A DNA stretch of 45,957 nucleotides, taken from the NCBI GenBank assembly GCA_037444665.1, contig JBBILZ010000015.1, forward strand, positions 1-45,957. Direction: 5' to 3'. Below the pieces are notes generated by a model. It did no database searches. It saw only the letters and a program-made list of their open reading frames with translations, and was not told where the DNA came from. The position numbers were made by a program, and so were the translations under genes. Shown in pieces: positions 1-45,957 of the stretch (positions within the stretch are counted from its first letter, which is position 1; each line of letters starts with the position of its first letter). Origin of the DNA: a candidate division WOR-3 bacterium (GTDB lineage: Bacteria; Hydrothermota; Tepidihabitantia; SM23-42; JAOAFX01).

Positions 1-8
1 CTCCTTTT

Positions 9-33
9 GTCACCCTGAACTTGGTTCAGGGCC
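9..33. repeat. Short palindromic REP-like element
   Basis: GTCA-CCCTGAAC-TTG-GTTCAGGG: 8-bp perfect stem (13-20/24-31) in intergenic DNA. Confidence 0.55.
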
Positions 34-112
34 TCAAAATATCCCCAATATATGATGTGGACATTTTATAAAACGCTCTAAAAACTGGGGGATGGCAAGT
101 AACATCGAGATA

Positions 113-140
113 TTGACTTATATGCTAATTTATATATAAT
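113..140 (+). promoter_or_regulatory. sigma70-type promoter
   Basis: TTGACT(113-118)-N16-TATAAT(135-140), 12 nt before ATG 153. Confidence 0.7.
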
Positions 141-152
141 ATCATTATTATC

Positions 153-1388
153 ATGAAAAAAGGAAAAACCACATCAGAATATTTAGAAATAATCATACGC
201 TGGCGGAAGTTTGTTATTCAGAATGTCATTTTTGTCACTCTGTTTTCGGTTGTTTTGAGCCTAATAATTACACATAAATACACTGCGACCACAACAATTC
301 TTCCACCAAGTTCTGAAACTGAATCAATGCTGGGATTATTGAGTGGCGGTATTTTAAGTAGTTTATCAAATATTTCCCGGGTTGCTGGTAGATTACCTGG
401 ATTATCTTCGCCATCAGATTTATATGCTGCTATATTAAGAAGTGGCACAATAAAAAGTGCATTGATAAATAGATTCAATCTTAAAAAAGAATTTAAAGCC
501 AAAACAATGTATGCTGCATCAAAAGCGCTTGATAAAATAACCAAAATATCTATAACACCCGAAGGAATAATTGAAGTTTCAGTTACTTATAAAAATAAAT
601 ATCTGGCGACAGATATTGCTAATGCCTATATTGAAGAACTTGATAAGTTTAATACTGAAACCTCTATGACTATGGGGAAAAAATATCGTATTTTTATAGA
701 AAAAAGGCTAAAACAAGTTAGCGATTCTCTAACTTATGCAGAGAATTCATTGAGAGAATTTCAGGAAAAACATCGCACAGTTGTTTTAGATGAAGAAGTC
801 AAGAACGCCATAGAGGCGGTGGTTAAGTTAAAGAGCGATATCATTCTAAAAGAAGCACAACGCGACGCGATCAGCTCAGCGAGTTCTTTTGATAATCCCT
901 ATCTTAACAATCTTAATCAGGAAATTCAAGCAATGAAAAGTCAACTGCGAAAAATAGAATTTGGCGGGTCAGAGAAAACTAACAAAGAATATGGCGCCGG
1001 TTTTTCTGTTCCATTTGCAAAATTACCGGAATTATCTTTAGAGTATGCACGTTTGCTTAGAGATGTTAAAGTTCAGGAGGCGGTTTATGAGTTACTTACT
1101 CAACAATACGAGCAGGCAAAAATAATGGAAGCTAAAGATACCCCTACGATTCAGATATTAGACCGCGCATCTCCCCCTGAGAAGCGTTCATTTCCGAAAC
1201 GAACTGCTATCGTAATTCTGGGTTTTCTCTTCAGCCTATTAGGCAGCATCGCAATGATATTCTTTTTTGAATACTTAATTGATATTCAAATAAATCCGAA
1301 AAATCACAAATTCGCTGTAGAGATTTTATCATCGTTAATAAATGATTTTTCGAAATTTAAAAAAATTCTAAAAAAACCATCACATTGA
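153..1388 (+). CDS. Polysaccharide chain-length determinant / co-polymerase (Wzz/GumC-like)
   Basis: N-terminal TM followed by YTATTTILPP, coiled-coil periplasmic region, C-terminal IQILDRASPPEKRSFPKR plus TM; no tyrosine kinase domain. Confidence 0.85.
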   Translation: MKKGKTTSEYLEIIIRWRKFVIQNVIFVTLFSVVLSLIITHKYTATTTILPPSSETESMLGLLSGGILSSLSNISRVAGRLPGLSSPSDLYAAILRSGTIKSALINRFNLKKEFKAKTMYAASKALDKITKISITPEGIIEVSVTYKNKYLATDIANAYIEELDKFNTETSMTMGKKYRIFIEKRLKQVSDSLTYAENSLREFQEKHRTVVLDEEVKNAIEAVVKLKSDIILKEAQRDAISSASSFDNPYLNNLNQEIQAMKSQLRKIEFGGSEKTNKEYGAGFSVPFAKLPELSLEYARLLRDVKVQEAVYELLTQQYEQAKIMEAKDTPTIQILDRASPPEKRSFPKRTAIVILGFLFSLLGSIAMIFFFEYLIDIQINPKNHKFAVEILSSLINDFSKFKKILKKPSH

Positions 1389-1415
1389 TTGGCAGTATTG
1401 TCTAACTAAATCAAT

Positions 1416-2831
1416 ATGAAAGAATCCGAAAATTTTTTGGACGTATCTGTCATAAGTTTACTCAATAAAATGAAGACCATACTACCTTACGTTACTTTTT
1501 TAGTCACAATTTTGGCGATTTCAATTGCCACATTTGAAAGTTTAAAAATTATTGTAATTATTATCGTTGCTATTTTTCTTATAACTTACATTTCTTTTTC
1601 CCTGGAAAAACTTTTTTTTATCTTCGCCTTTTATATTATAACTTTTGAGGAACCTGGATTATCAGTTTATTTTCCGGGTATTCCTATTACTTATAGAACT
1701 TTTATTGCTGCACCCATATTTTTATTATTATTGGGTTACTGGATAATTCACATAAATTACTCTCATTTTAAAGTTGAATGGCAGACAATGGAAAAAGCAA
1801 TAGCTATCTTTTTGATATTCACTTTTATTTCAACGATTTATGGCTTAATGAATGGAGCTCTTCTCGGCAACATCCTAGAAGATTGTTTACCTTTGCTGTA
1901 CTTTTGCAGTTATTTTATAGTATCTTATACACCTCTGGGAGAAAATTATAAAAAAATATTTAAATTTTTCCTTGTTTGTTCAGTCCTTATTAGTCTACAA
2001 TTCATCTATGCAATCAGTATTTTTAAAGGCTCTTTTTTTCTTACAAGGATTGTTTCACAGCATATTCACATGGCACAATTTGCTGTGCCTTTTTTAGGTG
2101 CAACATTAATTTATACCGATAATCCAAAAAAACGTTTGTTATGTCTATTTTCACTTCCATTTATATTCGCAGGTGTAATTATTTCTCAACAGCGAGCCCT
2201 CTGGCTTTCTATTTTTCTAACCACTCTTACTCTTTTAATAATGCTCATTTATCACTATCGAAAACAAATTTTGACCAATATTAACCGAGTGATTTATATT
2301 GTGGGAGGAATAATAATTGTATGTATTTTATCAATCTTATTAATCGGTCGTATTGCCCAGACAAATGTTTTATTTACTATGTTCATTCGTAGCTCAGTAT
2401 TCCTTTCCCCAAAATTTTTGCTTTACGATGAATCTGCGGTCATTCGCATCAATGAATTAAAAGAAACAATAGAGGAAAACAAAAATAATTTATTATTAGG
2501 TTCAGGGCTTGGCGCAGTGCGCATTACACGCTGGCGTGACACAAAGCAACTAACTGTTGACAATTCTTTTATCTATTTACTCTGGAAGATGGGCATTTTG
2601 GGTTTGAGCAGTTTTTTATTCATATATCTTATTTTTTTCAAACATGCTTTTTTATTGCTTTCAAAACCATTGACTGCAGATGAAAAAATAATTCTCATCT
2701 CAACCATTTTAAATTTTGCGGGAATGTTTATAATAGCCCTTACTAATGCCAGTATTGCACATTATCGTTTTATTTTTGTATGGTCAATAATGATCGCTGC
2801 GGTGGAGTCGCTTTATCGTAAATATGCCTAA
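1416..2831 (+). CDS. O-antigen ligase/polymerase family (Wzy/WaaL-like) membrane protein
   Basis: Many TM helices, SQQRALW motif, LLGSGLG and DNSFIYLLWKMGILG in the late loop; lies between wzz and a flippase. Confidence 0.8.
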   Translation: MKESENFLDVSVISLLNKMKTILPYVTFLVTILAISIATFESLKIIVIIIVAIFLITYISFSLEKLFFIFAFYIITFEEPGLSVYFPGIPITYRTFIAAPIFLLLLGYWIIHINYSHFKVEWQTMEKAIAIFLIFTFISTIYGLMNGALLGNILEDCLPLLYFCSYFIVSYTPLGENYKKIFKFFLVCSVLISLQFIYAISIFKGSFFLTRIVSQHIHMAQFAVPFLGATLIYTDNPKKRLLCLFSLPFIFAGVIISQQRALWLSIFLTTLTLLIMLIYHYRKQILTNINRVIYIVGGIIIVCILSILLIGRIAQTNVLFTMFIRSSVFLSPKFLLYDESAVIRINELKETIEENKNNLLLGSGLGAVRITRWRDTKQLTVDNSFIYLLWKMGILGLSSFLFIYLIFFKHAFLLLSKPLTADEKIILISTILNFAGMFIIALTNASIAHYRFIFVWSIMIAAVESLYRKYA

Positions 2832-4131
2832 GCATTTGGCAAATATTACATATAATTTTGGCGCCCAGGCAATCTGTTTGATTTTGGGGTTAATTAGTAA
2901 TATGGTAGTCGCACGACTCCTGGGTCCTGAAGGCAAAGGTATTATTGCCCTGTTATTTAATTATATTTCCATTTCGGTAATTATTCTTATGTTTGGCATG
3001 AGTGAAGGTAATGTTTATTACTTGAGTAAGGGTAGTTATCCTCAGAGTGTTATATTATCTACAAATATATACCACACGATATTTATGTCATTGATTTTTT
3101 TTGCTATATCATTAAGCCTCAAGGATGTTTTGCTCACAAATATTCTAAAAGGGGTTAACACCAGGTACTTTTTTCTTAGCTTTTTAATTTTTCCGTTTCA
3201 ATTCATTTATTTACATCTAATTACATTACTACAAGGACATAAACGACTAAAAGATTATAGTATCTCGGCGGTATTCAGAAGTGTAGCAATGGTAATTTTC
3301 CAAATCATTTTCATCCCAATATGGGGTGTTGAAGGAGGTTTATCCGCACTTATTTTTTCCATGCTTGGTGTTAATACCATCAATTTAATCAAACTTCTGA
3401 AAATAGATATTTCTCTTAAGTTTCCAAATATCAGCTTTGTAAAAAAATCTCTATTTTTTGGAATCAAATCACAAATTGGATTACTTCTGAATTTTTTTGA
3501 AAGAAGGCTGGACTATTTTATTATCAACATTTTCTTAGACCCAATTCAGGTGGGATATTATTCAGTAGCAGTGGTCCTTGCTGAAATTCCATGGTATTTC
3601 CCAAATGCGGTAGGCACTGTTATCTTCCCCGAAATTACTTCAAAAGAGAAAAGCAATGCCTACCAGTATGTCGCGCTAATCAGTCGTAATACAATAGCCA
3701 TTACTATAATAATGTTAATCGTTGTCGGTTTATGCGCAAGTCCAGCTATAAAGCTAATTTTTGGCAATCGATTTCTGACATCAGTATCACCACTTCTAAT
3801 ACTTCTGCCGGGCATACTGGGTTTAGCAATTAACCGTGTAATATGTGCAGGATTTTCAGGGACCGGCCGTCCTGAACTCGGAACTTTAACCGTTGTTTTT
3901 TCATCTATTACAACAGTTATCTTGGACTTTCTCTTAATACCATCAATGGGAATTAATGGAGCAGCATTGGCTTCTACGATATCTTACTTTACTTCAGCAA
4001 CAGTTGGTCTGATAATTTTTCACAAAATTTCTAAAATTAACCTTGCCAATACCTTATTTTTTAAAATCGCAGATTTAAAACAATATTCAGTTTTCGTTAA
4101 AAGAATAAAGGAATTTATAACCTATGGGTAG
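2824..4131 (+). CDS. Oligosaccharide flippase (Wzx/MOP family)
   Basis: VARLLGPEGKG, RLDYFII...VGYYSVA and LLIPSMGINGAALAS motifs; about 12 TM. Confidence 0.9.
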   Translation: MPKHLANITYNFGAQAICLILGLISNMVVARLLGPEGKGIIALLFNYISISVIILMFGMSEGNVYYLSKGSYPQSVILSTNIYHTIFMSLIFFAISLSLKDVLLTNILKGVNTRYFFLSFLIFPFQFIYLHLITLLQGHKRLKDYSISAVFRSVAMVIFQIIFIPIWGVEGGLSALIFSMLGVNTINLIKLLKIDISLKFPNISFVKKSLFFGIKSQIGLLLNFFERRLDYFIINIFLDPIQVGYYSVAVVLAEIPWYFPNAVGTVIFPEITSKEKSNAYQYVALISRNTIAITIIMLIVVGLCASPAIKLIFGNRFLTSVSPLLILLPGILGLAINRVICAGFSGTGRPELGTLTVVFSSITTVILDFLLIPSMGINGAALASTISYFTSATVGLIIFHKISKINLANTLFFKIADLKQYSVFVKRIKEFITYG

Positions 4132-5164
4132 ATTATTATTACTCTGTTCAAAAAGATTTCCAGGCTCAAAACGTGTATTGGAGAATTTAAAAGCGGTTCT
4201 TAAAGAAACTGTAGAATGTGATATAGAGTTTATTGAATCATTTTTGTCCCCGCCGATGTTCTCTCATGTGAAATACTTAGGTAAGATTGAGAATAAAATA
4301 CTTAGTAAATTATCCCCTATCAGGGCTGAGAAAGTATTTAAATACGGCAACAATATTATATTTGCCGGTTGGGATAAAAGGTATGAAATAATCCTTTCCA
4401 AATTGAATCGGGAGGGCATTACACCCAGTTTAATTTTATGTAGCACACTTGGACAAAATGAATTGACGGGCCATGAGATACCGGTTTTTCTTAATATTCA
4501 TAAACATTTAAAAGCCGGAAATTTAAAATATGTGTTATTAAATAAAAGGCTCAATGAATCTTTGGGTAAGGTTCTAAATAATGCGCTCTATTTTCCTTAT
4601 ACCATTGATTTACATAGATTTGATAGCATCCAACCAAAAAGTTTAGAAGGCATCAACATTGATTTATTCTGCGCACTGCGGCCCGGGAAAAATATATTGA
4701 ACCAGATACTGGCATTTAAAATGAGTGGCATAAATGGCTCTTTACACATTAACATTAACAATCCCCAAATAGATGAAGTTATTAAGGTAATAGGTGCTTC
4801 AGTTGTTAAACATCGGTGGTTAGAACCAAACGATTATTATTCGCTCATTGCAGCAATGACAGCTTCACTCCAGGTGACATTTACAGAAAGTTTTAGCTAT
4901 GCAGTATGTGAGAGGATGTGCTTGGGTATTCCAGTTTTTACTTCTTACGATATTGACCTGATATCCGATGATGAATTTTTGGCTCGTTTTCTATGTATTA
5001 ATGCCCTGGATACCCCTTTACTAATAGCCAATGCCTTGAACCGGTTAATTAATGATCGCAAATTAAGAGATGAACTGGCAGTGTGTGTTCGTAAACGAAT
5101 AGAAACTATAGCCAGGACGGATAATAAGTACGCTATTGATTGTATTAGAACTCTCTTTAAGTAA
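4124..5164 (+). CDS. Divergent GT-B (GT4-like) glycosyltransferase
   Basis: RPGKN and ESFSYAVCERMCLGIPV (EX7E-like); overlaps the flippase stop. Confidence 0.65.
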   Translation: MGRLLLLCSKRFPGSKRVLENLKAVLKETVECDIEFIESFLSPPMFSHVKYLGKIENKILSKLSPIRAEKVFKYGNNIIFAGWDKRYEIILSKLNREGITPSLILCSTLGQNELTGHEIPVFLNIHKHLKAGNLKYVLLNKRLNESLGKVLNNALYFPYTIDLHRFDSIQPKSLEGINIDLFCALRPGKNILNQILAFKMSGINGSLHININNPQIDEVIKVIGASVVKHRWLEPNDYYSLIAAMTASLQVTFTESFSYAVCERMCLGIPVFTSYDIDLISDDEFLARFLCINALDTPLLIANALNRLINDRKLRDELAVCVRKRIETIARTDNKYAIDCIRTLFK

Positions 5165-6128
5165 ATCTGCAGCCCGCAACCTTTAATATCGGGTGTCCCC
5201 TACTGTTCCGCACGAATTTAGATATTCCTAACGACCACAATACAAACAGAACAAATAATTTGCATTTCTGCGAAGAAGAAAAAATGCAAAAAATTAATTT
5301 TACTAAATAGATGCAAAATATTATTATACGATAGATGATTGCACTCAGACGACCATAATGCTTTAAAATGAATTTATAGATACTTGTAATGCCAATAGTG
5401 TAAATAAGATTTTCTTTGCCCCGCGCACTGGCATGTCTTTTATGAACAACCAGTGCGTCAGCACAAAGATAGTTTTTCTTGCCTATTTTTCGAAAGCGAT
5501 AACACCAATCTGTATCTTCACAAAAGAGAAAGAAACTCTCATCCATCCCACCAATTTTCAATATGTCATCCATTCGTGCCATCATCGCTGAGCCCTGTAT
5601 CGCTTCTACCTCTTTAGTAGTCGTATGGTCCCAGTAGGTCATTAATCCCTGTCCCAAAAATCTGTTTTGGGGAAAACTTTTGGATAAACCAGAATGGTGA
5701 AGAATTTCATTAATCAAATTGGGGAAAGCACGGCCGCAGTAATAATCTACTTTCCCATTGCTGTCAATAGTCAAAGGACCAACCAGACCTGCCTCAGGAT
5801 GATTTTTTAAAAAGTCATATAGGTTCGCTATGGCTTTCTTATCAACAATTATATCTGGATTTAAAAAAAACAATACTTTACCTTGGGCGTACTTTATGCC
5901 AATATTATTAGCCGCCGCAAAACCAACATTCTTCTTATTGGCGATTATTTTTAATTTAGGAAAAACACTTTTTATCTGGCTGACAACTGCCTCCTGATTC
6001 TTAGAATCATTATCTACGACAATAATCTCGTAACTCATTTTTATTTCAGACTGTAGAATTGACCTAATACACTCAATCATATCCTCAGTCGTATTATAAT
6101 TTACCAGAATGATAGATAACTCGTTCAT
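5157..6128 (-). CDS. Glycosyltransferase family 2 (rhamnosyltransferase-like)
   Basis: LSIILVNYN, VVDNDS, NVGFAAANN, FLNPD, MDESFFLFCEDTDWC. Confidence 0.92.
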   Translation of the reverse strand: MNELSIILVNYNTTEDMIECIRSILQSEIKMSYEIIVVDNDSKNQEAVVSQIKSVFPKLKIIANKKNVGFAAANNIGIKYAQGKVLFFLNPDIIVDKKAIANLYDFLKNHPEAGLVGPLTIDSNGKVDYYCGRAFPNLINEILHHSGLSKSFPQNRFLGQGLMTYWDHTTTKEVEAIQGSAMMARMDDILKIGGMDESFFLFCEDTDWCYRFRKIGKKNYLCADALVVHKRHASARGKENLIYTIGITSIYKFILKHYGRLSAIIYRIIIFCIYLVKLIFCIFSSSQKCKLFVLFVLWSLGISKFVRNSRGHPILKVAGCRFT

Positions 6129-7387
6129 TTTTTCTTTTTGAAAGATTGATATACTGAAAGTAATGAATCGATATGTTCGTCAAACTGAGGCATTTTTGAA
6201 TCTGAATTATTTAGATTAACTTTTATATTTTGTGATATAATATCTTCCAATATTTTTGCCAAAGACTTCCAGTTTAAGGGTAAAAATAATAACCCATTTT
6301 TTTTAGTTTCCACTATCTCTAAGAATACTGAATGAGCGGGAGCAATGATGGGTACTTTATAAAATAATGCCTCGCGGGCAACAAAAGAAAATGTCTCATA
6401 GCACCTTGATGGCACAATCAAAAAATCCATTGATTTGTAGATTGCGGTTTTCATCGAATGATTAAATACACCCTTGAATTGAACATACCGGGATTCAGAC
6501 GGTCGTATTTGTTTACTCAAATTTAAATAATCCCCTTCACCATATATTAATAATTCAGCTCTGCCTCTATTGACATTCACAAACGCCTGGATGAGATCAC
6601 GAATACCTTTATGATTTTGAATACTACCGATATACCCAAAACGCACTTTATTATCAATTTCGCAAGGCTCTTTTCGGAAAGTTGGTAAATTCAAACTCAA
6701 TTGTAATAATAAAATTTTTTGTTCGCTTATTCCGGAGTTTAAATAGATTTGTTTCACGAAATCAGATGGCACAGTAATTAATGATACTTTTCTGAGCAAA
6801 GACATAATATATTGGTAACGCCATCGGTAAAAATTGTGTCTACGCTCTTTAGTAAACAAAATATCCCTGGAAAATGTTTTTAATTTATCCTTAAGTTCTA
6901 AATTTTTATTTATACAGAACGCACAATGTGCTCCATCATTATAATTTTCACAAATTTGACTGTCCCCATTATATAAATGAACGCGGGGACACAGAGTCCA
7001 AAAGTCGTGGATACTGAATATCACAGGAGTTTTAGATTCTATAGCTATTTCCAAACAGCTAAAGGGCAATCCCAGAAGGTGATGAAAATGAATTACATCT
7101 GGTTGAAATTGTTCAATCAATAATTTAAATCTTTCTTCGATATCTTTATCAAAAACTGAGTGTGGGTCATAAATAGGAAACCTTGCTGTAGGATTGATAG
7201 TATAGTTTAGCGGAACAGTAAAAATTTTTTTATTTTTGGCGTAAATATTAATATTTTTTCTATGAACCGGGAGGAAAACGGCTATCTCGTGATTTATCTC
7301 CAGTCTTTTGAATAGATTAGAGTAATAGACTAAAGTGCCACTCTGAGCGGGTTCCCAATATTTATGGACCACGAAAAGAATTTTCAT
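6125..7387 (-). CDS. Glycosyltransferase family 4
   Basis: MKILFVVH start (ATG 7387 preferred over TTG 7399), PDVIHFHHL, HDFWTLCPR, PSRCYETFSFVAREA. Confidence 0.9.
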   Translation of the reverse strand: MKILFVVHKYWEPAQSGTLVYYSNLFKRLEINHEIAVFLPVHRKNINIYAKNKKIFTVPLNYTINPTARFPIYDPHSVFDKDIEERFKLLIEQFQPDVIHFHHLLGLPFSCLEIAIESKTPVIFSIHDFWTLCPRVHLYNGDSQICENYNDGAHCAFCINKNLELKDKLKTFSRDILFTKERRHNFYRWRYQYIMSLLRKVSLITVPSDFVKQIYLNSGISEQKILLLQLSLNLPTFRKEPCEIDNKVRFGYIGSIQNHKGIRDLIQAFVNVNRGRAELLIYGEGDYLNLSKQIRPSESRYVQFKGVFNHSMKTAIYKSMDFLIVPSRCYETFSFVAREALFYKVPIIAPAHSVFLEIVETKKNGLLFLPLNWKSLAKILEDIISQNIKVNLNNSDSKMPQFDEHIDSLLSVYQSFKKKK

Positions 7388-7428
7388 GAGATAGTGCAAA
7401 TTTTTATTTCACATATTAACGAAACGAT

Positions 7429-7489
7429 TTCAAAATTTTTTTGAATCTCAGTTAGACCAAATCTACGAGTAATCATATCAAAGACCTCT
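7429..7489. repeat. Direct repeat copy 1: degenerate copy of the 3' part of the Zn-dehydrogenase gene
   Basis: 54/61 ungapped identity to 11495-11555, including a 28-bp perfect core TTTTTGAATCTCAGTTAGACCAAATCTA. Confidence 0.9.
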
Positions 7490-7597
7490 CTTTCTTGGGT
7501 TCAACCATATTTTGATTATAGCCAAAAATTCATTAACTGTCAATATATCGATATTACTGGCAATATACTTAAAAGTGTGGAAATTCTTCTTGAAATT

Positions 7598-7717
7598 AAA
7601 AGAAAAAGGTGTATCCTTCCTTATGTTATGTTTGATGTTTGTATTTTTAATGGATTTAAACAAAGCTCAGAAGAGCTTGAAAGGAGGATACACCCATGAA
7701 TCCATTAAATTATTCTA
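7598..7717 (-). ncRNA. Putative structured small RNA or attenuator next to the transposase
   Basis: Upstream TTGACA-N16-TAAGCT; stems 7699-7709/7646-7656 (11 bp) and 7681-7694/7608-7622 (14 bp, one bulge); hairpin 7663-7678; U-tract at 7598-7607. Confidence 0.5.
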
Positions 7718-7723
7718 AGGCTA

Positions 7724-7751
7724 AGCTTAATGAAATTTTTGCGGATGTCAA
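7724..7751 (-). promoter_or_regulatory. sigma70-type promoter facing away from the transposase
   Basis: TTGACA(7751-7746)-N16-TAAGCT(7729-7724). Confidence 0.55.
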
Positions 7752-7834
7752 GATGCCGATATTACTCAAAAATAATCTTACCGAAACTGGGTGGTTTAAT
7801 CAGAATAAAACTTCTTGTTAAGCTACTTGAAAAA

Positions 7835-7876
7835 ATGGGTGCCCCTGAGTATATTAAACATGAAAGGAGCACCCAT
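7835..7876 (+). promoter_or_regulatory. RBS/start-sequestering inverted repeat of the transposase
   Basis: ATGGGTGCCCCT (7835-7846) pairs 11/12 with AGGAGCACCCAT (7865-7876); candidate promoter TTGAAA(7827-32)-N17-TATATT(7850-55). Confidence 0.6.
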
Positions 7877-9179
7877 GATAAGTATTACTATACCAGGAGA
7901 ATTATATACCATGGAAGCAAAAAGGTCAATAATTAAAATCAATGCCGAACGTTATAAAAAGGCATCAAAAAAAGAGAAGAATGAAATGCTCAATGATTTA
8001 GAAGCGGTCGTCCAATTGCATCGTAAACACATTACCAAACTACTCAATAACACCAACAAAGTCTATTATACCCCCCAGGGCGTAAAACTGATTGGTGACC
8101 CAACAATCACCTTTACCCATAAACGAGGTCGTAAAAAGACCTACACTAAAGAATTAGTCCCTTATCTGGAAATTCTTTGGGAATTGAGTGGTTTCCGAGC
8201 TTCGCCGCATCTAATCTTTTTCATCCGCGAACACCAAAAAATGCTTTTTGAAAAGCCCGCTGATTTACAAGACCTTACCCCTGAAATGCAAACCAAACTT
8301 ACCAAACTTAATAATGCACCAGAACACATCCGCAAAAAACTACTCACAATCAGCCCTGCCACAGTTGACCGGCTCTTAAAAAAGACCAAAGCAAGGTGTC
8401 GTTTTGCCAGGACACATTATCCTCATCCGCATGCCTCGGTGATCAAAAAGAATATCCCGGTGGAAAGTTATTTTGATAAGCCTAAATATGGAAAGATTGG
8501 CTATCAGGAGACGGATTTGGTGCATCATTGTGATAGTAATACTCGTGGGGATTTTTGTTATACCCTAACGGATACGGAGATTAATACGGATTGGACTGAG
8601 CTGCGGGCGTTAAGGAATCGGGCTCAGGTGTGGACGGAAAGTGCCTTAAAGAGCATTGATCAATCAGTGCCTTTTGTGGTTCATAGCCGGCATGTAGATA
8701 ATGATTCAGTATTTATCAATGCCCATGTTTTGCGTTATGCGCAGCAATATGGGATAAATTATACGCGTTCACGGCCTTATCACAAAAATGATAATCCCTA
8801 TGTGGAAAGTCGGAACTGGACAATGGTGCGTAGTTATGTTGGTTATCGGCGCTATGAGACCGAAGCTGAGTATCGGATTTTAAAGGAATTAATGCTGCTC
8901 ATTTCCTTACGCCATAATTATTTTATTCCCACGCAGAAGCTGAGGCGGCGGGTGCGGGTGGGTGGTCATGTATATCGGGTTTACAATCTTGATACCCCTT
9001 ACAATCGGGTCTTAAAATCACCACAAGTGACAACAGAAAAGAAACAACAACTTCAAACAACCAAAGAATCACTTTCCTACTTTAAGATTGTGGACCAGAT
9101 CAATTCTTTACTTAAACAACTTGATCTTGCCTACCACAATAAATTTAGATATTATAAAAAGGATAAAAAAAATGACTAA
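7875..9179 (+). CDS. DDE-type transposase/integrase
   Basis: RYKKASKKEK N-terminus, ISPATVDRLL, catalytic ETDLVHHC / HVDNDSVF / KNDNPYVESRN; ATG 7875 has an AAGGAG RBS (7911 is an alternative). Confidence 0.9.
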   Translation: MISITIPGELYTMEAKRSIIKINAERYKKASKKEKNEMLNDLEAVVQLHRKHITKLLNNTNKVYYTPQGVKLIGDPTITFTHKRGRKKTYTKELVPYLEILWELSGFRASPHLIFFIREHQKMLFEKPADLQDLTPEMQTKLTKLNNAPEHIRKKLLTISPATVDRLLKKTKARCRFARTHYPHPHASVIKKNIPVESYFDKPKYGKIGYQETDLVHHCDSNTRGDFCYTLTDTEINTDWTELRALRNRAQVWTESALKSIDQSVPFVVHSRHVDNDSVFINAHVLRYAQQYGINYTRSRPYHKNDNPYVESRNWTMVRSYVGYRRYETEAEYRILKELMLLISLRHNYFIPTQKLRRRVRVGGHVYRVYNLDTPYNRVLKSPQVTTEKKQQLQTTKESLSYFKIVDQINSLLKQLDLAYHNKFRYYKKDKKND

Positions 9180-9266
9180 CTTATCCCCTTTTATTCTTGA
9201 AAATATTAATTTAATTTCGGTAAGATTTTATTTTGATGAAAGACGTTATACCCAATTACTCACTCA

Positions 9267-9294
9267 TTGACACCTTGATTCAAAATAATATAAT
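9267..9294 (+). promoter_or_regulatory. sigma70-type promoter, leaderless start
   Basis: TTGACA-N16-TATAAT; ATG 9301 lies 6 nt after the -10; no SD. Confidence 0.75.
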
Positions 9295-9300
9295 AATTCT

Positions 9301-11324
9301 ATGATAGGCAAGACTAATCGCCTGATTTTACTCTTTTTTATGTTTGTTTTATTTTTGCCATCATCTAATGGTGACGGTGTCTTGATAATCCATAAGGAAG
9401 CAGAGGAATTTTGCTATCCGGAAAAATGTGCAGAAATTACATTTGACAGGAATGCCACAAATAGTAGTTGTCTGGCAATTTTTACGACAAAACAAGAAAG
9501 GGGCAGTATAGTTACATCATTCAAAAGATTATCCGTAGGCATTTACCGCGTTGATTTTATTATTAAGGCACGCAATGATAAAGAAATAATTAATCCCATT
9601 TCAGTTATTAAAATTCTTTCGCGGGCAAAAAATCAAACCCATATCCTTGCACTTTATCCAATATATGCCTCTTATTTCAATACTGATTATGACTGGCAGG
9701 TTTTTGAAATCTTTTTCCGTCTTTCTGAACCTGAGGATAGTGTGCAGGCAATAATAGATTGGTTTGGCACTCTTGATTTGTTCATTGACTATGTAGAATT
9801 GTTGAAACTTTCTGATGATAAGAATATTGTTTATGCAATTAATCTCCATGACCTCAATCTGGACTCAAAAATTGAAAAATTTGATTATACAATGGCAGAC
9901 CGACGAATACTTCTGGCATCTATTCAGGCAGGTTTAAATAGAAAAAAACCGCGCCTTGTCCTACTTCACAACTATGATGATTATGAAGGCCAGGGCATAT
10001 ATCGCTGGCTAAAAAGGTTCAAAGTTTCTTATATCTTGATTACCTATGAGGATTGCTTGAAAAACCTTATATCAAAGGGAAATTTTAAGGGCTGTGTGCT
10101 CTTTAATCCTGGTAGTCCCGATTCTCTTGCCATCAAAGACCCGCCAGAATATCAAAAACTCCTATTCCAGGTGAAGGCAATTGCAACAAATCTGGCGGGA
10201 TTTGAATCCTTGATTTTAATTACCCCCCGCACAATTAATGATATACCTTTATCAAAATATCCAATAAAATATGACCTGACAGATGCTATGATCTAAGGGA
10301 TGGTTCTGATACCTCATTTTTTCATCTGAAGATTTTTGACAAAACCCATTATATTATGGGTTGGGCTGACGAAGGATGGGTTGATAATAAATATTATTGT
10401 AAGGAATATGAACAAATTAAATTGGCAAGTAAAGCCGGGAAGTTATGGATTGGTGATATGAATAGAATCCACAATCTATCATTCTTTTCAAAACTCCCTG
10501 CCGGAGGGATCAAATATAAGCAGCATAAAAAAGACCTAAATTTAAATCTTGAGCCAAAGGTCTATATTGCTTTTATTTCAATGGATGGCGATAATCCAGT
10601 TTTAACCCTTCAGCACTACTCCAAGGACTGGGACTCTCCATTGCGGGGCAAAATCCCGTTTACCTGGGGTATCCCACCCAAATTAATAGACCTTGCACCC
10701 GTAATCTTGGAATACTATTACAAAACAAGATCCACTAATGATTATTTTATTGCTGATGTGAGCGGACTTGGCTGGCATTTAACAAACCACTTTGATTTCA
10801 AAGACTTTTCCAATATGCCTAATATAACAGCATCTTATTTAAGAAAACTTGACATCAAGATTATTAAGCTTATGGGAGACAGGAACGATGACACAACAAA
10901 TCTCTATTATATGAAAAGAATTATAGATGCCTATCCTGAGATGCTTGGATTTTTAGATGGCTATTGGCCGCCTGAAGAACAGGGTTATATAATGGTAAAA
11001 GATAGTTATCCCTCAGTAAGGCTTGCAATAAACAGGCCTCTAAGACATTTAGGTGACACCACCGATATATCAGCACTCGCCGATGCGATTACCAATACAA
11101 TAAATGAGAATAAAAATAGGCCGCTGTTTTTGCCGGTCATCTACAATATTTATAATCCACATTATACAGTCAATACATCCATCTTTGAGAAATTAAAAAT
11201 GATACAGAAAATACTTAACAGTAGACATACTGATGTTGAATATGTGACTCTTGATGTAATGATGGAACTGATAAGAGGATATAATAAAAGACTAATTGAA
11301 CAAGGAAATAATCCCAAAAATTAA
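9301..11324 (+). pseudogene. Secreted GxGYxYP-family putative glycoside hydrolase, split into 9301-10296 and 10356-11324
   Basis: Signal peptide and LASIQAGLNRKKPRL in part 1; MGW, HNLSFFS, IAFISMDGDN, RGKIPFTW, LEYYY and SGLGW in part 2; different frames, with the part-2 frame open from 10275. Confidence 0.6.
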
Positions 11325-11437
11325 TAATCTGGCATAGGCTATAGATTATAAAATATTAGGTTTCTTTTGAATTTTGGCAATAGCGTTAGGCTTTTTGCAG
11401 AATGAACCATGCCAATACACTTTGGCGGACAGATTTT

Positions 11438-12463
11438 TTACACCCTCTGGGGTTCAATGATGACCTTGAGTGATTTATCTGCCTTTTCCACAAGTTCAAA
11501 TCCTTTTTGAATCTCAGTTAGACCAAATCTATGTGTAATCATATCAAGGACATCTATTTTTTTGTTTTTTAATAGTTCAATCGCCTCAATTATATCCTGG
11601 GCAACTGCGGCATAGGAAAAAACAATCCTCACGCCCTTGAAATACAGGTCAAAAAGGGGTAAAGGAATACGCACATCAGGTGCAGTAGGCGCAAATAGAA
11701 GCAGGGTTCCAGCACGGTCAACAGAAGAAAATGCCTGTTCAAATGCACTGAGTGCAGTAGTATTAACAATTACCAGGTCAGCCAATCTGTTAGCGTTCAT
11801 TTTTTTTAATAGTCCAGGCACATCATCATTTGCATTAATCACCTCTGCCCCACACCTGTGTGCAAAGTTTAACCGATATTCATTAATGTCTGTGGCGAAA
11901 ATTTTTTTTACGCCCATTGCCTTTGCCAGTTTGATATGTAGTATACCAGCAATCCCAGAACCAATGACAAGCACACTCTCACACTGATCTATGTCAGCAA
12001 AGCGCTGGCCCCTGATAACACAACCCAGAGGTTCAATAAATGTCCCTTCTTCATAACTTATTTCATCAGGAAGCAAAAAGGTCCCAAATTTCACATTGAT
12101 TTCAGGAACACGCACACACTGGGAAAAGCCTCCCGGGTCAAAATTGGTCTTTTTCAATGTCTCACATACTGTATGAAAACCTTTCTTACAATACCTGCAT
12201 TCATTACAGGGCACATGGTGTGATACAAATACCCTATCACCAATTTTAAAATTTTTTATATTCTTTCCTTTTTTTATTATTTCTCCGGCAATCTCATGCC
12301 CTAATACCCTTGGTGCACTCTTTACCCTGTACCATTCCATTACATCACTGCCACATATTCCACAGGCAATGACCTTTACCAGTAGTTCGTTATCACCAAT
12401 TTCAGGTATTGGTCTTTCTTCTATTCTTATATCGTGGTTATTGTAATAGACTGCAACACGCAA
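11438..12463 (-). CDS. Zinc-dependent (sugar-alcohol/threonine-type) MDR dehydrogenase
   Basis: CGICGSD, GHE, C-x2-C-x2-C-x7-C, VIGSGIAG; TTG start after GAGG. Confidence 0.92.
   Translation of the reverse strand: MRVAVYYNNHDIRIEERPIPEIGDNELLVKVIACGICGSDVMEWYRVKSAPRVLGHEIAGEIIKKGKNIKNFKIGDRVFVSHHVPCNECRYCKKGFHTVCETLKKTNFDPGGFSQCVRVPEINVKFGTFLLPDEISYEEGTFIEPLGCVIRGQRFADIDQCESVLVIGSGIAGILHIKLAKAMGVKKIFATDINEYRLNFAHRCGAEVINANDDVPGLLKKMNANRLADLVIVNTTALSAFEQAFSSVDRAGTLLLFAPTAPDVRIPLPLFDLYFKGVRIVFSYAAVAQDIIEAIELLKNKKIDVLDMITHRFGLTEIQKGFELVEKADKSLKVIIEPQRV
11495..11555. repeat. Direct repeat copy 2, inside the 3' end of the dehydrogenase gene
   Basis: Matches 7429-7489. Confidence 0.9.
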
Positions 12464-12518
12464 AAAACCTCACTTATAAAATAATAATCGGTTAATTATT
12501 ATCAGCACCAGCACTATA

Positions 12519-13301
12519 TCATTTTCTTTTACTATTGAATATCTCGTATGCTTCTTCCACACTCGCATTTTTGTGCACAATTGCCCTGACCGCCTGTATC
12601 ATCGCAACCGGGTCTTCAGATTGGAATATATTCCTGCCCATATCCACACCCACTGCGCCATGGTTTATGGCATTATACGCAAGTTGTAATGCCTCTTTTT
12701 CTGGCAATTTTTTCCCACCTGCAATCACAATTGGCACCGGACAGGTCTCAACGACCTTTTCAAATTCTTCACAATAATAGGTCTTTACAAAATGGGCACC
12801 GAGTTCAGCCGCAATCCTGCAGCAAAGGCTCAAATACTTTGCATCCCGGGTCATTTCTCTGCCCACGGCAGTAACAGCGAGCACTGCAATACCATATTCT
12901 TCTGCCTGATTTACAAGTTCTGATAATGCAAGTAAGGTCTCTTTTTCATGGTCAGAACCTACAAAGATTGATAATGCTACTGCACAGGCATTCAAACGCA
13001 CAGCAGATTTGATTGAAGTAGTAATACCTTCATTGGACAAATCCTTTGCCAGTATACTCGTTCCGCCAGATACACGAAGAACTATGGGAATATCAAAATC
13101 TGCTGGCACCGAGGTCTGTAATACGCCGCGTGTGAGCATTAAGGAATCAGCAAATCGCAACAGTGGTCTGATAGTTTTTGCGGGCACTTCAAGTCCCGAT
13201 GTAGGACCTAAAAAATAGCCGTGGTCAACTGCAAGCATCACGGTCCTGCCGGTTGCAGGTATAATTATGCGTGATAATCTATTTTTTAAACCCCAATCCA
13301 T
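12519..13301 (-). CDS. lsrF: LsrF-family class I aldolase/thiolase
   Basis: MDWGLKNRLSRI, MLAVDHGYFLGPT, AELGAHFVKTYY, IAGGKK, GVDMGRNIFQS. Confidence 0.88.
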   Translation of the reverse strand: MDWGLKNRLSRIIIPATGRTVMLAVDHGYFLGPTSGLEVPAKTIRPLLRFADSLMLTRGVLQTSVPADFDIPIVLRVSGGTSILAKDLSNEGITTSIKSAVRLNACAVALSIFVGSDHEKETLLALSELVNQAEEYGIAVLAVTAVGREMTRDAKYLSLCCRIAAELGAHFVKTYYCEEFEKVVETCPVPIVIAGGKKLPEKEALQLAYNAINHGAVGVDMGRNIFQSEDPVAMIQAVRAIVHKNASVEEAYEIFNSKRK

Positions 13302-13328
13302 AAATACCCCTTTCTAATTTTTTAAAAA

Positions 13329-14354
13329 TCAAATCTTCTTTAGAAATTCAATGACAAGGCGCGCAGCCCGTTCAATATCTTTCAAGCAAACGACTTCCAC
13401 CGGTGTATGCATATAGCGCAAAGGAATACCGAGAACACAGGTTGGAATCCCTTCTTTATTGAATGCGATCGCATCTGCATCAGTGCCAGTTTGACCAGGT
13501 AATGGCTCAATCTGGTATGGTATCTCCTGCGCCTTTGCTATTTCCACAAGGAGTCGATATAACTTCTGAGGAATTGTTGCACCACGGCCAATGGCTGGTC
13601 CTTTGTTCAATCCAAAATATTCGCCTTCAGCAAGTCCTGGATACTCTCCATGTGTTACATCAATCACAATCCCATAATCAAGTTTTAAACGGAAAGAATG
13701 GATACGCGCACCCAGTCCAGTAAACTCTTCCTGGCTCGTCGCAACAAAATGGAGCGTCACAGGAGAACCTACCTTTGCCAGTTCACGCATTACGAGAATG
13801 GCACAGGCAACACTTGCACGATTATCAAGGGACTTGGCACTTCTCATATTACCCTGAAGTCTATTGTAGTATCCGGCAAAACATATGATATCACCAATCT
13901 TTACAAGTTTTTTGAGCACCTGTGGTTTTAATCCTGTATCAATATATAGTTTATCAATCGTTAATACCTTTTGTTGTTCTTCCCTGGTCATTAAGTGTGG
14001 TGGTTTTGCCGCGATATAACCTTTAACTGGCTTATTGCCAAGAATTATTACCTCCTGCCCGGGCAATACCCTTTCATCACATCCGCCAATCGGTCTGAAT
14101 CGTAGAAAACCATTATTTTCAACATAACTAACTAAAAACCCAATCTCATCAAGATGGCAGGCAAGCATCACTTGAACTCTGCTCATTCCAGTAATAACAC
14201 CGTAGACACTACCATCGTCATATACCTTTACACTATCAGTGAAAGGCTTTATCTCGTTCACCACAATCTCCGCAACATCGCCTGAATAGCCCAACCCGTT
14301 TGCCTCACAGAGTTTTTTTAATATTTTATCAAGATACTCAATGTTATTATTCAT
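13329..14354 (-). CDS. M42 family metallopeptidase
   Basis: ACHLDEIG, KSLDNR, QEEFTG, IDVTH, GTDA, IPLRYMHTPVE. Confidence 0.92.
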   Translation of the reverse strand: MNNNIEYLDKILKKLCEANGLGYSGDVAEIVVNEIKPFTDSVKVYDDGSVYGVITGMSRVQVMLACHLDEIGFLVSYVENNGFLRFRPIGGCDERVLPGQEVIILGNKPVKGYIAAKPPHLMTREEQQKVLTIDKLYIDTGLKPQVLKKLVKIGDIICFAGYYNRLQGNMRSAKSLDNRASVACAILVMRELAKVGSPVTLHFVATSQEEFTGLGARIHSFRLKLDYGIVIDVTHGEYPGLAEGEYFGLNKGPAIGRGATIPQKLYRLLVEIAKAQEIPYQIEPLPGQTGTDADAIAFNKEGIPTCVLGIPLRYMHTPVEVVCLKDIERAARLVIEFLKKI

Positions 14355-14980
14355 AATTGATGCTCGGTTTTATTTACCTGTTGTTCTGAACCATTTACAT
14401 TTTCCGGAGGTTTTGCTACCCGACAGAATACGAGATTTCCTGTATCAGATTGTATCATTGATATCACCTCCAAATCAACATTATGATTCAAATACTTTGC
14501 ACCATTCTCCACAATGACTTTTACACCTTCCAGATAGCCAACGCCTTCGTTCGCATTCAAGCCCTTTTTTATTATCCGCACCGATATCACACGCCCGGGA
14601 AAGAAGATGGGCGTAAGAAGACGATACAGTTCTTTAATATTGATAATCCGCAAATCAGGAAATGATTTGATATAGTAATCGTATCCATCTGATGCGGTTA
14701 TTACCTTCGCCTTTCTTCTTTCTGCTGTCTTCAAAACGCACACTTCTTCAACTACACCATCAACATTTTTATCAACAAATTCAATGGGTGCAACCTTTTT
14801 TAAATTATTAATCATTTTATCTGTATCCGCACCAATTTTCCGTCGCACAATAATCTTTACGAGGTAAGGGATAATCACCTTACCCTCAAAAAATTTTTTC
14901 TCAAATAGGTTGACCACACGACCATCAATGATACATGATGAATCAAGAACAAATCGTTCTTCTTTCTTAAAAAACAACAT
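14351..14980 (-). CDS. PIN/TRAM domain protein (YacL-like, no N-terminal membrane region)
   Basis: LDSSCIIDGR, GVGYLEG..VIVENG; downstream of radA. Confidence 0.75.
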   Translation of the reverse strand: MLFFKKEERFVLDSSCIIDGRVVNLFEKKFFEGKVIIPYLVKIIVRRKIGADTDKMINNLKKVAPIEFVDKNVDGVVEEVCVLKTAERRKAKVITASDGYDYYIKSFPDLRIINIKELYRLLTPIFFPGRVISVRIIKKGLNANEGVGYLEGVKVIVENGAKYLNHNVDLEVISMIQSDTGNLVFCRVAKPPENVNGSEQQVNKTEHQL

Positions 14981-14994
14981 TTAACCCCCTTGTA

Positions 14995-16323
14995 TCAAGT
15001 ATGAAATACCGCAGATACAGCTTCGTTCACTTCGCTGACCTGAATGGTCTTGATACCACATTTTTCTGGCAATCTATTCTTGGCAGGAACGATTGCCTTC
15101 TGAAATCCTAACTTCTCTGCTTCTTTTAATCTTATATCAACCCCATAAACTGGTCTGACCTCACCACAGAGCCCAACTTCACCTATGACCAGCAAACCTT
15201 TTTCCAGCGCCTTGTTCTTTATAGAAGATGCTATCGCCAACAGTATCCCGAGGTCGCTTGATGTTTCAGAAAGTTTTATACCACCCGCCACATTAACAAA
15301 ACAATCAAGTCCATAAACATTAATTCCCACCCTTCTCTCCAGTACTGCCAGAAGCATGGCAAGTCTTTTGTAATCAATACCTGTTGTAACACGCTGGGGA
15401 TAATTAAAAAAGGTTGGGCTGGTCAATGCCTGAACCTCAACAAGAAATGGACGCGAACCTTCAATGACCGATACAATCACTGCACCTGGTGCAACTACAT
15501 CTGATATAAATATACTGGAAGGATTCATCACTTCTTTCAAACCACCACCGGTCATTTCAAATACACCGAGTTCATTTGTGGCGCCAAATCTATTTTTAAT
15601 TGCTCTTAAAATCCGATACTGTCCTTCCCTGTCTCCTTCAAAATATAATACAGTATCAACAATATGCTCAAGGGTTTTTGGTCCGGCAATAACCCCAAAT
15701 TTTGTTACATGACCAATAATTACTGTGGTTACATTATGGCTCTTGGCAAATCGCATTATATCACTACCACATTCGCGCACCTGGGCAACGCTACCTGGCG
15801 CTGAGGAGAGCGCAGATTTATAAACAGTCTGGATAGAATCAATAACCATTAAATCGGGCTTAACTTCCTCTGCAACATTCAATATTGTATCAAGTTCAGT
15901 TTCAGCAAGGATGTTAATCTTATCCACTTTTGCGCTGAGCCTTTCTGCCCTCAATCTTATCTGGGATGATGATTCCTCACCACTTACATAAAGAACCTTA
16001 TTGCCATTAATACTTACAAAGTCAGAAATCTGTAGCATCAATGTTGATTTACCAATACCCGGGTCACCGCCGAGTAGAATTAGCGACCCCGGCACAAGTC
16101 CACCACCCAGGACCCTATCCATTTCAGCAATCCCCACGGACTGACGTTGATAATTTTCAAAAGGAACTTCAGAAAGGATGACCGGTTTTACATTTTTGAT
16201 TGTGGAATCTGCCTTCTCAATAACCTCTTCCACCATTGAATTATAAGCACCACAGTTCGGGCATCTGCCCAGCCATTTGGGTGAATAGGCACCACAATTC
16301 TGGCAAACAAATCTATTCTTCAT
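14995..16323 (-). CDS. radA: DNA repair protein RadA/Sms
   Basis: C4 zinc finger, GDPGIGKST, KNRFG, Lon-like C-terminus. Confidence 0.97.
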   Translation of the reverse strand: MKNRFVCQNCGAYSPKWLGRCPNCGAYNSMVEEVIEKADSTIKNVKPVILSEVPFENYQRQSVGIAEMDRVLGGGLVPGSLILLGGDPGIGKSTLMLQISDFVSINGNKVLYVSGEESSSQIRLRAERLSAKVDKINILAETELDTILNVAEEVKPDLMVIDSIQTVYKSALSSAPGSVAQVRECGSDIMRFAKSHNVTTVIIGHVTKFGVIAGPKTLEHIVDTVLYFEGDREGQYRILRAIKNRFGATNELGVFEMTGGGLKEVMNPSSIFISDVVAPGAVIVSVIEGSRPFLVEVQALTSPTFFNYPQRVTTGIDYKRLAMLLAVLERRVGINVYGLDCFVNVAGGIKLSETSSDLGILLAIASSIKNKALEKGLLVIGEVGLCGEVRPVYGVDIRLKEAEKLGFQKAIVPAKNRLPEKCGIKTIQVSEVNEAVSAVFHT

Positions 16324-17063
16324 CAGAAAACTTTTATCTCAAGGTATTTTTTAGGATTTGCCTTAATATCCTCAATGAGCGCTTTTAATGCCTGATTCGT
16401 TGCCCTGACCTCTTCATACAATTCATCAGATTCAACAAGCCTTGAAACCGTTCCTGGTTTTTTGATAATACTGTTCAATGAATCAGTGAGAACTCCAATC
16501 TTTAATATGAGCAAGCCAAGCTGGTCCCTGGGCTCTCTTATCATCGCCACGAGTTCTTTGAGATTTGATTCTAATGAGCGAGAAAATTTATCGCCAAGAT
16601 TATTTAGATCCGGCAACTTGAATCCTTCAAAAATGCTGCTCAAACTATCAAGTTTTGCTACTACCACATCAAGGTCAAATGACGTATTATAGCCATAATA
16701 AAATTCAGGAATAACACCGCTCTTGCCGGGTAAAATTTTAATATAACGGTCAGAACCAAGATAATTTACCAGTCTAATGGAGATCTTTGAATCATCAGAT
16801 AGTTGCATACCACGGTCTATCGCAAGCACAACGAGCACTTTATCGCCTTCAAGGTGTAATGATTTTACTTTTCCTTTTTCAAGACCATATATAATTACCG
16901 GGTCACCTGTTCGCAATCCAGTGACATCATCAAAATAGACTTTTATTTCCCTGGTGGGATGGAGAGAAATCTTACCCGAGAGGATAATGTAAAAAACAAT
17001 AAAAAGAATGACACCACCAAGGATATATATACCAACCAGTGTTTTTTTAATTTGACTATCCAT
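16323..17063 (-). CDS. mlaD: MlaD/MCE family protein
   Basis: N-terminal TM, FDDVTGLRTGDPV, C-terminal DIKANPKKY; ATG 17063 overlaps the ATPase stop. Confidence 0.85.
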   Translation of the reverse strand: MDSQIKKTLVGIYILGGVILFIVFYIILSGKISLHPTREIKVYFDDVTGLRTGDPVIIYGLEKGKVKSLHLEGDKVLVVLAIDRGMQLSDDSKISIRLVNYLGSDRYIKILPGKSGVIPEFYYGYNTSFDLDVVVAKLDSLSSIFEGFKLPDLNNLGDKFSRSLESNLKELVAMIREPRDQLGLLILKIGVLTDSLNSIIKKPGTVSRLVESDELYEEVRATNQALKALIEDIKANPKKYLEIKVF

Positions 17064-17742
17064 ATATTCCTTTCTCAATCCTTTCCAATTTTTTAATCTT
17101 ACCATCCTTTAACATATATATTACATCTCCCACTGCCTCAGCTGTTTCCAGGTCATGGGTTACTACAATTCCGCTCTTCTGATAATCTTTTTTAAGACTG
17201 ATTATCAAATTGACAATCCTCTCCCGCATTACCGGGTCAAGGCCTGTGGTTGGCTCATCATAAAAAAGGTATTTAGGGCTCAATGTCAGGGCGCGGGCAA
17301 TTGAAACAAGCCTCTTCATTCCGCCAGATAGTGCCCTTGGATAGAGTCTTTCTTTTCCCGGCAAGCCAACGATTTCCAGTAAATTTTTTATCTGCTCTTT
17401 TATCCCTCTGTTTGACATTGTAGTATGCTCAATAAGGGGTAAGGCAATATTCTCGTAGACATTCATAGAATCAAAAAGGGCACTACTCTGAAAAATGAAG
17501 CCCACATCCTTTCTAATCTGGTAAACTTCCTGTTCATCTGCAGTCAGAATATTCTTTCCATCAAAATAGACCTCACCATTATCTGCCGGTATCAGACGGA
17601 GTATAGATTTCAATAAAATGGTCTTGCCAGTTCCTGAAGGTCCAAGCACAACCACAAGTTTTGCCTCCACAACTTGAAAACTTACATTATCAAGGACATA
17701 GTGTCCATCAAACTGTTTTGTCAAATTTTTTATCTCAATCAT
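17056..17742 (-). CDS. mlaF: MlaF-like ABC transporter ATPase
   Basis: GPSGTGKT, FQSSALFDSM, LSGGM, YDEPTTGLDP, VTHD. Confidence 0.92.
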   Translation of the reverse strand: MIEIKNLTKQFDGHYVLDNVSFQVVEAKLVVVLGPSGTGKTILLKSILRLIPADNGEVYFDGKNILTADEQEVYQIRKDVGFIFQSSALFDSMNVYENIALPLIEHTTMSNRGIKEQIKNLLEIVGLPGKERLYPRALSGGMKRLVSIARALTLSPKYLFYDEPTTGLDPVMRERIVNLIISLKKDYQKSGIVVTHDLETAEAVGDVIYMLKDGKIKKLERIEKGIYG

Positions 17743-18479
17743 CAGCCAAAAACCACCAGGGCAACGATAAAATCTAAGATCAGAATGAGCATACAGGCGG
17801 TAACCACTGCGTAGGTCGTTGCAATACCTACTTCTCTTGCACCACCCTTTACCTTAAATCCAAAGTAGCAGCCTGAAATTGATATCGCAAAGGAGAACAG
17901 GAATGCCTTGAGCAACCCACCAAAAAGGTCGCGCGTGAAGAAGTTACGCACCAGTCCATAATTATACACATCCAATGGCACATTTAAAAACGCATGTGCA
18001 TATAGACCACCCGCATAGATTGAAACAAATTCAGAAAAGATCGTAAGAATAGGTAAGGAAATCATCGTCCCAAAGATTCTGGGAAAATTCAGAAAATGGT
18101 ATGGATTTATTGCCATAGATTCAAGGGCATCAATCTGTTCGGTCACACGCATCGTTCCTATTTCAGCAGCCATTGCTGAAGCACACCTGCCACTGACAAT
18201 CAAACCGGTGAGAATCGGTCCAAGTTCAATCAAGACCATCCTGCCCACAGTAGCGCCAAGAAAGTATCTTGGAAGCAAACCAAGGAGCTGGTAAGAAAGC
18301 TGAACCGTTGTCACGAGTCCAAGAAAAGACGAAATTATTACAATAATAGGTAAAGAACCAATACCCACACTATCAATCTGTTCCAGTATGCGGTCGCGGT
18401 GCTTACGCATATTCCAGCGGAAAAAGAAACTGCGCACAAAGAACTCTGTATATTCGGCAATATTGCTAAAAAGGTTCAA
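17742..18479 (-). CDS. mlaE: MlaE-like ABC transporter permease
   Basis: ELGPILTG, AAEIGTMRVTEQIDAL, GAREVGIATT; likely start TTG 18479 after GGAGG rather than 18650. Confidence 0.92.
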   Translation of the reverse strand: MNLFSNIAEYTEFFVRSFFFRWNMRKHRDRILEQIDSVGIGSLPIIVIISSFLGLVTTVQLSYQLLGLLPRYFLGATVGRMVLIELGPILTGLIVSGRCASAMAAEIGTMRVTEQIDALESMAINPYHFLNFPRIFGTMISLPILTIFSEFVSIYAGGLYAHAFLNVPLDVYNYGLVRNFFTRDLFGGLLKAFLFSFAISISGCYFGFKVKGGAREVGIATTYAVVTACMLILILDFIVALVVFG

Positions 18480-19845
18480 TCTCTTCAACCTCCTGTTCAG
18501 TCTCAAATCCGCCCGGCAGAAGATTTGTGAATCTTGTGAAATCTTCCTGAAAACCGAGTTCAATCTTTCCAGTAGGCCCATTACGCTGTTTGGCAATATC
18601 AATCTCTGCCTTGCCTTTGACATCAGGATTGTCACGGTCATAGAACTCATGACGATAAATAAATATCACGACATCTGCATCCTGTTCAATGGCGCCACTT
18701 TCTCTCAAATCCGCAAGCCTGGGCCTATGGTCTTTCTCGCGGTGCTCAGGCATCCTTGATAATTGGGAAACCACAACCAGGGGCAGATTTAATTCTTTGG
18801 CAAGCGCCTTTAGAGAACGAGAAATTTCTGAAATCTCCTGCTGACGCGAAACCACCTGTTTGGTGCTGGCAGTACCGGCAATTAGTTGCATATAATCAAT
18901 TATCATTAGTTGAATATCATGTTCAACTTTGAGGCGACGGGCTTTGGTTTTCAATTCCAGCATTGTCATTGCCGCACTGTCATCTATAAATATTGGTGCA
19001 CGGTGTAAATTGCCCGCAGCAGTTGCTAAATTCACCCAGTCCTGTTGAGACAGAATATTACGCCGCAAATTCCTTAAGTTCACACCTGCTTCACTACACA
19101 GCATTCTCTGGACCAGGGCTTCAGCCGACATTTCCAGAGAAAAGATTGCCACTGGAATATTATTTTTTATTGACGCAAATGCAGCAATATTAAGGGCAAA
19201 AGCAGTCTTACCCATACTCGGTCTGCCCGCAATAACGATAAAATCTCCTTTTTGAAAACCAGAGGTCTTTTCATCAAGACCAAAATAACCCGTTTCCACA
19301 CCCGTTATCAGACGTGCCCCGCGCATTTTCTCAGCGTTTTCAAGGATCCTGGTAACGTATTCGCGAATATGGACCGGCTCCTTTCTCAATCCCCTCTCTT
19401 TGATTTGAAAAACCATATTCTGGGCAATATCTACCATTTCTGCAGCACTCTGGGCATCTTCAAATGCGTTCTTAAGTATCTCCATTGAAGAACGAATTAA
19501 ACTCCGCTTTATTGCCTTGTCCAGGACCACCCGCGCATGATGTTCAACATTGGCAGTGGTGATTACGCTCGCAATGATATTGGATATATAATCAGCACCA
19601 CCAACTTCATCAAGCAATTTATTCTTTCTCAACCAATCGGTCACGGTCACCAGGTCCGGTGTGACATTATGGTTGTATAGGTCCGCAATCGCACGAAATA
19701 TCTTTTGATTGGCAGGCGAATAAAAATGCTCTTCTTTTAATAATTCAAGGCACTTGATTACTGCTGATTCATCAAGGAGTGCTGAACCGATAACCGATTC
19801 TTCTGCCTCAAGAGAATGGGGTGGTATGTGTTTATCTTCAAGCAT
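18466..19845 (-). CDS. dnaB: Replicative DNA helicase
   Basis: PPHSLEAE, GRPSMGKT, IDYMQL, SQLSR, DLRESGAIEQDAD, KQRNGPTG; no intein. Confidence 0.98.
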   Translation of the reverse strand: MLEDKHIPPHSLEAEESVIGSALLDESAVIKCLELLKEEHFYSPANQKIFRAIADLYNHNVTPDLVTVTDWLRKNKLLDEVGGADYISNIIASVITTANVEHHARVVLDKAIKRSLIRSSMEILKNAFEDAQSAAEMVDIAQNMVFQIKERGLRKEPVHIREYVTRILENAEKMRGARLITGVETGYFGLDEKTSGFQKGDFIVIAGRPSMGKTAFALNIAAFASIKNNIPVAIFSLEMSAEALVQRMLCSEAGVNLRNLRRNILSQQDWVNLATAAGNLHRAPIFIDDSAAMTMLELKTKARRLKVEHDIQLMIIDYMQLIAGTASTKQVVSRQQEISEISRSLKALAKELNLPLVVVSQLSRMPEHREKDHRPRLADLRESGAIEQDADVVIFIYRHEFYDRDNPDVKGKAEIDIAKQRNGPTGKIELGFQEDFTRFTNLLPGGFETEQEVEEIEPF

Positions 19846-19855
19846 TTTTTAGATC

Positions 19856-21004
19856 TCAATCAACAATCAGGTCCAGGATATAGTTTGCCAGTTCCCATTT
19901 GCTCATCGTTCCTGGTTCAAATAATCTTCCATCTTTTGTAATGATTGTTGCTGAACTTGTGGACTTGCCAATAACAGATACTGGATTGGAAATGATAAAA
20001 TCCAGTCCTTTTTCCCTAATCTTTTTACGCGCCCGTTTTAAGGCATCTTTGTCTTCCACTGAGAATCCAACAAAAATCTTTTTCTTCTTATATTTACTGA
20101 TTGCCCGTAATATATCAATATTCTTTTTACAATCTAATGTCAGCGTTTTTGAATGGATTTTTGTGGTATTAAATTTTGACGGTTTATAATCGCCAATTGC
20201 AGCTGCCATTATTAAAACATCAGCCCAGACAATCTGTTGTTTCAACATATTATACATTTCTTCAGAGGTCCTTACCCGTTTTATCTCAGGTCCTTCCGGT
20301 ACAGAAATACTTACCTCACCTAAAATCAATTTTACATCTGCCTCGCGACATCTGGCTGATTCGTAAAGTTCCAGTGCCATCTGACCGCTTGAACGATTGG
20401 TCAGAACACGCACTGAATCAATATCTTCTTCGGTCCTGCCTCCAGTAATAAGAATCTTTTTACGGTTGAGCATTTTATAGCCTGCATAACAGACCTCTAT
20501 CTTTTTATAAATTCGTTCAACTGGAGGGAATCTTCCTTTTCCTATCTTACCTGAAGCAAGTGGTCCGGAATCTGGTTTTAGAAAATAACAACCATAATTT
20601 TGTAATCTTTTTACATTTTCCTGAACTATCTTGTTTTCCCACATTCCGGCATCCATTGCCGGCACAAAAAGGATTGGTTTTTGAAAAGATAAAAAGGTTG
20701 TAGACAAAAGGTCATCGCCAATACCATTGGCTGCCTTACCAATGATATTTGCCGTCGCAGGAGCAATGACAAGTATATCACCCCACTCATTTAAGGCAAT
20801 ATGTTTTATCCCTTTTGTGAGGCAGAACTGCTCTATATATACTTCGTTATCAGAGAGTGTCTGACAACTCAATGGTGTAACAAATTGGAGCGCAGATGGT
20901 GTCAAAACAACCTTCACTTCATTACCACGGCGTCTTAAAAATCTGATGAGTTCTAATGCTTTATAACCGGCAATAGAACCAGTAATCCCTAAAATAACCT
21001 TCAC
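19856..21004 (-). CDS. coaBC: Bifunctional phosphopantothenoylcysteine decarboxylase/synthetase
   Basis: GITGSIAGYK, APATANII, PAMD..MW, GKGR, VRVLTNRSSG. Confidence 0.95.
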   Translation of the reverse strand: MKVILGITGSIAGYKALELIRFLRRRGNEVKVVLTPSALQFVTPLSCQTLSDNEVYIEQFCLTKGIKHIALNEWGDILVIAPATANIIGKAANGIGDDLLSTTFLSFQKPILFVPAMDAGMWENKIVQENVKRLQNYGCYFLKPDSGPLASGKIGKGRFPPVERIYKKIEVCYAGYKMLNRKKILITGGRTEEDIDSVRVLTNRSSGQMALELYESARCREADVKLILGEVSISVPEGPEIKRVRTSEEMYNMLKQQIVWADVLIMAAAIGDYKPSKFNTTKIHSKTLTLDCKKNIDILRAISKYKKKKIFVGFSVEDKDALKRARKKIREKGLDFIISNPVSVIGKSTSSATIITKDGRLFEPGTMSKWELANYILDLIVD

Positions 21005-21186
21005 TCTTTATATTTTATTTCACCCTTTATACAACTTATCAATGCCTCTTTTACAGGATTAACCGCCTTATCAATCAAACCCTGCAGTTGTTTGTCTTTT
21101 ATTCTGCGCGCATGTAGCGCAGCAATGTTTATAGCCTTATATTTGTTCTGATAATGCTCCCAAATCTTGTCTATCGGGAATATCAT
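21001..21186 (-). CDS. rpoZ: RNA polymerase omega subunit
   Basis: NKYKAINIAALHARRI...NPVKEAL; GGAGG RBS before ATG 21186; directly upstream of coaBC. Confidence 0.85.
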   Translation of the reverse strand: MIFPIDKIWEHYQNKYKAINIAALHARRIKDKQLQGLIDKAVNPVKEALISCIKGEIKYKE

Positions 21187-21275
21187 AGACCTCCTTTTAA
21201 TCTTTTTGATAACAACCAAATCCCTGAAAATAATTGCTTTGCTAATTTTCTTAAATATCCAGAAGACCAATATTT

Positions 21276-21303
21276 ATTATAATGAAATTGGAATAAATGT
21301 CAA
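21276..21303 (-). promoter_or_regulatory. sigma70-type promoter of the rpoZ operon
   Basis: TTGACA-N16-TATAAT. Confidence 0.8.
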
Positions 21304-21311
21304 GCATTCCA

Positions 21312-21821
21312 CTAATATTCTATACCCTTTCTTGCCTTTACCCCCTTCTGGAAATAATGTTTAACTTCACAGATTTCACTGATCAAATCTGCATAGCCTT
21401 TAAATTGTTCAGGCATATATCTACCTGTAATAATCAGTTCTATTTTTCTTGGGATTTTCTCAAAAAGTTCAAGCACTGCTTTAACAGGAATTAATCCATA
21501 ATCCACTGCAACATTCAACTCATCAAGAATAACAATATCAAATTTCTTGCTCTTTATTACCTGTTTTGCCCTTTCAAACCCTTCCATTGCAAATTTTTTA
21601 TCAATCTCTGCGGGATTGTCTCTATCCACAAAATCAGGCCTTCCAAACTGCTCAATTGTAAAATTCTTCAGATATTTTGCAGATTTTAGTTCACCATAAT
21701 TAATCTTACCTTTCATAAATTGAATCATTATCACCTTTTTATTATGGCCTATTGCACGCAATGCCAGACCCAGTGCTGCTGTGGTCTTCCCCTTTCCATT
21801 ACCAGTATAAATTTGAATCAT
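21312..21821 (-). CDS. btuR: Cob(I)alamin adenosyltransferase (BtuR/CobO)
   Basis: YTGNGKGKTTAALG, IQFMKG, ILDE, ITGR, KHYF, ARKGIEY. Confidence 0.93.
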   Translation of the reverse strand: MIQIYTGNGKGKTTAALGLALRAIGHNKKVIMIQFMKGKINYGELKSAKYLKNFTIEQFGRPDFVDRDNPAEIDKKFAMEGFERAKQVIKSKKFDIVILDELNVAVDYGLIPVKAVLELFEKIPRKIELIITGRYMPEQFKGYADLISEICEVKHYFQKGVKARKGIEY

Positions 21822-21859
21822 TAAATCCCCTTATAAGGAAACTATATACCGGACATTCA

Positions 21860-22279
21860 TTACAGGTCAAGCAGGTTAAGACCAGTTATTAAGTCTTTCT
21901 TCCTTTTTAATATGCCCGCAAGTGGGAAGATAACAATCTCGCAGGTTGCCGGAACATATCCTTCAAACAGATGGCCACCAAAGGCATTGAATTTTGAATC
22001 AGTAATAGTGATATGAATATGGATTACTGGTTCTTTTCCAGCATAAGAAATATTGCCGAGAAGACTGGTAAATTCGTATTCTGCATTGAATTTTTTCTTA
22101 ATGTACGATTTTTTATGGGCATCAAAATAACCAAGGGTAAGTTTTTCACCTACACCCAGTCCATAAAGAAAAGCACCTTTTACCTTTGTCTTTTTCACAA
22201 AATTTATAATTGTAGCGATGATTTCTTCACCTTTTTGCAGACGCAAAACATAGTAATTTTTAAATCTTCTATATTGCAT
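21860..22279 (-). CDS. PPC (DUF296) domain protein
   Basis: LRLQKGEEI, SLLGNI, HIHIT, GGHL. Confidence 0.9.
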   Translation of the reverse strand: MQYRRFKNYYVLRLQKGEEIIATIINFVKKTKVKGAFLYGLGVGEKLTLGYFDAHKKSYIKKKFNAEYEFTSLLGNISYAGKEPVIHIHITITDSKFNAFGGHLFEGYVPATCEIVIFPLAGILKRKKDLITGLNLLDL

Positions 22280-22324
22280 AATAGTTACCTTTCACTTTTT
22301 TCCTTTTTCCTGCACAATCTGTCT

Positions 22325-23041
22325 TCATTTTCCTGATGGCTTAACAATTCTGCATTCTCCTGCCATCACTTTTTCAATCTTTCCGTCAGGGAGCGAAAGA
22401 ATTAGTGCACCATTTCCTCCTATATCAATTACCCTTCCAGTTATCACTCTATCAGGCGTCTCAACACTCACGGTCTTACCAAACATTACTGTATAATTAC
22501 GCCATTTCTGCAGGATTTCATTCACTTTATTTTTCTTTAGTTGGTCATAGCCACGCTCCAGTTCCTGACAGATGTCATTATATATCATCATTTTATCAAA
22601 CATTTTCTTTGTTTCTAAAAAGATAGAAGTAGCAGTATTCTTCAACTCTGCAGGAAATTCTGTAATATTCAAATTTATACCCATACCAATTATTACTGCA
22701 TTGTCAATGGTTTCAATAAGGATTCCTGCAACCTTTTTTTCGTTAAGTAGAATATCATTGGGCCATTTTATACCAAGTAGAATATCATAAGCATTAAATA
22801 CTTCGCAGATGGAGACTCCGGCAAGAACCGGTATTAATAAGGGTTTATCAGGAAAAAGGATTACAGACATATATATTCCGCCTTCTGGCGAAAACCACTT
22901 ACGGTCAAGTCTGCCCTTACCTTCTGTCTGTGTCTCAGCAAAGACTACTGCACCCTCTTTGATATTACCGAGAATCCTTTTTGCATATTCATTTGTAGAA
23001 TCAAGTTCATCAAAGAAATAGATCTGTGAACCAATCATCAA
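22325..23041 (-). CDS. birA: Biotin-protein ligase (group I, no HTH)
   Basis: DSTN, QTEGKGRLDRKW.SP, KWPND, KVAGIL, GMGIN. Confidence 0.93.
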   Translation of the reverse strand: MMIGSQIYFFDELDSTNEYAKRILGNIKEGAVVFAETQTEGKGRLDRKWFSPEGGIYMSVILFPDKPLLIPVLAGVSICEVFNAYDILLGIKWPNDILLNEKKVAGILIETIDNAVIIGMGINLNITEFPAELKNTATSIFLETKKMFDKMMIYNDICQELERGYDQLKKNKVNEILQKWRNYTVMFGKTVSVETPDRVITGRVIDIGGNGALILSLPDGKIEKVMAGECRIVKPSGK

Positions 23042-23049
23042 TAGTATTC

Positions 23050-24297
23050 CTATTCTGATTTTCTAAAAATCATTGCAACCACAGTTTTATCATCTCCACC
23101 CATACTTAAAAGCATGCCAAATGGACGCGCAGGGTCAATTTTGACCTGGCAATCGCCTGCCGTATTTAATAACTGATGAACCACATCCACTGCCTGCCGC
23201 ACACCAGTTGCACCGGTTGGATGGCCATAACCAATAAGGCCACCAGTAGTATTTGTCGGGATCTCACCGGTCAATTTTGTCTTACCTGCCTTTACAAAAT
23301 CTGCACCTTCTCCATAGCCTGCAAATCCTGCTGCCTCAACTGCCATAATGCCCGCAATCGTAAAACAATCATGAACCTCAAGCACGCTCAAATCTGCAGG
23401 TTTTATACCTGCCCGCTCATATGCCCTCTTTGCAGCAATCTCACAGGTCGTTAACTTTGTCAGTTCTGGCGGTGCTGTTGTCAGGTTATCCTGCACCTGC
23501 GCAAAAGCAATAACCTCAATCGCATCATTTTTTTCAACTCCAATCTTCTTTAACCCTTCTTCTGAAGCAAAGATTAAAGCACTCGCCCCATCTGATACCT
23601 TTGAACAATCATAAACATTCAAAAATTCACAGAATGCTCTGGGATTGGGTTTTGACATACCCAATGCGAATAGATCCTGAACTGTATTATGGTATTCCTG
23701 TGCCTTTGGATTCCTTCTTGCATTCTCAATTGCATTCACAAACCACTGCGCCATCGCTTCTCTGGTCTTTGTCTCACCAAACTTTTTCATATAAGCACCG
23801 GCACGCTGCGAAAATCGGTCAGGAAAGAAATATGCATGCCCATTCTTTCTTTCACCAGAGAACCATCCTGCTGCGGCAAGATAATCAGCACAATATAGTG
23901 CCTTGACCGTATTTTGAATTTCCACGCCGATACAGAGCACAACATCAGCAAGGTCTGAAAGGATATTCTTTACTGAGGTAACCAGTGCAAGTCCGCCAGA
24001 ATCACAGGCACCCTCAACATGTATACAGGGTTTATATTGGAATGTCTGGTGAACATAAGGAAAGAATCCGCCCAGATTACCCTGTTTACAGAATCTGTCT
24101 GCCATAAAATTACCAATGACCCCTTCATCAATATTTTCAGGATTCTTTATCTGCTCAATTGCACCGAGCCCGGCTTCCTTTATGTAATGCTCAATGCCCG
24201 GCCTTGGTTTTTTCGGATGGAACTCTTTTCTTCCTGTGCCTAAGGCGATTGTGTTGTATCCGGCACAGGCATAAATCTTCTTCCTAAAAAAAGGCAT
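23050..24297 (-). CDS. SCP2-type thiolase family protein
   Basis: EGACDSGG, SKVSDGA, EVHDCF, GHPTGATG. Confidence 0.9.
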   Translation of the reverse strand: MPFFRKKIYACAGYNTIALGTGRKEFHPKKPRPGIEHYIKEAGLGAIEQIKNPENIDEGVIGNFMADRFCKQGNLGGFFPYVHQTFQYKPCIHVEGACDSGGLALVTSVKNILSDLADVVLCIGVEIQNTVKALYCADYLAAAGWFSGERKNGHAYFFPDRFSQRAGAYMKKFGETKTREAMAQWFVNAIENARRNPKAQEYHNTVQDLFALGMSKPNPRAFCEFLNVYDCSKVSDGASALIFASEEGLKKIGVEKNDAIEVIAFAQVQDNLTTAPPELTKLTTCEIAAKRAYERAGIKPADLSVLEVHDCFTIAGIMAVEAAGFAGYGEGADFVKAGKTKLTGEIPTNTTGGLIGYGHPTGATGVRQAVDVVHQLLNTAGDCQVKIDPARPFGMLLSMGGDDKTVVAMIFRKSE

Positions 24298-24324
24298 AAA
24301 ACCTCCTCATAAATAAAGATAAAT

Positions 24325-24384
24325 AAATGCCTAAATACCTAAAAATTAAGTAATTTAGGAATTCTGGACTTTCAGGCATTTTAA
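24325..24384. repeat. Octamer-based (AATGCCTA-like) palindromic intergenic repeat
   Basis: Forward units 24326-24341 and inverted units 24354-24380; 24/27 match (rc) to 36581-36607. Confidence 0.65.
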
Positions 24385-25712
24385 ATGTAGTCATTTATTG
24401 GTCCGTATAGCCAGTAAAAGCCATTGGTTAGAACTGCGTTGACATCATTACCTGAATCTGCCACCTTCTGTGCTACAAGATTTTCCGCAATCTCTTTTGT
24501 TTTTTTCAGATAACTTAAAGCGAGCTGGGCGCCCATTGTATCCATCTTCTTCAATAAAGAAAAGTGATTTCTCAATTTATCTTCTTTTTTATTATCGCCA
24601 AGCAGAGCCTTCCAGGGGGCAAAACCTTCAGGCAGTGGACCAATTACCTTATCCAGTTTCTTTTTAAAATTATCATCTATGGAAACATACTCACCTTTTT
24701 TCAAATCATAGATGCCAACTGGACGGTTTTTATCGTACTTTAAAAATCCATCTTTTTGCGAACCATCTGGATACTGTCCACCCTTTATTCCATTCTTCAT
24801 CATCTTATCAATCAATTTGTGTTTTAATGAATCATCACCAAGATGTGCTCTCATCACCTTGAGAATGCACTGGAATACATCAATACCCACATAATCAATC
24901 AACTGAAAGATTCCCATAGGTCTCAAAAGAAAATCCTGACTAACACGGTTCATTATATAGACCGCGCCAGGCAGTTTGAATCTGCCTTTCAGTCTCAAAA
25001 CCTCATCAAGGGCAAAAAGCCCATCACGCATAAAGTGTCCATTGCCAATAAATCCTGATATATCATTTGCTGGCACAAGAATTTTACGCAGCCTTTTTCC
25101 AAGTTCAGTGGCAATGTTTTTCAATTCTTCCTTTGTTCTCTTTGAACTTATCACCTCAACAAGTTTCTGCACAACTGGTGGATTATAAAAATGGTAGCCA
25201 ATCAATCGCCCATCAAGGTCAGATTTTTCATCAAGATAACCAATGGGAATGCTTGAAGTATTGGTTAAAAAGAATGCATCTTCAGGAACAATCTTTTTTA
25301 GTTGTTTGTAAGTCTTGATCTTTATCTTTTCATCTTCAATAATGGCTTCAAAGATAAGGTGGCAATCCTTTGCAAGTATTAAATCAGTGCCAAAATTCAA
25401 TAATTTCATCCCATCATTCACATAGGCATCAACGACCTCTGCATTCTCCACAAGGTCAGCACGGTCTTTATAAGTAGAACGTAATGTGACGATAGATTTC
25501 TCAGCCGCCCTGACAAACTGCGCCTTCATATAGTCCCTTAATCCATCAAGCCCTTTTTCACTTACATCAATAAGATTCAAACGAAAAATCTTATCCGGAC
25601 TTGAAAATTTTAATCTCAACATCTCTTGAGCAATCAGCACCGCAATACCGCTGCCCATCTTGCCTGCAGCACCGATTACTGCAACACTTTGGAGCCTCTC
25701 ATCTAAATTCAT
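24381..25712 (-). CDS. 3-hydroxyacyl-CoA dehydrogenase family protein
   Basis: VIGAAGKMGSGIA, FEAIIE, TNTSS, GYHFYNP, GFIGN, PMGIFQLIDYVGID. Confidence 0.9.
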   Translation of the reverse strand: MNLDERLQSVAVIGAAGKMGSGIAVLIAQEMLRLKFSSPDKIFRLNLIDVSEKGLDGLRDYMKAQFVRAAEKSIVTLRSTYKDRADLVENAEVVDAYVNDGMKLLNFGTDLILAKDCHLIFEAIIEDEKIKIKTYKQLKKIVPEDAFFLTNTSSIPIGYLDEKSDLDGRLIGYHFYNPPVVQKLVEVISSKRTKEELKNIATELGKRLRKILVPANDISGFIGNGHFMRDGLFALDEVLRLKGRFKLPGAVYIMNRVSQDFLLRPMGIFQLIDYVGIDVFQCILKVMRAHLGDDSLKHKLIDKMMKNGIKGGQYPDGSQKDGFLKYDKNRPVGIYDLKKGEYVSIDDNFKKKLDKVIGPLPEGFAPWKALLGDNKKEDKLRNHFSLLKKMDTMGAQLALSYLKKTKEIAENLVAQKVADSGNDVNAVLTNGFYWLYGPINDYI

Positions 25713-25743
25713 TAAAACCTCCCTTTAATATTACTTTTATTAG

Positions 25744-25893
25744 TAATAGTTTAGCCACCCTGAAATTGTAGTTGCTTGATTTATCAAGCACAAAAAGAGC
25801 CCAATGCTCCGTCCCGATGGGACGAGAGTCCCTTTGGGAAATTGGACAACTACATTGATTTAATCTCCATTTTTTAGAATGGCTAACCTATTA
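25744..25893. repeat. Nested inverted-repeat element with a GTAG-REP doublet
   Basis: Outer IR 25744-57/25880-93; TGTAGTTG/CAACTACA 25767-74/25847-54; hairpins 25773-90, 25810-24 and 25829-39. Confidence 0.75.
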
Positions 25894-25996
25894 TTTTTAT
25901 TAAATATTAAAATAATCCTGCCATAACGAACAAGCCCACTCTAAATTTATCTTCCGAAAATCTTGCTTTTTATTTCTTTAATGAATATTCGTTAAA

Positions 25997-26024
25997 ATTA
26001 TATCCATAAATTGCAGTTTGTCTA
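25997..26024 (-). promoter_or_regulatory. sigma70-type promoter
   Basis: TAGACA-N16-TATAAT, about 280 nt upstream of ATG 25712. Confidence 0.6.
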
Positions 26025-26066
26025 TACTTTTGTTTTATCCATTAAATCAGATATTGATTAATTTTT

Positions 26067-28226
26067 TTAGCGCAAAAGTATTAATTTATTGATTTGTTCA
26101 AATCCACCTGTTTTTAATTTAACAAAATATACCCCGGTGGATAAATTTTTACCGCAATTATCTTCCCCGTTCCAATTAACCACATAATTACCCGCCGCCT
26201 GTTTTTCATTTATTAGAGTCTTTACCAATTGCCCGGTAACATTATAAATTTTTAGTTCAACACGGCACACTATCCCAATTGAATATTTAATATTAACAAC
26301 ATAAGTAGATGGATTAGGATAACATTCTAATTTGACACTATTTAACTCAGACTGTTTCGTTTCCATTTTGGAAGAATTAGGAAAAAGTATGGGCTCTTTA
26401 ATATAGTATGGATTTTGCGCTACAGAACAGAAGGCATTGATCTCACCACTATAACGACTACTATCTATCTGTAAACCAACATTTTCATAATTGGTTCCAT
26501 ATAGGTCAGAGTTGACATATGTCCAACCCTTGACCATCGGGAAATTATTCGGAAATTCATCAGCGAAATCATTCAGAAAGATATCGGTCATATCCATTAT
26601 TCCGGTGCTGTCAGAATGGACTGCAAATTCAATTGCAATAATAGGTTTTGTAGGATTGAGCATTAAGAGCGAATCATAGCAGGCAGTAATTATATAAGAG
26701 AGTGTTCGTAATGTATCATTTATTACACCATGATGTGCACTTATTGAATGCCAATCAACATAACCATCAGAATAATAATTAGAAAGATTGGTCCAGGAAC
26801 CACAATGTGCTGGGTCTACAATGGGATGTGCCTGCATTGTCCAGATTATGTTATCAGCACCAACACTATTAAATACACTCTTGATGTGCAAAAGTGCATC
26901 CCTTAATCTTTCTGGACCATCCGGAACATTGGGGTCGCCATAATAATTGCTAATACTCTCTGCCGGCACTGTATCACAATAGGCAATCAAACTATCTCCA
27001 ATCCAGGAATTACCAATTTCACCCATAAGTGAACGGGGCGGGATTGATCTTCCTCTGGGACCAAAATTGGCTATACCGTGGTAAGGAACAAACCCTTGAT
27101 TATACTCTATTGCTGGATTGAGGATAATGGGAATCTTCCATTCTTTGACTTCTATTGCAAAAGTAGTAAGCTCCGCATCAAAATCTCCCTCAATGATATC
27201 CTGTAAAAGATATGTAGAGTCCATTATGGACAGCCAGAATTTTTGCCGATCAATTGTGCTATTAATAATGGGCCATTGATAAACCGGGATAGCCCCATTA
27301 CGAGCAATAAAATCACACCCAGCCCTATCAAAGTGATAGAAATTTAATGTATCACCCCAGCCCCCGATGTAAAGGGTCATCAATGCGCTTTTTAATCCGG
27401 TAAGTCTTTCAAAATCCAAAACTTCATCACCCCAGTACATAATAGGGAAGATACCAGTATAGGCACCTGTTGATGGAAGACCTACTTCGCTTGCGGGATA
27501 AGAATTACTATTCAGTGAATCACAACCTGCAAATTTTTCTAAGATATTAAACCAGCCATCATTATCAGCATCCCAATCGTTTTCATTGGGAATTCCATCA
27601 CCATCAATATCATTTGGTGATGCACTATCTGCAGAAAAATAACCAATATCATCAAGCCAGAAATCTTCACTCTTTCCTGCCTGCTGGCGTTGGGGATTAA
27701 AGGTTAGTGAATGAATATGGGAAGGAATTATTTCTGGTCTATTCACTGCGCTGGGCGGATAAGAAAAATCCTGCCATCGGAGATAGTATGGTCTCCACAA
27801 AGAATCAATTTTTATTTTGACATAAGGAGCAGGGTCATTACCTGGGTTAATCTCGGTTGTAATAACACTTATATGCCAGATGCCATTACCCCTTGCATAG
27901 AAAATAATACCATCGCCACCAAATGAATTATAAAAATTCATTCCAACAAAAGATGCATAATTGTTATTCTGTAGCACATAATAGTTGCCATGCCCGGCAT
28001 ATATGCTTCCTCCGTATCCTGCGCCTGAATCTGCCTCAAAGATTGCGCTACACCCGGGGGCAGTAGCAACAGCCCAGTAATATGGAGTATTGTTATTACC
28101 ATCTTCAAAATCCTCCAGTATTGTCACTGCGCCAGATTGTGAAGTATAGATTAACAAAAGAACCACCAGTAATTGTGATACTAAAGATACACTCTTTAAC
28201 AAAAAAGATTTTTGTTGAACAATCAT
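26067..28226 (-). CDS. Secreted modular protein: CBM11/CIA30-like, DxDxDG Ca-binding linker, GH26-like domain, FlgD/T9SS-like CTD
   Basis: Signal peptide, LEDFEDG...FWLDDI, DIDGDG/DADNDG, AIEYN and KPIIAIEF glutamates, YPNP...GVYFVKL. Confidence 0.65.
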   Translation of the reverse strand: MIVQQKSFLLKSVSLVSQLLVVLLLIYTSQSGAVTILEDFEDGNNNTPYYWAVATAPGCSAIFEADSGAGYGGSIYAGHGNYYVLQNNNYASFVGMNFYNSFGGDGIIFYARGNGIWHISVITTEINPGNDPAPYVKIKIDSLWRPYYLRWQDFSYPPSAVNRPEIIPSHIHSLTFNPQRQQAGKSEDFWLDDIGYFSADSASPNDIDGDGIPNENDWDADNDGWFNILEKFAGCDSLNSNSYPASEVGLPSTGAYTGIFPIMYWGDEVLDFERLTGLKSALMTLYIGGWGDTLNFYHFDRAGCDFIARNGAIPVYQWPIINSTIDRQKFWLSIMDSTYLLQDIIEGDFDAELTTFAIEVKEWKIPIILNPAIEYNQGFVPYHGIANFGPRGRSIPPRSLMGEIGNSWIGDSLIAYCDTVPAESISNYYGDPNVPDGPERLRDALLHIKSVFNSVGADNIIWTMQAHPIVDPAHCGSWTNLSNYYSDGYVDWHSISAHHGVINDTLRTLSYIITACYDSLLMLNPTKPIIAIEFAVHSDSTGIMDMTDIFLNDFADEFPNNFPMVKGWTYVNSDLYGTNYENVGLQIDSSRYSGEINAFCSVAQNPYYIKEPILFPNSSKMETKQSELNSVKLECYPNPSTYVVNIKYSIGIVCRVELKIYNVTGQLVKTLINEKQAAGNYVVNWNGEDNCGKNLSTGVYFVKLKTGGFEQINKLILLR

Positions 28227-28235
28227 TTTTTCAAA

Positions 28236-29780
28236 TTACCTTAGTTTGAGATGACTTAATTTTCTGATATCTAAAAATTTATTATCAATCTTTAGAACGC
28301 AAAAATATATGCCGCCAGCAAGGTGTTGTGCATCATAGGACAGTGAATTAATTCCCGCAGGAAATTCCCCCTGTGCCAGGGTCTGAACCTTTCTGCCAAG
28401 TGCATCATAAATTATTAACGAAACTACAGAGGTATGCGGGAGTGAGAAGTTTATTGTAGCATTTAAATAGAATGGTTCGGGGAATATCCACAACATTTTC
28501 ATTGGATGTAAATCTGATGCAAACTTATCTTCTGCTCCCTGGACATATCCCAGTGTATCTGCCTTGATCACCCAGAAATCAGCAGGACCAAGTGTTAAAC
28601 TGTCCCAGGAATTTGCATCTTTCCAGCCTGCAATAACAATACCATTATCTGAGGTTGGTATAATGAATGTGGGGTCGTCATTTAATGGACCACCCCACCA
28701 TCTTGTCCATACTGTGTCACCGGAGTCATTCAACCGGAGAAGCCACCAGTTATCATACTCCATACCCGGTGGATTATAAGTTTGTGAATAAGCACTGAGA
28801 TAATAACCACCATTATCGCTCTGAAATATACTCAAACCACCATCATATCTATTGTAACCACCATAGAGCTTTGACCACACTGTATCAGCGTTTGCATTTA
28901 ACTTTAATACCCAGATATCGCGACAGGGAAAATTGTCATATACACTGGTTTGACCGGCTATTATTGCTCCTCCATCATCGGTATTTGCGATACAGTCCAG
29001 ATAATCAAGGCTATCACGGTCAAATATTACAGACTTTAAGATATTTCCTGCAGAATCAATTACAAGGTATGTGCCAAAGCCCATATATGCAAAAGTAGGA
29101 GGTCCTAATTGACCGGTGATGTTGAATACAGTCATTAAATATTTATTCCCTTGAAAAGAAACTATCCCCTGTCCCTGGTCCTGATATCCAAAATCGTATG
29201 TCCTTGTCCAGATGGTATCGCCATTTGTATTCAATTTTAATAGCCAGACATCTTTACCACCGTTTTGAGAGCCAAAGGATTTTGTATCACCAAGAATCAT
29301 ATAGGTTCCATCTGGATTCTGAATTATTTCATTAGCATTGTCTTCCATTGCACCACCAAATCTTTTCTCCTGCAAGAGATTACCCTCAGTATCATATTTT
29401 AAAAACCAGACCTGTTTTTCTACCAATGGAGACTCATATCTTGAGCCGACAAAGACAAGTTCACCATTGTTATTCAATATTACATCAAAGATATAGTCAC
29501 CAGCCGTGCTTCCAATCGTCCTTGTCCAGAGTGTATCACCATAGTGATTTATCTTCACAATATAGCCATCTTTGTCCCATAGTATAATTGGATGCCAGGT
29601 TCCGCCGCAAACAACGAAATCACCATTACTTGTCTCAACGATTCCGCCAAATGCAAAGTCGGCACGGTCAGGAATACCATATTGCCGCTGCCAGGTTGGA
29701 ATCTGTCCTGAAGAAATAACGATTGAAAGGAGTAGTATCAAAAAGGTTTTTTTCAAAAAAGGCACGACATCAGTCTCCAA
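28236..29780 (-). CDS. Secreted repeat (beta-propeller-like) protein with T9SS-like CTD
   Basis: Repeats D.WLLK....GDT.WTRT.G; CTD IFPEPF...IYDALGRKV...GIYF; start may be GTG 29765. Confidence 0.75.
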   Translation of the reverse strand: METDVVPFLKKTFLILLLSIVISSGQIPTWQRQYGIPDRADFAFGGIVETSNGDFVVCGGTWHPIILWDKDGYIVKINHYGDTLWTRTIGSTAGDYIFDVILNNNGELVFVGSRYESPLVEKQVWFLKYDTEGNLLQEKRFGGAMEDNANEIIQNPDGTYMILGDTKSFGSQNGGKDVWLLKLNTNGDTIWTRTYDFGYQDQGQGIVSFQGNKYLMTVFNITGQLGPPTFAYMGFGTYLVIDSAGNILKSVIFDRDSLDYLDCIANTDDGGAIIAGQTSVYDNFPCRDIWVLKLNANADTVWSKLYGGYNRYDGGLSIFQSDNGGYYLSAYSQTYNPPGMEYDNWWLLRLNDSGDTVWTRWWGGPLNDDPTFIIPTSDNGIVIAGWKDANSWDSLTLGPADFWVIKADTLGYVQGAEDKFASDLHPMKMLWIFPEPFYLNATINFSLPHTSVVSLIIYDALGRKVQTLAQGEFPAGINSLSYDAQHLAGGIYFCVLKIDNKFLDIRKLSHLKLR

Positions 29781-32700
29781 TCTCTATATATCCCTGTGAT
29801 GTTGAGCCAAAGACTTCGGGCGCATACATCTCCTCTGCCTTTGTTGAAGGAGACAGGAATTTTCCCCTTGTGCCCGCACGCACAAAATAGACCTGGGTAT
29901 GTTCACCCGGGAAGAGTTCCTGGGCAAAGAATAGCACCCTATCATCATAACGCTCTTCATAATCAAAACTGCCCCACCAGTGCCCCTTTTCTTCGTATTG
30001 TGCTTCCCAGTATCGCTCTTGAATCTCACGGGACTCAGTGGCAAATGAGGTCTGCACCGGTTCAAAACCTGCGGGCAAAGGGTCTTCAACGACCGCAAAG
30101 ATTCTCGTCTCAGGCACGACAATGTGGAGCACGATTTTATACACCTCTCCCTTTTTGAATCTCTTTATCTCTTTGCCATCAAGTGTCAGAATCTCCTTCC
30201 ACAGATAGAATCCCTCATCAAAGGCAATCGTATTTTCCTTGAATGCATATGACATTCTTAATGTGTAGTAAAGTCTGCCCGAACCCTGTTTTGATATCTG
30301 TATCGGCAACAGTCTATTCTTCTCAATATCATCAAGGCTGAACATAAATCTCCTTGGTGGCTCATTGGTCCTGCCCTTAAATACCTGTTTCAATATCTCC
30401 TTTTCACCGAGCATTATCCGTGCTACAAAATCAGGTTCTTCTTGTTCAAATTTTCTGTAGTATGTCTGGAAGGCATCAAAGACAAAGGCATTTTCATGGG
30501 TTGTGGGCTTTGTCTTTTTTGCCCGCTCCTGGACAAGCCATTTTATGGTCTGGTCCTTATAGGGAAACTCAATATCAAGTTCAGTGAGGGTCTGAACAAC
30601 AAAACCTGTTACCTTTGCTGGTGATGGGAATGTCCAGCCCCTCAGTTCATCTTCTTCAAAATGGGCAGTCGTTGGTGAGAATTTTATTTTGTTCAAGATT
30701 GACCGCACAAGTTCATTCTCAAATTGTTTACCCAGACCAAAGTTTCTGCCTGCTTTTAATAGCAGGGTCTTGCCAAAGACTGGAATCTGTTCCCTTTTTT
30801 CAAATAATTTTGAGGCATAACCAGCCTCTGAATTCTCATCCCAGATGCTCAATGAATAAAGGCAGAAGGCATTAGTAGTAAGTCTTGCATAAGTGTTATA
30901 AGGATATGTCCAGTCAACATCATCCCAGCGCAGAACCTCTTTTAGGAATTCTTTACCTTTATCAATCATCTTAGTATCAATCTTATATCCAGCACTATGG
31001 GCCCTTTTCAAAACGAACATTGTGTAGGCTGAAAGATAGGGACAGGGATAAATACTCTCTCTAAAATACAAAAATCCACCACTATTAGTTTGATATTGGG
31101 GCACTTCATCAAGAACTTTCTGCACAGTATCCCTCAATTCTTTACCGGTTACTGGTGCAAGTTTAAATTGATTGATGATATCCTCACCAACAATTAAAGG
31201 AAGAATCCTTGATAATCTCTGCTCAAGGCATCCATAAGGATAATCAAGTAAATGCTCAATACCCCTTTTCATCCCAGCAAGGATTGATGAAGAGAGTAAT
31301 ATTTCAAGTCCGCCAGTCTTCTCAAAGATGTTTTCCGGAACAATAATCCCTTCAATTGCTGAATCGGTCGTGTAAGAAAATGTTGCTACCGCCTCAATAA
31401 ATGGTGGTGATTCAACGGGTATCGTGAGTTTTAGTGCATCCTTTTCATTACCCATCTGCGCATTAAATTTGAAGACTGCGTTGCCAGTTTTTTCTGCAAC
31501 AAAATCAAAGAGCACTTCTTTACTACTATTCGGTGCCAATACTACACCTTTTTTATTATCTCCGACAAGTTTCAAACCTTCAATCAGACATTCTATCTTT
31601 GCCCTTTGCTCTTTTTTGGTTCGATTGTGTAGCACGACGCCGGCAGAAAATATATCACCTACCCGGCAGAATCTTGGTATGGAACCCGATACGATGAATG
31701 GCAGATTTACTACAAAGGTGCTTTCTGCAGAACCAAACTTACTATCCCGGGTCTGGGCAACGAGCATAATTCTGAACTTTGTAAGATTATCAGGTAGAAC
31801 AAACTTTACTCTGCCCCTTCCATTCATATCGGTTCTCAAATCACTTTTATAATAGACTGTGGAGATGAATTTTTCCCGATAAGGGATACCTTCACCCGCC
31901 CCACCTCCACCCCGTTCCTCACCCTTTTCACCATAACTCCTTTCACCGAGAATATTCAATCGTGATTCAATAGTTTTAACTGAAAGGGGTCGCGTGCCAT
32001 AAAAATGGTCAAATGGATTGGGTGTTTTGTAGTCTATCAAATTCAAAACACCGAGGTCAACGACAAATAGACTCAATTCGCAGTCTGAAACTGGTTTATT
32101 TTTGTAATCCTTTATCTCATAAAATATTGAAACACTATCTCTGGGTCTGTATTCGTTTTTGTCTGGGTGTGTTTTGACAATAAGATGTTTCTCCTTTGCA
32201 TCAACCCTTAGATTCACATAGCCAATCTTAAATTGCGGTTTTCCTAAGTCTTCCTGTTTTTCTTCATCCCAGGAAAGGTCCTCAACACGACCCCGCAAAA
32301 GCATGACACAGACATAGACATTTGGTAAATCAACAGATTTTATAGGAACTTCAATATAGTCTGCATTACCATGGATTCTCTTAGTAAATTTTCTTAAGAT
32401 CAATTCTCTTTCTAGGGTGATGAGTGCATTTGCTGAATCATAAGGCGATTTTATCAAAATCCGCGCCGTATCACCAACCTGATAAATATCCTTATCTGCC
32501 ACGAGTTCAATGATATCATCGTCACGCATTTCCCAACCAGCATATCCCCTACCTGCTACATAAAAATATACTCTATTAAGAGATTCTCTGCCTTTCTCAT
32601 CTTTGGTCATAGCCTGAATATAATAATAACCAGGTTTATCCGCATTGAATCTAAATACAACAGAATCAAGATTACTTGCTATCTGTTCTTTCTTTAATTC

Positions 32701-35502
32701 GGTTTCACTATACTCAGAAACCCATTCATACCTCCCACCCAATCTTGCCTTTTTTATTGATTTCCATTCTGCCTTTACTATTTTCAATCCAATCTTTTTG
32801 TTGGCAACCTTTTCTCCAGATGGTCTTATGGTAATGAGGCTCAATTCTACTGGTTCGCCAAGGGTGTATAAATATTTTGTAGTTTTCATTCCAATAAGCA
32901 GATTTGATGGAAATAAGAGCCAGTTCTGCCTTCCTGAGATAGTCTGTTTGTTGGGTGCAGTGACCGTTCCTTCAAGGGTGATTGAGACTGGCAACTTAAA
33001 ATCTTTTTTCTGGAGTTTTACTGATACCGGCAAAACCCCTTCGCTATTTAATCTTCCTCGTCCTGAACCAAAAACACCCCTGACCGATTCATCATAACCA
33101 TAAGTGAATTGGTAATCTTTATGCTGCGGGTAATCTATGTAGTAAAAATCTTTATAAAGTGTCCATTGCACAGATGCATCTGACATAGGCATACCAAAGA
33201 GATAACGACCCGAAACCCTTCCTTTGAATGTCTCCCCGGCAAGGAATGTATCCTTTTCCGCAAAACATTTTACCTCAAACTCTGCAGGTCGGTATGCTTC
33301 AACCCGGAATGAATGATAAAAAGAATAGTCCTTGTGTGGCAGGACAATCCGAATTGAATAGTACCCTGTTGGTGCATCATCACTGAGCGGGCAATCTTTG
33401 AAAAATGAACCGAACTGATTTATGTAAATTGTATCATTAACAATAATCTCATCCCGTGAATTTTTTACTATAAAATAGACTTCATTTATATCAGGAAGAA
33501 TCCACACTCCCCTTTTCTTCTTGCGAAGTATACCTTTGATATGCACTGTCTCGCCGCTTCTGTATAATCCCTTTTCTGTGAAAATATAACTATTATATTC
33601 TTCAGAGCGAATATTCCAATTATATGAAATATCAAAACGCCACGGGTCAATACCAAAATCCCACTTGTTTGAATAGACTGCTACATCCTCACCCTTTGCA
33701 ATGGTAAGCCAGAATTTTGGTTCATAATATTCTGTATATGATTCCATCTCATACTCACTCCCGTATTCATAAGTCTCTTTTTGCTGGACCATTCTCAATT
33801 CTGCCCAGCCTGGTAGTTCTAAAAATCCATTTTTATCAGTATAGCCCTGGCTCAAAACCTGGTTTTTATTATCACGAAACTGGACCTGAACATTGGCTAT
33901 TGGTTCGGTATTATTGAGTGAAGTAATCCAGACAAAATTATTTTCTGGTGAGTACTTCCAGGTTACACCAAGGTCATTTATTTCGCAAAATGAACGGAGA
34001 TAACGATGACTTTTATTATCGCCATATTGCCCCATATTATCAAATTCAATAAATATCAATCCTGCATCCTTTTCACCGAGAACTTCTTTTAATTCAATTG
34101 GCAATCTTATCTTTTGATTTCTATATTTTTTGTATGACTCACATCGCCATAATCTTGATACAGTGAATAGCCCAAAAGGATAGTTCAAGATATTCACATA
34201 AGGGTCGAATGTTACTACTTGATTCAAAAATGGAATTGCCTGCTCAAGACTAACCAATCCCATCTTAAGATACACACTATCTACATTAACAAATGTTGCA
34301 GGAAGCCTTAAATCGCTCTTTTTTTCAACAATGTTGATCCCTGTAGGAATTTCAGCAAAGGGCAGATAATCACCAACAGAAAAGTCAAATTCATAATCCT
34401 TATCAAGACTATTACCAAATTTATCTTTTAACACTTTTACAATCTTTATATGATAACTTGAATTTGGTTTAAAGGGAAGGTAAAGATAGATATGATTTGA
34501 GGCATAGGACTCGTTTTTATACCGCTCGGGAATTGAATCAAGTGCCGGGATTATTACGATATTTTTAATAACCTCAGCAGTAGATACTGGATTTGAAAAG
34601 CATAATTCTAAGGGGAAACCTGCAGGCACCTGCTCAGAATGCTTTAAAAGGCTTAAAAAATTATAGGTGTGGAATGAAATTTTGTAATCAAAACTTGTAC
34701 CAAGATTACCTTCTCGGGTGAGCAGACCTGGATAAATAAATACTTCAATCAATGCCTCCTGGGGCAATGGCTTTGCTGGCACAAGAACAAGGGTCTTATT
34801 GTTTTCCCATCCTTGTAATGGCCAGTCTTTTTTTTCACTATCCTGAAGTTGTCTGATGCTAAAAGGGATTTCTTCTCTATAGGTTGATACTGAAGGCTCT
34901 TTAGTCCCGCAATAGACATAAGAAGGGCTACCATGTGTAGCATAGATTTTAATTTTATTACCCACCCTTTCCGGTGCCATCTCTAAATTAAAATAGAGAT
35001 AGAGCACAGATTTTAACCGGACATAGTTTGAGTTATGATAAGGCGAAGAAGATATTATCTGCGGTCTAATACTTTCAAATCTCCAGGTTGTGTCATTTTT
35101 CAGGCGCATACCAGTGAGCGATTGGATTCTGTCTTTTTTTAATGTTGCAATAAATTCTGTCGCAGGCTGGAGTGTATCAGATGGAATAAATGCAAGGGTC
35201 CTTGAGCCGAACCAGCGATATTTACCTTTGATTGGTGGATTGAATTCTAATGGGCCTTCTGTCTCATCACGGGGGATTGCCTGTAATGGCACCATTGCCT
35301 GATTAAAACCGACAAGAACCTTAAAGGTCTCAAGTTCACCTTCAACCGAGCCGACCGGCGAGATATGGGTAACTTCTAATGGAATCTTTTCACCCTGAAG
35401 GGTAAACTGGGTCGTTATATCAATAGTCTTTTTCTCGGGTTTACGACAGGTAAAAAAAATACTACAAAAAATTGTGGTAAAAATAAAAAATTTTTTAATC
35501 AT
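29770..35502 (-). CDS. Bacterial alpha-2-macroglobulin, probable lipoprotein
   Basis: Signal ending FFTC, Ig-like N-terminus, YRSGETV, FRVEAYRP, LPDNLT, thioester YPYGCLEQ, DPLPAGFE, EEMYAPE; GGAGG favours ATG 35502. Confidence 0.95.
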   Translation of the reverse strand: MIKKFFIFTTIFCSIFFTCRKPEKKTIDITTQFTLQGEKIPLEVTHISPVGSVEGELETFKVLVGFNQAMVPLQAIPRDETEGPLEFNPPIKGKYRWFGSRTLAFIPSDTLQPATEFIATLKKDRIQSLTGMRLKNDTTWRFESIRPQIISSSPYHNSNYVRLKSVLYLYFNLEMAPERVGNKIKIYATHGSPSYVYCGTKEPSVSTYREEIPFSIRQLQDSEKKDWPLQGWENNKTLVLVPAKPLPQEALIEVFIYPGLLTREGNLGTSFDYKISFHTYNFLSLLKHSEQVPAGFPLELCFSNPVSTAEVIKNIVIIPALDSIPERYKNESYASNHIYLYLPFKPNSSYHIKIVKVLKDKFGNSLDKDYEFDFSVGDYLPFAEIPTGINIVEKKSDLRLPATFVNVDSVYLKMGLVSLEQAIPFLNQVVTFDPYVNILNYPFGLFTVSRLWRCESYKKYRNQKIRLPIELKEVLGEKDAGLIFIEFDNMGQYGDNKSHRYLRSFCEINDLGVTWKYSPENNFVWITSLNNTEPIANVQVQFRDNKNQVLSQGYTDKNGFLELPGWAELRMVQQKETYEYGSEYEMESYTEYYEPKFWLTIAKGEDVAVYSNKWDFGIDPWRFDISYNWNIRSEEYNSYIFTEKGLYRSGETVHIKGILRKKKRGVWILPDINEVYFIVKNSRDEIIVNDTIYINQFGSFFKDCPLSDDAPTGYYSIRIVLPHKDYSFYHSFRVEAYRPAEFEVKCFAEKDTFLAGETFKGRVSGRYLFGMPMSDASVQWTLYKDFYYIDYPQHKDYQFTYGYDESVRGVFGSGRGRLNSEGVLPVSVKLQKKDFKLPVSITLEGTVTAPNKQTISGRQNWLLFPSNLLIGMKTTKYLYTLGEPVELSLITIRPSGEKVANKKIGLKIVKAEWKSIKKARLGGRYEWVSEYSETELKKEQIASNLDSVVFRFNADKPGYYYIQAMTKDEKGRESLNRVYFYVAGRGYAGWEMRDDDIIELVADKDIYQVGDTARILIKSPYDSANALITLERELILRKFTKRIHGNADYIEVPIKSVDLPNVYVCVMLLRGRVEDLSWDEEKQEDLGKPQFKIGYVNLRVDAKEKHLIVKTHPDKNEYRPRDSVSIFYEIKDYKNKPVSDCELSLFVVDLGVLNLIDYKTPNPFDHFYGTRPLSVKTIESRLNILGERSYGEKGEERGGGGAGEGIPYREKFISTVYYKSDLRTDMNGRGRVKFVLPDNLTKFRIMLVAQTRDSKFGSAESTFVVNLPFIVSGSIPRFCRVGDIFSAGVVLHNRTKKEQRAKIECLIEGLKLVGDNKKGVVLAPNSSKEVLFDFVAEKTGNAVFKFNAQMGNEKDALKLTIPVESPPFIEAVATFSYTTDSAIEGIIVPENIFEKTGGLEILLSSSILAGMKRGIEHLLDYPYGCLEQRLSRILPLIVGEDIINQFKLAPVTGKELRDTVQKVLDEVPQYQTNSGGFLYFRESIYPCPYLSAYTMFVLKRAHSAGYKIDTKMIDKGKEFLKEVLRWDDVDWTYPYNTYARLTTNAFCLYSLSIWDENSEAGYASKLFEKREQIPVFGKTLLLKAGRNFGLGKQFENELVRSILNKIKFSPTTAHFEEDELRGWTFPSPAKVTGFVVQTLTELDIEFPYKDQTIKWLVQERAKKTKPTTHENAFVFDAFQTYYRKFEQEEPDFVARIMLGEKEILKQVFKGRTNEPPRRFMFSLDDIEKNRLLPIQISKQGSGRLYYTLRMSYAFKENTIAFDEGFYLWKEILTLDGKEIKRFKKGEVYKIVLHIVVPETRIFAVVEDPLPAGFEPVQTSFATESREIQERYWEAQYEEKGHWWGSFDYEERYDDRVLFFAQELFPGEHTQVYFVRAGTRGKFLSPSTKAEEMYAPEVFGSTSQGYIEIGD

Positions 35503-35510
35503 CATAACCT

Positions 35511-35537
35511 CCATTCAACCATCAAACCATCCAACCA
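35511..35537. repeat. Short tandem octamer repeat
   Basis: CCATTCAA-CCATCAAA-CCATCCAA-CCA. Confidence 0.55.
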
Positions 35538-35562
35538 AATGGCGATTTGACCAGATTCTTTT

Positions 35563-35994
35563 CTATGTCTCTGCCTGGCTGCCCAATTTTACATCTTTGA
35601 CTGCACTGGCAACAACATAGATACGAATATTATTGCTATCAGGGTCAGCAGGCGTAATAAAAAATCCTTTTCTCGTTTTATTATAACCCATTGTTGCTCC
35701 ATATATTACCTCGTTATCAAGAAAAGTTACCTTGATCTTCATACCCCGGAAAGTAACAGGGTTAACCTTGGTAAATCCTTTAGATTCTGTGTAATCTTTT
35801 TTGCCTTCATAGGATTTTACAAAGAATATTGCCTTCAGTAATTCGGTGCCAATCTCTTCTATTTTACCATCTTGATGGATAAGATGGAATTGAGGTTTTT
35901 CTGGAACAAAATCATGGGTAATGCCTTTTACGACATTACCATTTTTGTAATGCAAAACTATGCGATTTGCTTCGGCTGATGTTTTGTTTTCCAT
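35563..35994 (-). CDS. Conserved hypothetical protein with two similar beta-rich halves (possibly DUF6982-like)
   Basis: IVLHYKNGNVVKG / IKVTFLDNEVIYG; GFFITPADPDSNNIRIYV. Confidence 0.65.
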   Translation of the reverse strand: MENKTSAEANRIVLHYKNGNVVKGITHDFVPEKPQFHLIHQDGKIEEIGTELLKAIFFVKSYEGKKDYTESKGFTKVNPVTFRGMKIKVTFLDNEVIYGATMGYNKTRKGFFITPADPDSNNIRIYVVASAVKDVKLGSQAET

Positions 35995-35999
35995 AGAAT

Positions 36000-36027
36000 A
36001 TTATATATATAAATTTTAGGAAATCAA
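36000..36027 (-). promoter_or_regulatory. sigma70-type promoter, leaderless start
   Basis: TTGATT-N16-TATAAT; ATG 5 nt after the -10. Confidence 0.6.
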
Positions 36028-36528
36028 GCGGCTAATTCTTTCCCATAATTGTCTGAAAAATTCAATTGCCTGTGGGTCTCTTATGCCTGGTGACAGGATA
36101 TATTTGCCAAATCCAAACTGACACAGCACATACCAGCCAAAAGCAATCTGACCAATAGCAATATAACCTGTGGCGAATTGTCCTAAACCAAAAAGTATAC
36201 CAATGGCAAACTGTGCAAATGTGGTAAGACCCAATATAAACTGCCCAAAGCCAAACAATATGCCAACACCAAATTGGGCAATGGTTATTAAACCAATACC
36301 AAATTGACCAATAGCAATAATACCTCTGGCAACCCGTAATTTACCCCTGGCATCTCTACCAATGGCAATGTGAATAAGTGGATAACCATAGATTGTTATT
36401 TTTGATTTCCATTCAAAACCGGAGCCATAGTACTCTTTTTTTGCAGGATATGGAGCACCGCAGTGCGGACAAATAGTTGCTTCATCACTGACATCTCTAT
36501 TACACTCCCGACACTGAATTATTGCCAT
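36016..36528 (-). CDS. Zinc-ribbon protein with Gly-rich hydrophobic repeats
   Basis: CREC...CPHCG followed by repeated IAIGQF/FGFGQF units. Confidence 0.8.
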   Translation of the reverse strand: MAIIQCRECNRDVSDEATICPHCGAPYPAKKEYYGSGFEWKSKITIYGYPLIHIAIGRDARGKLRVARGIIAIGQFGIGLITIAQFGVGILFGFGQFILGLTTFAQFAIGILFGLGQFATGYIAIGQIAFGWYVLCQFGFGKYILSPGIRDPQAIEFFRQLWERISRLIS

Positions 36529-36536
36529 AACTGTAG

Positions 36537-36564
36537 ATTATATCCATAATTTCCTGATGGTCAA
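36537..36564 (-). promoter_or_regulatory. sigma70-type promoter, near-leaderless start
   Basis: TTGACC-N16-TATAAT; ATG 8 nt after the -10. Confidence 0.7.
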
Positions 36565-36576
36565 GAACATTAAAAT

Positions 36577-36627
36577 TAAAAATGCCTAAAAGTCCAAAAT
36601 ACCTAAACGCCTAAATGCCTAAAAATT
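36577..36627. repeat. Tandem AATGCCTA-like octamer repeat
   Basis: AATGCCTA AAAGTCCA A AATACCTA AACGCCTA AATGCCTA. Confidence 0.7.
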
Positions 36628-36782
36628 CTATCCAGCCATTCGCATTTATTTCCTCCAATTGTTCTCTCTTAATGCCCCTTGGTACTCTTAACGATAGCCC
36701 AAACGCATTTCTAAACCGTAGAACGAAAGATGATTAACAGAATGGTCTATGGTTATAGGGCATGGACGCTGGTTTTCAGCTC

Positions 36783-36810
36783 TTGACATTTTATAAATTT
36801 TATATATAAT
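36783..36810 (+). promoter_or_regulatory. sigma70-type promoter
   Basis: TTGACA-N16-TATAAT followed by an AGGAG RBS. Confidence 0.8.
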
Positions 36811-36830
36811 GTAAGGCGAAAGGAGAATTT

Positions 36831-37436
36831 ATGAAAAAATTACTTGTGTTCGTACCCATTGCACTTCTTATCATTGGTTGCGGTGGTGGTGAGAAAAACT
36901 ATTATCCATTGACTGAAGGAAATACCTGGAATTACAGAACTATTACTAATGTAACTATGCCTGATACTACAATATCCGATACAGGTAGTGTGAAGACAGA
37001 AATAACCGTTAAAACAACCCTTAATAATGGCACTGAAGTATATGAACAAATTATGACAATGGACGGAACTGCTGATACTTCTTATGTACAGGATACCGAT
37101 GACTACATTCTTTCTTACGAGGATAAGGCAGATACTGAACCCGATACTATGGTTGCATTGCCACTTGAAGAAGGAAAGACCTGGACCGTTCTCAAAGATT
37201 CAGCATATACTGAAACAGGAAAGGCAATCGGCAAAGAGAGTGTAACTGTTCCTGCAGGAACTTATGATGATTGCTGGAAAATTGCATATATTTATGCAGA
37301 CAGTGCCTTCAGCGAAACATCATTTGTATATCTGGCACCTGATATAGGTATGGTAAAAGTCTATGAATCAATGGAAATTGACACCAATATGACCAGTGAA
37401 TTTACAATGGAACTTGAGAGCGTAACCATAAAATAA
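36831..37436 (+). CDS. Acidic lipoprotein of unknown function
   Basis: Lipobox LIIGC, YYPL..GNTW.Y, ESVTVPAGTYDDC, LAPDIGMVK. Confidence 0.8.
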   Translation: MKKLLVFVPIALLIIGCGGGEKNYYPLTEGNTWNYRTITNVTMPDTTISDTGSVKTEITVKTTLNNGTEVYEQIMTMDGTADTSYVQDTDDYILSYEDKADTEPDTMVALPLEEGKTWTVLKDSAYTETGKAIGKESVTVPAGTYDDCWKIAYIYADSAFSETSFVYLAPDIGMVKVYESMEIDTNMTSEFTMELESVTIK

Positions 37437-37450
37437 GAAGCAGTCATTTT

Positions 37451-37483
37451 AAAAAAAGGGGGCTTTTTAGCCCCCTTTTTTTT
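37451..37483 (+). terminator. Intrinsic (potentially bidirectional) terminator
   Basis: A7-GGGGGCT-TTTT-AGCCCCC-T8. Confidence 0.9.
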
Positions 37484-37489
37484 CAGGTA

Positions 37490-37517
37490 TTGACCAGTAA
37501 TGCGAATTGATTATAAT
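37490..37517 (+). promoter_or_regulatory. sigma70-type promoter, leaderless start
   Basis: TTGACC-N16-TATAAT; in-frame ATG 37524 lies 6 nt after the -10. Confidence 0.7.
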
Positions 37518-37523
37518 GAATTT

Positions 37524-38000
37524 ATGAATGAGCTGGTAAAATGCGCGGGCAGGTTATTATCAAAAAAAAGGCTCAGTTTAAGTGTTTGTGAGTCCTGTAC
37601 TGGTGGTATGTTGGGTAGTATGATTACAAGCATTCCCGGAAGTTCAAAATATTTTAAGGGCGGCATAATCGCCTATTCAAACGAGGTCAAAAAAAATCTG
37701 GTTGGAGTCAAAGAGCATACCCTGAAAACATCTGGAGCAGTAAGTGAGCAGACTGCCCGACAAATGGCACAGGCTACACGCACAATCATTAAATCAAGTA
37801 TTTCCATTTCAATAACAGGCATTGCCGGACCTGAAGGCGGAACAAAAGAAAAACCTGTTGGCACTGTATTTATTGGTATCACAGATAATAAAAAGATCAA
37901 AGTATATAAATTCCATTTCAAAGGGAACCGGAACCAGATAAGAAAAAAGGTTTGTACCCAAGCATTGAAATTATTAATTGATTTTATTGAAGGAGCTTAA
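37524..38000 (+). CDS. CinA C-terminal domain protein (PncC-like NMN deamidase)
   Basis: ESCTGG, PGSSKYF, YSNEVK, GAVS, TGIAGP.GG...KPVGTV; ATG 37500 falls inside the promoter so 37524 is preferred. Confidence 0.92.
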   Translation: MNELVKCAGRLLSKKRLSLSVCESCTGGMLGSMITSIPGSSKYFKGGIIAYSNEVKKNLVGVKEHTLKTSGAVSEQTARQMAQATRTIIKSSISISITGIAGPEGGTKEKPVGTVFIGITDNKKIKVYKFHFKGNRNQIRKKVCTQALKLLIDFIEGA

Positions 38001-38551
38001 TGAGAACATTTATCGCAATAGAAATTCCAGACGTTCAAAAAAAGATTGTCTGGAACTCTATCCAGGAATTTAAAAAACTAAACCTTCCAGTAAAATGGGT
38101 AGCGTATGAAAATCTTCATATCACCCTAAAATTTCTTGGCGAGATTGAGGAAAAGAAATTGACTCAAATTTTACCAGTGCTATCATCAATCAGTAATAGC
38201 ACAAAATCGTTCACAATGCAATTAGAAAGCTTTGGCTGTTTCCCTGGTATAAAAAACCCCAGAGTATTGTGGACAGGGGTAAGCCAGGGCACTGATGAAA
38301 TTATCTTGCTCGCTGAACTACTTGAGAATGAACTGGTAAAATTCGGTTTTAAAAAAGAAGGCAAAAAATTTCATCCCCATCTAACCATTGGTAGAATAAG
38401 GACTCTTTGTAAAGTTGATGACATTATCAACACAGCCATAAAAACCGAGCCATTTACTGTCAACGAATTCATCCTTTTTAAATCCACACTACTATCTTCA
38501 GGTCCGGTTTACGAGAAAATAAAGACATTTCCCCTGACCTGCTCTGTTTAA
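38000..38551 (+). CDS. thpR: RNA 2',3'-cyclic phosphodiesterase (2H phosphoesterase)
   Basis: MRTFIA, LHITLKFLG, PRVLW, FHPHLTIGR, S.L...GP.Y. Confidence 0.93.
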   Translation: MRTFIAIEIPDVQKKIVWNSIQEFKKLNLPVKWVAYENLHITLKFLGEIEEKKLTQILPVLSSISNSTKSFTMQLESFGCFPGIKNPRVLWTGVSQGTDEIILLAELLENELVKFGFKKEGKKFHPHLTIGRIRTLCKVDDIINTAIKTEPFTVNEFILFKSTLLSSGPVYEKIKTFPLTCSV

Positions 38552-38608
38552 AAAAGATTACTATCTTATCATGCCGAATATAAAAGAAGATGTCTGTCTG
38601 TCGTTTTA

Positions 38609-39466
38609 TTATTCTGAAGGTCGTTCTGGAATTACCCTTATACCCCGTTTTGAACCTGGCGTATTATCAAAAACTTCAACTATATAAAATAATAATAATG
38701 GAAATACCCGTGGAAACTTACCATGCATATATTCATGCGCAAGATTTACAAATTCTAACAACTTTTTTTCATGGGGTAAAGCAGTATCATCCTCAGGATG
38801 GACAATACGGGCAATGGTTCTCAATTCATAGGTTGGAATATCCATAAACACTATAGTTGCAATGGGATTCTCCATTATATTTAAAAATGTGTGTGTTTCA
38901 AATTCCGGGGTTGTATACAATTCAAGTGAGGTCTGTTTACGAAAATCAAAAAAATCCTGTTTTTCATATAACGATTTGAGCACATCCATCTTCTCGGGCA
39001 TGGATTTATCATAGGTATTCTTAAGGAGGTCAATCGCCTCATCAAGTTTATCGTCCCGTGGTGCAAGTCCAGTTCCTTTTACTGCGTTGTTTAAAGTAAA
39101 AAGAGAATCAAGCCTGCGCAGTCCATAAGTTGCTACAACGCCAGAATGGGGTCCGCCGAGCTCTGGCATCTTTCCGGTTTTAATATCTTCAATAAATTCA
39201 ACCCGTCTTTTCAAATTCCATTCAACAAAATCCTTATCAGGCTCAGCGATAGAAAATATCTGCCATTTACCGTCAATGCGGGCACGAATCTTTCCTAAAC
39301 CATAGAGCGACATATCAACGGTTTTCTGAATGAATTTTTTATTCTGCCAGAAATCTTTTTTTGCGTGTTCCCATTTTCCTGCCCATAATAATCTGGGCAA
39401 ATCTTTTAGTGTTAAAAATAGGGCACCAATAACCCCTAATGATTTCAAAAATTTTCTTCTTGTCAT
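38609..39466 (-). CDS. Twin-arginine exported hypothetical protein, possibly PNPOx/FMN split-barrel-like
   Basis: TRRKFLK plus h-region; HTFLNIMENPIATIVF motif. Confidence 0.6.
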   Translation of the reverse strand: MTRRKFLKSLGVIGALFLTLKDLPRLLWAGKWEHAKKDFWQNKKFIQKTVDMSLYGLGKIRARIDGKWQIFSIAEPDKDFVEWNLKRRVEFIEDIKTGKMPELGGPHSGVVATYGLRRLDSLFTLNNAVKGTGLAPRDDKLDEAIDLLKNTYDKSMPEKMDVLKSLYEKQDFFDFRKQTSLELYTTPEFETHTFLNIMENPIATIVFMDIPTYELRTIARIVHPEDDTALPHEKKLLEFVNLAHEYMHGKFPRVFPLLLFYIVEVFDNTPGSKRGIRVIPERPSE

Positions 39467-39468
39467 CT

Positions 39469-41493
39469 TTATCTCCTTTTTGTTTCCTCAGAATGCATCA
39501 TCTTTATGAATTCACTAACAATCTTTGGGTCAAGCTTTGTTCCATTGAAGGATGCAATTGCAACCAGAGCACCATTGTAAGAGAATGGTTTTCTATATGA
39601 ACGGAATGTAGTCATCGCATCATAAACATCACAAACCGCAAGAATCCTTGATTCCAGCGGTATCTTCTCACCTTTTAGCCCATCTGGATAACCGCTCCCA
39701 TCATAATTTTCATGGTGGTGTCTGATAATAGGAACAACTTCTTTTAAACCCTCAATCTGCTCAAGCATCTTTGCACCTTCAACTGGATGCCTTTTTATCT
39801 CGGCAAATTCAAATTCATCAAGGCGGCCCGGCTTATTTAAAATTGATTCACTAATACCGATCTTACCAATATCATGCAAGAGCCCAGCATAGTATAATAT
39901 TTTTTTTCTGCCATCAACCAATCCTATTCTCTCTGCGAGTTTGAGGGCAAGTTCAGTCACCCTTTCTGAATGTCCCCTTGTATAAGAATCCTTTGCCTCC
40001 ATTGCGAGCACCAGTGCCCGAATAGTTTCAGTATAACTCTTTTCTATCCTCTCATATAACATTGCATTCTCAAGGAATGTAGCAATTCTGTGTGCAATAT
40101 CATCAAGTAAATCAATGGTCATTAAATCAAATCGGCTTTTTCTCTTACTCTGAAAATCAATCACGCCTAAAATCTTAGTCCCTGCCATAAGCGGGATTGC
40201 AAGTTCAGAGCCAATATTATCTATTGCCGGAACATAATGCTCGTTTTTTGAAACATCAGGCACATAAACATCCCTTTTCTTCTTCATCGCTTCACCAACA
40301 ATACCGCGGTACAATGGAACAGATTCAAACTCTGGTTTTAAAACAACACCGGGGCTCATTGCCTTAACCATTAATTTCTCATTTCGTTCGTCCGGCAGCA
40401 AGATTGTGGTGATAACATCTTCTAAGGCAGAATCTATCAGACTGACTGCAGTCTTCAAAAGTTCCTCTATGCTCATAAGACTGCTGATATGATATTCAAT
40501 CTGATATAACAAGGTAAGGTCATTGATTGCTTTATTCAACTGCGTAAATAACTTCGCATTATAAATTGCTATTGCAGATTGACCAGCCATAAGTTTGAGC
40601 AGATGTATGATGCGCGGGGTAAAAATATTTTTCTTAGTTTTGTCCCAGCATATTAGAACACCAAGAAAATTATCACGGACAACCAGAGGAAGGGCAATAA
40701 AAGATGAAACCTTCATTTCTGGGTCTGTATTTAGCCGGCCAAAGTTTTTTAATAGTTTCTTATACTCAGATAACAACATTACTTTTCTTTTTTTAAAAAG
40801 CTGGGCAAAGATGGCTGAGTTCTGCAGATTGGTAACCGGGTGGTCAAATAAGTGTTTTCCATTATGGATAAAAAATACTGGATTCATACTTTGTGTTTCA
40901 GAATCAAAGAGGTCAATCCGCAAATTTTTGACCTTAACAATCCTTTTTACCTGCTCATACATCCTTTGATAGAGCCTTTCCAAGTTTAGTTCTGTAGCCA
41001 CAATCCTGTTTGTATCATCTACAACCTTTAAACCTGCGATCTCCTCACGCATTGACCTTAAAACATCAAAACTATGAAGGCAGATTCCAAGCAAGTGTGC
41101 TTCTTTATTAAGATTTGATAAAACTTTAAAGTTTAACCGCTTTTTAATATATTGTAATAATAATAGACCACAAAAATTTTTGCCTGTAGAGATTGGAACA
41201 CAGAGCAGTGAACCAGGAATTGAAGATAAAGAACCAAACTTTTTTTTATCTGTTATTAACATTGGCGTTTTTTTTGAAATAATTGAATCAGGTATTTCCA
41301 ATCCCATTTTCAAGGTTTTATATTTATGGGCTAACATAAATTTACCCACCCTGGCCAAAAGGCTGAATAATCTCGTCATCGGGTTATAAATATAAATGGA
41401 AACATTGTCTGCCTGATATTTTTGGGCAATTGAACGAGCAATCTCATTGAGATAATTTGATGCATCTCTCAATGTTGCCCAATGAAAATTCAT
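39469..41493 (-). CDS. Multi-GAF HD-GYP cyclic-dinucleotide phosphodiesterase
   Basis: Three GAF-like segments; KDSYTRGHSERV, LHDIGK, HHENYDGSGYP; ATG 41514 falls in the promoter spacer so 41493 is preferred. Confidence 0.93.
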   Translation of the reverse strand: MNFHWATLRDASNYLNEIARSIAQKYQADNVSIYIYNPMTRLFSLLARVGKFMLAHKYKTLKMGLEIPDSIISKKTPMLITDKKKFGSLSSIPGSLLCVPISTGKNFCGLLLLQYIKKRLNFKVLSNLNKEAHLLGICLHSFDVLRSMREEIAGLKVVDDTNRIVATELNLERLYQRMYEQVKRIVKVKNLRIDLFDSETQSMNPVFFIHNGKHLFDHPVTNLQNSAIFAQLFKKRKVMLLSEYKKLLKNFGRLNTDPEMKVSSFIALPLVVRDNFLGVLICWDKTKKNIFTPRIIHLLKLMAGQSAIAIYNAKLFTQLNKAINDLTLLYQIEYHISSLMSIEELLKTAVSLIDSALEDVITTILLPDERNEKLMVKAMSPGVVLKPEFESVPLYRGIVGEAMKKKRDVYVPDVSKNEHYVPAIDNIGSELAIPLMAGTKILGVIDFQSKRKSRFDLMTIDLLDDIAHRIATFLENAMLYERIEKSYTETIRALVLAMEAKDSYTRGHSERVTELALKLAERIGLVDGRKKILYYAGLLHDIGKIGISESILNKPGRLDEFEFAEIKRHPVEGAKMLEQIEGLKEVVPIIRHHHENYDGSGYPDGLKGEKIPLESRILAVCDVYDAMTTFRSYRKPFSYNGALVAIASFNGTKLDPKIVSEFIKMMHSEETKRR

Positions 41494-41499
41494 TGGAAC

Positions 41500-41527
41500 A
41501 TTATACTTAAACATACTTAAATGTCAA
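41500..41527 (-). promoter_or_regulatory. sigma70-type promoter, leaderless start
   Basis: TTGACA-N16-TATAAT; ATG 41493 lies 6 nt after the -10. Confidence 0.8.
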
Positions 41528-41603
41528 GCAATATATTTTGAATTTGTTGAAAAAGTCCTCAGCAATCTCTATATAACCAATTGAATAAGTCTATTTCATT
41601 TCA

Positions 41604-41628
41604 GTAGGGACAACCTCTATGGTTGTCC
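41604..41628 (+). repeat. GTAG-type REP palindrome
   Basis: GTAG-GGACAACC-TCTAT-GGTTGTCC. Confidence 0.65.
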
Positions 41629-41675
41629 AAAAATTATCCAGTTACTCAAGAACTGAAATAAATAGCACATCAATC

Positions 41676-41703
41676 TTGACAATGTAAAAAATTTAAAGAT
41701 AAT
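41676..41703 (+). promoter_or_regulatory. sigma70-type promoter
   Basis: TTGACA-N16-GATAAT; ATG 41710 lies 6 nt after the -10. Confidence 0.65.
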
Positions 41704-41709
41704 TAAGGT

Positions 41710-41790
41710 ATGAATTCAGATTCAATGTTGGGGATAATAGCACCTAATCCTATATTTAAAGATGTTTTAATTAAAAAGGTGGCGAAATGA
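41710..41790 (+). CDS. Putative leaderless 26-aa upstream peptide
   Basis: [26 protein letters not shown]; stop overlaps the cheW start (ATGA). Confidence 0.35.
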   Translation: MNSDSMLGIIAPNPIFKDVLIKKVAK

Positions 41791-42341
41791 GACTAAAATC
41801 ACGCCGCCTCCAAAAAAACAGAGAACAAAAAAAGGGATTAGGGTCCGCCCCGGAAATCATTGAAAAAACCCAGGATAAAAATCCTCAAATTCAGGAAAAA
41901 GGATTCGCCATATTTGCAATTGGCACTGAATGGTATTGTATTGATATGGACGCAATCTTTGAAATTATGCACGATTATGAAATAAAATCAGTCTCCCATT
42001 TACCCGATTTTTTTGAAGGTGTCACAAATTTAAGGGGGGAATCTATTCCAGTAGTAAATCTGAGACAACTCCTTGATTTAGCCCCTGGTGCACAGGAATC
42101 CCAGGTTTGTATTATTAGTGAATCAGATGGCGTAAAAACAGGTTTTCTCATAGATTCAGATATTGAAATCGTAAAATCATCTGAGGTCCAGTTCTTTTCC
42201 TTACCTGATTGTTATAATCCTGATGAGCAGAAATTCTTAGATGGGATAATTGAATATAAAAATAAGCTTATTGGAGTTTTGAAACTTGTTCAGGCTTTAA
42301 AGGTGCTGACTGAACGGAGGTCAAATAATGAAGATAAATAA
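41787..42341 (+). CDS. cheW: CheW domain protein
   Basis: [36 protein letters not shown]. Confidence 0.88.
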
Positions 42342-43896
42342 AAATTTATTGTCCGTTTTAGGTTTTTTGCTGCAGGCATTTCTGTTTCTGCCCATTGCCC
42401 GTAATTTGCTCTTAGCCCAGGAGCATTACATCGGTTACTTTATAATAATCGCAATTGTTTTTGTCTATAATTTAATCACCGGGTTCAAACATATTTTGAA
42501 ATCAATCTTTTTGTTTTTTTTCTTCTCCACATTTGCAGCATTTATCATCTCCGGAATAACTTATAGACCCGATAACGAAATATTCTTCTGGCTCCTACTC
42601 TATGGATTTATTACTGGCATACTTGTAGCAATGGCTGTTTATATGTTGAAAAAAATTTTATTACTTACACCTGAAGAAACTGGTCTAAATTTTACTCTGG
42701 AAATCACCTTCTCCTTCTTTGCTTTATCATCTTATGTTCTATCACTAATGTTCCCCTCACCCTTCACCTCTACAATCCTTTTAGTCGCGATACTATTTTT
42801 AATTTCGCTCTTTATCAGCCTTTGCATTACAATATCCCTCAATGTCTTACTCCATAAATTACAAGTAACAATCACCGATAAATCTGCTGAAACAAATTAT
42901 TTAAATAGTCTACCTATACTAAAAAAAGTTTACGATTTATGCGCCAGTTTTTTCATTAAAACTAACGAATCACTAAATGAGATACAGACCTTGAGTCAGG
43001 ATATAGGAAATTCCGCAGAAGACCTCTCATCAGCCTCACAGGAAATGAATGCCTCGCTTGAGGAGGTCTCGTCAACGGTCCAGCATATTGCCAAAGGCGC
43101 CCAAGACCAATCCGAGGCAATTACGAGCATTGCCCGCTCCATTGAAGAACTTGATAATCTTACCACCTCTATTTCTTCACAGGTAAAGATGGCTAATGTA
43201 TCATCAAGGCGAACAACAGATTCGGCAAAAAAAGGCATGGAATTTTCAATTCATCAGGCAAAGATACTTAAAGAGATATTTGAACAGACAAAATTCATTG
43301 AAGATAAGATGGCAGAATTACGTAATCAGGCAACTGAAATAAAAAAGATTGTGGATATTATTCAGGGGATTACAGAACAGACTGACCTGCTTGCGCTTAA
43401 TGCGGCAATTGAAGCTGCGCGCGTTGGTGAACAGGGTAAAGGATTTGCAGTGGTTGCCGATGAGATTCGTAATCTGGCAAATGAAACGCAGCGTTCTTCA
43501 ACCACGGTAGAGAATTTAATAATAGAAATAAACAGAACAACTCAAGAACTTGGTAACCTGTTGAATCTTGAACGGGAAAAGATTGATGAGGCAAATCTTT
43601 CTGCAACCCAGACCGAAGAAGAATTTACTGGTATTGTAAAGGCAGTCAATCTGGTTACCGATATGATTGGCAGAATAAATGAAGCAGCAGGAAATCAACT
43701 CAATAATACCAAAGAACTGGTTAAAAAGGTGGAGCAGGTTGCCCAGGTTGCTGCGGACACCGCTGCTGCCACAGAGGAAGTCTCTGCGGCAGTTGAACAG
43801 CAGACCGCCTCAATGGAACAGTTCACTTCTACCGCGCAAATGCTGTCGCAAATTGTAGCAAAACTAAACGAGATCGTCAAAGAATTGAAAAAATGA
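42328..43896 (+). CDS. Methyl-accepting chemotaxis protein with multi-TM N-terminus
   Basis: [44 protein letters not shown] methylation sites; about 6 TM. Confidence 0.95.
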
Positions 43897-44318
43897 ATTC
43901 CTACCTCTATTATCAAATCAGTTCGGTCAAATTTGCAACTCCTATTGAGGAAATCAAAGAGGTAGCGCGCACAAAAAATCTTATTACCGAAGAAAAATTA
44001 CCTAAAAATATTGCAGGTTTTTTTGAACTCAGGGGAAAACGTATCTGCATCTTTGACCTACCTGCATTTTTAGAAATCCATCCTGATAGTGATTTTGAAA
44101 TCATCATCGTCACAACGAACGACCATTATGTCGGATTTAAGGTTGGAAAGATCTTTGGAATTGTAAGTGCCAGTGACATCAAACCATATCCAGAAATTGC
44201 CGAAACAAAGGAATATCTGAAAGGCGTGATTCTCAATAACAAAGAGCTCCTGCAGGTTCTATCATTAACTAAAATTTTATCCGGACCGCGGCTGAAGACA
44301 ATTCAGAAATATCTGTGA
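43893..44318 (+). CDS. cheW: CheW domain protein (divergent)
   Basis: [39 protein letters not shown]. Confidence 0.78.
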
Positions 44319-45100
44319 AAATTGGTTTTGTTCAGTTTAGCCCTATTTTTGGTGAGAAAGAAAAGAATTTTGCAAAGGTAGAAAAACTGCTAAAACATAT
44401 TTCTGCTGACTTAATCGTTCTACCAGAATTGTTTAATACAGGCTATCTATTTCTGAATAAAGATGAACTCCATACCCTGGCAGAGCCAGCGGATAAAGGC
44501 ATAACCCATAGTTTCATTTTTAATTTGTGCAAACAAAAAAATTGTGCAATTACCTATGGATTTGCCGAAAAGGCAAATGACAAAATCTATAACTCGGCAA
44601 TTCTGATGTCACCGCAAGGTATTTTAGGGCATTACCGCAAAACCCATCTATTTTATGAAGAATGGTTCTTATTCACACCAGGCGATTTACCATATCAGGT
44701 CTATAACTATCAGGGCGTCCGCATAGGAATTCTAATATGCTTTGATTATATCTATCCTGAAGCGATGCGCACGCTTGCATTAAAAGGCGCCCAAATTGTT
44801 CTGTTGCCGGCAAATTTGGTATTACACTTTTGTCCGGATGCGATGATAACACGCGCACTGGAAAATCGTATTTATACTGTGCTTGCGGATAGAACCGGCA
44901 GCGATGACCGTAAAGAAAAAAAATTGAGTTTCATCGGTAAGAGTCAAATTGTCGCACCGAATGGTGAAGTGCTTGTCAGGGTAGGTGCAGAAGAATGCAC
45001 AAAAGTAATGGATATTGACCCTGATATTGCCCTGAATAAAAAGGTTACACCACACAACGATATTTTCAAGCAGCGCCGCGAAGACCTATATTTTAGATGA
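44315..45100 (+). CDS. Nitrilase-related carbon-nitrogen hydrolase
   Basis: E-K-C triad: LPELF, YRKTHL, ICFD..YPE; RALEN. Confidence 0.93.
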   Translation: MKIGFVQFSPIFGEKEKNFAKVEKLLKHISADLIVLPELFNTGYLFLNKDELHTLAEPADKGITHSFIFNLCKQKNCAITYGFAEKANDKIYNSAILMSPQGILGHYRKTHLFYEEWFLFTPGDLPYQVYNYQGVRIGILICFDYIYPEAMRTLALKGAQIVLLPANLVLHFCPDAMITRALENRIYTVLADRTGSDDRKEKKLSFIGKSQIVAPNGEVLVRVGAEECTKVMDIDPDIALNKKVTPHNDIFKQRREDLYFR

Positions 45101-45140
45101 AAGTGATAACTACTCTGTATAAAAACCTGAAGTAAATATC

Positions 45141-45168
45141 TTGATAATTTGGTCAGAATGGATATAAT
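45141..45168 (+). promoter_or_regulatory. sigma70-type promoter
   Basis: TTGATA-N16-TATAAT followed by an AAGGAG RBS. Confidence 0.7.
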
Positions 45169-45188
45169 AAAATAAAGGAGAATAAATT

Positions 45189-45957
45189 ATGAGTGGAATT
45201 GTTGGTTTGATTTCAAGAAAAGATATTAAAGAAACACTGTTTTATGCCACAGATTACCACTCCCACCTTGGCACAGAATATGGTGGAATTGCTATCTTTG
45301 ATGGCAAGAGAATTACCAAAAAGATTCACAGTATAACCAAAGCACAATTTAAATCAAAATTTTATGAAGATATAGATTTTATGAGTATGCACGGCAATGC
45401 CGGTATTGGTGTGATAAGTGACCGCGATACCCAGCCCCTGATAATTAGATTAAAGTTTGGTGAATATGCAATCTGTGGTGCCGGCTACATAGAAAATCAA
45501 AATGAACTTGCCCGAAAACTGATTAATGAAGGAACGACCTTTTCAGAAATGTATGATGGCAGAGTAAATCAAAGCGAACTTGTAGCAGAATTAATCAATA
45601 AAGGCAAAGACCTTATTGATGGCATTGAATATATGTTCAGTCAGATTGATGGTTCAATCTCATTTTTACTTATGGGCAAAGAAGGTATCTATGCAGTGCG
45701 TGATAAATATGGAAGGACTCCTCTGGTTCTCGCGGAAAAGAATGGCGAAAAAATAGTCGTTTCAGAGACTTGTGCCTATAAAAACCTTGGCTTTAAAACC
45801 AAAAAATTTCTGGGACCAGGGGAAATCATTTTATTAAGTGAAAGTAAGATAAAACAGATTAAAAAACCAAGCAATGACCTCAGACTCTGCACATTCTTAT
45901 TTGTTTATACTGGATTCCCCGCATCAGAGTATGAAGGCAAGAATGTAGAAGAGTTCA
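45189..45957 (+). CDS. purF: Amidophosphoribosyltransferase-like protein (PurF variant), truncated by the window end
   Basis: Own translation: MSGIVG...ATDYHSHLGT...RDKYGRTPL...SETCA...LGPGEI...CTFLFVYTGFPAS; open to the end of the window. Confidence 0.8.
   Translation, partial: MSGIVGLISRKDIKETLFYATDYHSHLGTEYGGIAIFDGKRITKKIHSITKAQFKSKFYEDIDFMSMHGNAGIGVISDRDTQPLIIRLKFGEYAICGAGYIENQNELARKLINEGTTFSEMYDGRVNQSELVAELINKGKDLIDGIEYMFSQIDGSISFLLMGKEGIYAVRDKYGRTPLVLAEKNGEKIVVSETCAYKNLGFKTKKFLGPGEIILLSESKIKQIKKPSNDLRLCTFLFVYTGFPASEYEGKNVEEF

Follow-up and report, generated by a model that had tools for sequence, protein, structure and literature searches.

IS elements of the IS256 family carry a Mutator-type DDE transposase (Pfam PF00872 / NCBIfam NF033543), have terminal inverted repeats of about 25–30 bp and generate target duplications of 8–9 bp. 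In IS10, fold-back inhibition was reportedly described by Davis, Simons and Kleckner in 1985. The control of IS10 by the promoters pIN and pOUT and by RNA-OUT is dealt with in the available portions of PMC5006887 and PMC4513863; the latter also reports for IS200 that the SD is sequestered in the mRNA and that a cis-encoded antisense RNA of ~90 nt (art200) lies over the 5'UTR and first codons. For the IS256 of E. faecalis, the accessible text of PMC10266640 describes a sigma-70 promoter that drives a 5' antisense RNA; removal of the -10 raises Tnp-GFP and tnp RNA.

The window analysed here is a stretch of 45,957 nucleotides from a candidate division WOR-3 bacterium. Its region 7598–7751 had been annotated initially as a separate small RNA gene, divergent from the neighbouring transposase and acting on it. 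The region is the 5' end of a different, IS256-family IS (Table 1), and it is likely to be the expression-control module of this dead element rather than an sRNA gene in its own right. No new class of trans-encoded transposase regulator is present at this site. A search of 7000–9600 on both strands against Rfam gave three matches, all with E of at least 1.4 and far below the gathering scores.

Table 1. Features of the IS256-family relic, the adjoining rve-type IS and the host promoter (window coordinates).
Feature	Position	Strand	Remarks
Host promoter of GT4 glycosyltransferase gene (ATG 7387)	7515–7543	-	12/12 consensus; outside the element
Truncated left end of IS256-family IS	7559–7755	+	Inverted repeat, leader, first ~19 codons; remainder missing
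Left terminal inverted repeat (IRL), GGCAATATACTTAAAAGTGTGGAAATT	7559–7585	+
Putative transposase promoter (pIN), TTGAAA-N16-TATCCT	7590–7617	+	Promoter scan 9/12; start site predicted
Predicted cis-antisense RNA	7598–7716	-	5' tail complementary to AUG and codons 1–7, helix-B hairpin, then UUUUUCUUUU
Anti-SD arm, 5' arm of helix B	7608–7622	+	Overlaps -10 box at 7612–7617
Loop segment complementary to codons 2–5, 5' arm of helix A	7646–7656	+	11 bp perfect
6-bp hairpin directly 5' of SD	7663–7678	+	Sequence and folds
SD arm (AAAGGAGGATACACC) and ATG 7696 of truncated IS256-type transposase gene	7680–7698	+
Codons 2–5 (AATCCATTAAA), 3' arm of helix A	7699–7709	+
Putative antisense promoter (pOUT-like), TTGACA-N16-TAAGCT	7724–7751	-	Inside codons 10–19
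Multicopy rve-type (DDE integrase-fold) IS in candidate division WOR-3	7757–9245	+	Terminal repeats ~7757–7786 and 9216–9245
Promoter of rve-type transposase, TTGAAA-N17-TATATT	7827–7855	+	Scan 10/12; spacer contains anti-SD arm 7835–7846
SD, spacer and ATG (7875) of rve-type transposase	7865–7877	+	7865–7876 pairs with 7835–7846
rve-type transposase gene, 434 aa	7875–9179	+
Putative antisense promoter of rve-type IS, TTGACC-N17-TATAAT	7901–7929	-	Codons 9–18; scan 11/12

Identity of the IS256-family relic

The relic comprises a 27-bp inverted repeat, a promoter, a 72-nt leader and a strong SD with the ATG, which on the plus strand opens a 41-codon ORF that the initial annotation did not mention; ~19 of its codons belong to the element. 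Matches to 7530–7760 were found in 24 of 61 related genomes, and in the relatives' copies the leader continues into ORFs of 396–398 aa beginning MNPFNYSQAKLNQIFSDVKV. The full ORF of one such copy (L045) scored 317 bits against NCBIfam NF033543 (cut-off 150) and 303 bits against Pfam PF00872 (cut-off 21), and the ~19 codons of the relic align with it. A related-locus search of the genome contigs yielded five loci, two of them with the leader; the copies were otherwise gathered by genome searches. The left edge is set by three copies in genome G017, which diverge directly left of the repeat. In full copies the right inverted repeat (IRR) adjoins the stop codon, both repeats measure 27 bp in L045, L049 and L051, and target duplications of 8–9 bp were found (GGCGGTCAG in L045, GCGAAGCG in L049); the relic retains IRL only. 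Its homology to the IS256-like copies stops at GATGTCAAG (7743–7751), and the relic ends where the unrelated rve-type IS lies.

Fragments of 7559–7658 are repeated in the same genome on contigs C4, C96 and C42, and the four relics are broken at different points. A tblastn search of the assembly with the full IS256-like protein returned the stub in the window alone; with no intact gene of the IS256-like type in this genome, the relic is most probably a fossil undergoing decay.

On the left, 15 nt separate IRL from the GT4 promoter, and both IS families lie at fixed distances from host -35 boxes. To our knowledge, textbooks do not list distance-specific insertion beside promoters among the properties of bacterial IS elements. 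A limited literature search on promoter-targeted IS insertion and on IS elements in WOR-3 found nothing relevant. The constant spacing of the two IS families from host -35 hexamers may prove the more useful lead. We attribute the direct repeat 7538–7558 / 7746–7766 not to a duplication but to two -35 boxes with a different IS end after each. As to the pre-insertion site, the left neighbour differs in G008, the closest relative with the right-hand gene (97%).

Helices and putative facing promoters of the module

The structural description given in the initial annotation is borne out by the sequence. The minus-strand promoter is present (TGTCAA at 7746–7751, AGCTTA at 7724–7729); helix A joins TTTAATGGATT at 7646–7656 to its perfect 11-nt complement in codons 2–5; helix B pairs 7608–7622 with 7681–7694 (14 bp, with T7618 bulged out) and was also recovered in the inverted-repeat list and in the MFE folds of both strands; the small hairpin reads AAGCTC-AGAA-GAGCTT; the tail on the minus strand of 7598–7607 is TTTTTCTTTT; and the two helices do cross in the order A-B-A'-B'. 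The CAAACAU-repeat linker lies in a loop that is unalignable among the copies, with lengths between 14 and 84 nt. The region folds beyond chance on both strands: the minus-strand RNA 7716–7598 has an MFE of −28.3 kcal/mol (z −4.58, 0 of 200 shuffles as good) and the plus strand one of −31.5 kcal/mol (z −3.80, 1 of 200). All pairs in both helices are Watson-Crick, so that the window sequence by itself is compatible with folding on either strand.

Helix B was compared over 26 copies, in which 90.6% of 363 cells are paired, versus 44–61% with a slid partner. A double compensatory change occurs in copy L047; the covariation score (0.095) shows no excess over the slid controls (0.096–0.097) because both arms are nearly invariant. 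This conservation may reflect the service of the 5' arm as -10 box and of the 3' arm as SD, and in distant copies (L074 and L078-type rows) the 5' arm is unchanged while the pairing decays. Counted on the plus strand, helix B of the IS256-like copies has 16 G.U pairs and 34 mismatches, and on the minus strand 9 and 41, which gives no call on the strand. The TATCCT of pIN stands at a fixed offset of ~49 nt from IRL in all 26 copies; 17 of them also have a -35 that matches at 4/6 positions or more at N16. Since the anti-SD arm overlaps this -10 box, it is expected to be missing from the element's own mRNA and to occur in read-through transcripts only. The sequence has the geometry of a fold-back: the RBS is covered by the 3' arm, and the 5' arm lies upstream of the putative transcription start.

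Helix A of the window has a duplex energy of −13.7 kcal/mol (p 0.003 versus shuffled loops) and is significant in 9 of the 26 copies. Independent solutions are found in L085 (13 bp over other codons, p 0.003) and in L051 and L083 (ATGGGTT with AACCCAT). Hairpins comparable to the one before the SD are present in L053 and L054.

The antisense promoter recurs at the homologous place, with a -35 of at least 5/6 and a TAnnnT-type -10 at N16–17, in 15 of 24 copies examined; in distant copies, such as L074 (TTGACT-N16-TATATT), other codons supply the -10. It is absent from the promoter-scan list because its TAAGCT matches 3/6 only. Putative promoters with consensus matches at conserved places would face each other across SD and AUG, with the antisense -10 at only 3/6. 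Both antisense hexamers fall within conserved codons (KLN, DVK), and protein constraint could explain them. By folding prediction, the antisense RNA would form a stable stem-loop and have a 3' end of its own (z −4.6 in the window, −5.3 in L045, −4.4 in L075). On the minus strand, AUUUUUUGUUUUUUUC comes after a hairpin of 14 bp in L045 (z −5.34), and CUUUUUCC after a long stem, G+C-rich for the most part, in L075 (z −4.42). Of 26 copies, 17 have a U-run, counted as 6 or more A among the 10 nt that precede the arm. Helix B with the U-tract looks like a candidate terminator of a cis-antisense RNA, with a hairpin loop (57 nt in the window) that is long for an intrinsic terminator. A terminator scan of the region, limited to loops of up to 8 nt, found none. 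A short minus-strand RNA with promoter, long hairpin and U-tail, placed on a transposase start like the RNA-OUT of IS10, is a reasonable part of the initial annotation, the promoter position being conserved in relatives. The sequences show the identity of the relic and the conservation and geometry of these elements; the existence of the antisense RNA, the transcription starts and an effect on translation are what we infer from them.

The module most likely works in three layers in intact relatives, as in IS10 and IS200. The arm GGTGTATCCTTCCTT overlaps the -10, and the element's own mRNA would begin just past it; read-through transcripts from host DNA would carry the arm, and helix B would sequester their SD. 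In the own mRNA, the loop segment would pair with the AUG-proximal codons (helix A) and damp translation. Finally, the minus-strand promoter inside codons 10–19 would give rise to a short cis-antisense RNA over AUG and SD, ended by the same inverted repeat and its U-run. The hairpins of the relic would be the usual kind of built-in brake of an element on its own transposase.

The rve-type neighbour and alternative readings

The rve-type IS is defined by the divergence of other copies at 7757/7758 and 9245/9246, and by a contig depth of 56.7 inside it versus 13–15 in the flanks. TGTCAA at 7746 and TTGACA at 9267 had been considered as its termini (5'-TG...CA-3') and were rejected on the grounds of these edges. 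The profile scores of the transposase (Pfam rve 21 bits, IS481 28 bits) are both below cut-off; the 178 relatives bear source names such as 'transposase, candidate division WOR-3', and a search of solved structures gave only weak integrase-core matches (E at least 0.066). The rve-type IS, unrelated to the IS256-like element, has an equivalent control module of its own, with clear covariation between the anti-SD arm and the SD-ATG spacer. The helix is paired in 90.1% of cells, versus 40–56.5% in controls slid by 1–3 columns, and four pairs, in 19 cells, have changes in both partners; among 500 shuffles, none attains 19 cells and 56 attain four pairs. One pair is C.A on the plus strand, which equals G.U on the minus strand, in 8 of 16 copies, and the G.U totals are 11 on the minus versus 2 on the plus strand. 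The putative antisense promoter keeps its place in all 17 copies, and the minus-strand fold of 7894–7822 consists of a 12-bp hairpin followed by UUUUUUC (z −3.28).

The initial annotation took the relic's region for a separate, non-overlapping minus-strand sRNA, a pseudoknot or switch, that represses the rve-type transposase through 9+9 bp over SD and AUG. The 9+9 identity is real (7678–7699 equals 7861–7878 except for a 4-nt GATA insertion), among 982 ORF starts with an SD the rve-type one comes 8th as duplex partner for the 5' half of the predicted RNA, the base before the ATG is C in both leaders of the window and T in both in G001 and G010 (a single coincident change), and in another genome (G001, L092) the remnant of an rve-type IS likewise lies just within an IS256-like relic. 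This reading is nevertheless very improbable. The region belongs to the other IS family and recurs without any rve-type IS; apart from the window's own copy, none of the 16 homologous rve-type copies retrieved is preceded by it, nor are two partial copies in the same genome (C42, C41), an absence that the initial annotation itself had named as refuting it, and where the flanks upstream of the copies are readable a host promoter was found in 11 of the 12 scored. The match, though good, is not unique at eighth rank, and its bulk is the SD common to both families, which accounts for 9 of the 18 shared bases and is present in all copies of both; moreover, the rve-type IS owns a covarying module, and the differing truncation points of the relics in this genome are expected of decay and not of selection. 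The natural target of the predicted RNA would be its own overlapping IS256-type transposase mRNA, and hence the claimed novelty of a separately encoded, non-overlapping regulator drops. There is an equally slim chance that the relic is kept because its antisense RNA still acts in trans and cross-represses the co-resident multicopy rve-type IS through the 9+9 bp; the nested position, the C that both leaders have before the ATG and the second nested pair in another genome would all agree with this, and, if true, one transposon family's abandoned 'RNA-OUT' would police another family. A host attenuator, as also suggested initially, or an insulator for the downstream GT4/GT2 genes is extremely improbable: the minus-strand hairpin and U-run lie upstream of GT4 and would stop transcription leaving the IS region, but the GT4 promoter is downstream of the structure, which thus falls outside the GT4 leader, the same element flanks unrelated genes at other loci and in other genomes, and the close relative G008 has the neighbouring locus without the element.

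Two further readings keep the region within the IS256-like element. Helices A and B could mask SD and AUG in the IS256-type mRNA with no antisense RNA at all, the minus-strand 'promoter' and U-run arising as side effects of codon conservation and of A-richness in the promoter spacer. Both SD and AUG are indeed located inside the helices, helix A is 2.3–3.5 kcal/mol stabler on the plus strand in four copies (window, L041–L043), partly from G.U pairs that are A.C on the minus strand, the antisense -10 is poor, and a synonymous-codon test on four rve-type genes gave a modest difference, 35/50 = 0.70 in columns 13–24 versus 0.54 overall, with other windows reaching 0.62–0.65. We regard this account as unlikely, given that distant copies retain the position of the antisense promoter with different codons supplying the -10, that the L075 group has its long, largely G+C-rich hairpin with a U-run on the minus strand only, that G.U pairs in the rve-type helix favour the minus strand, and that a 5' antisense RNA is known experimentally for IS256, according to the accessible text of PMC10266640. 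The arms might instead act at the DNA level, as extra transposase-binding sites for transpososome assembly or promoter autorepression, with RNA pairing incidental. They can be read as a direct and an inverted copy of the outer part of the terminal repeat, and the 5' arm keeps its offset from IRL in all 26 copies, resembles the IRL terminus (e.g. GGTAGTATACTTTAT versus GGTGTATCCTTCTAT in L049) and is conserved in sequence where pairing decays. However, the right end, where IRR adjoins the stop codon, is without internal copies, the compensatory changes in the rve-type IS are explicable by base pairing only, and the double change in L047 is also consistent with pairing, which leaves the DNA-level reading quite improbable.

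Comparison with known systems

Overall, the two unrelated WOR-3 IS families each appear to carry an IS10-like module, made up of an anti-SD arm embedded in the promoter, a start codon that is masked and, probably, an antisense RNA. They extend the classic E. coli paradigm to distant lineages, here an uncultured phylum (candidate division WOR-3), and provide clean natural test cases; a false lead, the supposed new regulator of the neighbouring transposase, is removed.

The IS256-like module resembles IS10/Tn10, as far as the available source text describes it, in the facing promoters at the transposase start, which are putative here, and in a short one-hairpin antisense RNA over SD and AUG, which is predicted here. 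In both, the RBS of read-through transcripts could be hidden by an inverted repeat whose outer arm lies at or upstream of the own start site. The WOR-3 element is, however, of the IS256 and not the IS4 type. The loop of RNA-OUT pairs with the 5' end of RNA-IN, whereas the predicted fold of the WOR-3 RNA holds the anti-SD bases in the stem and has a free 5' tail, so that pairing from an antisense loop to the mRNA 5' end, as in IS10, is not found in it. The WOR-3 module also has an extra helix (A) over codons 2–5, no GATC/Dam sites were noted in it, and its working is predicted from sequence.

The E. faecalis IS256 belongs to the same family and, at 'site 1' (Kirsch et al. 2023, PMC10266640, in the portion available), has an antisense RNA over the 5' start of the transposase transcript. 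A prototype IS256 copy (L098) likewise contains a 9-nt perfect complement between IRL (145–153) and the SD-ATG spacer (219–227). The E. faecalis IS256 protein is only ~32% identical to those of the WOR-3 elements, the similarity of the leaders is undetectable, and the accessible part of PMC10266640 describes neither a fold-back helix nor a first-codon helix. The left end of IS200, in the available text of PMC4513863, likewise combines SD sequestration with a cis antisense RNA. IS200 has a transposase of the Y1 family, and its SD stem-loop forms in the own mRNA, whereas the main SD helix of the WOR-3 element is expected in read-through transcripts only.

Identity of the structured region

The initial annotation had proposed a minus-strand small RNA directed against the start of the neighbouring transposase. 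The promoter, the two crossing helices, the small hairpin, the tail and the two 9-nt blocks shared with the transposase start, on which it relied, were all present in the sequence (see table); the 14-bp helix was also found as inverted repeat I13. The 119-nt region folds with an MFE of −28.3 kcal/mol on the minus strand (z −4.58; 0/200 dinucleotide shuffles as good) and −31.5 kcal/mol on the plus strand (z −3.80; 1/200). All pairs of the two helices are Watson-Crick, so the folding strand is not readable from the window alone. A promoter scan of 7350–7950 returned 5 promoter-like sites (3.1±1.6 in shuffles), among them the plus-strand TTGAAA-N16-TATCCT at 7590–7617; the proposed minus-strand promoter was missing from the list because its −10 matches only 3/6 positions. 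On the plus strand, a Shine-Dalgarno (SD) sequence and an ATG open a 41-codon ORF that the initial annotation did not mention.

Judged by homology, the stretch 7559–7755 represents the left end of an element of the IS256 family. Parts of it recur in the same genome, and the C4 copy is built alike, with arm, loop and SD arm preceding ATG GAT AAT CCA TTT AAT TAT. A DNA search with 7530–7760 gave matches in 24 of 61 related genomes, frequently at contig ends. In relatives the sequence runs on into an ORF starting MNPFNYSQAKLNQIFSDVKVLYQDD, of 396–398 aa in three copies (L045, L049, L051). With 317 bits for NCBIfam NF033543 (cut-off 150) and 303 bits for Pfam PF00872, the L045 protein scores above the IS256 thresholds. 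In full copies the terminal repeats are 27 bp long (GGTAGTG...TTGTGTGTAAATT) and the target duplications measure 8–9 bp. The remainder of the gene was looked for from 9246, beyond the adjacent rve-type IS, and was absent there; tblastn of this assembly for the IS256-like coding sequence returned the stub alone. The N-terminal 100 aa of the protein had matches in 23 of 272 genomes of the phylum, this one not among them. The four relics in this genome end at different points, as expected for decay.

Features of the relic, the neighbouring element and their surroundings
Feature	Position in window	Strand	Detail
IS256-like relic	7559–7755		IRL, leader, codons 1–19
Left terminal inverted repeat (IRL)	7559–7585		
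Recurrence of relic	7559–7609		C42:11624, same genome, 98%
Recurrence of relic	7603–7625		C4:79776, same genome, 100%
Recurrence of relic	7576–7658		C96, same genome, 78–87%
Helix B (5' anti-SD arm/SD arm)	7608–7622/7681–7694		14 bp, one bulge
Helix A	7646–7656/7699–7709		11 bp, perfect
Hairpin	7663–7678		6 bp
Putative antisense promoter	7751–7724	minus	TTGACA-N16-TAAGCT
Tail	7607–7598	minus	TTTTTCTTTT
Promoter-like site	7590–7617	plus	TTGAAA-N16-TATCCT
SD of 41-codon ORF	7681–7687	plus	AAGGAGG
ATG of 41-codon ORF	7696	plus	
End of homology to IS256-like copies	7743–7751		GATGTCAAG
9+9 identity	7678–7699/7861–7878		
rve-type IS	7757–9245		
Terminal inverted repeats of rve-type IS	partner at 9216–9245		CGATATTACTCAAAAATAATCTTACCGAAA; I3
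rve-type −35/−10	7827/7850		TTGAAA/TATATT
rve-type helix	7835–7846/7865–7876		
rve-type transposase	7875–9179		434 aa
rve-type minus-strand fold	7894–7822	minus	12-bp hairpin, then UUUUUUC
Promoter of GxGYxYP-domain gene	9267–9294		TTGACA-N16-TATAAT; ATG 9301
Repeat of GT4 5' leader	7438–7481/11504–11547		44 nt, 95% identical

Helices and a predicted antisense RNA in the IS256-like copies

Twenty-six IS256-like leaders were aligned (A4), with L053 and L093 (not matched by the extraction pattern) and the partial copies L005, L082, L087 and L091 omitted. In helix B, 90.6% of 363 cells were paired, compared with 44–61% for slid partners. Both arms are nearly invariant and the covariation of 0.095 equals that of the slid controls (0.096–0.097), so that the alignment speaks neither for nor against pairing. 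A double compensatory change is seen in L047, a degenerate copy. The 5' arm, whose distance from the IRL is constant (∼49 nt), includes TATCCT in 26/26 copies, with a −35 of at least 4/6 matches 16 nt upstream in 17. If these boxes make up the element's own promoter, the mRNA would begin just past the 5' arm, and helix B would thus form only in transcripts entering from outside. Such confinement to read-through transcripts corresponds to the classical fold-back protection of IS10, reportedly described by Davis, Simons and Kleckner in 1985.

The loops of helix A (14–84 nt) cannot be aligned and it was therefore tested copy by copy. It was better than in shuffled loops (p≤0.05) in 9/26 copies; it reaches 13 bp over quite different codons in L085, and in L051/L083 it pairs ATGGGTT with AACCCAT, the counterpart of ATGGATT with AATCCAT in the window. 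In the same test it was not found in L049/L050, L054, L080, L089 and the distant group L074–L079. Helix A is thus a recurrent feature of one subgroup, re-invented independently, and on the plus strand would cover the AUG region of the element's own mRNA.

The putative minus-strand promoter sits within codons 10–19 (KLN...DVK). At the homologous place, a −35 of at least 5/6 and a TAnnnT-type −10 at N16–17 were present in 15 of the 24 copies examined, among them L074 (TTGACT-N16-TATATT) and L078 (TTGACC-N16-CATACT), in both of which the −10 comes from other codons. Among the nine misses, four were truncated relics and four (L075–L077, L079) had the −35 outside the 63-nt search window; by eye, L075 has TTGAAC-N16-TATATT at this place. 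A U-run comes after helix B on the minus strand: in 17/26 copies, at least 6 of the 10 nt preceding the arm are A. In the distant group the arm is enclosed in a hairpin of its own, mostly of G+C pairs, which on this strand only is followed by CUUUUUCC. Minus-strand folds gave z-values of −5.34 (L045) and −4.42 (L075). The G.U/A.C asymmetry counts for helix B (plus, 16 G.U/34 mismatches; minus, 9 G.U/41 mismatches) yield no strand call. The predicted antisense RNA of the IS256-like element is thus plausible, and there is a precedent: a sigma-70 promoter drives a 5' antisense RNA in E. faecalis IS256, where Tnp-GFP and tnp RNA go up after deletion of the antisense −10 (PMC10266640).

The rve-type IS and the 9+9 match

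A different element starts at 7757: other copies diverge at 7757/7758 and 9245/9246, and contig depth in the best-matching sequencing run was 56.7 over 7823–9245 vs 15.1 and 13.2 in the flanks. Its transposase scores 21 bits for rve and 28 bits for IS481, both sub-threshold. Most of its 178 relatives lie on ∼1.5-kb contigs, and the few source names among them give a candidate division WOR-3 transposase. Its left end (window 7757–7852) recurs with 99% identity in this genome (match at C42:21166; locus L002, C42:21071–21178). That copy is interrupted by another element, which by eye has TGAACTGCGCCCC-type ends and encodes an IS3-like integrase-fold protein on the opposite strand.

In the alignment of 16 rve-type leaders (A3), the spacer between −35 and −10 pairs with a stretch made up of the SD, the SD-ATG spacer and the first two bases (AT) of the transposase start codon. 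This helix had 90.1% of cells paired vs 80.3% when shuffled (reached by 0/500) and a covariation score of 0.290 vs 0.099; slid controls paired 40–56.5%. Both-sided changes occurred in 4 pairs and 19 cells (shuffles reached 19 cells in 0/500 and 4 pairs in 56/500). One pair is C.A on the plus strand, equivalent to G.U on the minus strand, in 8/16 copies, and the totals are 11 G.U/10 mismatches (minus) and 2 G.U/19 mismatches (plus). A minus-strand TTGA(C/T)C-N17-TATA(C/A)T over codons 9–18 was present in 17/17 copies (11/12 in the scan for the window copy), and the minus-strand fold had a z of −3.28. The rve-type module, from arm to putative minus-strand promoter, occupies 7822–7929. Synonymous-codon identity over this promoter was 0.70 (35/50) vs 0.54 overall, with other windows as high as 0.62–0.65, for 4 genes. 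Taken together, the leaders point to one IS10-like design common to two unrelated IS families.

The 9+9 match, which the initial annotation had read as a target site, consists for 9 of its 18 bases of the SD block TGAAAGGAG carried by all copies of both families; the others are CACCCATGA. As duplex partner of the 5' half of the predicted antisense RNA, the rve-type start ranks 8th among the 982 SD-bearing ORF starts of the genome (−29.4 vs a mean of −17.6, sd 4.1), a notable rank that is not unique. Apart from the window's own copy, not one of 16 retrieved rve-type copies is preceded by the region, an absence that the initial annotation had named as refuting its proposal. A separately encoded, non-overlapping trans regulator is not supported. 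There are small hints of cross-talk between relic and rve-type IS. The base before the ATG (7695, 7874) is C in both leaders of this genome and T in both in G001 and G010, and G001 has a second nested pair (L092, C52), in which an rve-type copy with an internal deletion sits ∼70 nt within a relic of the IS256-like element. This base is also T in both families in G004 (by eye) and differs between them in G016 and G025; the shared base amounts to a single coincident change. At L051 (G016:C3), an rve-type end fragment adjoins the right inverted repeat (IRR) of the IS256-like copy.

Insertion near promoters and relation to known systems

In 20/26 IS256-like copies the left flank carries a sigma-70-type promoter that scores at least 9/12 and points away from the element, and in 15/26 the −35 begins exactly 15–16 nt from the IRL; L049 has it at the right end, likewise at 15 nt. 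Of 12 rve-type copies, 10 have a −35 of the TTGAC type, with N16 spacing, at a distance of exactly 5 nt; in the window, these 5 nt separate the rve-type IS from TTGACA in the putative antisense promoter of the relic. Any such promoter occurs in 9.8% of random 80-nt windows. The flanking genes differ (tRNA, various ORFs, GT4), indicating that the promoters belong to the host. The stretches concerned are 7515–7558 and 7746–7756 in the window and the left flanks of loci L041–L092. Polymerase- or promoter-guided insertion could produce these distances; a sequence-specific target (GTCAA) combined with purifying selection is the simplest reading. A literature search of a limited collection found no description of IS insertion at a fixed promoter distance. 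The promoter of the GxGYxYP-domain gene, 22 nt to the right of the rve-type IS, occurs without the IS in G008 (97% identity), with a second, divergent −35 box 12 nt away before a Wzz-like gene. The repeat of the leader of GT4, the glycosyltransferase gene left of the relic, lies 4 kb downstream, inside or beside an ORF at 11438–12463 (minus strand).

In a prototype IS256 copy from an E. faecium plasmid (L098), 9 nt of the IRL (145–153) are a perfect complement of the SD-ATG spacer (219–227), a hint that fold-back masking may be a general property of the IS256 family. The module would work like the fold-back region of IS10 with its pIN/pOUT promoters (PMC5006887, PMC4513863), and like the left end of IS200 (PMC4513863), and it belongs to a family for which a 5' antisense RNA has already been shown (PMC10266640). 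It differs from RNA-OUT, the antisense RNA of IS10, in having the anti-SD bases in the stem rather than the loop, and in the additional helix A. This kind of control module is already known, and is present here most probably as a fossil.
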